NCBI GenBank assembly: GCA_000182565.2
Contig: KQ257460.1
From: Spizellomyces punctatus DAOM BR117
Taxonomy: Eukaryota
Reading direction: 5' to 3' (one strand)
DNA length: 64,000 nt
This document shows positions 1 to 64,000 of this stretch, in pieces (position 1 is the first letter of the stretch; every line of letters begins with the position of its first letter). The notes beneath the pieces were generated by a model. It had not been told where the DNA came from. It searched no databases and saw only the letters and a list, made by a program, of their open reading frames with translations. A program made the translations under genes and the position numbers.

Positions 1-48
1 TCTTGGGCGTATCAACGCAAGAATATACTGACGCAACGTGGGAAGAAG

Positions 49-1557
49 ATGTCATCCTACTCGTACTCTCCATACTACTCGCCTTATGCACCAACCTCTG
101 GGCGTTACTCACCCTACAACGCCTACCAACCCTATCCACCGCCTGCGCGCCCAGGTTCATCGGCATCGTCCGGATCCGGTGTCGAAATGATACCCACACA
201 ACCGTCGGGGACGCCAACGTCACCATATCTGCATTCGTGTGCAACACCGCCGTTACCCGTTGGTGCACGGTCTGCGTCTGTATCGCCACCTCCAAATATG
301 TACGGTAGTAATCTACATCATGGACAGCATCACGGCCGGTCAGTTAGTTTACCGCGAGGTGTTCGATCTAGATTGGGTTCGCGGGATCAGGATGAGTGGG
401 TGGATCACCGATCACATAGAGAGGAGATGTTGGATGGGCGGTATGAGGATAGGGATGCAAAGGATGTTGGGCTGGGTGTGGTACCACCTCTAGATGAAAT
501 GTCTTCGACTTTACCCTTGGCGTCCGATGAGCATGTTCACAAAACAAAGGATCTACTGGAGAAAAACGGCTTGTACACTGACTTGAACCAAACAGAGAGC
601 GAGGCGGATTTTGAATCGAATCCGAATCATCACAACCAACCCGGAGTATCCGACTATCCCAACCCCGGTCGAGACGCAAAGCAAAGCACCGTGTTTCACC
701 ATTTCACGCGGGACGACAGCTATACCCCATCCCGTAGTCCCACTCCCACTCCCAAACACTTTTACCGCCCGCCACCCCAAGCACCCGCGTCTCACATTCA
801 CCTCTTTCTCTTCTCCACCCTCACATTTATTCTCTTGCACCATTTACCATTCTTTTCTTCGTGGACTCGCACTCTCCGCTTACGACTAGGCTTTTACCCT
901 GCGCTCATCATAACCCTAGCAACCTCGGTAGCAGGTGGCACAATATTCCGGTCAAAACGCACAGCTATAGCAAACTTTTTGGTCAAGTGCCGTGCACACC
1001 CCGCCTCCCGCGAATTTGGGGCATTACTGGCAGCAATCACATTAGCGTACATTTGCGCCATCATGGCTCCACTTGCGTTCCGAATGTTGCATTCTCTTGC
1101 AACTCGCATCCCGATTTTGGGACCTTTGGGCGTGTACATTGCGTTGATGTGGTGGTGTGTCATGTTTTCGCTTGTTGGTATATGGGCTATGGCATTTTTC
1201 GCGTGGGATGTCACAAAAGTCGTGCATGGGGCGGTTGTCAATATTTTCCGATATGTTGTGGCGGCTGATCAGGATATTTCGTCTGCATCTTCGTGTGCAT
1301 CTTCGTCGGTGGGGGTGTCGACTTTTAGAGTGGTCAATGTGAGTGAATCGGAAGATGAGGATATAAAGGTTTCGGCAAGTGTGTCGGCTTATGTGGCCGC
1401 CAGTGAGAGGTTATCGACATGTGCAATTGAGAAGGGGAAGATGGCTGTAGGGAGGTTTGGAAGGGTGGCGGAAGCAGCTGAACCCGCATCAGGCATGTCA
1501 ACGCCGAGATTGAGTAGGAATTCCTCTTTTACGGATAGGCGGATGGCGATTTATTGA
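49..1557 (+). CDS. Hypothetical membrane protein, 502 aa: Pro/Ser/Tyr-rich N-terminus and about 4 hydrophobic segments
   Basis: Single long ATG-started ORF; hydrophobic stretches such as HLFLFSTLTFILL, FYPALIITLATSVAGG and VYIALMWWCVMFSLVGIWAMAFFAW; no recognised domain. Confidence 0.7.
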   Translation: MSSYSYSPYYSPYAPTSGRYSPYNAYQPYPPPARPGSSASSGSGVEMIPTQPSGTPTSPYLHSCATPPLPVGARSASVSPPPNMYGSNLHHGQHHGRSVSLPRGVRSRLGSRDQDEWVDHRSHREEMLDGRYEDRDAKDVGLGVVPPLDEMSSTLPLASDEHVHKTKDLLEKNGLYTDLNQTESEADFESNPNHHNQPGVSDYPNPGRDAKQSTVFHHFTRDDSYTPSRSPTPTPKHFYRPPPQAPASHIHLFLFSTLTFILLHHLPFFSSWTRTLRLRLGFYPALIITLATSVAGGTIFRSKRTAIANFLVKCRAHPASREFGALLAAITLAYICAIMAPLAFRMLHSLATRIPILGPLGVYIALMWWCVMFSLVGIWAMAFFAWDVTKVVHGAVVNIFRYVVAADQDISSASSCASSSVGVSTFRVVNVSESEDEDIKVSASVSAYVAASERLSTCAIEKGKMAVGRFGRVAEAAEPASGMSTPRLSRNSSFTDRRMAIY

Positions 1558-1712
1558 TCATGGTGTTAGTGTATTTGTTAATGTATTTTTTGGTATTGGC
1601 GGTTTGGTAAACAATATATCTGTCGTTGATATTGGCGACCTATTGACATTCACACCGCCCAACTGTTATCCATGCAAACAACCCACAGTCATGTATAAAA
1701 ATATACAGATTC

Positions 1713-3202
1713 CTACGCCCCTTCATCTTTAGCTGTCTCTTCTACCTTTGCTTCACCCGCAGCTTTAGTGTCCAGGGGTACTGCTTCCTGTTTTGCCTCA
1801 CCAGCGTCTAGCTTAGTCTTTTTAGCATCTCCATTTTGCGTCGCCGCCTCTGGTGCTTTTCGCTTTTTGACAAGGCTAGATATATCTGTGACGGGACCGT
1901 CCTCCTTCTTTAACTCTGGGGAAGGAATCAATTCTGTGGCTTCTTCGACCACCTTGTTCACCGCGCTCATCTTCGCGTGGAGTTCTTCGACCTAATCCAA
2001 GCAAGACGCCATCAGCAACTCAACACATCTTGGTCATCTTATACATAAAAGACGCACCTTTGCTTCCAGATCCGTTATCATCTCTGTCAGCTCTTTGATC
2101 TCTTCACTTTGATCCACGTGAGGGGTTGTCGCAGGTGCCTTGCCCTTACTACTCTGATCCTCAGCTTTAATGGCTTTGAGTTCCTCAAGGCGTTTGCTCA
2201 TATCCGCCATGGCGCGCTTGACTTCATCCAGGGCTTGGGGGTACTGTCCAGTGCCCTCCAACGTGAGAGCAACGTAGTATCGCGCTTCAGCCAACTCGCG
2301 ATGACCGATTTCCGGATATCTTTCTCGGATTTCGAGGGTTTTCTTATACTCTTCCAGAGCTTCCCTGGGGCGATCTGTGGTTTTGTGTCGTAGTCAGATA
2401 AAGCAATGAAATGTTCGACAAGTGGATTCTTATGTACCTCCTTCAAGGTGATAGTGGCCAATCAACAAATAAACATCAGCTAATCGGCGATTGCTCGCTT
2501 CCGAGTCCATTTGCTGGTATGCGGTTGCTGCCACCGTGAGAGCTTCGTATGCAATCTCCATGTCCTCCGCGTCTTCATCAGCTTCTTGTGCTGGGATCTC
2601 TTCGACGTTCTCTGCTCCGTCACCTTCAAAGATAAACCGGGAGGCTTTTTCTGCGAGCTCTTTCAATGCTAAGGATTTGCAAGGGTTAATAACGACATTA
2701 TTTCCACGACCGATAATGATGGGAAATACCAGCAGCTGCCATTTCATCCGGATCCTGAACTTTGTCGTCGACTCCAGACTTTCCAAATACGGAGCTCTTT
2801 TCAACAGCCAAGAAGTACAGAGCCCGACCGTAGAGATAAAGGGCGTCGGCGCATTCCGGGGCACCGTCTCCATAGTGTGCAGACCTAAGTGTGCCAACCT
2901 TGTGAGATATTAACCAGCGAAACATTCCAAAAAGGTACTTACAGAGCAGACACGGCTCTACTCAACTCCTCAGCAGCATACTCATACTGCTTCTCTATGA
3001 TGAATTTCTCCCCCGTCTCCAACATTTGAATAGCTTCCTCGATAGAAGGCAAGTCCTCCTGCTCGTCCTCGAAATCTTCGACGGAGCTACCCGCTACCTC
3101 AGGCTCTTGTGCATCCATATTTTCGGGCTCAGCGGGAGTATTCTTGGTGGAACTGTTGGTAGCCGATTCTTGAGTGGTTGGCAAAGGTTCTTCAGAGGTC
3201 AT
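1713..3202 (-). CDS. NASP/Sim3/Hif1-family histone chaperone (SHNi-TPR), multi-exon
   Basis: Exon pieces YEYAAEELSRAVSAL, HYGDGAPECADALYLYGRALY, EDMEIAYEALTVA, LADVYLLIG, AEARYYVALTLE; C-terminal DISSLVKKRK NLS-like tail; GT-AG introns join the ORF fragments. Confidence 0.85.
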
Positions 3203-3543
3203 TGCGTGATGCCAGTATGAAATGGTGGTGAAAACTCACAGAGTGTCCGGACAAGGAGACCCACAGTCTGTGTCTGGCACGTGTGTGGCTTAGCTGTTAG
3301 CTAATCCAAACTCGATCATGACCCAAAAATTCCCACGCTCGTCTTCTCGTATTTCCTCCATCATTTTCCTTGTCAGCAACTACGAGTTTGAATCTCGCTC
3401 ATGGCAATAACCCATGGCATTTTTACTGCTTTTCAAATCGCATTCGTATCAAGAGATGCATTGGAAAATACTTTGTTTTTTTGTTGGATTTTGTATTGCG
3501 CAGAGCATGACCGCGTTCATCAATGATTGTAAAGTTTCTTCCT

Positions 3544-3867
3544 TTTATTTCATCCTTTATTGTAAGAGACAAGCTCTTTTTCTTTATTACAGGCCCTCCC
3601 CCTGGCCGGAACCAGAGAACACTCCCACCGAGGTGGATCGTGGGTGCCGCTCCCCCAACGCGGGTCACTCAGTCCTGTTCAACCAAAGAAGACTAGAATA
3701 CGCGGCAGGAAATAAAGAAGAAGAAGAAGACAAGAAAAACCCGACCTTGCAAACCTGAGATAAAAGCACAAAACACAAAACAAATACCACCTCAAAAACC
3801 CAAGCACAAGAAAACCCCACCGCGTAAAGAAGAAGCCGGGGGGAGGCGAGAAAGGTCGTCTTTTATA
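3544..3867 (-). other. Putative short non-coding transcription unit or LTR-like element
   Basis: Minus strand reads TATAAAA (3861-3867), a pyrimidine-rich leader, two GT-AG intron-like segments, a GC-rich multi-hairpin module (3589-3678) and AATAAA copies (3583-3588, 3556-3561, 3544-3549). No credible ORF. Confidence 0.4.
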
Positions 3868-3960
3868 ACCCTGGGGGACTGCGCTGTTTTTTGCAATGCG
3901 GAATTCTCGGCGGAAGATAACGTATCCTGCGTACGTCATTCTTCTGAGCACGCCATGAAC

Positions 3961-3991
3961 GCCCAATCATTGTCGCCGCCCAATCATTGTC
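3961..3991. repeat. Tandem duplication GCCCAATCATTGTC x2, each containing a CCAAT box
   Basis: Identical 14-mers at 3961-3974 and 3978-3991, about 100 nt upstream of the minus-strand TATA. Confidence 0.7.
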
Positions 3992-5831
3992 TTCGTCGTG
4001 TTCCCCTCCTGGCGTGCATTCGTTCCCCTTGCACACGCGCGAGCCAATATTATGTAAACGCGCCCATGGTCGAATCATCATATTGCCTTATGGATAATCC
4101 AAGGGCTCTATGGATAATCCAATGCATTCGCCAGCAGCTGCTTTCTAGTGTACAACTGAATGGATTGGATGCAGAATACCGTCGCCTCTTGAAGGCAAGC
4201 AGTGTGTATCTTTTACCGATTAGCGCCGTGTAAAACGTCATGTATTGCATTTGGGCGTCGGTTCTCATTCTTTGCCTGCCAGTCTCCTCAGACCACAGAC
4301 CAGGATGTGCAGGATTTCATAGCAGTAATGCGCAGTGCTACGGATGGTCTTTTGCCCAAAGAGCATTTCATGCTATCGCATCCAATCATACATAATTCCT
4401 TCCATCAAGACTCGAGTCATTACTTTCAATGCATTGCACCAAAAATGCAAGTGCAATGCATTCGAACATAATCTCTACAGGCCCATCCAGGAAGGTCGTC
4501 ATTGTCAGACCTAATTAACTGCCTCTATTACGTTGCACGGATAAGGATCCTTTGAAGGGCATGCAATTTGTCCCTTGCCGTCGGGATAACACGGGACACG
4601 ATGGGCGGCACCTTGACCGCGTGCGCGTTCCATCCAAAGGTCATCTCCTGCTGTCGTCATCATGAATGCATACAAGACAAGGAAGTTTGAAGGAAGATGG
4701 ATGCACATCGCGCAGTAATCCAAGCAGCTCAAGCATGCAGCCGTATGGCAGCGTCTGGCAGAGTCTGGCACTCAATGTAAATGTATCAATGTTTTTCAAC
4801 TTATGCCTTCAGCATATCTCCCAACGTTTCGACTTGATAATGACTGGAACATGGGTTTTACTAACTCATCAGCGTCTATCTTCCAATGATATTCCATCAT
4901 CACACATACAGGTCCTTGAATCTTCCATATCAAGAAGAATGACCAAAGGGGGATACAAAGGCGATGACGCACGCGGATATCGCGTACTCTATCGTCACAC
5001 AGGACAGATACATCAGAACACAAGTCCCTTCCTTCCATGCTTCTTGTCCAATTATCGCTCTAACTCTGAACGCCCATTGGAGTATGCCAAGAACGCTGCT
5101 GCAGGACGGATGGAGGATGCTAGCTCTCAACTCACCACCGTCGTCCTATTCCTTGCTAAAGCCCAGCACTGCATAAAATAATTACACTCTCAAAGTGTCT
5201 TTCTACGAATATTTGAAATTCCATCTTCAAATATACATTAAAATGCCCGTTGAAATATACAAAAGGAGAGGGTGGGTCCATGGGACATGGAACACCTCTA
5301 AGAAAACTGTGCCGCAGACGCACGCGTAACTAAGCCTCGCGAAAAGTTGACATATCGCCTTGGTCTCCTTCCTTCTTTTTCCTATGAGCCCTTCTGCCCA
5401 GGCCCACCGTAGGTTGCATGTCCATCTACTCTTACGGGGTGAACAGCTGCAGTGCTTATTATGCATTATTGGAGATGGATACTCGCATAATTCGTTTAGC
5501 GCATGAATTGGACGGACATTGTTTGTTCTTTGCGCTGTTGAACGAGGTGCAGTAGATCCAGAACGTAATGGGTCATGCAGCTGGTGTACAAAAGAACCCT
5601 GCAATTTCAATTACTCCATGCGTGGATGGAACGACCAGGTTTACCCCTTGCATGATGACGAGTGTATTTGAAATACCTGACCACATTGACACGCGCGCGC
5701 GTTTTTTGTTTTTTTCTTCCGCGATATCCCGAATACCAGCCCCAGCACGCCATCGCAATTAGGCCCCGTTTCTTTTCTTTTTGGAGATTGATGGGGGAGT
5801 ACTGCGCGAGATGGGGGGGCCTCGGAAAGTC

Positions 5832-5840
5832 TATAAAAAG
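5832..5840 (+). promoter_or_regulatory. TATA box of the twister-containing unit
   Basis: TATAAAAAG followed by a pyrimidine-rich tract; the 13-mer GTCTATAAAAAGG recurs at 58396-58408. Confidence 0.55.
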
Positions 5841-5969
5841 GCACCCTCTCGCCCATCTCCCCAACTTGTCTTCACTCGTTTTTTTTCTTCTTCTTCTCAT
5901 GTTTCTTGTTTTCCTCTGTTCTTGCCTTCCTGTTGCGTGCTTGTCTTTCACTTTTCTTATTTATTTTAG

Positions 5970-6335
5970 TTCGTTCGTTCGGTCGTCTTTCGTTCGTTCG
6001 GTCGGCCGGCTTTCATTCGTTCGGTCTTCCCTCCTTCGTTCGTTCGCGTCTCTCCGTTCACTCGGGCCTCATATTTCCTTCGGTTCGCCTCATATTTCGG
6101 TCCGTCGGTCGGTCTTCCTTCGGTTGTGCCTCATATTTCGGTCGTGCCTCATCTCGGTCGGTCGGTCGGTCTTCGGTTGTGCCTCTTATCTCGGACGGTC
6201 CTCATATCTCGGTCGCGCCTCATATCTCGGTCGGTCGGTCGGTCTTCCTCCTTCGGTCGGGCGGTCGGTCGGTCGGTTCTCCTCCTTCGGTCGGTCGGGC
6301 GGTCGGTCGGTCGGTTCTCCTCCTCCTTCGGTCGG
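5970..6335 (+). repeat. Composite minisatellite: (CGGT/CGTT)n, about 7 copies of GCCTCATATYTCGGT-like units, 3 copies of CTCCTTCGGTCGG
   Basis: GCCTCATAT-like units near 6066, 6087, 6128, 6146, 6181, 6199 and 6217, interleaved with GGTC runs; this strand is strongly A-depleted. Confidence 0.9.
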
Positions 6336-6421
6336 CGCGGCGGGTTTGTACCTTGTTTTCTTTTCCGTTTCGGCGCACCATTTCTTTGCAGGGAACGATA
6401 AAGGTGCGTACGTTCGTTTGT

Positions 6422-6497
6422 GGTTCAAATGCAGCCTGCCACAAGTCTTGCACTTGTGGTTGCCGGTCACAAGCCCGGGTAAATGCAGAGTGGAACC
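6422..6497 (+). ncRNA. Twister self-cleaving ribozyme, P1 type with P3 stem
   Basis: P1 GGTTC(6422-6426)/GAACC(6493-6497); P2 TGCA(6430-6433)/TGCA(6484-6487); P3 CCACAAGT/ACTTGTGG; P4 CCGG/CCGG closing loop TCACAAGC. Pseudoknots: CAC(6468-6470)/GTG(6490-6492) and GC(6434-6435)/GC(6473-6474). The core GCCGGTCACAAGCCCGGGTAAA...GAGTG aligns with the rice twister core GCCGGUCCCAAGCCCGGAUAAA...GAGGG as I recall it. Confidence 0.9.
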
Positions 6498-7471
6498 TTT
6501 TGCTATTGTACTTGCCTATGGTGTTTTGGTTGTTTGGGTGCGATAAGTCTTTGTGATCTTGTAATAAAGTGCCTATTGTACAGTAGCAGTTCTTGTAATC
6601 TTGATATAATAAAATATTAAAATGCCTATTCCAAACGACTTTTTCATGACCAATAAATAAAATAATCTTCCAAATTGTCAAACTTGACAATCCAAATCAA
6701 AAACTTGGCGCATATGAGCACTATCTTGAATTTGCAAACATTGTGATGTCGAGCTCAGAAAGCACTAGGCATCAAGCCTGATAGGTCGGTTAATGGAACA
6801 AGAGCCGTGTCAACGCACATTGGAGATGTGATACCAGCCAGTGTTTTCGCTGATTCGGGAGGCCCGCCAATCTGTGCACGGACAAATTTCAACACAAAAG
6901 TGTTAGAATCCCGTCAGCAAAGAATTGTCCAGCACGCTGCCAAACTGTTTTGATATCTCGTACGTTTCAAAGGAGCTTGGAGCCACTGCTACCGGTTATC
7001 GGTTATTGTACGCACGCAAGCTACCCAATACGCTCAACCCAATGACAATACTGCTCGTAGCCTGGGATTATTTCTAGATCTACACTATTATCCACTTCCA
7101 TATATATAGCTCATCCTCTACCAATGAATATGTCGATGGAATATGCACCGCCAGTGCTGCGTCAAACGTAGGCTTGGTCGTACGCGGATGATGTGGAATA
7201 GCATGCTGTCAAATAGAAAGACTTGCAGATGAAAAGGCGTCGGACGTTGTCTGTTCACACCACTTTTTGACCAAAAGATGGTGACGGTGGCCAAACTTCT
7301 TACAGAGGTGGAAGAGCTGACAAGGACGATCACACATTGTCCTCCACAGAAAGGTAAGGGTATTTCAAAATAACGACTATTTTCGAACCATAGAACACAA
7401 ATGAGAAAGAAAATACAAGCAAAAGTTCACACAAACATAAAAAAATATACGCCAGCTATTCTACATCTGCT

Positions 7472-10400
7472 CTACAATTTGGCCTTAACATAGACCTGCT
7501 GCCCAAACGTCCCATCCTCAGACGCAGGGGTACCCAGATTCTTGTTCGTACCTTTCCACCCATCCTCAAAAGCAGCAGCAAGTACCTCATCAACCGTTTT
7601 GGCAAACACAAACTCAATATCCTTTCTCACGTTTGCGGGGACCTCTCGCAAATCATTGGCATTTCGAAACGGTATGATGACCCGTCGAATGCCACCACGA
7701 TGAGCTGCAAGGACTTTTTCCTTGATACCGCCGACGGGGAGTACTTGGCCCCTCAATGTTATTTCGCCTGTCATCGCAGTATGGTCGCGAACAGGTTTTT
7801 GGGAAAAGAGGGAGACGAGGGCAGTGACGATAGTGACACCGGCGCTAGGACCATCTTTGGGAATCGCACCGGCGGGGAGATGGATGTGGACATCGAGACC
7901 TTCAAGGACATTCGAGGTTGAGACTTTGGCGAGACCTAGGCGGGTGGCGTTTGCGCGGACCCAAGTTAGACCCAATTGAGCGGATTCCTTGATCACGTCA
8001 CCCAGTTTGCCTGTCGTTTCGGAGACAAAGCAAAGTCAATAAATCTGTCTTACATTATGACCAAGTCACAAATGGAAAGGAACCTACCGGTTAGATGAAG
8101 CACCCCCTTCCCAGCCATCTGCGTCGCCTCAATAAATAACAATCCACCGGACCCACTGGCTGTCCAAGCCAATCCAGTCACAACACCCGGTATCGAGGCC
8201 CGTTCCGCAACTTCATCATCAAATCTCTCTGGTCCAAGAATCTTCTCCAGCTTTTCTGGTGTCACGTTCCCATTGAACGCATCAGGGGTAGTCTTTTCCT
8301 TTGCATCCGCATACTCCACGGCCATCGCTCGACAAACCGCTCCAATTTCCCGCTCCAAGTTACGGACACCGGCTTCACGGGTGTACCCCGTGGCAATCTT
8401 CATGAGGACATTCTCCTCAATCCGAATTTCGTCAGGTTCAATTCCGTGAGCTTTGATTTGCTTTGGCAAAAGGTGCCGTTTTGCAATGTGAAGTTTCTCA
8501 TCAAATGTGTATCCAGGAATGCGTATCACTTCCTATTAAACGTTGCAATTATGTCAGTTTCTGGTACCAAATCATCACATCTAATTTCAATTTGCTGTAT
8601 CCTCACCATACGATCGAACAGCGGACCCGGAATCGTATCTGCATCGTTTGCGGTGGCAATGAAAAGGACATTGGAAAGATCAAAGGGAACGTTGAGGTAA
8701 TGATCGGTGAAAGTTGAATTCTGCTCTGGATCCAAAACTTCGAGCAATGCTGAGGAAGGGTCCCCACGGGCGTCATGGCCCAGCTTATCTATCTCGTCTG
8801 CGAAAGGCAAACAGCAAGGTGAGTCCAGAAGAATACCAAAGTTTGGACTTATATAAACGATGCAAAAAGCACATACCGAGTAGGATTACTGGATTATTCA
8901 CACCACATCTTCGAAGTCCCTGAATGATCCGCCCAGGAAGCGCACCAATATAAGTTCGCCTATGTCCACGGATCTCGGCTTCATCCCTCACGCCCCCCAG
9001 AGAAATACGATGGAATTTACGTCCCAAGGCATTCGCCAAAGATTTGCCCAGACTCGTTTTCCCAACTCCTGGAGGCCCAAGGAAGCACAAAATTGGTCCC
9101 TTGAGATCTTGCTTAAGTTTCCGGACAGCAAGGTACTCGAGAATACGGGTTTTGACCTTCTCCAACCCAAAATGATCTTCATCCAATTGACTTCGGGCCC
9201 GCGCAATGTCCATCACGTCCTCAGTTTGCTTCTCCCACGGGAGTTCGGACAGCCATTCTAGATAGGTACGAACGACCTGATACTCTGCCATACTCGGATG
9301 CATCCGCTTCAGACGGCGAAGTTCACGTTCAGCGGCTTTGGTTGCTTCTTCTGGCAGTTTTGCTTCGGAGATCCGTTTTGTGAGGTCTGCCACGTCGTCC
9401 TCCTCCTGGTCATCTGACTCTCCCAATTCCTTTTTGATCGCATCAAGCTAGTGCACAAATTGAGCTATTTACCACATTTGCGTAAAGATTTTGATGCGGA
9501 AATTTACCTGTTGACGGAGGTAAAACTCCCGTTGCTTTTTCCCTAATTTACTCTCCACGGTGGATTGTAGCTTTTGAGATATCTTTAGGACTTGTATCTG
9601 TCGCGTGAGCAGCTCCAAGGTACGGGTAATCCGCGTCTTCACATCAATGGTCTCCAAAATTTGCAGTTTTTCCTCCATGCTCACATCGATCATACTGGCG
9701 AACAAGTCAGCCAGCTGACCTGGTGGCGTTGAGTCGAGCATTTGCCTGAGTTGGTTGAGTACTGTTGGTGGAAGCTGTAGTTGGGAAAGAACATTGGCTA
9801 GTTCTTGATTCAAAAAGTTAGCACAACTGCGCAAATTCTATTCGGGAGGGACAAACTAACCATGTCCACTTGTGCGCAGGTTCAGAATGATTGCTTGCAG
9901 CTCTGTGTCCTCTTTATCAATCTCCATCTCCATATGGATGCTTATAGCAGCTTCGAAATATGGAACAGTTTTTACAAACTTTTCAATTTTGAATCGCGCA
10001 ATCCCTGCAAATCAGAGTCAAAACTAAGGCTATTAAGAGGTACCACTAGCAGGAAACCAACCTTCCAATGTCACAGCATATGTAGCGCGAGAGAGTCTAG
10101 CCTCATTAGGACTATTCTTTTTAAATGCCACAATGCGGGCAGCAACACCCCATGAAAAGAGCTCGCTTTGGTCTATAGGTTTCCGGCCATCGTCCTGCTC
10201 GACGGTACGTGGCTTTCCCAAGCGGGATACAGAAGAGGTCGGTGTAGATGTACCGTTACTTGATTGATCATCCTTGGCAATAGGTTTGATGGGAACGCAG
10301 CCGACAATGATGCTCTGGTTTTTCGCATATTGGAGCCATAGCTGGTCCATCAGATGCGTCGTGTCTCTCCTCCCAATTTGCAGGCGAAGCACGATTCCGG

Positions 10401-10476
10401 GCAGGAGGACCCGGTTATTGCGTGTCGGGATGATGGGAAGAACCCGCGGGATTTCTGGCGCTTTGGAAGGAGCCAT
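7472..10476 (-). CDS. LONP2: Peroxisomal Lon protease (LONP2-like), multi-exon
   Basis: [14 protein letters not shown], Walker [14 protein letters not shown], catalytic PKDGPSAG and IKEK; C-terminal PTS1 -KAKL. Confidence 0.93.
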
Positions 10477-10898
10477 CGGCAACAAAAGTTGAAATGAAAT
10501 CTACTCAAACTGCAATGCAACAGCAATTTAAAGTTCGCCTTGAAGCACTTTGTCATCTCGTTCCGTTGGCTAAGCCCCCAATAAGATCTTCCAGTCACAT
10601 GTCAATCTGCCCCATGTGACATTTGGGGCGGATGAAATCGCTGCCGGATTCAACTCGTTGCGTCTTTCCGTTTTGTTGAATTTACGCCATTTCAACCCCC
10701 CATCCGCCAACGGTTTCCTGTGCAAACAAGGCACGCACAAGTACCTCCTACGCAATCTCCAGTGACAGGTAGGTTGGCGGGTGTAGAACGTCTACTTTGA
10801 CAATTGTGCTTGTAACAAAAAGAGATCACGGACTGAACATTGGACTACCGTTTTTCATCTAGCACCATTCCATATATTCCTCTTGTTCGCCCACCACC

Positions 10899-13442
10899 AT
10901 GCACGCATTTGCAAATAAACCTGGGAACCTTAATGTTCCATACTATGACCCAGAGTCGCTGATGAAGTTCAAGCAGCAGGCGGTGGAGCTACCTGGAACT
11001 CGAAAGGATGATACAGAGACTGGTGTGTTTCTACACGTTGACAGCACATTGTGTGCATCAGTGTGTTCTAATACACAAGTATGGTCTCATAGGAATCTTC
11101 CGGTCCGCCTTGTCCCCTGGAGAACTCGTCAAGGATTACCCCGGTATCAAAACTGTCTACGATCTTCTTGAGCAGGGTATCAAGACCAACCCGAACGGTC
11201 CTCTACTTGGACATCGTCGGGTGATCGGCCGGGACAAGACTGGAGCATTGCAATGGAGCGGCTATACGTGGGAAACGTACAAAAAGGTTGGTGAGCGGCG
11301 CCTCAACCTTGGTGCCGGTTTGCAGCAGATCTACACCGATGTCGTTGGTGGCGACGCTGAGGACAAGTACAACATTGGTATCTACTCGGTAAGTACCTGC
11401 AAAGTCAGTTGATGCTTTGCAACCAGCAACTGAGATTTGGGAATCAGATCAACCGCCCAGAATGGCTCATCACAAGTTGGGCAGCGGATGCGTACGCGCT
11501 TGCCACCGTTGCTCTCTACGATACGCTCGGTCCCGAGACCACAGAGTTCATCCTGAATCACGCTGATGTCCCGATTGTCGTGACCTCCATCGACAAGGTG
11601 CCTATCTTGCTAAAGCTGTCGGAGCAGATCCCGACCCTCAAGGCGATCGTTGTCATGGAGTCTTTGACACCTGGTGCCACGAACGGGCCATCTGCGTACA
11701 GCGTCCTCAAGCAATGGGCCACAGAAAAGGAGATTGCCTTGTATGAGTTTAATGAGGTGGAAGAGTTGGGTAAACAGAACCCCGTTCCTTTGCGATTGCC
11801 CGTTCCAGATGACATTTGGTGCATTTGCTACACGTCGGGAACAACCGGAAACCCCAAGGGTGCACTGTTGACACACGCCAATGCAGTTGCCGTCCAGCGC
11901 GCTACCGAAATGACAATTCCTATGTGGAAGGATGATATCCATTGTAGTTACCTCCCGCTGGCGCACGTGTTTGAAAAGGTGGTCATCAACTCGGTTGTTG
12001 TCAAGGGAGCCGCCATTGGCTTTTTCCGGGGTGATGGTACGTAGTCTTTTTTTTTGCATCTTTGTCAGGTACTGGTCCTTACTGGAACATTTGATTAGTT
12101 ACACTGTTGATGGACGATTTCACCACCTTGAAGCCCACTACCTTCCCCTCGGTTCCTCGTCTTCTCAACCGTATTTACGATAAAATCAACCAGGGAGCCC
12201 TAGAGTCTGGCTCCGCGGTGAAGGCAGGCCTTTTCCGCATGGCACTCAACTCCAAGCTTGAGGGTTTGAAACAGGGCTCACTAACGCACCCTGTTTGGGA
12301 CCGCCTGGTTTTCAATAAGGTGAAGGCGGTAATGGGTGGAAAAATGCGCTTCATCTTGTCTGGATCTGCTCCCCTTAGCAAGGATGTTATGGCTTTCTTG
12401 AGGGCCGCTTTTGGATTCCAAATCTCCGAAGGCTACGGTCAGACCGAGTCCACTGCTGGTTGTGGTGTCACCTGGCCTGGGGATTACACTGTGGGCCACG
12501 TGGGCCCGCCAATTGCTTGGTGAGTGTCGCATCGTCATCTACGCAGGGTGTATGAGATGATCCTCATGATGCTTTCGATTTAATGCAGCCAAGAAGTTAA
12601 GCTTGTTTCGGTCCCGGAGATGAACTACAATGCAAACGACAACAAAGGAGAAATCTGGATCCGTGGACACAACGTCTTCAAAGGTTACCACAAGGACCCT
12701 GAGAAGACTGCGGAGACTATCACTGAAGACGGCTGGCTTAAGACTGGTGATATCGGTTCCATTGACGAAAAGGGAAGAATCTACATTATCGATCGTAAGA
12801 AGAACATTTTCAAGTTGGCACAAGGAGAGTACATTGCCCCGGAGAAGGTGAGAAGTACTTGACGCTAAGGTTTGACCATGACGACCCTGCTTACACAGGT
12901 TCAATTAGATTGAAAACACGTACATTAAGAGTAACTTTGTTGCTCAGATGTATGTCCACGGTGACAGTTTGCAGAGCGAACTCGTCGGTGTGGTGGTCCC
13001 CGACCCCGAGTACAGCACTCAATGGGCCAAAGACCATGGTCTCCTCCCCGCCAACACCCCGGCCGGCGTACCACTTAACCCTGCGCAACCTCCCCAACCC
13101 CACATGGTGGAACTCTGCAAAAACCCCAAATTCCGTAAAGCCGTTCAAGCAGATCTTGACAGTTTTGGAAAAGCCGATAAACTTCGCGGTTTCGAATTTG
13201 TCAAGGCAATTCATCTGGAACCCGAAGTGTGGAGTGTGGACAACAACATGATGACACCGACTTTCAAGTTGAAGCGAAATGAAGCTGCGGTATGTATATC
13301 CAGCATTGTCAAAGATTGGTGAATGTTGCTGACGTTTATTTCTTGGTTATAGGATAAGTACAGGCCAATCATTGACGCATTGTACGAGGAAGTAGCAGCG
13401 GCCAAAGAAGCCCCGGTAGAAGCACCTAAGGCAAAGCTTTGA
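10899..13442 (+). CDS. Long-chain fatty acyl-CoA synthetase (ACSL/Faa2-like) with PTS1, multi-exon
   Basis: AMP-binding [55 protein letters not shown]; last exon ends EAPKAKL-stop. Confidence 0.93.
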
Positions 13443-13826
13443 AGAGTGTATTTATGTTTTGTGGACAGGCAGTGCGCTATTGTTTACAGGCGGCTTGTTG
13501 TAGAAAGTCCCTAGATTCTTGATCCTGGTGAAAGATTTGTTTTTTTTTTTTTGCATACAGTTTGGTGTGAACGTGAAGTAATTATCGATATATGCTGCTG
13601 GAACGTGGTTGGTATTTGCATAATTGGGAAATGCCCCGTTGAGAGAATCAGCAGAAAGTGAAGCCCGTAATTACTCGAAACATCGAATTGTGCGCCCGCT
13701 GTCACCGAGACGCAAACCCATTTCATTCCTCCAATTGCGCAGGCAAACAGTGTGACCATTTAAACCACTGGAAGTTGCTTATCACAAGTCGATCAAATCC
13801 AGAGTCCTCAGCATATTCTACAAACG

Positions 13827-15021
13827 ATGAGGCATTTGCAATCTTGTGAAATCAGCAAGTCTTCCATACAAAAAACTCCTCCGAATCCCGCACACTTTCC
13901 AGACTTGCACGTAAGAAAACAACACAGTCCTATCCCTCGGCCCTTCCTGATCTTGTCGGAATAGTTCGTTTACAGCCCAAGCCATGACGGGGTTGACCAC
14001 AACCTTCTCATTCTCTTCCACGGACTTGGTATGTCATTCCCATTCACAATGACCCTTTCCTACCATTGCTCACACAGTTGTGCTTAGGAGATACACCAGG
14101 TACCAACTCCTAACGAGATGACTATATATGCAGAATTCAACAAGTGACCACTATGCTGGGAATGCAGAGAACTTTATAAACTTTGGAAAAAAGATGCGAC
14201 TGCCCCAAACGTCCCTGTTGGCCATAAAAGGGCCTTGTCCGATACCGTATCATGAAGGGACTGGATGGGCTCCCGCATTTGATGCCGAGGGAAATGGTGC
14301 GGTTCAGTCTTTGAGTACGAATATATGGGTGGATAACTGACAACAGATTATCATGGACAGAGCGACCCCATTCTTCTGCTGTCGTGCAAGAGGCCGTCAA
14401 GACAACTCGCAACCTCCTCGTTAACCTTCTCAACAAAGCCATCTTGGCCAGTCCAGAAGCTCCTGACCGCTGGCCAGCAGAAAACATCTTTTTGTTTGGG
14501 TTTTCTCAAGGAGGAGTTTGTGCGATTGATCTAGCCCTTTTCGGGACCATCAGGCTAGGCGGTGCAGTTAGTGTCAGTGGATGGCCAAGTGAAGCCTTGT
14601 ACAGCGGGAAGCTACCAGAGGTGAACAAGGGTGTGAAATTGCTGATAACGCAAGGACTGAACGATGACGTTATTGGCCATAATGAGTGGAAAAAGAGGGT
14701 CAGTGCTGCCAATTGATTTACTGTCGTTTGTAACAAGGTAGTAATAGTGGGCATGAAGATGACGTTTCTCAAGAGAGTGATACCACAAGACGGCAAGCTC
14801 GAGGTCCATGAGATCCCAGGCAAGGGACATACAATGCCGAATTCTGCGGTATGGAAAAGATCGGTTGTGAATTTTTGTCAAAGGATGCAAAGCCTGATAC
14901 TTTTGCTCCGCAGGTGGAGATGAGGGCAATTATGGCGTTCTTTGGAGCGAATCTATCATTACGGAGTTTAGCATTGGAGGCGATGTCGGATGTATATGAG
15001 GTGAAGATGCAGCCTGAGTAG
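13827..15021 (+). CDS. Phospholipase/carboxylesterase family alpha/beta hydrolase, multi-exon
   Basis: Spliced model gives DGVDHNLLILFHGLGD, the nucleophile motif FLFGFSQGG, QGLNDDVI and PGKGH; start and stop inferred from in-frame exons. Confidence 0.8.
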
Positions 15022-15331
15022 CGGTGGGCATCTTAGCTTCGCTATGCAGGTGCATGAGGCATATCTGGGATGGCTGGTTGGCGGATCTGGCCAACTGGTT
15101 TCCATTGCACTGCATCACCAAAAAGTAAATTGCACATATAAGGATAGATACTTGCGTTTGTTATTGTAAATCTACATGTAAAATATCATTCATTTTTACA
15201 TTCCACTTTCTAAAACATGTAACTAGAAATTATCTAACCAAAGAAACTTTAGCTAAATACAAAAAAACAAACGTCCCAAAAAGAAAATACACAGCCAAAA
15301 AGCAATCTAGATTTATACAGATCGGCGTAAA

Positions 15332-16215
15332 TCACCGCCATTTCTTTGCGCCGTTTTTGTCGACGATGAGAAGAGCGGGTTCAGGTTGAGAAGTTTCCGA
15401 AGGAGGATCAAGGTCCGATGTACACATGGGGCAACGTGTAGCTTTGATGGGAACGTCTTTGCAGCAGAATGGGCACTCCTTGGTCTTGACATCGGGCTTC
15501 TTGCGACGGAACGCAGCAGCATAGACTGATTGAGACATGAGAGTTAGTCAAAAATGTCTGTAAAGATTGTGCACGGCGCTGCTTACTTTTAACAATGAAG
15601 AAAATGATGACCGAGATGATCAAAAAGTTGATTACGCTCTGAACAAAGTTACCCCTAAAATTTAGGATCGGTAAGGGTACGATCGCGATCAGGATCAACA
15701 AGGATCAGTATTGCTTACCAGTTCCTAAAGAGAGCAGCAGCGTTAATAAAGGATTCAGGAGTAGCGCATGTAATACTATGTGCTTACCATGTTACTGCGC
15801 CCGCTTTTTGAGCTTCAGCGGTCGTCTTCCAAAAGTCCTGACAAAAGGAGCGGGGAGGATAGTCCGGAAAGAAAGGCTGGCTTGCGTTAACAGCTTTGGG
15901 ACAACGCAGGATCAAAAAGTTGTTGGCCAAGTTGGCCGACGTTGCCAACGAAATGAAGGGCGTGAAAATGTCTTGCACAAGCGAGGTAACGATCGCTGTG
16001 AAAGCCGCTCCCATAACGATACCGACCGCGAGGTCAACCACGTTACCCCGGTTCAAGAACTCTTTAAAGTTGTCCAGGACACCGCCGACAGCTTTGACGC
16101 CCTTCATGGCACCGCTTCCCACTTGGTCTGCAAACTTGTTCACGCCCTTCTTTTCAACTTTGGGAGAGCCCATTGGGTAGGCCTCGATATCCATGTCTCG
16201 CTGTCTTCCTGACAT
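15332..16215 (-). CDS. mscL: Large-conductance mechanosensitive channel MscL with C-terminal CxxC-CxxC zinc ribbon
   Basis: [37 protein letters not shown]; second helix [15 protein letters not shown] restored by a 6-nt exon (15719-15724); tail [22 protein letters not shown]. Confidence 0.92.
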
Positions 16216-16940
16216 TTTGCTGTCTCTCGTTAAACTCGTCCGCCAACTACAATCGCAAACAGATCCCGGGCGATTGCAACGCAAGGTCCTCCCTTTTTAT
16301 TTTCCGTCCCAGTTGCAAAAACCATCTTCTTTCTGAAACGCGTTGGCCGTCGGAGGTTGTGTAATCTCGTGACTTTTGTGTAGGTAAGCATATTCCGCGC
16401 CAAAATCCAACGATCGATCCACCGCCGAACCATTTGACATGCTCAACTTTTCTTGCGATGCTTTGGTGGTGGTCTTTCTGCTTCCGTTGGGTGGGATGGC
16501 TGTTCTTTAAGTGCTTTGATTGACGTTCCAACTATAAGTGTTGATCGATACGTTTTAACACGTTGCATGAACGTTGTGGGTGTGCTGATCTCGCCATGGC
16601 CAGAAGGATTCTATCAACGTGACTGTGCCGCCGCATCACGCCCCCAGCCTCCGCGTCCGACAAGCGTCTTCTGGACTGCGATAATAACCTCAAAAGTTGA
16701 CAATTTCCCCCTCCATTGTTGTTTGGACATTTTGTTGCAACCCGGCATTGGTCAGGCATCTACACTGTCGTCCGAGCAGATACTTTGGGGTCTGCCAGCG
16801 GTTTCAGCAATCCATTGTCGGCACGTTTGGCGACTTGCAGCGAAAACGGTCACCAACAGCCACAACAACAGTAGCTTGTCAGTGATACAATTACCTCTTG
16901 CTCCCCACACTTCAACAGCGTACGCCCTATCACATCAACC

Positions 16941-18152
16941 ATGTCCTCAATGGAGCGCTACATTCGTTTGGAAAAGCTTGGAGAAGGAACTTATGCCACT
17001 GTGTACAAGGGCAAAAACCGCAACGACGGTTCCATCGTTGCTCTGAAGGAAATTCATCTCGATAATGAAGAAGGTGCACCATCCACAGCTATACGGGAAA
17101 TATCGTTAATGAAAGAACTGCGACATCCAAATATCGTCCGTCTCCACGATGTCATTCACACTGAAAAGACATTGACGCTGGTGTTTGAGTACATGGACCA
17201 GGATTTGAAAAAGTATATGGATTCATTGGGAACGGGTGGAATGATTCAGCCGCATATGGCCAAATGGTTCATGTATCAGTTGTTGAAGGGGATAGCCTTT
17301 TGTCATGATAACCGCGTGCTGCATAGAGATTTGAAACCACAGAACCTGGTATGTAGAATTTTCATCGCCCACGCAAACAATCAACCAGGATCATTAACAA
17401 TATGCACATAGCTCATCAATTCCAAAGGCGAGCTAAAACTTGGCGATTTTGGTCTTGCTCGTGCATTTGGTATCCCCGTCAACACCTTCTCCAACGAAGT
17501 CGTAACCCTCTGGTACCGCGCCCCCGACGTCCTCCTCGGATCCCGCAACTACTCCACTTCCATTGACATTTGGTCGGCAGGCTGTATCATGGCCGAAATG
17601 TACTCGGGAAAACCGCTCTTTCCAGGTAAAACAAACGAAGACCAACTCTACAAAATCTTTAAACTCCTCGGAACACCGACGGATGAGATTTGGCCACGAG
17701 TATCAGAGCTACCCGAGTACAAACCAAACTGGCCGATATATCAGGGACAAGTCCTCTCATCGAAAATACCTAACATGGACTGGATGGGATACGATCTATT
17801 GAGCAAAATGCTGGTTTATGAGCCAACTCGAAGAATAAGCGCCAAGGACGCTTTGAACCACGTTTACTTCCACGACTTTTTGCAGGCTCAGTACGGTCAG
17901 CCTGTTGCTTCCCCTCAGTTCTTGGCGGCTGGTATGCCTACGCCGATGATGACACCCGCCATGATGCAAGGCATGCCTGCCATGCCCGTACAGGGCATGC
18001 CACCCGTGGGAGTACCTGTAAATTTAGCTGGAGTACAGGCAGTTGGACCGAATGGCGCGGTATTGACTGCGAATAACATGGGTATGCCGGGTATGGGTGG
18101 CGTAGGGGGAGTCAATGGGTTGGGAGGTATGGGTGGGAATTACTTATCATGA
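16941..18152 (+). CDS. PHO85: Pho85-like cyclin-dependent kinase with Met/Pro/Gly-rich tail
   Basis: [36 protein letters not shown], one intron (~17350-17411), [27 protein letters not shown]. Confidence 0.93.
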
Positions 18153-18233
18153 TAATACATATCATTTTGTCTGTTTGTCAACATTATCTATTAGCGATCA
18201 TGATATATTGCTGATGCTGATGATTAAAGATAT

Positions 18234-21200
18234 CTAACTAAAACTTGTAAAAGACCATTCAGACTGATTTCCCTCTCTACTAGTTCCATTAACCCTCATG
18301 GTAACGTCCTCATTTCTCCTGATTTCCCATGTTCCAAAGTAATGTCGGTTGGTCCGAATGGTGATGACCTTGACAAAGCGGTTGAACGTGACAGTTCGTA
18401 AGCGCGCAAAGGACCCGGACGGTATTGTCGAGACTGCTGCCAGGAAGGCATCCAATGAATCGATACTTTGGCCGTTAATCTACAAATGTCATACAGATTA
18501 CATCCATAGCTTGAGCAAGAATAGAGCAGCTTCCAGGCAGATCTTTACCTCCGTTACCCATGTGAGTGGATGCAAATTGTAAAGCTGAGAGGGTGACCCA
18601 TCATATACAACCGAGCATAAAACCCCTGAAATCCCCGAAATGAATACCAAACATGTCCACAGCACAGATCTCATCAAACTTACCATTCGGCACATCCTTT
18701 AATTGCTGATAAACAGCCTTATGTGGCACTAGAGATCGAGAGTCAGTGAGGATCTCAGTCTTACGTTTATACAACCACCTACTCTGAAAAATTGCTCCCG
18801 ACCATCCGACGATCCTCTCAGTTCCAGTAGCGTCCAAAAGCGACAAGGGAACCGAAATATTCGCTTCGTTTCCTTCGCGCAGTACGGTCTTTTACGAGGC
18901 TTATTAATGCCACACAACATGATAAGACGCGTCATCCAAACACCTACCAGTTCCAGTGTGTCTCGTCCGACGTGGTCCATAATGTCCATAAACTTGGTCG
19001 CAGGTTGGCCGTCCACAGCAAGGATCAAATCGCCTTCTTTCAACAATTTGGACGCATCCGTGCCCGATGTCAACCGGCGCACGACCAACACATTTCGCCG
19101 ACTGAGGTGTGATCCTTCGATGCGTTTTACCTACAAGATACATGTGTCAAAACCCAACCTATTCGGCTTCCATCATGATCAATTGAACGATACTGACCCA
19201 TTCATCACTCAAGCCGAGTATTCTCGCATGAGCAATTTGCGCATACGTCAATTCTACCTCCAGCCCTTTCAATACTGGTCTGTCGCCACGCCTCAACTGC
19301 TCAATGACAGGTAATGCCACCTCAATGGGCAGTCCCAAATAAAACTCATTTCGACTTTTAGCGGCATGCTTCGTATATGCTGCATATAGCGCCTGGACAT
19401 GCCCTTGCGAATCAGTCAGCACGCCGCCCTGTGAGACAGGATTCTCCAGTTCGATCCCCTCAACGTTCATGGCGCGATAAGCAGGTGGAATGGGTTCATT
19501 AACGTAGAATTGGCGTACGTTTGTAACAACCGTTTTGCGAACAATAGGCTGGTAGGATTTTGTGAGAGCGATCAGGAAAACCGGGTCGCCTTGATTCAGC
19601 GGCTTATTTGAGATAGTGGCTTCCTGGACAAACGTTTGACCCAGCAGTTCCACCCCGTATTGAACGATAGCATAGTTGTACACTTGGTGAAGGTAGACCA
19701 GTCGTCCTGGGACGATGATCGAGTTCGCAAATGTTAATAAGATATCGCCCACAGAGGTCGGTATGGCGTGCTTGTCCACAATGACAAGTCCTTTGGTCGA
19801 ATCGATGACCAAACCGATTCCATTATGAACTTGATGGATTACGCCATCAATTCGGAAAGGCAGATGAAATTCTACATGCACCAGTGCAGGTACTACGGCG
19901 CGAGCTGGTCCCAAGCTTTCATCCAATCTAATATGCGACGCAGTATGGGGTTTAAAAACCGCCTCGCCAATACAGGGTGGCAGGGGGGCATAATCCCATA
20001 CACCGGTTTTGTCGTTCCGGGTCGCCATATTAAAGGGATGCCAGCGTCGGTCAACCTGTACCAAGGCCAACTTCTCCTTATTGATATCGCTCAGGTGATA
20101 GTGTCTGATCGGGACTCGCTCATTATTCTTCAAGCTGCTCATGACCTCAACAAACCGGTCGATTGTAGGCGTAGGGACATTGTTCAGCGCTGTGATGACG
20201 CATCTCCTTTGTATTCCAGCCAGATGCAACATATAGCCAGCACCTAACAATAGTAAATAAATGACTACTCCCCTGGGCAGAAGAGAGTGCTAGACTCACC
20301 AGCAACGAATACACCTCCAACGGGCACCATAAAACTTCGTGCTATTTGGTATGATAGGTTATTCAAGATCCCTCCACCGACTTCGACAAACCGATCCGGG
20401 GTAATACTATGGAGGTCTTGAACGCGTAGCACAATGTCCTTCACCTCAAGCCCTCTATGATACCACCACAATCGTCAAATCGGGAACATCCCATCAAAGT
20501 TACGACACTGCCCACCTTTGCACAAGCAGATGAATCTCTTCATTAACACTCGAGTCCAAAATCTCCTCGAGAGGAACAAACGAAATCAGAGACTGGCCAT
20601 TGACCTTCAGTAAAATATCGCCCGCCTGCATTGTGCCCTGCTTAGTGACATATTTTCAAGGTCATGACAGCGCATATCACACAGACCTCCAGTCGACCAT
20701 CCGCGGGCCCTTTTGGCACGACCTGACTAGAAGATGGTATGTTAAGCATAACAGATTCCGTGATAATAATGACCACCAGTTGCAGACATACCTGACTGTC
20801 AGCATACCAGTGCTCTCAGGGAACATATCACGCACAGTGGCTTCTTTGGGAGCATCAAGGCCCAGTCGCTTGACTTCATCGTACGGAGTGAATCTTTTCA
20901 GTTAAGAAAAAAAAAAGAGAGAAGTAAATCCTTTTACATCTGATCACCTACGTTCCCATCCATTCAATCAGAAGGGCTTACTTGAAAACTGTCTGAACCG
21001 TTCCTGATGCCACAATGAGCACACCCAGCCAAATTCCAAAAGATCATTTTGCTCTTACCTCTAGGAATTGGTTGACCTTGCTGAATCAATTTCAATACGC
21101 GAACGACTCTATCCAGTGGTAAGAAGAAGCTTGAAGCGCTCAAAGTAGCTCCCCCTACAACAAAGACTGTTGGTCGACATGGTAGCGCAGGAGTGTGGAA

Positions 21201-22629
21201 TTCACGGGTCATTACCTGCATTCAGTGCAATGGCATTTCCTTCAACATTGATAACTGGTGATCCGGAGCTGCCTAAAATGCAATCGTTTATCTGATCAGC
21301 AAAATACTGACTTTCAATCTCCTCGTCATCATCACGATCGCGCACTCACCTCCCGACGTCATAGACGCCGCTTGGTAATAGACTAAGAAGGGGCTCGCGT
21401 GAGCCAATGCGTAAAAAGCGATAGCAAAAGGTGATCCAACCCACAGGTGTTCCAATCTGCACGCATCCAAATCAGTTGGATCTCAATCAATAACCGACGA
21501 GATTGGGTACGCGATCAAAGAGCCCAACCAACCGTTAAATCTCCCTGCCCCGTAGTACGGTGCTTTTCGATCTAGTCTGTTCACGATGGATAGCTTAGAT
21601 GCTAGTGATCTATAGGAGTAAAGTTGCAAACAACGTACCTCGCTAATGTCCCGCTTAATATGCTTAGTCTCTCTCCAGAGTCGTTGCCGACCTAAACGGT
21701 CAAAGCAAGTACATAGATCAGTGACCTTAATGAAACACAGCAAGTCAACGGCATGCCTCGGCATTACCACACGTATATCAATGCCAACGCGAGCTTGCTC
21801 GGGTGCCAGCGGAATCTCGACGATCTGTAACAAATCATTAAGTTTTGGGAAGAGAAGCGACCTTTTACCGTAGACGCACCTTCATGTACTTCACAGTGGA
21901 AGCATCAAATTGGAAGAAGCTACAAGAAGTGCATAAGCGACTAGTCATTCTGTGTCTCTCGTCTTCCATAGATGACAGCATTACCCAAAGTCATGGACTG
22001 TAGACGGGAAGAAAGAATTGTCAAATTTAACCAGACAAATAGTCACCGTAATCCATGCAGCACACCTACCCGGATCACGATATATCGGAGTCAATTGTAT
22101 TTCTTCCTTTGATTCATTTAAAATCGCTTCGGCCAAGATAGGCCCCGGTTGTACCACATGTCGGTTGGTCAAGACAATCTGCCACATAGGAGTGTAAGAA
22201 AGGCATAAGCCAGTGTCCCCTTCGTACTATATCCACGCAGTGGCCGCACCCCTCTCGTCTTATCAACAATGAATCCACTTGCTTGAGATGCACGCTGATA
22301 TTCCGTATCTATCGATAGATAAGAGACCTTCAATAATGCGAACAATAAAGGAGGCAGACGATAACTTACCAAAGTTCCGCACGCTTATAAACCGAATGCT
22401 GACAATGGCGGGAATGACATTCTTTAATGTTTGCTCCCACTGCGAGCTGTTCGCTGTATGTCGGGAGTCGTAAAGCTCTGAGAGCTGGTCCGGTGGTGGT
22501 ACCGTTCCCACCTATTGGCAAGGTCGACATGATGAAAAGCTACAGACGGCACAGATGTTAAAATACCTCTTCGTCGTCAGGTCTGATAAGCCCTCCGCCG
22601 TTGCCCTCATCTTGCGCGTCGACCTCCAT
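18234..22629 (-). CDS. NMA111: Nma111/Ynm3-type HtrA-like serine protease with PDZ domains, many exons
   Basis: ASGFIVDKTRG, LTNRHVV, YRDPVHDFG, NDWNTFYYQAASMTSGGSSGSP (spliced), VQDLHSITPDRFVEVGG; duplicated protease/PDZ half. Confidence 0.92.
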
Positions 22630-22960
22630 TTTATGCACGGTGGTTATCGCAAGAATACGGATCGTTCAGCGTACGGCCTTTATCCAAAAAAACGATGGCA
22701 ATTCTATCGGTAAACGTAAACGAGCGTGGCAAAAACACTTTGGAAAACCGGACGCGATTGCCTCGATCATCATGTCTTACTCAAGATTGCCCCAACCGCA
22801 TCCATGCATTCCACTCACAATCCACCCAAGTTTAACCATCATTATATCACGTGTGATATTTGTTGCCATGGCATTTCATGACAAAGCGTTTGAATTGTTT
22901 TTGTTCGTCCTTCTCCGCTCGCGGTGGAATTGGGCTTGCCATTTTGTTGACGGCACAACC

Positions 22961-24177
22961 ATGCGCTACATTACCAGCGATGAAGTAGGTCTTATTAAAA
23001 TCACCTCCATACCCCGATCCACACCCACCCCTAAAAAACCACGGACAAACGCATCCACACCATCCATCCCTCCACCCCGCACCCTAGGGACAATTGACAG
23101 AGAAGCTGAGATCCAGTTCATATGTTTTGCATCATCCCAACAAACGGTACTCGTAGCCCGCAAAAATGGCGTAGCAGAATACTGGGACATTGAAGCAGGT
23201 TCCATTGTTAGACATCACAAGGTGTTTGAACAAGAGGTGGATGAGCAGGGAAAAGTTGTGTTAAACAAGCATCGCAAGGGGGAGCATTTTGTGGGTGTTG
23301 CCGATGTCGATGGGTAAGCTAGAGAGTATCTTGAGCTCTGTTTGGATTTGTTTTGATCTTTCTCGACGTTAGGACATTGGTTGCCTGCACAGATCGGGGA
23401 AATCTTCACGTCATGCCTCCCCCGACGGGCTCACCCGCCTTTCCACCGGGAACCTACAATCTGAAGCGGACACTACTTTTTCGGGCACAAGTGCATTCAT
23501 CTAACCCTCACCTCCTGGCAACAGGGGGAGACGAACAAGATTTAACACTGTGGGATCTCTCAACACTCGCAAACCCCCCAACACCAAAATGGACGGCCAA
23601 AAATGTTGCAAACGATTACCTGGACATGCGTGTACCGATCTGGATAACGAATCTTGCATTCGTGTCTGCTACGCGCATTATAACGATTTCTGCCCATTCT
23701 CATTTGAGACTGTACGATACCACTGTTGCACGTCGGCCCATTATCAATATCACGGTGGGCGAGTCTCCTCTCAAAAGCCTTGGTTTTTACGAAAACGGAA
23801 ACAGCATCCAAACCATTGTATCCGATACAACCGGGCATCTTCTCGACTACACCCTGGACCCGCACACAAAAACAGCCAAGCTGGTTGGAAAGTTCCCAGT
23901 GTCGCCAGGAGCCATCACAAGCATCAGCGCATCAAAAGATTCGGTAGTAGTGGTAGGATTGGATCGGTTCGTCAGGGTGTATGATCAAGAACGAAAGTTG
24001 GCGCGAAAAGTGTATTTGAAGCAGCGGTTAACGGGACTGCTGGTGGATGAGGTGGAGGAGGAGGTGGAAGAGGCCGAAGAGGAGGAGAAGGGGGAGGAGG
24101 ATGTGTGGGCAGAAATGGATCGTGTTGGGGAAAAAGAGGAAAAAGCACCGACTAAAAAGCTGAAACGAAAGAAATAA
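22961..24177 (+). CDS. NSA1: Ribosome biogenesis WD40 protein Nsa1/WDR74
   Basis: MRYITSDEVGLIK, LATGGDEQDL, WTAKNVANDYLDMRVPIW, VGLDRFVRVYD, KVYLKQRLT; one intron (~23314-23372); acidic/basic tail. Confidence 0.9.
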
Positions 24178-24211
24178 AAGAAATCTCTATTTATTACCTC
24201 TTTATAAAATC

Positions 24212-24789
24212 TCACAGCTCCTCCACCTCAAACGGGTGCACCATCTTTACAGTCTCTGCTTGTCCTTCCCTCCTCTCTAGAGTATCCTCCTTATCAGAAA
24301 TCCCAACGTCCATTACCTCCACTGTCTCCTTCTTGATTCGAGAGCGATTTAGGAGCCCTCGGACACCTATACTTGGTTCAGATGGGTCGTCTGTAAAGGC
24401 TGCTTTGGAGCGGGGTGGTCCGTCGGGGGATTGGTCAAGTGCGTTTGTTGATCCATGTGTTGAGCGGGTGGTGGGTTGTAATGGTGGCTCCACCTTTGAT
24501 GACTCCAAGATTGGTGCATCAATATGCTCATCGAAGTCTTCGTCAACCACCAAATGTTCATCTGTCATCGTGAGCTCTGCCTTGACCACCTGATTATCAT
24601 CAACCGGCACATCAACTATTTTCATTTCACTTTTTGTCTCTTTTTCATTGCCTTGTTTTTCCTGCACTGGGTGAACACTCTCCTTGGATCCTACGGAAAC
24701 AAATCATTATTTACAATCAAATGGTATCGCGACACAAAACACTCACCTCTTGAGCCCAGACATGGACACAGTTTATGCAAAAATGACAT
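24212..24789 (-). CDS. Hypothetical hydrophilic protein, two exons, N-terminus MSFLHKLCPCLG (possible acylation motif)
   Basis: A short first exon with a GTGAGT donor joins in frame to the 151-aa ORF at 24212-24667; low-complexity acidic sequence. Confidence 0.55.
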
Positions 24790-25178
24790 TATGGGCGGGC
24801 TCGTCTGTGGTTATCGGACGTGCTTTGCTGCGGGCGGACATTCGGTCGCGTGGTAAGCCTCGCTTACGTAATGCACACTCTCGTTTAAGTGTTGCAGTCA
24901 TTATTTCAAAGTTGTTACTTTGTGAATGTGGACAAACGGATGAAAGGAAGTGGGTGCTTTATGGGTTGTATGGGTCGACAAAGAAAAAGCTTTGCAAAAA
25001 ACCAGTTTGTTGGCCGTTCGTCGTCGACGTTTCGCTTAACAAAAAGGTCACGACGCGAGGCTAAACGGGCTTGTGTGCAGGCGGAACATCTTTTACCCCC
25101 TGGGGTGTTCAACGTTTGTCGGAGTGCACCGAACACCGTTTTATCTCTTTAGGCTCCTCCTCTGCTATCCCGTCGACC

Positions 25179-26897
25179 ATGCACCCGACAGCCTACCTCA
25201 CAGTCTTGGCGTCCATGTGGCTCATTGGCGCCCAACTCTTTGGTCTCATATGCATCTACTATAGTTTCTTTCCTCCGAGTATCCAGCACCCAATTGCAAA
25301 ATGGGGGTTGATGAGCTCTGGACTGATGTTTCAAGAGGTGACGGGGGCGGTGATTTTGGGGAATTGGTGGCTGGTGGTCGCGGCGTGGTGGTTGGGGGTA
25401 TTTGGTAAGTCGGAGCGAGTACCCTGGGCCTTGAGTATGTGTTCACCTGTCGCCGTAGATACGACCTTGGGGAAACTCTCTATATCCCTTGTCACTATGT
25501 CAATGTTGGTATTGTCGGCTATCTTTTGTCATGGGTATATTACATCTCGTATCGCAGTCGTCAAAGAGGTCCAAAGAATGGAAATCGAACTACAGTCTTC
25601 TGCGTCGCGGTTGGGTGTGTTTGATAGCGTGCCCATCAGGTACGGATTCCGCATCTCATAATGTAACAGTGACATTATTGACCGAGTTTTTGTGGTAGTC
25701 TTCCATTTTTCCTTCAGAGCGTGATACCGTATTGGCGACCTTGGGACGTGATGGAACACCGTGATAGTACGTTATTTATTTTCTCAATATACAATATGAC
25801 CGTCATGCACCATAAGTGCCTGCCTCTAACATAACTTTCCCATAGTAACGTACGTCACGGACGAAGAGTTGCGACAATTTGGACGCAGCTCGGAACGCCA
25901 GCTCCAACTCGACGTTCTTCACCGGACGTCCGGACCCGCGAAGCGTCCCGTATTAATTTACATCCATGGCGGAGCATGGCAATTTGGTGATAAAAGGATG
26001 CTTACGATGCCTGTGTGCTGGTATATGGCATCGCATAATTGGGTGTGTGCTCATCCCGGTTACGTGATTTTGCGCCCATTTGTGACATTCATGTTTTCTG
26101 CAGGTGGTGGTAAATATCAACTATAGACTCAGCCCTGGCGTTCTATACCCGGATCACTTGATTGATGCCAAGAGGGCCTTGCGATGGGTACGGGAGAATA
26201 TTCATAAATATGGTGGTGATCCAGGTAAGCGGGTCTCTGCCTGTTTTTCAACGTTGTTGATGGGTCGAATGTGCTGACACTTTGATAAAACAGATTTTGT
26301 GGCAGTCAGTGGAGGTTCTGCTGGTGGACACATTGCAAGCATGATGGCACTTACTCAGAACAATCCAGCATTCCAGCCGGGTACGTGCATACGTGGGTTA
26401 TCCGGTCCCTCTCCTTTCGTTGACCAGGAACCAAAGGTTTTGAAAGCACCGATACGTCCCTATCGGCCTGCGTTGGCTACTACCCCGTGGTGGACATGAC
26501 TGGACAAAGCGGCTACGCTCACCGCAACGCTAACGAATGGTTCGCCCGTGCCATATGCGGTCTTCCCAGCTTCGCAACCAGTAAATCATGGCTCAAGGAC
26601 AACGCCTGTCCAATTTCTGCGGCTGCCACTGCAGAGTCCATCCCTCCTTTCCTGGTCCTTCAGGGCGGCAATGATGAATTGGTACCCACAGGCTCTGTAC
26701 GGCATTTTGTGAATGTATTGCGAAAAAGGGAAGGTGCGTTGGTGTATTACGTCGAGTTGCCAAGAGCGCATCATGCTTTTGATGCGTTTTCGAGTCCGAG
26801 AGCGAATGTGGCGAACTGGGCAGTTGCAGAGTTTTTGAATGCTGTTCATGCGAGGTGGGTAGATGGTGCGGGGAAGCGGCCGGCAGTGAGTAATTAG
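25179..26897 (+). CDS. Alpha/beta hydrolase (HSL/esterase family) with hydrophobic N-terminus; 5' end uncertain
   Basis: PVLIYIHGGAW, DAKRALRWVRENIHKYGGDP, AVSGGSAGGH, QGGNDELVP, AHHAFD. Confidence 0.85.
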
Positions 26898-27266
26898 TGG
26901 CGGGCGTGATTGGGTGGGTAACTGGATAAGTAGCCCATCTTTCTGTTTTCATTTCTATGATGGACATGTAGTGTGGTCCTAGTTATTGCATCAAGTTTCC
27001 TACACATAAAATAGACTCGATTATTGCAGCAATATATATCCTCGTTGGAACTAGTGCTACTGCCTGAATACCTCAACACACCGCAAAGTGGATCAACAAA
27101 CGCCCTATGACTAGTCCAACTGTTCATCACTCAGCGCTCGTCATAAGGCTGAGCAGTGGCCGCAGGACGGGAATCTCTGTCGAAGGAGCTTCGGCATCGT
27201 GCACATCAATACCATGGTAAAACGGCAATACAAATTGATAGAGTACATTCAAGCCACAACCACATA

Positions 27267-28838
27267 TTAAAAAAACAAGTCTTCCAGCATCGCGTCAATT
27301 CTATTAGTAGCAGGCTTGGATCCCCCAGTCGTGGCATTTATCCTGTCTGTCAGCTTGGCATCCCCCCAAGACTTGCCCTCATGTCGACGAGAAGTACCTA
27401 TAGATGTACTTTCATGAGCGGGCATGCTTGCAATCGGTGAAGAGTCCAAGGTACTCGGATTAGATCCCAGCTTATCATCTCCGTCGTCGTCTGTGTCGGA
27501 TTCTCCCAACAGACCTTGTAACGGGCGTTCGTGTACTTCTGTTTCTCCTTGTTTCAGTGTAGCAGGTGCATGTAGCACTGGATTTGTCCCTTCGTTCGGA
27601 GGTGCGACGTTGTTATTTGGTGCGTCGGTGTCGTCATCTGTATCTGAATCCAATAAGATGGCGCGCTTCGTGTGTACAGTTGTTGACTGCTCGGATGAGC
27701 CTGTGCGTGGGAGGTATTTGGTATCGTCATTCAAGAAACTATCCTGTTTCCGTGGTGATGATGGTCTTGCATGCTCAACCGTCCGGCGATTCGGCACGGG
27801 AAGATTTTGGTTGGTATCTCCACGAACGCTATCGTCTTCGTGAGGATCAATAATGTTCCAAAAGTTTGGATCTGGCACTTTGGGTTTTCCTTTGATGTTC
27901 CTCTTGGAAGTTTTTAGACGTCCCGTCGACTTCATGGGTCTCATCGACTTTGATCCAGTTGGTTCTTCAATTACTCGTCTCTTCTCTTCTTCCTCCAATT
28001 CTCGTAGTCGTTGTTGACGGAATGGGAGAAGGTACTTTCGAGCAGCCTCCAATACTTCGTCATCGGTTTGGATGTAGAGTACGGATGGATGTTTGGGTGT
28101 TTGTTCTTTGGAGACTGGTGTGCTCTTTGCTTGTGCGGGATGCGTTCCGGCTTGCTTGGGACTTGCTGCGTTGCTCTGCGTTGACGTAGAACTCGCAGGT
28201 ATGGTCTTTTTTACTCTCTTCTGCCCATCATTAGTGTTCCACGGCAGCTTTCGCTTTGCTGGAGTAGAGAGAGGAGTTTTCAATACTGCTGGTTTCTGTG
28301 GTGTGCGCGGTATTGATGATCCAGTTCCTCTCTCCGGATGCCCGATGTTGCTAGATTCAATACTCTGTAAGACGAGTTAGCATTCCCATTTGACACATGC
28401 AACCACCAAATTTGTACCTTTGGCAAAAAGTCTTCATACCGCGCACAAAATAGTAGCATTACAGCGGCGCAGTGTTTGCACTTTCCTTTGGTCGGTACCG
28501 GACAGGTGCATGTTGCATCAACCACATCTAAGAGCAAGAGTCAGACTACGCATTTAACTTGGCATGACGGACTCCTGACCTTGCGTCTCGACGTTAAGTC
28601 GAACAACAATGTCATACTGAGCCGTTCCCTTGCACTTTGCCTCCAATTTCAATACGTGCCCTTCGAGCGCTGCACGAGTGTGGGATATACTGTTCAAAAG
28701 TGCCCCCCCTCTTTCCACCGCTCGTGTGTTAGCAATATAGGTTTCAACTGTTTTCCTGGTGAACTGGAGGCCAACAAGCTCCACCGTTGTTGTGAAATGT
28801 GTGTCATTTTCGGTGGACGTTCTCTCCTGCTGTTGCAT
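27267..28838 (-). CDS. SWIM zinc-finger protein with long disordered C-terminus, multi-exon
   Basis: CTCPVPTKGKCKHCAAVML matches CxC-xn-CxH; upstream exon ERGGALL...AKCKGTAQYDIVVRL. Confidence 0.75.
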
Positions 28839-29249
28839 TTGGAGGACCAAAAGACGGGCGATCAGCTGCCTACGTAATACGACACTGGATGGAGCCGCAC
28901 TTCAAATGTGTAAAACCAGTGCTTAGTGGATCAAAATCAGGTTTTGGGCTTACCAAGGGTGCCAAGGGACTGTTATTTGAGGTTCGGATATTAGCCTGCC
29001 TTGCCTTAAAAATCACATCGCTGGGTACCTTACGCATGAAGTAACCGATCTTCAGCCAGTTATTGGAAGCCACTGCGAGGAAAGTTTATCCATCGGAGGA
29101 GAGCCCAAGACAGTCGAAAGCTTCACGGTTACATTCCCGTAACCAGCTAAAGCCAGCAAGAATGGAGGGGAGCGTGAAAAGGTGTGCCGCTTATAAAGGC
29201 TCAATAGGGATGGATTACTGGATTCTCTCAACCAGGATGGTTAATTGAT

Positions 29250-30650
29250 CTTTAAATAACGACCTGGGGCGACATCATAGAATTGGTGCTATCGGGAAAG
29301 AGGAGGCATACTGTCGTTCACGACCAGATCTTGCATATGCGACTCTCTAAGTTTAAGACGGCGAGACAAGCAATTCGGCAATCATGTTGGGCGGCGAGAT
29401 GAAATGATGGAATACCAACTTCGTATGCACGGGGTACCTTTCACGTCCATAACTACCTTCGGAAGTTGACGGGCCGTCCGTCCGGAAGCTTATTCCATTC
29501 ACTATAAAATTCAATCTGGAGCCACAGCTATCACAAATACAAAATGTGAACCCGCCTTGTTGAGGCCCGCAACAGCCATTATCCAGGTCCAATATCGACC
29601 GCCTTCCAGTACCATCCTGATTTCATCTACCTGCCCAAGCGGCATGTCGTGCGCCAATTGAAGCTCTTATAATCAATGCAATGAAGAATCCCCAATTGCT
29701 ATTCTCAGCGAACATGATATGTTGGGGATAAACACCCAAATCAGAGCAAGTGCTCCAAATATTTTGGCCCATCACCTTGCCACATGGAGTGCTGGCCATC
29801 ATAACCGAAACCTATCCTCAGGTTCTTGAACAAAATATTCCATCTGTTTATTCAATCTGTCCTTCCCCTTTGATTCGTCCGCAAAGTTCATCCAGTTTCC
29901 TTCATAGTCATTCAACGCCGTCCATAGAGGCGCGAATGAACCCTTTCATCGACCTTCTTGCGAGGATCGCAGGTGGACCCAGTCTAATCATACAGTACAT
30001 CCCATACTCACACTTAGCAAGCCATTCATCGTCACAAGTGCAACTTGCTTGACAGGAGATACATAGAGTTCGAAACGACGTCTTCATCGCTCACACCAGA
30101 TTGCGCGACGGTCCCCATATCGGACATAACTTCCTCATAGAGGAGCCTAGAGATGATGACTGAGACAGTATTGACATACGTTTGACAATCGTCCGGGTTT
30201 GAGCCGCGGCACGAAGGCAGCTAACGTTGAGGCCGCGGAGGACGGGTCGAGAGCGGGCGTAATGCCAGGTGGAGAGGTCCAGTGCATGACCCAATCGTAG
30301 AGAAGACCAAGAGAGGTCACCGCCAGTTGAGCGCTTCTTGGATGTCACCCAAGCGTTCAAACCATAAGAGTTGGATATCCGGCAGCTCACGTGTGCATCT
30401 ATTATTGTGGACACGATGCATCAGTTCCCAGTAGGAATAATAACGACCAAGTTCAGTGATTCAATACGCAGCGGAAGAGCTCAAGAGGAGTCAAGAGGAG
30501 AGCTGGCTTTGTTCAATCACAACTTGGTACGGCAAATGCCATTGTTTCCTGTGCGGGCTTGCTATTGTCGGCTGGAGCGTACCCATCTAAATGTGACTTT
30601 TAATCCGAGGTACTTGGATCGCTTCAATTGAACTTTCTTCACGGCATATC
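29250..30650 (-). pseudogene. Possible decayed coding sequence
   Basis: About 1.4 kb of coding-like composition with only short interrupted ORFs and no buildable gene model. Confidence 0.2.
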
Positions 30651-30808
30651 AAGAGGCACGCATCGCGTTGGTAGCACATCCACACGATGAGAGCTCAGAG
30701 ATTGCCCAAATCACCGCTAACATATACAATGCAGAAATAATATTATTACTCATCATCTACTTGTTGTGTGTATGTAGTGTCATCTCGCCGATCCAGACGT
30801 TATACATC

Positions 30809-31604
30809 CTATTTCGCCTTCCGCGTCCATCCAGCGACAAACTCGCTTGCCTTTTGTTCCACCCGCTCTTGGAACGTCATCTCCCTCTTTGCATTCGCAA
30901 TATCCACAAGAGGTGCCTCACTCTCCAACGTCGATCGGACATGTCGCTCCACATGCACGTCCACCCCCGCCGGTACATTCTTGACAATATACGCTATCCA
31001 CTCCTTGACACTTTCCTCACTCGCATCAAAGACTTGTAGGGCTCTCACGTACTTTTTCTGCTCAAACACTTCCTTGGTCTTGGCGTGCACAAAGGGGCCT
31101 TTGATCACGTACCACTTTTTCGTCTGCACAGGGAGATGGATTGTCTCGCTGCAGGGCATTTGCATCGCGTGGGCTGAATGTCGGCAAAAGTGTGCTACGA
31201 AATCGAGGTGGTCAGGCATATATCCTTGGAGGTGGAGTGTGCAGGCGAGGGCGTGGTGTGTTGGTTTCGGGGTCGGGAGGAGGGGAATGTCGAGGGGTTC
31301 GCCCTTCACTTTACAAGTGCACGTTAGTTACATTTTTGTCTTTCGATGCGGACTCTAAAAGTACATACAGTCGAGGGAGTGTAACCCATAATAGGTGTCC
31401 AGATCCCGCTTGGGTTCAGAGTCGGAGGTCGCAAGTGTGCGGACACATGAGCTGATCCGAGGCAACGGGACCACACTCCGAACATTTCGTGAAAAGACTG
31501 CCCGCGCGGCTTTCTACAAAATCCAGACCCATTACCCGCCGTTAACACACTATTCTGGCACACAAACCCATCTTCGTGCTCACCCCTGCTATGCGGTGGT
31601 TCAT
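30809..31604 (-). CDS. RSM10: Mitochondrial ribosomal protein uS10m
   Basis: HLDFVAHFCRHSA, LPVQTKKWYVIKGPFVHAKTKEVFEQKKYVRALQVFDA; Arg-rich presequence rebuilt from two short upstream exons. Confidence 0.9.
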
Positions 31605-31887
31605 ATTGGAAAATCTACTCGACAAGCAATCCGTCGCTCGCAAAGGCCAAAAAGTTCATCGGAATGGAAATGAAAATCACGTGGATGTCATATTTCCATT
31701 TTTGAGCTAAATGGAATTTTTTTGTTTTTGTCGACGTTTTGCAGCATCTGAGCAGAACAAAGGTTGCAAGCGTCGGGGTTTCATTTGCGCAATTTTATTT
31801 TGGGGTGGACATTCTTTACGCGCAAAGGAACAAGGTGGTAGCATTACATTCGAGGAAGGAGCGCCAGCAGTACAGAAAAAGGGCAAC

Positions 31888-34800
31888 ATGGCGGTTACTG
31901 CCAACCCCGACTCGGCGTCAGGCCGGGAAGAACAAGACTTTTTCCACAATGACGCTCTTGTTAAGATACGCTCCCAAACCAACTCTGGTCTCGAGAACCA
32001 AAAACAGGCTGCCATCATTCTCACTGCTGTCGAAGAAGCTATTCAGGAACAAGGCGAACAATTGACACCTTTGGCTTATTTCGGGGCGCTAATGACCATT
32101 TTGGAACAGCAGCGGGCGACAGCTGTCGATGCGGAACAGCGTGGGGTCCTTGTTGCCGTGACACACATTTTGTCGATTGTCTTCCCAAGAATACCTAGCT
32201 CCATATTGAGACTAAAGTTTGATGACGTGTCGCGGACGCTGGGTGGGACACTCGAGGCATATCAGGACGAACAGCCACTTGTTCGATCTGTACTCGCGTG
32301 CTTTGAATCTCTCCTGTCTGCTCAAGATCACGCGCGGTGGACAACAGATCTGACGTGTAAAAAGCTGTTCCAGGTGCTGTTGGTCATGTCTGTCGATGGG
32401 CGGCCCAAAGTGCGACGACGGGCGCTTGAGGCTGTCAAACGGATTCTTTGCCGTCCACCACCACCGAGCACACACCACCCCGCTACATTGACGACCATTG
32501 ATTACACGATGGGATCTTTGCAAGAATATGCAGAAACAGTGGGGAGTGTGTCCGCTAAGAACAGAAAGGAACTCGAACAGCAGGTTCTCCACGTTTTGGT
32601 GTTTCTCAAAGCAACGCTCCCGGTTTTGGCCATGCAGGGAGGTCATGATCGGACGAGAGGTAAACTGCGTGCGCTTTGCGAGACATTACTGAGATTACCT
32701 GTTCGATCATCCGGAACTGGGAATACCATCTTGACCCAGTGGATCTTTTCCGTCCTGGAAGCCCTATTTGGAACCTCTTTGGAGAAAGAGGAAATCTTTC
32801 CCCATTTGGACATGGCGCTTTTGGACTCTGTCATTCGCGCGCTCTTGGAGATGCGTCCTTACCAAAACGACGCAACACTGATCCCGGCTTGGTTGGAATT
32901 AATTGGGAAAGGGTTTTCGAAATTGGCGGAGCTCGCTAGGGAAGCCGAGCGAAACGAGGACGGCATGATGTCGACAGAGAGGCAGTATGCTTTGACGGAC
33001 TTTCCTGACTTGCTTGTTTCGGTTTTCAAAAAGACTTTTGAGGCCGTGTTTGGTCAGCAGGCCACGAAGGCTGTCATTGTCAACAAGGCTGCACAAGTAT
33101 TTTCGGCTATGGTGCGAGAATGCGTGACAGAGACTATGGTGCAAGAAGCCAGCCGGTCGGACATGACAGACGACGCAGAATCCCGTCTCATGGTGATGAT
33201 CCAAGTCATCAACACCGGGTTAAGCGACATTCGCTACCGATCCGCGTGGGGTGGCATCCTGGGAATCGCTGAAGCACTATTTGATCGCCTTGGTAGTGTC
33301 CTTCCTCAACTGGTCCGCGGAACTCTATTTAATGTCATGGCATTCCGTGACGACCCAGCCTATGGCGAAAGTTTCCCCTACAAGGAGGAACTGGAGGTCG
33401 CCTTGCATGCTGCGGTCCAGTCACTCGGCTTTGAAAACTTTGTCTCGTTTGTTCCTCTCAACATTGAGAACGAAATTCCATCCCAGCCCCGTCGTCCCTA
33501 CCTCCTATCCACGTTCATGGAAGCACTCAACAGACCTCTCCCCACCATCATTGGCATACCATCCTCTGCATTTGGGCCACATACATTGTCTTTTCTCTCA
33601 AAGGACCTGTTACCCCTCGCCCAGCGCATGTTCGAAAAGAGCGGTGATGCGTGGAGAGGTAATCGGCAGGTCGAAGCCAAGCTGTACGAAACGATAGGGA
33701 CGCAGGTATGGGCTCTAGTACCAGGATTCTGCTCGACACTTCCTCCGGACGTAGAATCATCCTTTGCAACAACTGGACCCGTGTTTGGAAAGATTCTCCA
33801 AGGTGCCCCGAAAGAAGTCTTTCTGGACTTACCGTCCGAACCGGATTTCAGGCCCGTTGTGTGTGAAGCGTTACAGAATTTGGTGGAGGGATACAGGAAA
33901 GTAGCAGATGTGAAAGGCATGGAGGACGGGCGAGATGACGTTGTTGCACAACGAAAGAAAGATGCCAACCAGGCTGCACAAGGATTGGAAAACTTTAAAT
34001 CCTACGCAACACGCTTTCTCAGCGTCCTCTGCAATAATTACACTACCCTCCCTCCGGATATTCTCGACGCCACTAAAGGCCAAGCTCTCCAATCCCTCCA
34101 TGAACGGGAAAACCAACACTATGCCCGAACGATTCAGTCCTTCCTCCCCATCGCCGATCCAAGCGCTGTCAACAGTTACTTTTTGTCCCTCGTGACAACG
34201 CTCCTTCAATCCCAATCACAACCACATCCGGAACCGGAATCAGCTGTTGCGCAAATGGGGAGGTTGAGGGACTATGCTATACTCGATTTACTTTTGATTC
34301 TTTTGCCTTTTGTGCCAGCATCCACGACGTCGGGTGATTCGCCTGTTGAGGTGTTTTACAAGGTTCTCACTGGGCAGCTACGGGATGCGGACCCTACGCT
34401 CCAGAAAAGGACTTACAAGGCGTTGAACCATGTGATAGAGTACCTTCGTCCTCCTGTTCTCAACCTGGAAGAGCTGGTGAATCGTCTCCTAGATCCCGAA
34501 GTTCTGTCCAAGGCTTCCTCGGGCGCCAAGAAGGCGCGTATGCAGCTGTTGCAACGTGTCGCAATTGCCATCCCGGCTCAGGACCAGGCTCTGCTGTTGA
34601 CGTATATCCCTGTTGCGTTGTCTGAAGTCATGTTGGCTACCAAGGAAGCGAGTGAAAAGGCGCGCAATGCAGCGTACGATTGTCTTGTAGCCATGGGACG
34701 CAAGATGTTGACCGGGGGTGTGACGGAGGATGCGTGGGACATGGACGCTCTCCAGCGGGCGCTGGATGATGAGACCCCCGGCGGCCAAGTCAATTTGAAA

Positions 34801-36210
34801 GAATATTTCACAATGGTGGTTGCGGGGTTGGCGGGTGATACGGCTACGATGCAAAGTGCTGCTGTGTCGAGTTTGGGGCGACTGGTCTTTGAGTTTGGGT
34901 CGCGGTTGGATGATGCCTTTTTGAGAGAGTTGGTGTCGACTGTTTTGATTGTGATGGAGTCAAAGAATCGGGAGGTCGTCAAAGCCGCGCTCGGATTTGT
35001 TAAAGTTGCCGTTGTTACGGTGCCACAGGATGTGTTGGCGGATGAGCTGGAGCATATCGTACGTTTTATTGCTGCTGTGCGGGATTGGTTTGCAACGCGT
35101 TTGCTGATAGATTGATTAACAAAAACCAGGTTTCGTCCATTCTCGCGCACACGAGCCCACACAAATCCGCCTTCAAGTCCAAAGTCCGACACATTTTTGA
35201 GCGCCTTGTCCGAAAGTTCTCTTATGAAGCCGTTGAAGGCTTTGTCCCCGATTCGGACAAGAAACTTTTGAACAACATTCGGAAACGCCGTGAACGTCTC
35301 AAAAAGCGCAAAGCAGCCGCTCGGCAAGCCCAAGAAGAAAGCGAGAGCGAGGAGGAACAGATTGAGAAGCCCCGAAAAGTCGCCCAAAAGCAATTTGAAG
35401 AGGCCTTGTATGGATCTGAATCTGAATTGTCGAGTAGCGATGATGATGAAAAGTATATTCCCGACCGCTTCAAAGACGCCCTTCAACGCACAAAGACCCC
35501 TCAAGCTTCAAAGACGCGTATAAGAGAAGACGAAGACGTGGCCGATTTTTTGGACGCCCGCATCGTTTCCCGCGTCACTTCTGCACCTTCCTCCAAATCC
35601 CGCTCCACGCCACATGAATTCGCCACTCAAGACGGTAAACTCGTATTCGAAGATCCCTCCGATTCTGATGAAGCTGAACCACAAGAACCTGAACCCGAAG
35701 ACCACTACAAGGCCTCCCGCATCTCTGAACTCGCCTTTACACGCACCCCAACTGGCAACATCAAATTCCTGCAGCCCAATAAACGCAAGCGCGATGACCC
35801 TGATGAAGAGGGTGCTACGGGGACCGGTTTGGGATGGGGACAAGGCAAATTGAAGAAGAAGGACGATATGGATAAAGCAGAGATGGAGCGCATGTTGGGG
35901 CGGCAGTACCGCGCGAAACGCGCCAAGGGGGATGTCAAAAAGGCTGGTATGCCTGATCCGTTTGCGTATATTCCTTTGACATCAAAGGTGGTTGGAGGAC
36001 AAAAGTATGTATCAATATTTTGGCGTGAATCGCTGCAATCATTTGTTGATTGTTTCTTTTGTTTTCTCTAGACGCAAGGGCGCAAAGATTGCGGGACGGT
36101 TCAAGAGTATGATGAAGGCTACTCGGGATGGGAGTGAAGTGGTTGTAAAGGGCGGCGGATCGGGAGGAACGAATAAAGGTGGTAAGAAGGGAAACAAGCG
36201 ACACAAGTAG
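31888..36210 (+). CDS. RRP12: Pre-rRNA processing protein Rrp12 (NUC173/HEAT repeats)
   Basis: KIRSQTNSGLENQKQAAIILTAVEE, AYFGALM, DGRPKVRRRA, KNREVVKAALGFVKV, YRAKRAKGDVKKAG-PDPFAYIPL; two introns near the 3' end. Confidence 0.93.
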
Positions 36211-37105
36211 AATTGTATTGGTATTTTTTTGCATTTACTTTTTTTTGTATTTATGTACATGGGTTTTACCATATGGAATGAGATTAAAACGTATTAATGA
36301 TCTGATAAGATGCCGCACTCTGTTCGTTATGCGGGTGAATCTCGCAACAAACTGGACATGCTTCTGGCGCTTCTTGCGCACTCTCCAAAGTCAAGACAGT
36401 CTTTGACGAAAAGTCCCTTGAGTTGCTTTTGCCAAGAGTATCCAACAAGTTTCAAATTCGGCTATCGGAAAGCCCATTGCATCGGGCATTGCCTGCCCCA
36501 ACCATGCCCTGCCCATTCCAACCGTGCCCCATGCAATACTTTTTGTGTGCCATGGCCATATCGCAGTTGGTTGTCACCAGTTGCCAATATCCAATAACCC
36601 AAATCCACTCCTTCCATCGCCCGTATGCCCCCATAGCCTTTTTCAGTGCGTCAAATTCCTCCAATGCGAGGCTGTGGGCAAGGCTGAAGATGACATAATT
36701 AAACCATAAATGGAAAGTCCTCAGCCCCATTGTGAAAAGTTCCCACGCTTTTGCATTTATTACCGATGATATTGATTATAATCATTATAATCAGATATAA
36801 TCATTATGGTCACTGCCACAATTTCGCCTTCTTTTCCGCCTTTCGTCGTCGTCGTCGTCGTCGTTTTTCTATTTTTGGGCTTTGTCATTCTGCGTTTTGT
36901 CATTTACTTTTGAACCTCATTGCCTTTGTAGGACCGACTACAGCCACACACACACACACACCTTTAGTTGACTTGCTTTGGAACTAGGCACGAACTGGGA
37001 AACTGCGCAATCCTTACCACTTTTGTAACGCGCACAGCGAACCCTTCTTTATGACCTATGCACACCCGCTCTTCTCTTCCTCATTCCTTTTGACGCTTGG
37101 TCGAA

Positions 37106-38044
37106 ATGCAACATCCCCAACAACAGAGAGGACACGTTCCACCACCACGCCGGCATGTCACGGCAGCGACGCACGAGCACGCTCTCGCTTCGTCAACACA
37201 AATGTCCCACACTTTTACTTTGGGTCCAGGCAACAACACCAAGAAGCCGCCAGACTCGGGCACAGTCGTCACCCCCGCTCTCTTGCAAGACTCGCACAAC
37301 GCCAGACTCGACGGTCTGCGAGCAGCACCCTCTGCAAGCACACAACCGACAAACGGAAAACTGTCGGCAGACGCCAGCGAGTTTGTTTGTTTTGCAGTTC
37401 ACAGAATATGGCATCGCATCCCTCCTCGATCGCCATCATCCCTCGTGTCTCCAAACTATCCCTCACCTCCCTCTGCACCGTCTGCTCTCCCCTCTCCATC
37501 CGCATCCGTCATCAGTCCACCGGGCACCTCACATTGGTACCCAGCTTTTTTCGAAGCCGTCCACAATGTCATTCACAGAGCAAACTGCTCCCTCCCCCAC
37601 ATTCTCATTTCTTTATTATACGTGGCCCGCCTACGACAAGCAGTTCCGAAATCACATACAGGAGAAGGTTCGGAATTCCGCGTCTTCGTTTCGGCTCTCA
37701 TCCTCGCCCAGAAATACCACACAGACGACCGGTACGCCAATAAGACATGGTCGAAAATGACAGGATTGCCGTTGAATGATGTCAATACCATGGAACGGGA
37801 ATTCCTGACAGGTGTGGGCGGGAGATTGCATGTCACTAGAGAAGAGTACGACAAGTGGTTGCGGAATATTCAGGCCTTGGGACAGGAGCATTCGGCTATT
37901 GTGAGGAGGGCGAGGGTTGAAATGACCTTTGCGGTTGGACAAGAGGGGCAAGAGGTGGATCCATTGAGAAGAGTTCGCACGTGGCCGGAACGGGAAAAGG
38001 TGGTCGAGGCGCGACCACCGCCGTACAGTAACGAGTGTCCATGA
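37106..38044 (+). CDS. Pho85-type cyclin (Pcl/Clg1 family)
   Basis: Cyclin box ISLLYVARLR...FRVFVSALILAQKYHTDDRYANKTWSKMTGLPLNDVNTMEREFL; intronless. Confidence 0.88.
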   Translation: MQHPQQQRGHVPPPRRHVTAATHEHALASSTQMSHTFTLGPGNNTKKPPDSGTVVTPALLQDSHNARLDGLRAAPSASTQPTNGKLSADASEFVCFAVHRIWHRIPPRSPSSLVSPNYPSPPSAPSALPSPSASVISPPGTSHWYPAFFEAVHNVIHRANCSLPHILISLLYVARLRQAVPKSHTGEGSEFRVFVSALILAQKYHTDDRYANKTWSKMTGLPLNDVNTMEREFLTGVGGRLHVTREEYDKWLRNIQALGQEHSAIVRRARVEMTFAVGQEGQEVDPLRRVRTWPEREKVVEARPPPYSNECP

Positions 38045-38814
38045 TAATCGTGAACGTTGACAAGAATCAACAATCTGTTGCGGACGATAGTGGGCGGCCG
38101 ACGAGAGACTGACGAAAATCTGCCCACGAACAACAGAGTAGGCAGCCGAACGGGAAGCTCAATGGGGACCGTTGAAATCTGAGAACCCGAAAATCTGTCG
38201 ATGAACGCCAAATGCGAGAAACGATTGAACACGTTGTTCGTGCCGTTCGCGCCAAACAGACGATAGACTCTAGAACATGGAATCGAATGGACATTGTGAC
38301 ATGCTGTCCCGCCACAGCAGCATTGGCTGGATCTCGCCACAAGTCTTTGCTTCCTTTAAACGTCCATTCACCCAAACCTCCTCATCATCCACCTTGACAG
38401 CACCTTCACCTCCACTTTTATTACGCCTTTATCATCACCGATCTCCTCATGACTTGTTCATCTTTTTCTTGTATCATAGTGTCTGTGACCTAGTACCTCT
38501 GCTCTTGCGCATAGAGAGCTATACTGCACCAATGTGTTGAAAAGTTTTTTTTTTCTTTTGCAAATATATATATAGTATAGAGAGAGAAAGAGATTTAGCT
38601 GTATGTTGGGTGCGTCAAATGCTTGACATTTGAGTGAAAAGTATTTTTATTCACAGGCACACTGTTCTCAAATGAGGATGCCCAGATATATTGCTCAAGA
38701 GATCTTCCCGCCTAGTAGCCAACCCTCCAACACTATACATGCTAAACACTAAAATAATGTAAAGATAAATAAAGCGCCCGCGAACGGCAAAGCGCATCCG
38801 CAATCTAAACAAGA

Positions 38815-39936
38815 TCAAAACAGCCGTTTCCCAACCTCATAACTCGACACCATCACCGCACAAGCCGGCGCAACTTTGGCCACTCTCGGCTCCACTCCTC
38901 TAAACAACCCCCTCCACCCCTCCCTCCTCACAATTTCCCTCAAAACCGGCACCATCCCCCCTTCTGCACCGACTTGCATGACTGTCTTGGCCACATCAAA
39001 AGGTGTGGTCAATATTGCAGCAATTGTACCCGCAACAGCACCCGATAGAAAGGCGTTGCGGAATTCGATATGGGTTGATGTTGGATTTGGGAGGTGGGTT
39101 TTTGTTTTTTCGTATGTTAACCAGTATATTCCTATTAAACCCAACCACATTAGCCGCCATAACAAACAAAACAATGCACACATGCATGCTCATCCTGACG
39201 TGTGTACTCACCACTAAACGGTACATCCCTCCAAAGTGTTGGCCCCAATCCCCTCCACAACCCTCTCACCCCCTCACTCTTAATCCAAGCCCTCACATCA
39301 CGGACCCTGCGCATCTTCCCCGCTTGCATCCGCGTACGCAATAACTCGAGTGGGGACGTCAACGTCGCAGCAAGCGCTATACACAAAAAGTCAAACAATT
39401 AGACTTGAGCCCAAAAACATAGAGTGCCATGTAACGTACTTCTTGCTAACCCCCCCGCAACGAGTGGGGCATACACACCCTCACCCCACCGTGCCACCAT
39501 CCGTCCCCGCACATCTTCATACCCAATATAATAAACAACTGTCGACGGAACAGACATGACCCTACATAATAAAAAATAAGCAACTCATCTTTTATATAAA
39601 TCCATATGTTGATACTCACAATGTTGGAACCAGTCCCCTCCAAAGCCCTTTCACACCCTCACTCCCCACCACAACTCTTATTATACTCTGCGTTGACAAT
39701 GGGTATGCTGACGACTGCATCCGGGTTTTGACTACATCAAAGGGCGTTACGAGGAGGGAAGTTAGGATGGCGCCTGTGCAGGCTGAGAGGGTCCGAATGT
39801 GGGTATGCGTGCTTGGATGCTAGTAAAGTGTGAATGGGTGTTGTGGGTTTGGGGAGAAACAGGACAAAAGAGGAGGCAATACCTTGATTTCGATACATTC
39901 TTCTAATACTTCGTATTCACCTTCGGAGAGTGACAT
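38815..39936 (-). CDS. MTM1: Mitochondrial carrier, Mtm1/SLC25A39-40 family, multi-exon
   Basis: Three carrier signatures TPFDVVKTRMQ, SPLELLRTRMQ and TPFDVAKT; TLWRDVPFSG; KVAPACAVMVSSYE. Confidence 0.88.
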
Positions 39937-40107
39937 GATCGTCTATGCAGCATGGTGGAACTTGGGGTTATCCCAAATTGTTTAATTTCAAAAAGATATT
40001 TCGTGACGGAATTTTTTCGGAATTCAGTCTGTGGCACGTGTTGAGTGATGACATATCCATATCTAATATCTTTTTAATCTTTTAAAAACATACATACAAA
40101 CAAGTGT

Positions 40108-43100
40108 TCATTCCTTTAGACTAGCCAAATACTCTTCATGCAACTTGCTCTGCACGCCCCACTCCTTTTCACACTTTTTTCGCCGACTCTTGCTCAGCAC
40201 TTCCCCATCCTTATCCTTGGTCGGTAATCCTTTTTCATCCCATTCAGAGTACTCTGATGTACGGAATAATTCCGAGGGAGGCGTCTTGCCTTTGAGGAGC
40301 TTCTCGGCCCGTTTGGTTTGTGCGAGGGCGAGGCGGGCGGCTTTTTCGAGGGCCTTTTCGTGTTCGCGCTGCGATAATTCGCGTGCCAAATTATTACTCC
40401 TTGATGTGTAAAGCGTTCCATGTTACGACATGATGCTTACCTGTCGTTTTTCTTCTCGTTGTCGAATCAGTGTCTCCTTGTCAATCAGCTTAACCAGGGC
40501 CTTGCCGTCTGTTACCAATTAGCCTTCCTGTTATCAACAAAAAAGAGAAAAGCACCGGTACGCACCCTCCCGATCATCCAACACAACACCCAACTCCACC
40601 ATATCCTCGTCCCGGAGCTTATCACACAACCGCAGCAAATCCTTGTAATCTGCGCCCACAATCAACACCCCATCACCAACCAAAGAAAAGCGACACTGGC
40701 ACTCACCTCCCCGATTCTGCGCCAAATCCCTCACAGCATCCCTAAACGCTGACAGAGCAACCACATACGGCAAAACATTCGTCTCCTCTTTCCGCAACCC
40801 CTCCCCTATATCCGGATTCCCATCTCCAAACACACCAAACATTCGCAGGAGATGCGTCACATATTTGGCAATCTTGGCCAACACGTCCGCATTAACAGAT
40901 TTGCTTTTGGTGGCGTCGGTGTAGTAGGCGTTTGCGACGCTGATGAGCTCGCGTAGTTCGGACATGACTGTGGGGGTGTTGAAGGAGTCGAGGAGGGCGA
41001 GGTGAATGAGATGTTGTTTTGTTCGGAACCTACACAAACGGGAGGTGTACAGTGAGTTTAGATACTCCAATTACCAAACAAAGGCACATACTTTTCCATA
41101 AGCTGCTTTTCAGCATCCCGATACTGATGTGCCCCCGTAAAGGCCTGCACAGACGACTGCTGTTCCATCACAACTGCTTTGACGTTCGCCAAAAAATTCT
41201 GCAAACAGAATCAATTGATATTCTTTCTTACCCATGGAAACACAATCCTACCTGAATGGTGGTTTCAACCGTCTTGGCCTCCATTAGCGACCCACTCCCA
41301 AAATCAAGCACAGAGTTCCACTGATGCAACAAAAACATGAGCCGGATCTGGGACGCTGTATACTGCGTTAACGCTTCCTATCATTCAATCAGTACCTTTT
41401 CACGCCCATTTCATCTGGCACTGCATGGAAGCGTACCTGGATCGTCACAAAGTTTTTCAAACTCTTGCTCATTTTCTGTCCTTCAATGTGTAAATGTCCC
41501 GCATGGATAAAGTAGTTGACCCATTGACGGCAGTCATAATATCCCTACAAGCACCCAACAGTTAGTCATGTGGATAGCCAAGTATTGCAAATGTACGGTT
41601 TTGGAACGAGCCGTGAACAAAACGATAGCATTCCCGGCCAGAGAATAGCCCCGACAGTTTCTTGCCAACACAAGGTCAGCTCAAAACATTTTGATCTTGA
41701 AAGCGGAATGAATGAACTGCCGTCATCAAAAGACGCATTCACATAATAATGTCCCAGCTTTCGGTGGTTCTTGTTTGTGCGTGTTTTGCTTACCTCTGCC
41801 TGAGCCATCTCATTGTCGTGATGCGGGAAAGCGAGGTCGATCCCACCGGTATGTATATCCAACTGCTCGCCAAGAACATCACTGGCCATGACACTGCACT
41901 CAATGTGCCACCCCGGACGACCCTATATTTAACCGTCAATATACGAAAAAAAGGCACACAAATACCGAGCCAACTACCCACCGCGCCCCAAGGAGACGGC
42001 CAAGCAGGTTCTCCCGCCTTGCTCTTTTTCCACAACGCAAAGTCAGCTGAATTCTTCTTCCCCATGGCTTCCCCACTCAAGTCTCCCTCCCCTTCCTGCA
42101 ACAGTTTGGTATTCCCGGCTGACCAGGGTTCTAACTTTGCATAATTGTGGTTGGGCGCATTATCGAATCGAACCGTATCAAAATAGACAGAGCCGTCCGC
42201 CTCGTATCTGTCATTTACGGTACGTGAGTAGTCTGCCATTTCGACAAAATCGTCTACAGAGCTTACGCATATCCGTTTTGAATAATCTTTTCAATGTACG
42301 TGACAATCTCAGGGACGTACTCGCTAACACGAGTCAGTACATCAGGTCGACGGATCTAGCGTGTGCATTATCATCTTAGCCTGATTTCACGTTCGTAATA
42401 CATATATTACTGCCAACCCACGTTCAATGCGTCCATGTCCTTAAAGTACGCATCTTCCCAGTACGCTGCAAACTCCCGGAACACTTTTGGATCTGTGACG
42501 GTATGTCCGTGCTGCAGAAACCGAGGTAAGCAACATGTTCTTGGTCAGATCGGCGCGCCAGGGCCAAACCTTGGAGTCTATCCATGAGGCCACAACGTCG
42601 CGGCTAGCGTCCAATAAATGATCCGCAGCCTCTTTGCCGGTCGATCCGTTCTCCAAGGATGTCTTGGCGCTAACCAAGGCTTCTACCGTACGTGTCTGTA
42701 GGCATCGTGTCAGACAACTGCAGTAGGCAAATACGAATCGAGTTTGCTCCAGGACTGTGCGCCAACTCACCGCAGTTTTGACAAACAAGTCAAACTTGGC
42801 TTCCTCTTGTGCCTCTGGAATACCGCCATTCTTGTACTTTTCCAAAAACGCACTAAACTCGTTTATTGATCTCGGGGCGTACGTCTTGAATTTCGATGTC
42901 ACATAGGTTCCCCATGCTTCTTCCACGGTAGCGATCAAGTCGGTCGTTAGTGCATTCGTCTCGGCTTTAAGACTTTCAAAGAGATACTTGTATCGAGCTT
43001 CTCTGATAATCTGAAAAGACCGCAATGAGCTTCATTACTTATCACAGGCTTGCCCCCATGCTGCAACCTTACCTTGTCATCAACATCAGTGATGTTCATA

Positions 43101-43645
43101 ACATAAAAGACGTTGTACCCAAAGTAATCCTCGAGAATGCGGCGCAGGATATCAAAGGTAATGTACGCTCTTTACAAGGGGATGAGTCATACATCGATCT
43201 ACAGGTAGCAGTAATACCCAAAAACGCACCTCGCATGTCCCATGTGTGACTTGTCGTATACAGTTGGCCCGCAGCAGTACCACCCAACCTGGTTTCCACT
43301 TATCGGGATAAATTCTTCCTAAAAAAAAAAGATCAACGCATGTTTTTACATTTCATGGCGGTGCGTAACATTGCTCGGAGAAACAGTGACAAGTACCTTG
43401 GACTTTGTCATTGAGTTGAGGATGCGCAGGGGTGGGACAGGTGTACCTTCCGGCTTTGCCCACTCGGGCTGCTTGATTCCGTTGGACATGTTGGAAAATG
43501 GGCTTGCAGTAACAGATGTGCGAGAGTGAAATAAAGTGCCAGAATGAAGGATTGAAAGACGGTATGCTACGACGACCTTGAAGCAGTGTCCCCGTGCAAT
43601 TAGTGGGCGTAACAGGTGCCGACAGCGAGCAATGGCTACCGACAT
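40108..43645 (-). CDS. CARS1: Cysteinyl-tRNA synthetase, probably dual cytosolic/mitochondrial, multi-exon
   Basis: [65 protein letters not shown]; second in-frame ATG at 43489. Confidence 0.94.
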
Positions 43646-43878
43646 GACTCTAATGGTGGGCGAGCGACAGCTCCCCAAACGCACTGATCTGTGCTGTGCC
43701 TCCTGGTTACTATGGCAATCACATGATACCATCATTTGTTTATCTTCATGAGAGTTTTCAATTGTATTGACTGCAATACATGTGTACGAGTAGTTGCACT
43801 CGCTGGCTCTATTTACTATACAATTTCTACAATTGATAATTCTTGTTTCTGCGAGCTATCAACATGATGCGGTCCATT

Positions 43879-44174
43879 TTACGGATCGATTTTGATCTTA
43901 CTGCACTCGCCTTGGTTGCAGCACAACACTCTGCTCGTAAGCGCATCGCATCCAAATTCTCCTCTCCCGCCTTGAACTGTGCATGCAGTCTCTTTCTTGC
44001 CTGCGTCGCACAGGGGCTTAAATTGACAAGAACTGAGGACGCAATCGGCATGGACAGTTGTCACTGCAGCATAAAGTTAGTATGAAGAGTCGCTCGGAAA
44101 GTAAAACGACAAAAGACTTTTATACACTGAGTAAGAGCGAACAAGACGAGAGCGAGGACAAGCAAGAACTTCAT
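43879..44174 (-). CDS. Small secreted cysteine-rich protein, 77 aa, 8 Cys, two exons
   Basis: Exon 1 (44174-44126) MKFLLVLALVLFALTQ; 62-nt intron GTATAA...CTAAC...GCAG; exon 2 (44063-43879) LTTVHA-DCVLSSCQFKPLCDAGKKETACTVQGGRGEFGCDALTSRVLCCNQGECSKIKIDP. Confidence 0.8.
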
Positions 44175-44440
44175 CGTGTTATATGAATTTATGATTGGAA
44201 TTTAGCAAGGTTTTTAGGTCGTTTCCTTTGCTGTAATAAAGTGCTGGAGAATCCCTTCCATATCTTCTCCTTTTTAAAGAACTATCGTCCCCGTCTTTTG
44301 TATCTTTTTTGCGGGTTCAAGCATCTTTTTGGATATGGGCCGTGGATTGGTAAGGATTACGGAAGCAAGGATCGCGGCTCACGGTCATGTGATCATTCCT
44401 ATTGCCTTGCTGCAGGGGTTGGAAGAAAACCAAGGGGGCA

Positions 44441-46323
44441 ATGAGTTCTCACGTTCCTTCCTTGCCGACGGGCGAATCGTCGCCTGCCCAGACCGCAAGC
44501 GAACCGTTCTCGTTTCAACGTTATATCCAACAGTTTGACAACGGAATGAATGACGCTTCTCCCAATGCTAGGGGGATAGCTGAAGCCTTGGCGATAGCCA
44601 AAGCCGCGGGAAAGAAGCGAAAGAGAGAAGCTGCGGAGGAGGCAGCAGGTCAAAAGCACCGTCTTCGGCTCAAGGCTCCCCACGGTCAGCATCAGGTCAA
44701 TATTGTACGCTATCAGCAGCAAGAGCCGACACCGTTATGGATACCTCCCGGCGTTCATTACAGCGGCACCCTCGAAGAACGTCTCACCCAAGAAATCCTC
44801 GACTTTGTCCGCTGCATGGAACCCACTCGTAAAGAGATTGAAAGACGACATGAGCTTGTAGCTCAGTATGAAAAACTGATTCAGACAAGACTCCGTGGGG
44901 CAATGTTGCGCATCTTTGGGTCGTTAGGGACAGAGCTTTTACTTCCCACTTCGGATCTGGATCTCGTCATTTCCGATCCCAACGGTCCTAAAGACCCCGG
45001 CAAGGAGCAAATGAAGAAGGGGCTTGCACAGGTTGCGTCTACGATCAAAAAGTCAGGACTACCGCGGTCGTTCGCGTTCATTAAAAATGCACGGATTCCC
45101 ATCTTCAAGTTGACAGATAAAGAGACGGTACATTAAGAATCCATCGTATGCGTAATGCGGTCCACTGATAAGCATTTTCTCAGGCGTTTGACGTGGATAT
45201 ATCCTACAATAACACGACCGGCTGTGATGCGATCCCTGCTGTCAAAGGGCTTCTGAACGAGCTTCCTTCTCTGCGCCCTTTGGTATTCGTTCTGAAGCAG
45301 TTCCTTCATGTACGAGGTCTTAATCGTGGAGATATAGGAGGTGTCGGTGGCTACGGGCTTGTCTGCTGGGTAGCTGGATTTTTGAGGTTGCATTCAGACA
45401 TCTTTGTCCATCGCTACCCACGCAACCCAGCTGCTGAGGCATCGTCGTCAAGTCAGGGTCCATCCGCCTCTAGTGGACCTGGACTGGGCGTACTTTTTCT
45501 GGATTTTTTGTTAATGTTTGGATTTTTGTTCGATTACCACGAACAAGGTCTTGATCCTGGTAACCCCGATGGTGTATGGTTGTTCAGGAAGCAGAAAAGA
45601 GATTTGAAGTCTCCAGCGAATTCGCACCTGCTGTCCATTCAGGACCCGAGCAATCGTCATCATGATGTTGGTAAGACTGCTTCTAAAATTAACGTGGTGA
45701 CATCACATCTCGCGGCGGCCTATGATGCTTTGGTTGAGGCCGATCGTAAACTTGGAGGGGATGTGCAGCATCGAACAAGGGTGTCCATGCTGGGAAAGAT
45801 TTTGAATGTGCAGTCTGAAGTTTTACTGTCTCGAGTGCCTCCACCTCTGAATCGTAAGGCCAGCAAAAGGGCCAGGCGGGCAGCAGCAGCAGCAGCAGAA
45901 GCTGCTGAAGCTAGCAGGTTGCCTGGAGGCAGCCCGCAGGGTAGGGGGCCTTCAGAGCCTGGCTCCGAGCGTGTGATAGCGGATTTTAGGCCCAGTCACA
46001 AGGAGGGCAAACGCGATCGTAGGCAGGTAGCGCTACCGCGTGGGAGGCCCGGACCCAGCCAGGACAACGCTGGATATATGCAGGAGACAGGTCGTGCGAG
46101 ACCGCATGGCGGGACTCGAAGTGACGATGTCTTTGGAGGAGGGATGTCATATGGGGGTCCTTCTTTCTCTGGTAGGCCTCCTCCACCCATGATGGGCCCT
46201 CCCATGAGAAGGGGTCCCCATCCCATATACTCTCCCCAGGGTCCGCCTCTTCGTCCGCCTTACCCGGTATACCCGCCTCCGGTAGATTACATGCCCGAGG
46301 CCAAGCGACGTCGGGGGGGTTAA
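44441..46323 (+). CDS. Non-canonical poly(A) polymerase/terminal nucleotidyltransferase (Trf4/Cid14/PAPD5-like)
   Basis: IFGSLGTELLLPTSDLDLVI (GS-DxD), ARIPIFK, VDISYNN, LRPLVFVLKQFLHVRGLN, GGVGGY, LSIQDP; one intron (~45128-45184). Confidence 0.88.
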
Positions 46324-46450
46324 TTATTTGGGCAGGTGGAAATAGACCTGGGAGGATGATTTTTCCTTTTTGTATAGATGTGTTGGTCCGCTATAGTTTA
46401 ACTTGTATACAAGAGTGTGTATATGTAATGTTTAAGATATCTGCCTTCGG

Positions 46451-47980
46451 CTACCCTAGATCTCCCGGAACTTCCTTCTCTTGTAAATTCTCCTCATCTT
46501 TCGGGAGGACAGTAGGCGTGTCAAACACAGGAGACTTTTCCCCTGATGGTGATCGCAACTTTCCCATTGTACTAAGGGCGTTCACCGCAAACACAGTATC
46601 TAACCCCACCTTCAACATGCGCCTTGCGTTGAAATGCTTCCTCAAATTACCGCCAACCCGCTCTCTCAAGTTGACTCGTTCATGCGTTCCGTCCTCAACT
46701 GGTGCGAGCGGCTTCCTGCCGTGTATGATCCAGGAATGGGAGAGTGCCTGCTCGGCCGTGAGTCGTTTCGCAACGTCCGGCTGCAACAACTGCCTAATAA
46801 AGTCTTTTGCACATGATGAAATCTCATCCCAATCTGGGGAGGGAACTAAACGTACAAACGAGAACAGAACTTTTGTCAAAAGAAAAAGGGAACAACAAAA
46901 TGACATGGACGAAAACATACATGTAAATTTGGCTTTGAGCATCAAATCCAGAATCGTTGCTTCCTCCTCAGCCCAGAATGGGGGGTATCCAGACAACAAT
47001 ATGTATGCAATAATACCGATGCTCCACATATCGACAGGCTTGCCATAGCGTTTGCCCGCAAGTATTTCTGGCGCCTACGGCAGCGGTACATTAAAATGTG
47101 AACTTTCAGGTTTTCAACGGTGCGTCAGTGCGTACCACATAAGTGAGCGTTCCACAGGCTGTTTTGAGCATGTTATCTTGCGTAATGAATGTCGAGAGCC
47201 CGAAATCCGCCAGCTTGATTTCGGCAGTTGGAGAGTTGGAGGACATTAACAAGTTTTCGGGTTTAAGATCCTAATGATTCACTGATTAGACTTGATTGAT
47301 ATAAAACAGGATGAAAAGTATGGTTGGAATCTTACCCGGTGCACAACGTTTTGTGCGTGGAGGTATTGGACAGCTTCTAGGGTATCCGTCACAATATTTC
47401 TTGCGTCATCTTCGCAGTAATAACCCAGGTTTAAGATACGGTCAAAGAGCTCTCCACCGTCCACACTATGCCAACACAAGTAGCATTATCAATATAAGGC
47501 AGAAATACCAACCAAAAACACTCTTTCAACTCACTACTCCATCTGTAAATACAATCTATCCTTTGTCTCAAAACATTCATGCAACTTGATGATATTTTTG
47601 TGATTGATTTGTTTCAAGATCGTTATTTCCTTCACGATGTGATCTTCGTAGCCTCTGCATTTTGCCTTGTCAATGACTTTCATGGCATACTTTGTCGGCG
47701 GTTCTCCTGGCGGCCGTGGTCTCCGATCTGTGGCGAGTATCACGGTTGCAAATGATCCACTGGAAGCAAATAAAAGCCATGTTCATTTTTCTGAATGTTT
47801 GACAGGATCAAGAATAGAAAAAAAAAACATACCGTCCAAGCTCCTGACCGAAATGGAACACTTTTGCAAATTGGAAAGAGAGAGTGTAAGTAGACTATCT
47901 AGCGGCAATCGCATCATATCCGCTTTTATTTCAGCAAAAGCAAAATGATGCATACTTTCTTTCAGGCTAGCTTTAGGCAT
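46451..47980 (-). CDS. Ca2+/calmodulin-dependent (CAMK1-like) Ser/Thr kinase, multi-exon
   Basis: YAMKVIDK, GGELFDRI, HRDLKPEN (spliced), DMWSIGIIAYILLSGYPPF, AKDFIRQLLQPD, FNARRMLK calmodulin-binding-like segment. Confidence 0.9.
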
Positions 47981-48332
47981 TTTTTACTATGCTCTGGTTG
48001 AAGGTGGTCCAGGAGAGCACGCTAGCACGGCGGTATTTTATCTAATGGAAACGGTCGAACGAAACGGCTTGTCGGATCGACCAATGGCATGTGGCGAGAT
48101 AAATGAAGCGATGAAGGGAAACATTTTCAAACGAAATACCACAATGTAGTAAATGCAACCACAAAGGCAAACCAGGAAAGACATACTCTATTATTAGATG
48201 CAGGTGGGACTGGACTCCATCGTCGGACCCTCGATCGGTGGTTGTTACGTAAGCGAACATGTCACCCGCTTCTGCCTTGCCAGAGGTTTTGAACATTTTG
48301 ACCTGCGGTATTCATTCCAAAAGCAGGGCGTC

Positions 48333-50189
48333 ATGCCGGAACCGACGTTTATCCTCCCAAAGATTTTGTACTTTTCACTCACATCAGCAGGATGCATTCT
48401 CTCATTTCTGTCAGTATATTTGTCACAGGTGCTGGCAATGCCAGCAACGCAAATCGGCGTCATCCTCGCAACAACGCCCCTCGTTCTCATGATTGGTAAC
48501 CCGTTTGCAACCGCCCTAGCAGACCGTCTCGGCGCGCATAAATATTTCGTTGCAGCAACTCTGACGGGGGCTATAGGGCTGACCCTCCTTATTTTCCTCC
48601 GGCCGCCCTTCCCGCTTTTGCTTGCGGGCACCGCTCTGGTTGCTCTACTTCGTAACCCTAGCTATCCAATTCTTGATGCATTGGTGCTTGCCATGCTGGG
48701 TGACAAACACAAGGATGAATATGGGCGACAGAGACTATGGGGCTCGATAGCCTGCGGCGTTTCGACAGCGTTTATAGGTTGGTTGATCGATTGGATGGGT
48801 AATCTGGAAGCGATGATATGGGGTCATGTGGGATTCCTAGCAGTGTTTCTGGTAGCGTTGAACTGGTTGCCGGTTAGTAGTCTCCGAGAAGGAAGAGAGC
48901 ATGATGAGGAGGCGTACTTTTCGCCGATACCGGGGGAGGATCCTGATCGGCACCCTGTGCTTCCGAGTGAAGAAGACGGTGCTTTAAAGGGCGCGGATGA
49001 AGAGGAAGATGAATTATTCAAGCAGAGTTCAATTGAAGTAAGAAATGATCAAGAAAATATGGCCAAAGGCTGGATACCGTTGAAAGATTATGCTGGCTCT
49101 AACCGTCCTGGCCAGCAGTCAGACCTCGGCGACGCAGAAGAAGGAATACAACCCACATCTCCTTTGATCGAAGACGCCTCAAATACTTCGTTGTCACCAA
49201 TTTCATCTAGAAAGTCTAGCGCCTCCGCTCAGATTTCCGTGTTCACCAGTAATGTACGCCCATTGTTGACGGACCCCGCAGTCCTCTTTTTTTATTCCCT
49301 GATATACATCATGGGCACGTCCGTGGTGAGCGTCCATTCCCCTTCGTATACCCCACTGCTCAGACATTTCTTCCCCTTGTCGGCCACAAAGGATGTTGCT
49401 GAACTGTACTCTACCAGGCTGTTGTCGACAGCTTTCTGTACCTCTTCCTTTCGAATCAAATGGGCGCTTCAAATACGTTTTTGGGAATAGTCAAATTTTT
49501 CCAAGTCGGGATGGAGATTCCATGTTTTTACTTTTCTAAGCAGGTCTGCTGCGGTTTTGTATTCGCATATTGCGACAATCTTGTCTATTATGATGTGATG
49601 GCACTATTATTGCGAGACTGATACTGTCCCATCATCTACCGCAGATCATGCGAAAAATAGGCGTCAGGAATATGCTGCTGCTTGCCCAAGTCATCCTCGT
49701 AATACGATTATGTGGTTATGGCTTGCTCCCTGCTGTCGGGAGCGTTTGGTTTGCACTGCCAAGCGAGTCACTTCATGGTATGAATAAGGGTTTGATCAAA
49801 GTTGGACCGTGGTTCTGATTATTGTGTTTAGGGGTATATTACGGAATCATGTGGGCCGGTGGTAAGTTGTTGGAAGTAGCGTTACCAGGGATCAAATGCA
49901 CATACTCATGGATTCACTAATTCACGGTAAAGCCGTTCGGTTCATGGACGATCGTGCTCCGCCTGCCTTAAAAGCCACCGCTCAAGGTGTCCTTAGCGCC
50001 GTGTATGGCGGACTGGCTCAAGCGTCTGGTGCACTGATCGGCGGCTGGTGGTGGGATAAACTCGAGGGTCGTATCATACCTTTGTTTTGGGGCCTGGCCG
50101 TAGCGAATGGTGCATACTTTGGACTGTTTGCGCTTTGCAGGACCCGACATACCGAATCCTCGCGCAACAGACTCGTAGTCCCATCCTAA
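48333..50189 (+). CDS. MFS transporter (MFSD6/MFS_1-like), multi-exon
   Basis: ATALADRLG, EYGRQRLWGSIACG, APPALKATAQGVLSAVYGG; multiple TM helices with a long central loop. Confidence 0.87.
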
Positions 50190-50234
50190 GTCCTTCAAGC
50201 TCTGCTGAATCCTGACGCATCCTTCCCACTGTAC

Positions 50235-51951
50235 CTATCTCATTTTAAATAATACATCACGCATCAATACGCCCACCACCCGACAATTCAAGCTGTTCCC
50301 CAGTAATCGCCATTTTTGTATAGTCGTAAGATTGGGAGGGAAGATCAGTTTGTGCCTGGAGGCTGCAGGTACACCTCCATCAAGGAATTGATGTATATTG
50401 GCCTCTCCGTCCACAGGAAATGCATGCAGCCGGGCAACTTCCGTAGGTGTGAAAAACCTCAAACCGAGATCTAACAAGTCGGTAGGATCGTCAAAGTTGT
50501 GAGGTTTCTATAATAGGAGGCTGGATGAGCTTTTATGGTGTCCACAATAACTGCCTATTGCCACGTACCTCAAACTTGTCGGTCTGAAGAAAGGAGCCAC
50601 TTCCAATGACATGATGGGACCCGTATGCCTGGGGAGTCAGCGTATAGCAGATTGGCTCATAAGCTACATTAGAACATCTACAATTTTACCTTAGTGAAAC
50701 ATGAGCATCGTCTATCCGAGGGATTCACAATATCTGCGGGACATTAGTTATCAGAGCTCGTTGGACAAATTGTAGCAAGCCATTCTACCCACCAAATCGA
50801 AATTTGTGACGCTTGGTTATGTACACATCAGGGACTTTGTAAAGCGTGGTGTCATCCAAGTCCTCCAAATACTCAGACAACATTCGAGGCTGCGGAGCGT
50901 TCTCCATTGTTTTCCCGAATATCGATTTTGGCCAGGGAGTCGTGTGGATCGTTGCATGTTCTGAGTATTTTCCTTCCCTCGAACTATCGTTTGCCAGGCC
51001 AACCCGTCGAGCCTAACATGGCAGGGTTAATTCGGGATACACTAGTAGTATGGAGAAAGTGGGTACGCTATGAAAGAGCATACCGTCAAGTAATATCGCC
51101 TTCGATCATTAGCGATACCAAACTGGAGCGGAGTCACCAGAAACTCATGAATCTCATAACCGAGCTCGTCCAGTTTGTCGACCATGAGCTTTCGGCTACG
51201 AGATAGCTGGAACCAAGATCACAACAGGTCTCAGGAACGATTTTAAACCGGAGGCCATCCTCCAAAGTTCAACCAACTTGCCCGCACGTAGCAGCAGGTT
51301 TGGGTCTACATTCGCACCTCAAAATTCGGGACATTCTTTGATGCAAAGTTAATTGTGAGTATGAATATCCAACTTGAGATGTCATGTAAGCCTAAAGGAG
51401 ATTAAGCACATTCTGCATACCTCGACAAAAACAAACTCAGGAGGCGTCTGGACAAGACCGAGCAATTCAATCAAATGTAGCAACCCTTCCGCTCGCGGGT
51501 CTTTATCATCTAGCTGTTTACCTCCTTGGGTATAAGGCTGACATGGAGGGGACATGAGCTGTAAAAAAATTAACGCCTATCAGATAGAAATGTATTCAAA
51601 TAATTGTAGATGCTCGAGCCTACCCAGCAATTCGCTTGGAGTTTATCGACGGCCTTAGGAGTAAGAGTTTGGATCCCGGTTTGGGTAGGCTTGAGTCCAA
51701 AGTTGTGATGGTAGCACAGATTGGCATGTTCGTTAATGTCAAAGGCTGCAACTACTTCGCTCCTGGGGTGAGCGTATTCAAGTCCATAATGCTAAAGAAA
51801 TTGTCACAAATCTTGTCCGCGACACTCACATGCACGAAACCTATGCTGAAAGTCAAAAGTTACCTACCAAGCCGCCAATACCGGAGAAGAACTCTAAAGC
51901 TCTTATTCGGTTCTCTAACCGCTCGGGGCCCTCGGGTTTCTGAAAAGTCAT
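50235..51951 (-). CDS. TRDMT1: DNMT2/TRDMT1 tRNA (cytosine-38-C5) methyltransferase, many exons
   Basis: ALEFFSGIGG (motif I), MSPPCQPYT (IV), FVENVPNFE (VI, spliced), the DNMT2-typical CFTK, LRFFTPTEVARL, LLGNSLN (X). Confidence 0.92.
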
Positions 51952-52473
51952 CTCCAATCCTCCATGTGCAGATCTCCACATCTCAACTCCCAACTCGAAC
52001 GTGGCACAGCTGATTCTGAAAGCCACGCTTACGATATCCATCGCTGAGATTCTGGGTCATAGGTGACTTCTGAGCATTCTTTTAATGCCATCAGACATAC
52101 ATGAAAGAGTTTCTCTCCAGTGAAATGGGGGCGAAGGAAGAACATGGGTTCCGATTATGCTGGTAAATCCCTCACGCAGATGAAATCGTGCGCTTAATGG
52201 CGTCTTTAAAAGGAAGCCTAATGACTTGCATAGATTCATGTCAGGACCGCCGTCAAGACGTCTTCACAATCTGTTTTACAGCTCCCCCCGTGCGTCAGAA
52301 GCGGAAAGCGACGGTAATCCACTTCCATTGTTCTATTCCATATCCTATTTCAGGGAGGTTCTCCGACCTGTACACGCTTCCGTGGCCAAAATGTTGCACA
52401 GCCCTGGATATCACTTTTTGGCACATCATCAAAAAAATTGGTTATCAGTCTATGTGGGAAATGGTGTTCACAT

Positions 52474-53191
52474 TTATTTTTCGCCCATGACTTCCGTGCG
52501 GTACTTGGCGTAAACACCACTGTAAGGGTTTTGCTTGTTCTCAATAGCACGACGCTCTTCCTCCTCCTTCCATTCCTTGGTGTGAGTGCGGAGTGTCGGG
52601 ACGACTAGGATGAACATCTTTAGTACGACTGCCCTCGTTTTCACGCTTCCAAAACAGTGGGTTTACCATCTTTGGTCCAGTAAACCCAGAGACCAACAGC
52701 AATGCTGAAGAAGAATGATGACCATCCGAGGACCTTCCATTTCATTGCGGGGTCGATAGGCGTACGAGCTCCATAAGGACCATATGCGATCCAGTATGCT
52801 GAAATAGGCAGGAAAGCATTGAATCATGCACAATGACTCAAGATCAGCACAAGCTTCAGCTACGTAACACTGTCCCAAGCCTGTGCTCATTCATTCCTCA
52901 ACTCACCAGCGCGCTTTTCGTCCAAAGTCAGGTTCTTCCAGTCACCTTTCTGCTTCTCAGCAAGGTAATCAGCTATAGCTCCCTGTTCACACTCGGGGAG
53001 CTTTGCCCAGCGGGTCTAAAAGGAAGCTCAAAGGTCAGTATCCATAAAAGCCCATCTGTCGGGTCCGACAGCATCCCTACTTCAATCTGGGAAAGAGCCG
53101 CAGGTGATACGGTATGCTGACGACGAATAGCACTGATGACGGAAGGGCGCGCCGTGGCGGCCGTGGCAAGTAGGCGACGAGCGGGGAGCAT
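52474..53191 (-). CDS. COX5: Cytochrome c oxidase subunit IV family (yeast Cox5-like), multi-exon
   Basis: Presequence MLPARRLLATAATAR; RWAKLPECEQGAIADYLAEKQKGDWKNLTLDEKRA, YWIAYGPYGAR, one TM helix, TKEWKE...NPYSG. Confidence 0.87.
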
Positions 53192-53378
53192 GGTGCCAAC
53201 GATTGAAAAGGTGAACTCGTTAAAGATGCTCCCGACGTTGACGTGCTCTGTGGTGAGAATTACGTACCATGGCAACTTTTCATGGCACAGTCACAATAAG
53301 GGCTCACTTACCAATGGCACCAAGAACGCTCGCTTTGCCCACTGTCGGCCACAAAAATCCCCATGTCTTGCCGATGAC

Positions 53379-56108
53379 ATGAAATCTCCTCCCACACCAC
53401 TGGGTTCTTCTTCCTCTGCCTTAGAAATGTCAGGATATGACCTTCCATCCGAGCAATTACTCCCAGCGTCTGTCTCGCGAGTCCGACATCCAAAGGTCGG
53501 CCATGTACATCGTAAACTGGAAGCGAGACACTTGCAAATGATTGCGATTGGGGGCACAATAGGTTAGGCTCTCAGAGATAGAACGTTGTCAAGGCACCTT
53601 GTTAGAGCAGAGCATCATCACATTCAGGCGTTGAAACAAGCCGCCAGCCTGGCGCTTGCTGACAAGTAACTCATTCCTAGGAACCGGTTTATTTGTCGGT
53701 TCTGGAGCAACTATTGCTCTCGCCGGCCCAGTGGGAGCACTTGTTGCATTTTTTATTGGTAAGGAAAGAGATCCCTGGTGGAGAAAACATCACTTGACGC
53801 AGAAGATATTCGTCGGAGATGGGCTGACCTTCATCCTCACGCCAAGTTGGCACCATGGTCTTTTTTATCACATCAAGTCTCGGGGAAATGGCAACCTTAA
53901 TACCTGTCTCGGGATCATTTGCTACATACGCTGGGCGATTCGTAGATCCCGGTAGGTCCTGTATAATAGAATTGGATTCCGTTATTCCTATGTTGTATTT
54001 TCATAATAGAGTATTGTGCGTTGTTAAAAAGCTTCCTTTTAATTTCGTATTTTTTTTATATCAGCCTATTCGTTTACTCTCGGCTGGAATTGTAAGCCTC
54101 GCTTCAATTTCAGACAGCATCCTTCGTACGTTTGACATCTCAACAATGTTCTGTAGACTGGGCACAGTGGGCGGTCTCACTACGTAAGAACGGCCTCCGT
54201 CTTCTGCTCAGACAAATAAGAAATTCGCTGACATTTGTGACCGCAAAAGCTTCGGAGCTCAGTGCTCTGGGCATCATCATGGGCTTCTGGACTCCAAACG
54301 TCCCGACTTGGATTTGGTCTGGATCAATTCTTACAGCCCTCGTGGCGGTGAATGTGGTTAGTGTGAAAGGGTTTGGCGAGTCGGAGTATTGGGTAAGCCT
54401 ACGCTACGTTGTGGGCAAATTACTGTCATTTGGACTCATTTTGCTTATCAACCTTTCGCACTAGTTATCCGCCATAAAAGTGGTTGCAGTGATAGGTATT
54501 TCATGAAAGCATAGGATCGATTCACTATGTGAGTCTGATCAATGTCTCCAGTGTTTGTTATTGTTGGCTTGGCTGTTGATGTAGGGTGGCTGGGATCTGA
54601 GCCTGGCACTGGCTTTACCTATTGGACTATACCCGGTGCTCCTTTCAAGAATGGTATCCTGGGTGTTTTCAATGTGTTTGTAATTGCATTTTTCAGTTTC
54701 GGCGGCACTGGTACGGATACCGTTCGTCTGGTCCTTGTTTGCACGAGTTGACTCACTTTATGTGCGATCAGAACTAGTGGGTATCACTGCGGGGGAAGCG
54801 AAGAACCCTAGAAAGACTGTTCCGAAGTATGCTACCTTATGCTTCGACCAGTGAATATCCCTGTATTTACTTACCTATCGCATATATGGTAGAGCTATCA
54901 ATCAAACCTTCTGGCGGATACTGTATGTTGACTTCTTTGTCCGTGAAACATGGGCTCTTATCTAACCATTTAGATCGTTCCTGCTAGACTCTTTTACATC
55001 TCAACCATCTTCATCATTGGCCTTGTTATCCGTAATGACGACCCATCTCTGCTCGATTCTGCCGAAACAGACGATATCAAGATAGCTCCATTCACCCGTG
55101 TCTTTGAAAAAGCTGGACTTACGATTGCTGCTCATGTTATGAATGGGGTGATCTTTACTGTATGTCTCATGGCGAACTCCCGTTGGTCGGCCATTCTAAT
55201 ATCCTTTTTGCTCTGAAGGCGGTCCTGAGTGCCGGGAACAGTGCCATTTATGCAGCGTCGCGTACACTGATGACGCTGGCAAATGAAGGCAAAGCGCCAA
55301 AGTTTCTAGGAGCGGTAGCGTCGAATGGGGTGCCATTGTGGAGTCTGGCTGTGACAACAGCCGTAGGTTGTCTTGCATTTTTGGGAATAATATGGGGAGG
55401 TAAGTCCTAGGTCAAACCTTCTGTTTACGCTGCGACCCAATTGTGATCTTTTATTCACTCGACCCACGCTCGCTTCAAACCATTCTTTGCAGATGGCCTT
55501 CTGTTCACCTGGCTCCTCCACCTAACGGGCATGTCGGGCATTCTGACCTGGCTATCCATAACCATTGTTCACCTACGCTTTCGAGCAGCGTACAAAGCAC
55601 AGAACCGCCGAATTGAGGACTTACCTTACAAGGCTCCATTCTTCCCCTATGGCCAGTGGCTCTCCGTTGTATTGGCCTGTTTAATTATTTTTGGACAGGT
55701 ACGCAACTTTGATTTTGTTTATAGGCTCTTTGCTGAGTCGACGACGTCTCTCTGAATGATAGGGATACTCTGCATTTGCTACTCGCCCATTCCGATTTCA
55801 AAATATTGTGGCTGTGTACCGTACGTGTTCATAATTGACGTCTGTTGCCATACATGAACCCAAATCCTAATCGAGGATTCATTCTAGTCGGATTACCAGT
55901 TTTCATCTCATTATTTGTATACTACAAAATTCGCCACAAGACGCAGCTCGTGCCACTGTTGGAATGCGACTTTGACACCGGACAGATCATTCTAGATGAT
56001 GATGATGATGATGATGACGGGAGTGAATTGGACGAAGAACAAGTTGGTTTATGTGAGGAGCAAGATACAAAAGATGTCGACGAGGAAGCAGATGGACAGG
56101 AGGGCTGA
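53379..56108 (+). CDS. Amino acid permease (APC superfamily, YAT/LysP-like), many exons
   Basis: [96 protein letters not shown]. Confidence 0.93.
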
Positions 56109-56294
56109 GCAACTATTGTTGCACACTCCTGCATATTTATTCATTTTGTCCTGCAAATATCTCATATTGTTGGGACACCTCCTCCAAAAACCCTTGACCG
56201 TGTTGTCAAGGATGACTGTACATATAAATCTAGCAAGCCTTGCAACAGAGAGCCTGTCTAACTGTCCGTCATCTCAACTCCGAATATCAAGTGA

Positions 56295-57479
56295 CTATCG
56301 TACATGTCCCTGCATCCTTGCCTTCTCGCTTTCCAGACGGGAATACAATAAGTAAAGAGCCATTTGATTTTGTTCTGGATTTCCGGTTATTGTAACTAAT
56401 CGTTCGCTACTTCCCATCTGGGGTTCCATGATTTTGATCTGGCTTCCGCTGAGATGTCGTATCTCGTTGATCTTGCTACCCTGCTTACCGATAATAGCAC
56501 CGACCATGTCATTTGGAATGAAAATCTGTTGCATCTGAACGGGAAGATGGGGTGCGGGGGCACCGCGGTGGTGAGGCATAGGTAGCATAGCGCCGGGTGG
56601 AATGGGTGGGAAAAACGCGTGTGGTCCGGGTATGGCGTAGGGCGGGGCACCAGGTATTCCACCAAGAGGCAGCGGCATCTGCATCGGTAGGGGTCTGTAC
56701 GGAACAAAGCCAAAATTGTCGCGTTGAGGATACTCCTGTAGTGTAGATGCGATGTGATATATTGCAATGTGAATGGCGTCCATGACACCGAGAATTTGAA
56801 TGATTCGCTCCGTGCTACCGGGTAGGACGCCCTCGTGTGCCGTTACGCGAGCATTGGAGTATCCTTGGATTTCCTTTATTCTGCATCCCTGCTTGCCAAT
56901 AAGCCAGCCCATTTTCGTGTGTGGAACTAAAATTCGCAAATTCGTTTGTCGCTCCCCGACAGATATCTCACTGCCCGCTTGCAACTCTGATACCATTTTC
57001 TCGGCAACCAGCGAGAAGGCTTTGGCCACCTGATCAAGCGGCCCGGTAACGCTGAGTATACGGTCCTGTGCACCATGTATCAGTTCCGATATTGTGACTT
57101 TGGCCCCGGAGTTTTGTCTGATATCTGCGACATTTCGTCCCTGTTTGCCAATCACCACCCCAGCCTCCTTTGTCGATATCAATGCACGCATGCACACCAG
57201 CTTACTTTCCATGGAGGAGTCGCCTTCAACTGCTGTATGTTCTTCCCTCATACTATCCGACGCTGCCGGGGGAGATTTTTCGCCGCCCTCCTCATGTGGC
57301 AGTGACTTTGCCGAGTCTTCATCTTTGATGACTGCATACCTCGGCGCCCGATCTACGGCGTCGGCATTCAGAGCCTGGCGCTTGAACCGACCCCCTCGAG
57401 TTTCGTCTTCATCGGATGACGTCTCCGCTTCTAGCGACCTCTTACGATCCGGAGAATCCGGGGAAAGTGCGAATGACAT
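56295..57479 (-). CDS. Triple-KH-domain RNA-binding protein (hnRNP K/Rnc1/Pbp2-like)
   Basis: Three KH GxxG motifs VIGKQG, LIGKQG and IIGKQG; intronless 394 aa. Confidence 0.92.
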   Translation of the reverse strand: MSFALSPDSPDRKRSLEAETSSDEDETRGGRFKRQALNADAVDRAPRYAVIKDEDSAKSLPHEEGGEKSPPAASDSMREEHTAVEGDSSMESKLVCMRALISTKEAGVVIGKQGRNVADIRQNSGAKVTISELIHGAQDRILSVTGPLDQVAKAFSLVAEKMVSELQAGSEISVGERQTNLRILVPHTKMGWLIGKQGCRIKEIQGYSNARVTAHEGVLPGSTERIIQILGVMDAIHIAIYHIASTLQEYPQRDNFGFVPYRPLPMQMPLPLGGIPGAPPYAIPGPHAFFPPIPPGAMLPMPHHRGAPAPHLPVQMQQIFIPNDMVGAIIGKQGSKINEIRHLSGSQIKIMEPQMGSSERLVTITGNPEQNQMALYLLYSRLESEKARMQGHVR

Positions 57480-58398
57480 GACGACGACGAATCAGAAAAG
57501 GGGACAGGAAAAGCGATAGGAAGTGGAAGCGGGAACGTGAGAGAGCCTAACTCACAACTATACAAGATCTACGTGCAGAAGGTCGGAAAGGTAGGGGGTA
57601 TATCAGTAAGGGCTTTTAGGGCAGAGAACAGCCTTGTATCAACTACCAAATAACATATTATCTACATGCAGCTATGTTAGAATCAGTACCGTAGAAAGGC
57701 GAGGGTGTAAGAGAGGAGCCTTCCTGCAACGCTGCAGTAGTATTAGAAAGAAGGGGAACAGGAACTTGCGAGATCAGAATCGGGCGGTGGAGGTCAAATG
57801 GAGGCAACGTTTGTAGGAAATCGCCAATTGTCAATTCTTTCAGTCTGAATAGCGAGCGCTACGTGATATCAAGCGATATAATCCGATCAAGGAACAAGAA
57901 CAGGCAGGAGTGAAGCTTTCGCAGAAATGTTCGCTGGTTCGCCTATGGTTGATGATCGAGGCGAGACTTCTGGTTTGTTACCAGCAGAGTTTATTCTTAA
58001 AGAGCTCAGGACAGCAGAAGACGGTAGAATCCCTGCCTCAATGATCTTGATGGGGCAGTTGCAAAAACAAAGGCAATGGTGAACGGAAGATCTGCAGTTG
58101 GAAAATCAAAAGTTCAAAACGCTTGCTTGGCTGGTCAGCGAAACGGATATCACCCGCGTCACGTTTGTTTCTCTATCCAAAAAAGGAAATAATGAAATCA
58201 CTGCTGACGGCATCAACAGATCCTTGGATATTTAGTGTGGAGGTGATTGAAAACGGCACTAGAACTCATTATTATCCGGATAATCCAGTTAATCATATCG
58301 TATAATCAGCACCCCCATCTATCGCTCAAAGCGGTGAGGCATGCTAATGTAATGTTTTTTTTTTCCTCCAAACTGTGGTGAGGCGCATGCCAAAGGTC

Positions 58399-58950
58399 TA
58401 TAAAAAGGGGTCCTTCTGTCTCTTTCCCCTTTCCTCTTTACCCATCCTCGACTCTTGAAGCATCTGCGCAACGCTCACGCAGCACTCTCAAGTCCATCAT
58501 CAGAATGCTGCTCTGGTGTCGAGGACCTCGTCCTCCCGACAACAACAACATAACCCCTTGCAAATGCTGCTACTACTACATTGCTACGATCGCAGGTATG
58601 CATTATCTTTGTATTTTCCCACGCGTATTCCGAGTCTAATTCTGATCTACCTAGTATCTGAACATCCTCCAACTAAAGAATTTCAGAATCAAGGGCTTAG
58701 TAGGATTTCTCTCGTGTGGTGGGCTTAGTTACCTGGTTAGAACAACCGTAATGTATTGCATGTGTTGGGCCTAGTAGTAGTTAGCTTTGCACATACCCCA
58801 GTTCAACCCAGGCTGGAACCTGTAGCGAGTTAGGATAGGGGTGGGACTGGTTTGCAGGATAGGTTATGAAGGGTTGGACAGGCTGGCCAATTGTAAATTA
58901 GAACCGGCTGTAGTGGGTTGGAGGGAGAATGTGTCCCTAGTGACATTTTC
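58399..58950 (+). other. Putative spliced lncRNA or sORF transcription unit
   Basis: TATAAAAAG at 58399; duplicated upstream GGTGAGGC(GC)ATGC; hairpin TCCTCGAC/GTCGAGGA (58445-58525); intron-like GTATGC...CTAG (58596-58654); G-rich 3' part. Confidence 0.35.
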
Positions 58951-59088
58951 TACCACCTGCACACTATTTTGAATGACATGCGTTTTCTTCCATCCAACAA
59001 TACCCGCCAGATGGCAATTCCACAAAAAAGTACACAGGATTGAGAAGAGATACTAGTCAAGTATTCCTCAAAAGTCATCAGCCCGCAA

Positions 59089-60658
59089 TCAAACCGTGAC
59101 CCCGTTGTGTCGCCGAATCTTCTCAGCAGCCTCCTTGGCTTTATACATGTCCTGTTCACGATTGTACCTCGCACGTTCCCGATCAAAGGCTTCTATGCAA
59201 GCCTTTGAGGAGATTCCGTAGGGGCGGTCCCCTTGGAATATGAACGTAGGGACTGCACAAAATTGATGATCAGTATTCAGTTTGGTCGCAATACCATCAA
59301 CAGAGAAGTATCATACTATGTCCACGGTATCCTGGAATTGGCTGCGATTTGGCCAAGTCCTTTGGCGGAAGAGAAGGGGGCTGACTTATGGCATGGCTGT
59401 GCGTCCAAGTCAATGTCTGCTGTGGGGATCTCAAGCAGTTCTCCACGAAACCTACCTCTTACCATCCCGATTATTGAACTGCTCATAAGCAACCTCAGCA
59501 GTCTTTGCGAATGTTGCAGAATAGTATGTTCGACTCCCAGGTATAAATCCCGTAAATCCTGAAGGTAATCATTGATTAACCAACGAGAACAATGACATCG
59601 CACAAGCAAAAGTCTTCGTAAACGTACCGGGAATTGGTCTTGCCTTCCCCACATTCACTTTAACTGTGTCTTTGGGACTCACATAAGTTGCCGGGGTGTC
59701 CGCGCTCTGCTCCTTGATGTGTTTGTACGGATCCTGACGCGTACGTGGAGCGGTAAATTCGTCCAAAGCTTCCCGAACATTATCCGAATACGGCTATTTG
59801 ACTTTCCAATAAGTATGCAATGGTTTAGAAACATCAGATATCATATCCTTTACCTACCTCGCCAAAATGATTCTGCAGCCTAGGCACAAAGCCCGTATAT
59901 CCAGAAATGAACGTTTTCTGTGGATGATGTTGCGGGAGTTTGTACGGGCTCATATCATCGATTGGAGAACTTGCACTGCCAGCCGATCGTCCGGCGGGGG
60001 GAGGGACTGGAGCAAATCCGGATGCGCCGCTTGCGTTTCCAGCAGCAAATCCGCCGCCATGAGGCACACTGCGCGAGAAGGACCGTTTTGTCTGCACTGG
60101 TCGCTGGGTTGTGTTGCGCGATTTGTGTTGCTGAATGGCTTCGATGCGGTGCGGGAGAGTGGCCTTTGTTTTAAGCATTTGATGAAAATCTGTCAACGAC
60201 GCATTTGTAGTTTCCACATAGGGTCTGCCAAAATGTTCTTGAGATCGAGGTATATAACCTTGTGAAAAGCGTGAGGCGACCGAGATACAATCCATTGAAT
60301 ACAAGCAGGTATATGATTACTCACCTGTGTACCCCGGGACAGGAGGGAATGAAAATCTATCATCGCCGGTAGCATACTTTTTGGCTGTCGACCAAACCCA
60401 CTTGGCAGCATCGTCGCCTTCGCATTTCACCTTGACGACTACATCCTCTTTCAGTCGGTCTCCAGCATCCTGAGAAAGTCCACGTCGCTTTTCAATGGAC
60501 TGTTGAATGATTCCACTTTTGATCGTCGGATCCGTTCGAAGAATATGACGGGTGGCATTGCCATATGTTAAACCGTACTGGTGCTTCAAATTGGGTACGA
60601 AACCGGCATAATTCGGTGTTGCAATACAGGTTTGCGTCGAATCGATGCTAGATTTCAT
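59089..60658 (-). CDS. FAM166/CIMIP2-like ciliary microtubule inner protein, multi-exon
   Basis: Five repeats: TPNYAGFVP...YGLTY, VPGYTGYIP...FGRPY, ISGYTGFVP...FGEPY, IPGFTGFIP...YSATF, IPGYRGHIP...DRPY. Confidence 0.8.
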
Positions 60659-61545
60659 TTTTTTTCCTAGTTGACTAGGCTCGCAGTCTACTTTTGTGGA
60701 ACTTTTGCCAGTATACAGAGTGGGCTACAGGGGATACCAAAGTTCATCGAAGCCAAACAACAGCTGCATCTGAGATTCATTTAAAAATATCATCGGAGGA
60801 TTATTGAATATATGATGTAACCCGCGGCAAAATACCAGATCCTCGTCGGAGGTTTTTGCACAGATCAGCAAATCAGGGTTCCTTTCCTCGACAGCTGGCC
60901 AGCTGCCCCTTTAAAATGCGCTGTGTCTTTGTGACCAAAGATTTCGATGTCAACTGTCAAGGCTGGCTTATCAATGGTATCCGGGAACATACGAATGACT
61001 TCTTCGGCGTCATTATTTTGCGTAGAATGACTTTTCATTGCATCTGCTGAAGAATGGTCAGTCGACGTACCGTGTTACCCTATATCATTGGATGCATGGA
61101 AGTGGTATTGTTTGAAAAGCGAAAAAAAAAAAAAATGATCAGATAAACTGGCTCAACAACCGCACTGCAATTCCAAGTTTGAATAACTACGAGTGCTGGG
61201 CCCTCTTGACATGAAGCCATGTGTTCAGCCAGTCACACTGCGTCCAGGCTACTCCTCACCCCTCAACCGCTCTCCACGGCTCGCTAACTCCTTCTCACGT
61301 CTATCATCATCCAAAATATATCCCCGTCTGCGGACTACTCGGGGAAACTCTCCGTGGTATCATCGTGAGCATAATCTAGCCGCAGAAAGGAAATGGGGGA
61401 ATCGCAATCAAGCGTCCAATTTGCTGGTCTACTTCTGTATTTTGTGCATTGTTGTCGTCGATGCTGACGAGACATGTCTGCTGTGCCACAACCGCGTTCT
61501 GAGAGTATGGACCATCCAACCACTGGCTTTTTCATTGTGAAGTCA

Positions 61546-63247
61546 CTATCTGTTTACACATCCAGGACAATTGTGGAGTACATCATGCACATACGCATCG
61601 CACTCCAGACAGAATTGCTCTTTACACTTGGGGCATTCGAATCTTCCACTTCCTATACCTATAGCCGTTCCTCCTCCGGTGTTGCCTGCTGTAGACAACC
61701 TTCGATGAGACATGGATTGCGGGGGCCCGTGAAAGGGCACTAGACACGAGAAGCAATGCTTAGGCATCGTGCTATAGAGAGGCATTGTCAGTGGAAGTCA
61801 AAAATATGCTAATGCCTGGGGACGACCCACCTAAGTACTCCGGCCCAACCTATTTCTTTGTAGTTCTCGACTGGAAACAAGTGGTGATACGACCTCGCCA
61901 GTAATGGACTTGAGACCAGCGTCAAGGAGCAGACAGGGCAGTCGGTAGGGATTTCACAGACCGTTGATGAACAGCGCGGACAGACGTAACCTTTCCGTAT
62001 CAATTTATGATGACTGGGGCCGACCGTAAGAGCTAGCGCTTACTGTAAGATTGCGATGACCTTTTGACATACCATGCACATAATGTTGGTTCCTCATACG
62101 TTCTAGTGGTTGGAAACCCCATTTGTATAAGGCTTGCCGTACGCTGCGCGGTTGCGACGGGTGGTGGAATGTTCTCAAAAAGAATATCCTTATAGTGCAT
62201 CTCGTTCAATACCACGTTGTAGGTTCCTGAACGTTTAAATTTAGTGCCAGGCAGCCACAAAGTGAAATTCATGAAGACGACCTTTGGTTTCGCGACATAT
62301 TGTTCTGCACACTTGCACCTCCGCCGACAGTCCAACCATTGACACGCGAATGCATTCCCTCTTCAATGACTCGAGAGTGTCCAAGATATTATCGGGATCA
62401 CAGGTCGTTAAAGAAGCATACAGTACTAGGATTTCCCGAGAACCGTGAGAAGGAACATGGCTGGATAGAAAGAGAACCCCTGATGAGAAGAAGGTAGTAT
62501 TTGCGTCTCTTTAGGCGGAGAATCTTCTAAGAGAAAATTGCCAATACGCACAGGGAATGATACGTACGCCAACGACGTTCGCGCTAGTTCTAATGCGTTT
62601 TGAAGTGAGGGCTCTCCTTTAGGTTCACGATTAGATCTTTTTTGGAGAGCTGAGGTGTGGTCCGTGGGGTTTCCTGGATCGCAGGTTAATCAAGTGGTCA
62701 CACACTATCATCATATGGAAGCCCTATTACCCGTCAATTCTGTGAGCTGTTCTGCTAAACCATCCCGAGTAATGATGATGCCCAACTGACTCAACGGATT
62801 CTGGTCAAAATATTCTCCAATAAACTCTTCAGCTAATCGCATGGTGCATTCAATCCGCGAAGGCTTGAGGTCGAGTTCCGCCATAGCGCGCGACAGGTCT
62901 ATTACTAAATACAGGTGCCGAATAATTCCTCGTTGAACTGTCGCCGTGTCACGATGTAGTCTGGGAACGGAGAGATCAAATGTGAGTTGTACTTCCGGCG
63001 TGATTTGGTCTCTCCAATTGCTTCACCTTCGGCGTTTGAGCTGCTGCTGAATGGAAGCCACAACCCCCTGAAGAGATCCCTGCTCATCTTCTTGCAAAAT
63101 ATCCCAACTTCGCTTATACTCTTCTTCCCAAGAGTATCCCTGCCCGGATGCTCCCATTAAGTCGTGCCCTTCGTCATCGTCAATGTCTATAGCACCGATG
63201 CCCTTTGCGGAAGACTTTCGTTTCGGAGGTTTCAAAGTATGGGACAT
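61546..63247 (-). CDS. SSL1: TFIIH subunit Ssl1/p44, multi-exon
   Basis: GYSWEEEYKRSWDILQEDE, vWA domain EYFDQNPLSQLG and GEPSLQNAL, GYVCPRCSSTVCEIPTDCPVC, LARSYHHLFP, C-terminal CLECDAYVHDVLHNCPGC. Confidence 0.94.
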
Positions 63248-63631
63248 TGTTATGCAGGATGCATACGAAAGATAACCCACAAAAAGTCTAGTGCAACTTC
63301 ACCACGTCGAGCAGGACGTCAACAACAAGGTGCGCACGTGATCAAGCTTGGGTCCAGCCACGACCATCTTCTGGTGCCCACTCTTTTACCATTCGACTAT
63401 AGCGCATTAATTTATTTGACCATCTTACCCACTTGGATACCACTTAGGGTGACATATTTTCTCCGCATACGGTTAGGACGACTGGTGAAGTAGGTGCCCG
63501 TGCTGAACGTTTTCGCTCCAACTCCTCGCGTCGACGTTGACCGTCGAGAACAGTTCACCGACAGGTGAAGACTTGACCTGCAAAACCAAGTCTCAACTTA
63601 TGGAAGTCTCGTTTAGTCGGCTATCACCTGA

Positions 63632-64000
63632 ATGAGCCCTCAAAATCACACGGCACATCCAGGGAAGGCCAGTCCTCGCCGCACCTTCAGCGAGTCACCG
63701 TCCACCGACAAACCCAAAAAATCACTTGGAGAAAATAATGTGCGTACCGCACGTTCAGCCTCACTTGGTAAACTTTGGGGTCGCAAAAGAGGGCAACAGT
63801 CTTCAGACCGTATTCTTGCGTCCAGTGTACCAAAAGACGCGTGGATGAAGAAAGACACTCCCGGAGATGCAAGTTATGCCAACCCGGTGTTGACCAGCGG
63901 CCGAGATTCTCCTGACATTGATGAAGAAGGAGAAGATGTCTTTTCTTTTGAAGGGTCGCAATCTACACACGGACTGAGCCTTTCTGGACGAAAATCAGCG
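63632..64000 (+). CDS. 5' part of a hypothetical protein running off the window
   Basis: ATG at 63632 opens a frame (MSPQNHTAHPGKASPRR...) with no stop to the window end; divergent from SSL1. Confidence 0.55.
   Translation, partial: MSPQNHTAHPGKASPRRTFSESPSTDKPKKSLGENNVRTARSASLGKLWGRKRGQQSSDRILASSVPKDAWMKKDTPGDASYANPVLTSGRDSPDIDEEGEDVFSFEGSQSTHGLSLSGRKSA

Follow-up and report, generated by a model that had tools for sequence, protein, structure and literature searches.

A structurally intact, apparently single-copy twister ribozyme in a candidate non-coding transcription unit of Spizellomyces punctatus

Introduction

Twister ribozymes were reportedly first described by Roth et al. in 2014. 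To our knowledge, thousands have been found, and a job has been assigned to hardly any of them. In eukaryotes, those studied to date lie mostly in large repeat families. For fungi, the passage of PMC11662667 that deals with the 2014 set mentions only 'a fungus', and passages of the same article describe multiple fungal candidates as inactive in vitro. In the literature searched, we found no account of where a fungal twister lies in its genome.

In Schistosoma mansoni, Perere-3 non-LTR elements carry twister variants at their head; before this case, in the words of the corresponding passage, the class had 'no confirmed biological function' (PMC8501958). The unit described here shares with such elements a twister predicted to cut just upstream of itself, which would remove co-transcribed upstream RNA. 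Conversely, we found no retrotransposon body, reverse transcriptase or target-site duplication around it. Its read depth is that of a single-copy sequence, and the long, more abundant part lies upstream of the cut. Retrozymes and Penelope-like LTRs are also short non-coding units with a promoter and a self-cleaving ribozyme. As portrayed in the section of PMC6765202 on these elements, they are multi-copy, have hammerheads in paired repeats, and are marked by target-site duplications and either a primer-binding site with a polypurine tract or a reverse-transcriptase ORF. At our locus, no hammerhead, paired repeats, multi-copy depth, target-site duplication or reverse-transcriptase ORF was found.

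The rodent Clec2 hammerhead is a self-cleaving ribozyme of a 3'-UTR that separates RNA from its poly(A) tail. Engineered 3'-UTR twisters can do the same, according to the passage that describes them (PMC6765202). As in these systems, the ribozyme here lies between the body of a putative Pol II transcript and a poly(A) signal. However, the body is non-coding and the ribozyme is a twister, whereas that of Clec2 is a hammerhead. Small ribozymes, twisters included, also occur in 5' UTRs of fungal RNA viruses, and translation initiation in a fungal chrysovirus is stated to need self-cleavage (PMC13725137, passages on these viruses). A fungal setting, small ribozymes and a downstream RNA are common to both cases. 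The viral ribozymes, as those passages place them, sit in RNA genomes before real ORFs; the unit here is chromosomal and has no credible downstream ORF.

Here, we analyse a locus in a 64-kb stretch of the S. punctatus genome (the window).

Results

Positions 6423-6496 of the plus strand match the Rfam twister-P1 covariance model RF03160 over its full span (model positions 1-68). The score is 64.7 bits, with E-values of 4.1e-14 in 1.2 kb and 2.2e-12 when the whole 64-kb window was searched. This is 2.5 bits below the gathering cut-off of 67.2 bits, and the formal threshold is missed. The shortfall is narrow and can be put down to the A preceding the cut, loop insertions and a single U-U in P3 of the model. 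No second ribozyme, hammerhead included, was detected in the window at E-values up to 1.

Folding agrees with the model. Together with covariation, it places the ribozyme at 6422..6497 (+). The minimum-energy and centroid structures of isolated 6415-6505 both contain helices P1 (6422-6426/6493-6497, 5 bp), P2 (6430-6433/6484-6487, 4 bp), P3 (6438-6446/6452-6460, 9 bp) and P4 (6463-6466/6475-6478, 4 bp), with loop L4 at 6467-6474. All four agree with the RF03160 alignment. The ends of the RNA enter through P1, and P1, P2 and P4 are present, as type P1 requires; P3 is optional in this type. The P3 region, at 26 nt, is long: its median length is 12 in the 56 related type-P1 twisters that could be parsed from the 147 core matches listed.

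We scored the conserved core letters: AA after the cut, GCC, the loop GUC-CAAGCC, GUAAA and GAG. Every upper-case consensus letter of RF03160 is kept, except the U before the cut and a covarying C/G pair. The latter accounts for two internal departures, CAC for CCC in the loop and GUG for GGG in the 3' strand. These triplets are complementary (C6468-A6469-C6470 with G6490-U6491-G6492), forming what we take to be the pseudoknot between L4 and the 3' strand of the internal loop. In viral (phage) contigs, CAC with GUG occurs 24 times and CCC with GGG 3 times, while the mixed combinations CAC with GGG and CCC with GUG occur 0 times each. Hence, the two departures represent a compensated tertiary pair. 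Twisters have two pseudoknots of two or three pairs, as stated in the structural passage of PMC11662667. Alignment to the RF03160 consensus predicts self-cleavage at 6427..6428 (A6427|A6428, plus strand). The letters here are A|AA and those of the model U|AA. The base before the cut is T in 53 of the 56 parsed relatives, C in 2, G in 1 and A in 0, among the matches listed; the passage of PMC11662667 on the cleavage site writes it as 'NA'. Judged by model, fold and covariation, the twister named in the earlier note is a genuine, structurally intact type-P1 ribozyme, with self-cleavage as a prediction.

Among the 144 loci compared, which come from collections without fungal genomes, the closest sequences are bacterial and phage twisters that share the core alone, the best over 65 nt at 78%. 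A pattern search found the variant core in at least 120 metagenome stretches, as well as in 24 viral and 14 prokaryote-genome stretches. A 32-nt core is identical to that of twisters in Oscillospiraceae, Lachnospiraceae and Clostridia genomes and in phage contigs. BLASTN of 5660-6700 against the 144 loci, among the matches listed, revealed no similarity outside the ribozyme core.

The surroundings are chromosomal DNA with housekeeping genes. The 4 kb between the genes for a TPR protein and Lon protease contain no recognisable protein-coding sequence, and the unit lies there. The Lon gene is convergent (minus strand), its 3' end at 7358 being about 860 nt from the ribozyme. All motifs listed in the earlier note were recovered where it had placed them. 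On the plus strand, they begin with a TATA box, TATAAAAAG, at 5832..5840. A pyrimidine-rich leader follows at 5845..5964 (83% C+T; A 0.07, C 0.31, G 0.10, T 0.53). Next is an imperfect, A-poor minisatellite at 5965..6340 (A content 0.04), described by 8 TRF rows with 72-90% matches and periods of 4, 18, 23, 34, 36, 38 and 53. It is built from TCGG/GTTC tetramers, CCTCATATCTCGG units and higher-order units of 34-38 nt and 53 nt (repeat families D1-D6). An 82-nt spacer (6341..6422) with splice-like motifs GTTTGT (6344), TTGCAG (6386-6391) and a donor-like GTGCGT (6404) leads into the twister. Downstream is an AT-rich tail with a cluster of AATAAA signals (6563..6661; signals at 6563, 6608, 6652 and 6656), likely the poly(A) region. 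The first, at 6563-6568, is 67 nt downstream of the twister. Within the tail, a 16-nt duplicate (D8) holds two signal-like stretches, the second being ATTAAA rather than AATAAA.

These signals were compared with chance expectation. TATAAAAR occurs 7 times against 3.5 expected in 128 kb (the two strands of the window). Four of the 53 AATAAA hexamers in the window, both strands counted, are plus-strand signals within 6563-6661. The TATA box, the twister and the AATAAA cluster each exceed chance expectation; the TATA box also lies 45 nt before the left end of a putative transcript contig (below). The twister has the orientation of the unit and lies 546 nt downstream of the putative TATA-linked start.

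Two ideas about the RNA were dropped. The array does not behave as a structured RNA (z +2.0), since 98 of 100 shuffles fold at least as well. A telomerase RNA, which is a Pol II RNA with a splice-site 3' end, was considered; there is no CCCTAA or TTAGGG in 5600-6800. In the minimum-energy fold of 6341-6600 (260 nt), 6341-6352 pairs with the ribozyme core at 6465-6477, replacing P1, P2 and P4. The pairing also arose in 17 of 500 shuffles, and in 81 of 500 for the whole upstream RNA. This strand overlaps the GTTTGT motif, and we speculate that its pairing with the core may gate cleavage.

Reads were compared from 4 of the 22 listed sequencing runs (X16, X17, X1 and X7). For copy number, DNA reads of X17 and X1 were counted at 90% likeness. 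Across the 7 bins of 5610-6687, X17 depth (both directions added) is 2.6-4.4, compared with 1.9-5.7 in the flanks (4070-5609 and 6688-7900); X17 is a ChIP library and hence an imperfect measure of copy number. X1 leaves part of the array uncovered; on those bins of the unit that it does cover (6226-6687), its word depth is 1.9-2.7, versus 2.5-3.2 on the flanks. With depth equal to that of the flanks, the unit is apparently single-copy.

The earlier note had offered, as one possibility, the terminal repeat of a ribozyme-carrying retroelement. The window contains no second copy, and only one chance-level 19-nt match elsewhere. As that note had already observed, there is no target-site duplication or partner LTR; our search of 5300-7300 found neither flanking short direct repeats nor an LTR-like pair. 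Its proposed check for a linked reverse transcriptase was negative. Of the 109 frames compared with Pfam (50 surrounding the unit, plus 59 of at least 130 aa between 13.4 and 64 kb), none has a reverse-transcriptase, integrase, transposase or endonuclease domain. Frames downstream of the ribozyme (6747-7426), where a retrotransposon ORF might lie, match no family. The view that no retroelement is known to carry a twister is outdated, given the passages on Perere-3 (PMC8501958). We conclude that, over the regions and frames searched, a retroelement origin is not supported and that the unit is very probably not a mobile element.

Evidence for RNA came from two runs. Contigs of X7 cover 5877-6282 (406 nt) and 6253-6320 with 0 differences, at a word depth of 23-25. 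The Lon gene is covered from 7358, at a depth of 39. No X7 contig lies on 3976-5876 or on 6321-7357, ribozyme included. X7 is labelled 'DNA?'. We infer that it is cDNA, because these two intervals are empty despite the depth, and because the Lon contig stops 114 nt beyond the Lon stop codon. The left end of the first contig is 45 nt downstream of the TATA box, which suggests a transcript start at about 5877 on the plus strand; the contigs carry neither strand nor RNA ends, and a contig end is no proof of an RNA end. An upstream cleavage product ending at 6427 should give a contig on 6321-6427. This is absent, and some other process may therefore terminate the abundant RNA at around 6321-6370. 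However, the stop at 6320 is shared by the DNA run X1, whose contigs also break there, and is thus partly a repeat effect.

Strand information is provided by X16, raw stranded RNA reads in which the first mate is sense (the minus-strand Lon gene gives 19-47 on the minus strand and 0 on the plus). Plus-strand depth is 0.94 at 6226-6379, 1.58 at 6380-6533 and 0.33 at 6534-6687; this signal amounts to only a few reads, drawn from about 6% of the run. No minus-strand reads fall in the bins 6380-6533 and 6534-6687, and the same part of the run gives no signal on 5610-6225. All full-length stranded reads near the ribozyme are plus-strand. Hence, plus-strand RNA is present, sparsely, over the ribozyme region, and the signal extends into the AATAAA cluster.

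An intron at 6344-6391 followed by a 12-nt micro-exon had been suggested, and this is unsupported. The candidate has an unusual T at +3, and no CTRAY branch motif occurs within it or anywhere in 5678-6777. No splice joints for either feature were seen among the very few reads. Introns elsewhere in the window are short and start with GTAGGT, GTATGT, GTACGT, GTGAGT or GTTAGT. Such GTRNGT starts, together with typical eukaryotic genes, suggest a host resembling a filamentous fungus. As motif readings, the putative intron and micro-exon are no better than chance.

Conversely, the view that the unit lacks a credible protein was borne out. The first ATG opens a 215-codon frame through array and ribozyme (5899..6546, plus strand), which we judge a by-product of the A-poor composition. 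The array is open in all three plus frames, and most repeat periods are not multiples of 3 (4, 23, 34, 38, 53). No Pfam family exceeded threshold in 44 frames of 3322-7426; sub-threshold rows in the gap (Metallothio_5, 15.1 bits; Humanin, 14.7 bits) are at chance level. A word-index protein search with residues 148-215 of the 215-aa frame gave 0 matches. Frames within 5659-6556 have neither family nor homologue, and the upstream coding sequence of an mRNA with a 3'-UTR ribozyme was not found there. An exhaustive phmmer search with 6340-6543 returned one match, P0002 (432 aa; E 3.4e-12), over 6 stretches. P0002 consists of six Cys-rich repeats and has no Pfam family. We attribute the match to chance. 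Per stretch, the score is at most 28.9 bits, with 14 of 35 residues identical, which among 1.8 billion proteins is nowhere near significant; it is the near-identity of the six repeats that inflates the total. A further 45-codon frame with 9 Cys (6483-6620, plus strand) starts inside the ribozyme. The Cys, Phe and Leu richness of such frames follows from T/G-rich composition. By these searches, the unit appears to encode no credible protein.

Discussion

We see an even chance that the locus is an independent Pol II unit, non-coding and TATA-driven, with an intact, apparently single-copy twister in its 3' part that removes poly(A) from a repeat RNA. Transcription would run on the plus strand, starting at about 5877 and ending in a poly(A) region at about 6585-6680. 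The primary transcript would comprise, in order, the CT-rich leader, the A-poor TCGG-type minisatellite, the 82-nt spacer, the twister and the AT-rich tail with its AATAAA signals. Self-cleavage at A6427|A6428 would split it in two. The upstream product would be a capped, repeat-rich RNA of 551 nt with a 2',3'-cyclic phosphate end and no poly(A) tail. The downstream product would be a short, uncapped 5'-OH fragment carrying the folded ribozyme and a poly(A) tail. The ribozyme would then form the 3' end and remove the poly(A) tail from within the transcript itself, and loss of the tail would fix the fate of the repeat RNA, either nuclear and non-translated or unstable. Such a self-processing transcript had been proposed before. 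Its transcription has gained support, from contigs that begin 45 nt past the TATA box and from plus-strand RNA over 6226-6687, while cleavage is still predicted. The start at 5877, the strand of the abundant 5877-6320 RNA, self-cleavage in the cell and a role for the released RNA are inferences within this scheme. It is unlikely, in our judgement, that the locus is a cellular ncRNA gene in the full sense, with the twister as its own 3'-end maker, the tail-less TCGG-repeat RNA as product and the ribozyme-poly(A) stub as waste.

The ribozyme might instead be a functionless passenger in weakly transcribed intergenic DNA, left by an old mobile element, a virus-derived insert or a transfer, and would then share no role with the repeat RNA. 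RNA over the ribozyme is indeed very low (X16 plus-strand depth 0.3-1.6 versus 19-47 for Lon) and forms no X7 contig. The nearest bacterial and phage twisters share the core alone, the minisatellite RNA has no excess structure, and fungal candidates inactive in vitro have precedent in the passages of PMC11662667. We nevertheless think this somewhat unlikely. A 74-nt motif with its strongly conserved positions intact, four helices and a compensated pair would hardly persist without selection, unless it arrived recently. The twister is also co-oriented with the unit, and lies between the putative TATA-linked start and the first of four AATAAA signals. Alternatively, the abundant 5877-6320 RNA could be a separate minus-strand or independently terminated transcript, with the ribozyme present in rare read-through alone. 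The contigs are strandless, their coverage ends at 6320, and their left end abuts a T8 run, which would be A8 on a minus-strand RNA; a minus-strand AATAAA lies at 5960-5965. In addition, X16 has 6 partial minus-strand reads ending at 6346. Each of these, however, covers only about 19 nt of low-complexity sequence, the full-length reads near the ribozyme are of plus strand, and the break at 6320 recurs in DNA. The TATA box faces the plus strand at the right distance. We consider a separate transcript quite improbable.

Coding explanations would assign the ribozyme to an unannotated gene, within one of its introns or UTRs, or have an uncapped, ribozyme-headed 3' fragment translated, for example through frame 6483-6620. 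By the intron starts of this genome, GTGCGT at 6404 is a good donor, the 45-aa frame with 9 Cys begins within the ribozyme, and the chrysovirus passages (PMC13725137) provide a model for translation after cleavage. Against this, no frame has a Pfam family or homologue, the one library match being the repeat-inflated P0002. Splice joints are lacking, Cys/Phe/Leu richness is compositional, the convergent Lon gene leaves no space for exons downstream, and 6321-7357 has no X7 contig. We regard coding explanations as very improbable. That the unit derives from a non-autonomous, retrozyme-like retroelement, as terminal repeat or solo copy, is scarcely tenable. A short non-coding unit that combines promoter, ribozyme and poly(A) signal does resemble an LTR, the tail is A-rich, and type-P1 geometry would leave the downstream RNA with the ribozyme at its 5' end, as the passages on Perere-3 describe (PMC8501958). 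Yet DNA depth at 90% likeness is that of the flanks, and second copy, second ribozyme, direct repeats and retroelement domains are all missing from the regions and frames searched. Fewer than 900 nt separate the ribozyme from the 3' end of Lon.

For twister biology, the locus offers a near-consensus ribozyme in an apparently single copy, equipped with promoter-like and poly(A)-like signals of its own and backed by some evidence of a transcript. Were the ribozyme inactive or unconserved, it would be one more orphan copy. If the host is transformable, a single-copy locus means that one point mutation could reveal the effect of self-cleavage on the RNA. Should the ribozyme prove to make the 3' end of the repeat RNA, this would be the first physiological role for a twister in a chromosomal Pol II transcript.

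Genomic setting

Protein-coding frames were identified by Pfam profile searches of 50 frames around the unit and, between 13.4 and 64 kb, of 59 frames measuring 130 aa or more. The unit is flanked by genes encoding a TPR protein (2037-2393, minus strand) and the Lon protease C-terminal domain (7475-8035, minus strand). No Pfam family exceeded threshold between 3322 and 7426. The remainder of the window contains ordinary eukaryotic genes: protein kinases, RRP12, ribosomal S10/S20, cysteinyl-tRNA synthetase, a Cid1-type poly(A) polymerase, an MFS transporter and a KH protein. Amid these is a clear match to the MscL mechanosensitive channel (15787-16296, minus strand, 72.9 bits). Short introns in the Lon and acyl-CoA synthetase genes, described below, suggest that the host is a filamentous fungus. 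Two adjacent frames (59837-60724, minus strand) weakly matched a CMI2B-like ciliary inner-protein family, at 25.0 and 28.6 bits with a cut-off of 21.6. Such a family would be unexpected in a fungus lacking cilia, and this is probably a low-complexity match.

The unit contains a twister-P1 ribozyme

No Rfam family matched at curated thresholds anywhere in the window. With reporting by E-value, the whole twister-P1 model (RF03160, positions 1-68) matched 6423-6496 on the plus strand with 64.7 bits; the E-value was 4.1e-14 when 1.2 kb was searched and 2.2e-12 for all 64 kb. The gathering score is 67.2 and so the twister falls just under the cut-off. This was the sole ribozyme-class match in the window at E-values up to 1. 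When 6415-6505 was folded alone, twister helices formed in minimum-energy and centroid structures alike. On the plus strand, these are P1 (6422-6426 with 6493-6497), P2 (6430-6433 with 6484-6487), P3 (6438-6446 with 6452-6460) and P4 (6463-6466 with 6475-6478). The folding-energy z-score was -0.51, and such unremarkable values are usual in small pseudoknotted RNA. Besides the base preceding the cut, the only departures from the upper-case consensus are CAC for CCC in L4 and GUG for GGG in the 3' strand. The earlier note had called a twister here, and both the RF03160 score and the P1-P4 fold bear this out. Judged from sequence, the element at 6423-6496 is a real twister-P1, in which every structural feature is present.

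Letters L4 CAC and 3'-strand GUG presumably belong to a pseudoknot, as assigned in the structural literature. We scanned IMG/VR viral contigs with four patterns of L4 and 3' strand (loci L121-L147). CAC was paired with GUG in 24 stretches and CCC with GGG in 3. The mixed patterns, CAC with GGG and CCC with GUG, each occurred in 0 stretches. Hence, with 24 A-U, 3 C-G and no mixed pairs in phage contigs, the two positions covary cleanly. In the window's twister the pair is of the commoner A-U type. This variant core, with CAC and GUG, occurs in at least 120 metagenome stretches and in 14 stretches from prokaryote genomes (L148-L161), belonging to Oscillospiraceae, Lachnospiraceae and Clostridia. 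The usual twister core in those genomes is the A-U variant with P2 UGCA/UGCA. The 32-nt core of the window's twister is identical to this bacterial core, letter for letter. According to PMC11662667, each of the two twister pseudoknots comprises two or three pairs, and the cleavage site is written 'NA'. The same paper names pseudoknots and catalytic residues as the twister elements that tolerate change least.

Cleavage is predicted between A6427 and A6428. The base 5' of this cut, A, was found in none of the 56 type-P1 relatives recovered by strict parsing of 147 core matches (T in 53, C in 2 and G in 1). Multiple fungal candidates were inactive in the single in vitro condition used in PMC11662667. 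Together with the narrowly missed Rfam cut-off, the A before the cut and these inactive candidates call for caution.

Signals surrounding the ribozyme

All features described here are on the plus strand. A TATA box, TATAAAAAG, was read from the sequence at 5832-5840. A pyrimidine leader (5845-5964, C+T 83%) and an imperfect minisatellite (5965-6340) follow. TRF described the minisatellite in 8 overlapping rows, with periods of 4, 18, 23, 34, 36, 38 and 53 and matches of 72-90%; its repeat families are D1-D6. Folded array RNA was no more structured than shuffled sequences (z +2.0). Splice-like motifs GTTTGT (6344) and TTGCAG (6386-6391), and a donor-like GTGCGT (6404), were also read from the sequence. 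A motif scan located AATAAA at 6563, 6608, 6652 and 6656. All motifs that the earlier note had listed, among them the AATAAA at 6563, lie at the positions it gave, and the note was largely right in what it observed. A 16-nt duplicate, TAATAAAGTGCCTATT at 6562-6577 and TATTAAAATGCCTATT at 6615-6630, puts a spacing of 53 nt between two blocks that resemble poly(A) signals.

The A content of the array is strikingly low (4%). This composition alone explains why all three plus frames are open across it. Counting from 5877, the first ATG lies at 5899 and begins a frame of 215 codons that runs through the array and ribozyme to 6546. This frame matched no Pfam family, and its residues 148-215 had 0 homologues in an index of 5.8 billion proteins. 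Repeat periods of the array are mostly not multiples of three. A 45-codon frame starting at 6483, inside the ribozyme, is Cys-rich because of the T/G-rich composition of the tail. An exhaustive phmmer search with 6340-6543 returned one of 1.8 billion proteins, P0002 (E 3.4e-12). Its Cys-rich repeats are six-fold, and against the translated ribozyme none of them exceeds 28.9 bits (14 of 35 residues identical). The total score is inflated because the six near-identical repeats add up. We rejected this homology as chance; a single stretch is far below significance among 1.8 billion proteins. P0002 (432 aa) has a signal peptide and no Pfam family. Its repeats end W-V-P-V-x-N-P-G-K-C-G-V, compared with L-P-V-T-S-P-G-K-C-R-V in the twister-core translation, a likeness that we judge to be coincidence.

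An intron and a micro-exon had also been proposed. The motifs are present, but no splice joints were listed in reads aligned over 3300-7900 and no CTRAY branch motif occurs between 5678 and 6777. Looser branch sites also serve genuine introns here: in the Lon and acyl-CoA synthetase genes, introns span 40-75 nt and have loose branch motifs, with donors GTAGGT, GTATGT, GTACGT, GTGAGT and GTTAGT. The T at +3 of GTTTGT is shared with one of these (GTTAGT). The GTGCGT motif (6404) makes a good donor, but we found no supported acceptor and no joints for it. A 12-nt micro-exon is an extraordinary claim on motifs alone and was not adopted.

The unit behaves as single copy

Copy number was assessed using two DNA runs. 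For X17 (raw ChIP DNA reads, both directions summed), depth was 2.6-4.4 across the 7 bins of 5610-6687, and 1.9-5.7 in the flanks (4070-5609 and 6688-7900). For X1 (low-coverage DNA contigs), word depth was 1.9-2.7 in the covered bins of 6226-6687, with gaps over part of the array, and 2.5-3.2 in the flanks. The alignments contained no listed variant letters within 5610-6687. The window held no second copy of the unit; the only match outside it was 19 nt long (E 0.67). No direct repeats fit for target-site duplications or LTRs surround the unit. The unit behaves as single copy, as measured in a ChIP library, which is not neutral. The earlier note had suggested searching for a linked reverse transcriptase. 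None was found in the 59 frames searched from 13.4 to 64 kb, nor was an integrase or transposase. This result, the flank-like depth and the lack of a second copy or direct repeats in the window all argue against the retroelement that the note had considered. Retrozymes and Penelope-type LTRs place hammerheads in paired repeats and have many copies, with target-site duplications or reverse transcriptase. The unit lacks these hallmarks and we rejected both identities.

Transcript evidence

Reads and contigs were aligned over 3300-7900 at 90% likeness. Contigs do not show starts, ends, strand or level, and their use here is suggestive. Contigs from run X7 covered 3635-3704, 3863-3975, 5877-6282, 6253-6320 and 7358-7900, and nothing else in this region (11 of 30 bins, word depths 15-58). 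The Lon contig ends at 7358, 114 nt past the Lon stop codon. X7 is labelled 'DNA?'. We infer that it is cDNA-derived, because DNA at such depth would cover everything and because the Lon contig stops at 7358. If so, depths of 23-25 for leader and array and 39 for Lon suggest that leader-plus-array RNA is about as abundant as Lon mRNA, to an order of magnitude. The leader contig begins at 5877, and the TATA box precedes this left end by 45 nt. With just 7 occurrences of TATAAAAR on the window's two strands, chance is unlikely to account for such spacing. No X7 contig covered 6321-7357. The break at 6320 is shared with X1 and so is partly a repeat effect. In X1, 6322-6625 forms one 304-nt contig, which is absent from X7.

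Run X16 comprises raw RNA reads from a 3'-end-biased library, of which about 6 in 100 were sampled. The first mate is in sense, as shown by Lon, a minus-strand gene, for which minus-strand depths were 19.1, 47.3 and 8.4 and plus-strand depth never exceeded 0.12. Plus-strand depth at the unit was 0.94 (6226-6379), 1.58 (6380-6533) and 0.33 (6534-6687). These reads, a handful, are on the ribozyme's strand and just upstream of the four AATAAA motifs. Minus-strand depth was 0.74, in 6226-6379 only, from six reads that each align over approximately 19 nt of low-complexity sequence. No X16 reads mapped to 5610-6225.

An apparent second, small transcription unit lies in the same Lon-TPR gap, on the minus strand at 3577-3867 (wider region 3300-4069). 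The X16 RNA peak (3608-3761, minus strand) reached a depth of 2053. The motif scan found a TATA-like TATAAAAG at 3867-3860 and AATAAA at 3583, 3556 and 3544, all on the minus strand. We read T-runs before 3577 as the poly(A) tail. No Rfam or Pfam family matched 3577-3867. DNA depth here is 2- to 8-fold above neighbours (X17, 6.5-27.7 with mixed variants over 3300-4069), and variant letters are mixed at 3801-4063. Raised depth and variants suggest paralogous copies or a ChIP peak.

A model for self-processing

In our model, an independent non-coding Pol II unit on the plus strand would begin at approximately 5877 and end in a poly(A) region beyond 6563. Given type-P1 geometry, five to six bases of the ribozyme would precede the cut. 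One product would be a tail-less, capped leader-plus-array RNA of 551 nt with a 2',3'-cyclic phosphate end. The other would be a short 5'-OH fragment, almost all ribozyme and poly(A). We put the chances of this whole mechanism at about even. The RNA pattern fits the model loosely and does not prove it: X7 has abundant RNA from the 5' part, and ribozyme and tail are faint in X16, whose library is 3'-biased and of poly(A) type. Cleavage alone would not account for the lack of X7 coverage over 6321-6427; extra 3'-end trimming would be needed. The earlier note's self-processing Pol II non-coding transcript is the best available reading, on thin RNA evidence: some plus-strand RNA is observed, and cleavage itself is predicted.

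In the minimum-energy fold of a 260-nt context, 6341-6352 pairs with the ribozyme core at 6465-6477, and P1, P2 and P4 dissolve. The alternative helix has 12 pairs, joining the end of the minisatellite, where it overlaps the GTTTGT site, to the P4/L4 core. In duplex shuffle tests, the spacer gave 17 of 500 and the complete upstream RNA 81 of 500, which only weakly favours a designed pairing. It is possible that the pairing gates ribozyme folding.

The arrangement resembles 3'-UTR ribozymes that take off a poly(A) tail, such as the rodent Clec2 hammerhead. Engineered 3'-UTR twisters are mentioned in PMC6765202, and the geometry also resembles ribozyme-headed Perere-3 elements, as described in PMC8501958. 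A translation-linked role would have precedent in fungal RNA viruses, whose 5' UTRs carry small ribozymes, twisters included, according to PMC13725137. For the window's ribozyme, we give such a role low odds and retain self-processing. Of the 2014 twister discovery set, PMC11662667 says only that 'a fungus' was included. Our search of article texts turned up no account of the setting of any chromosomal fungal twister, and this copy may already be catalogued in supplementary sequence lists. With its promoter-like and poly(A)-like signals, this single-copy, near-consensus twister would make eukaryotic twister function testable by one mutation.
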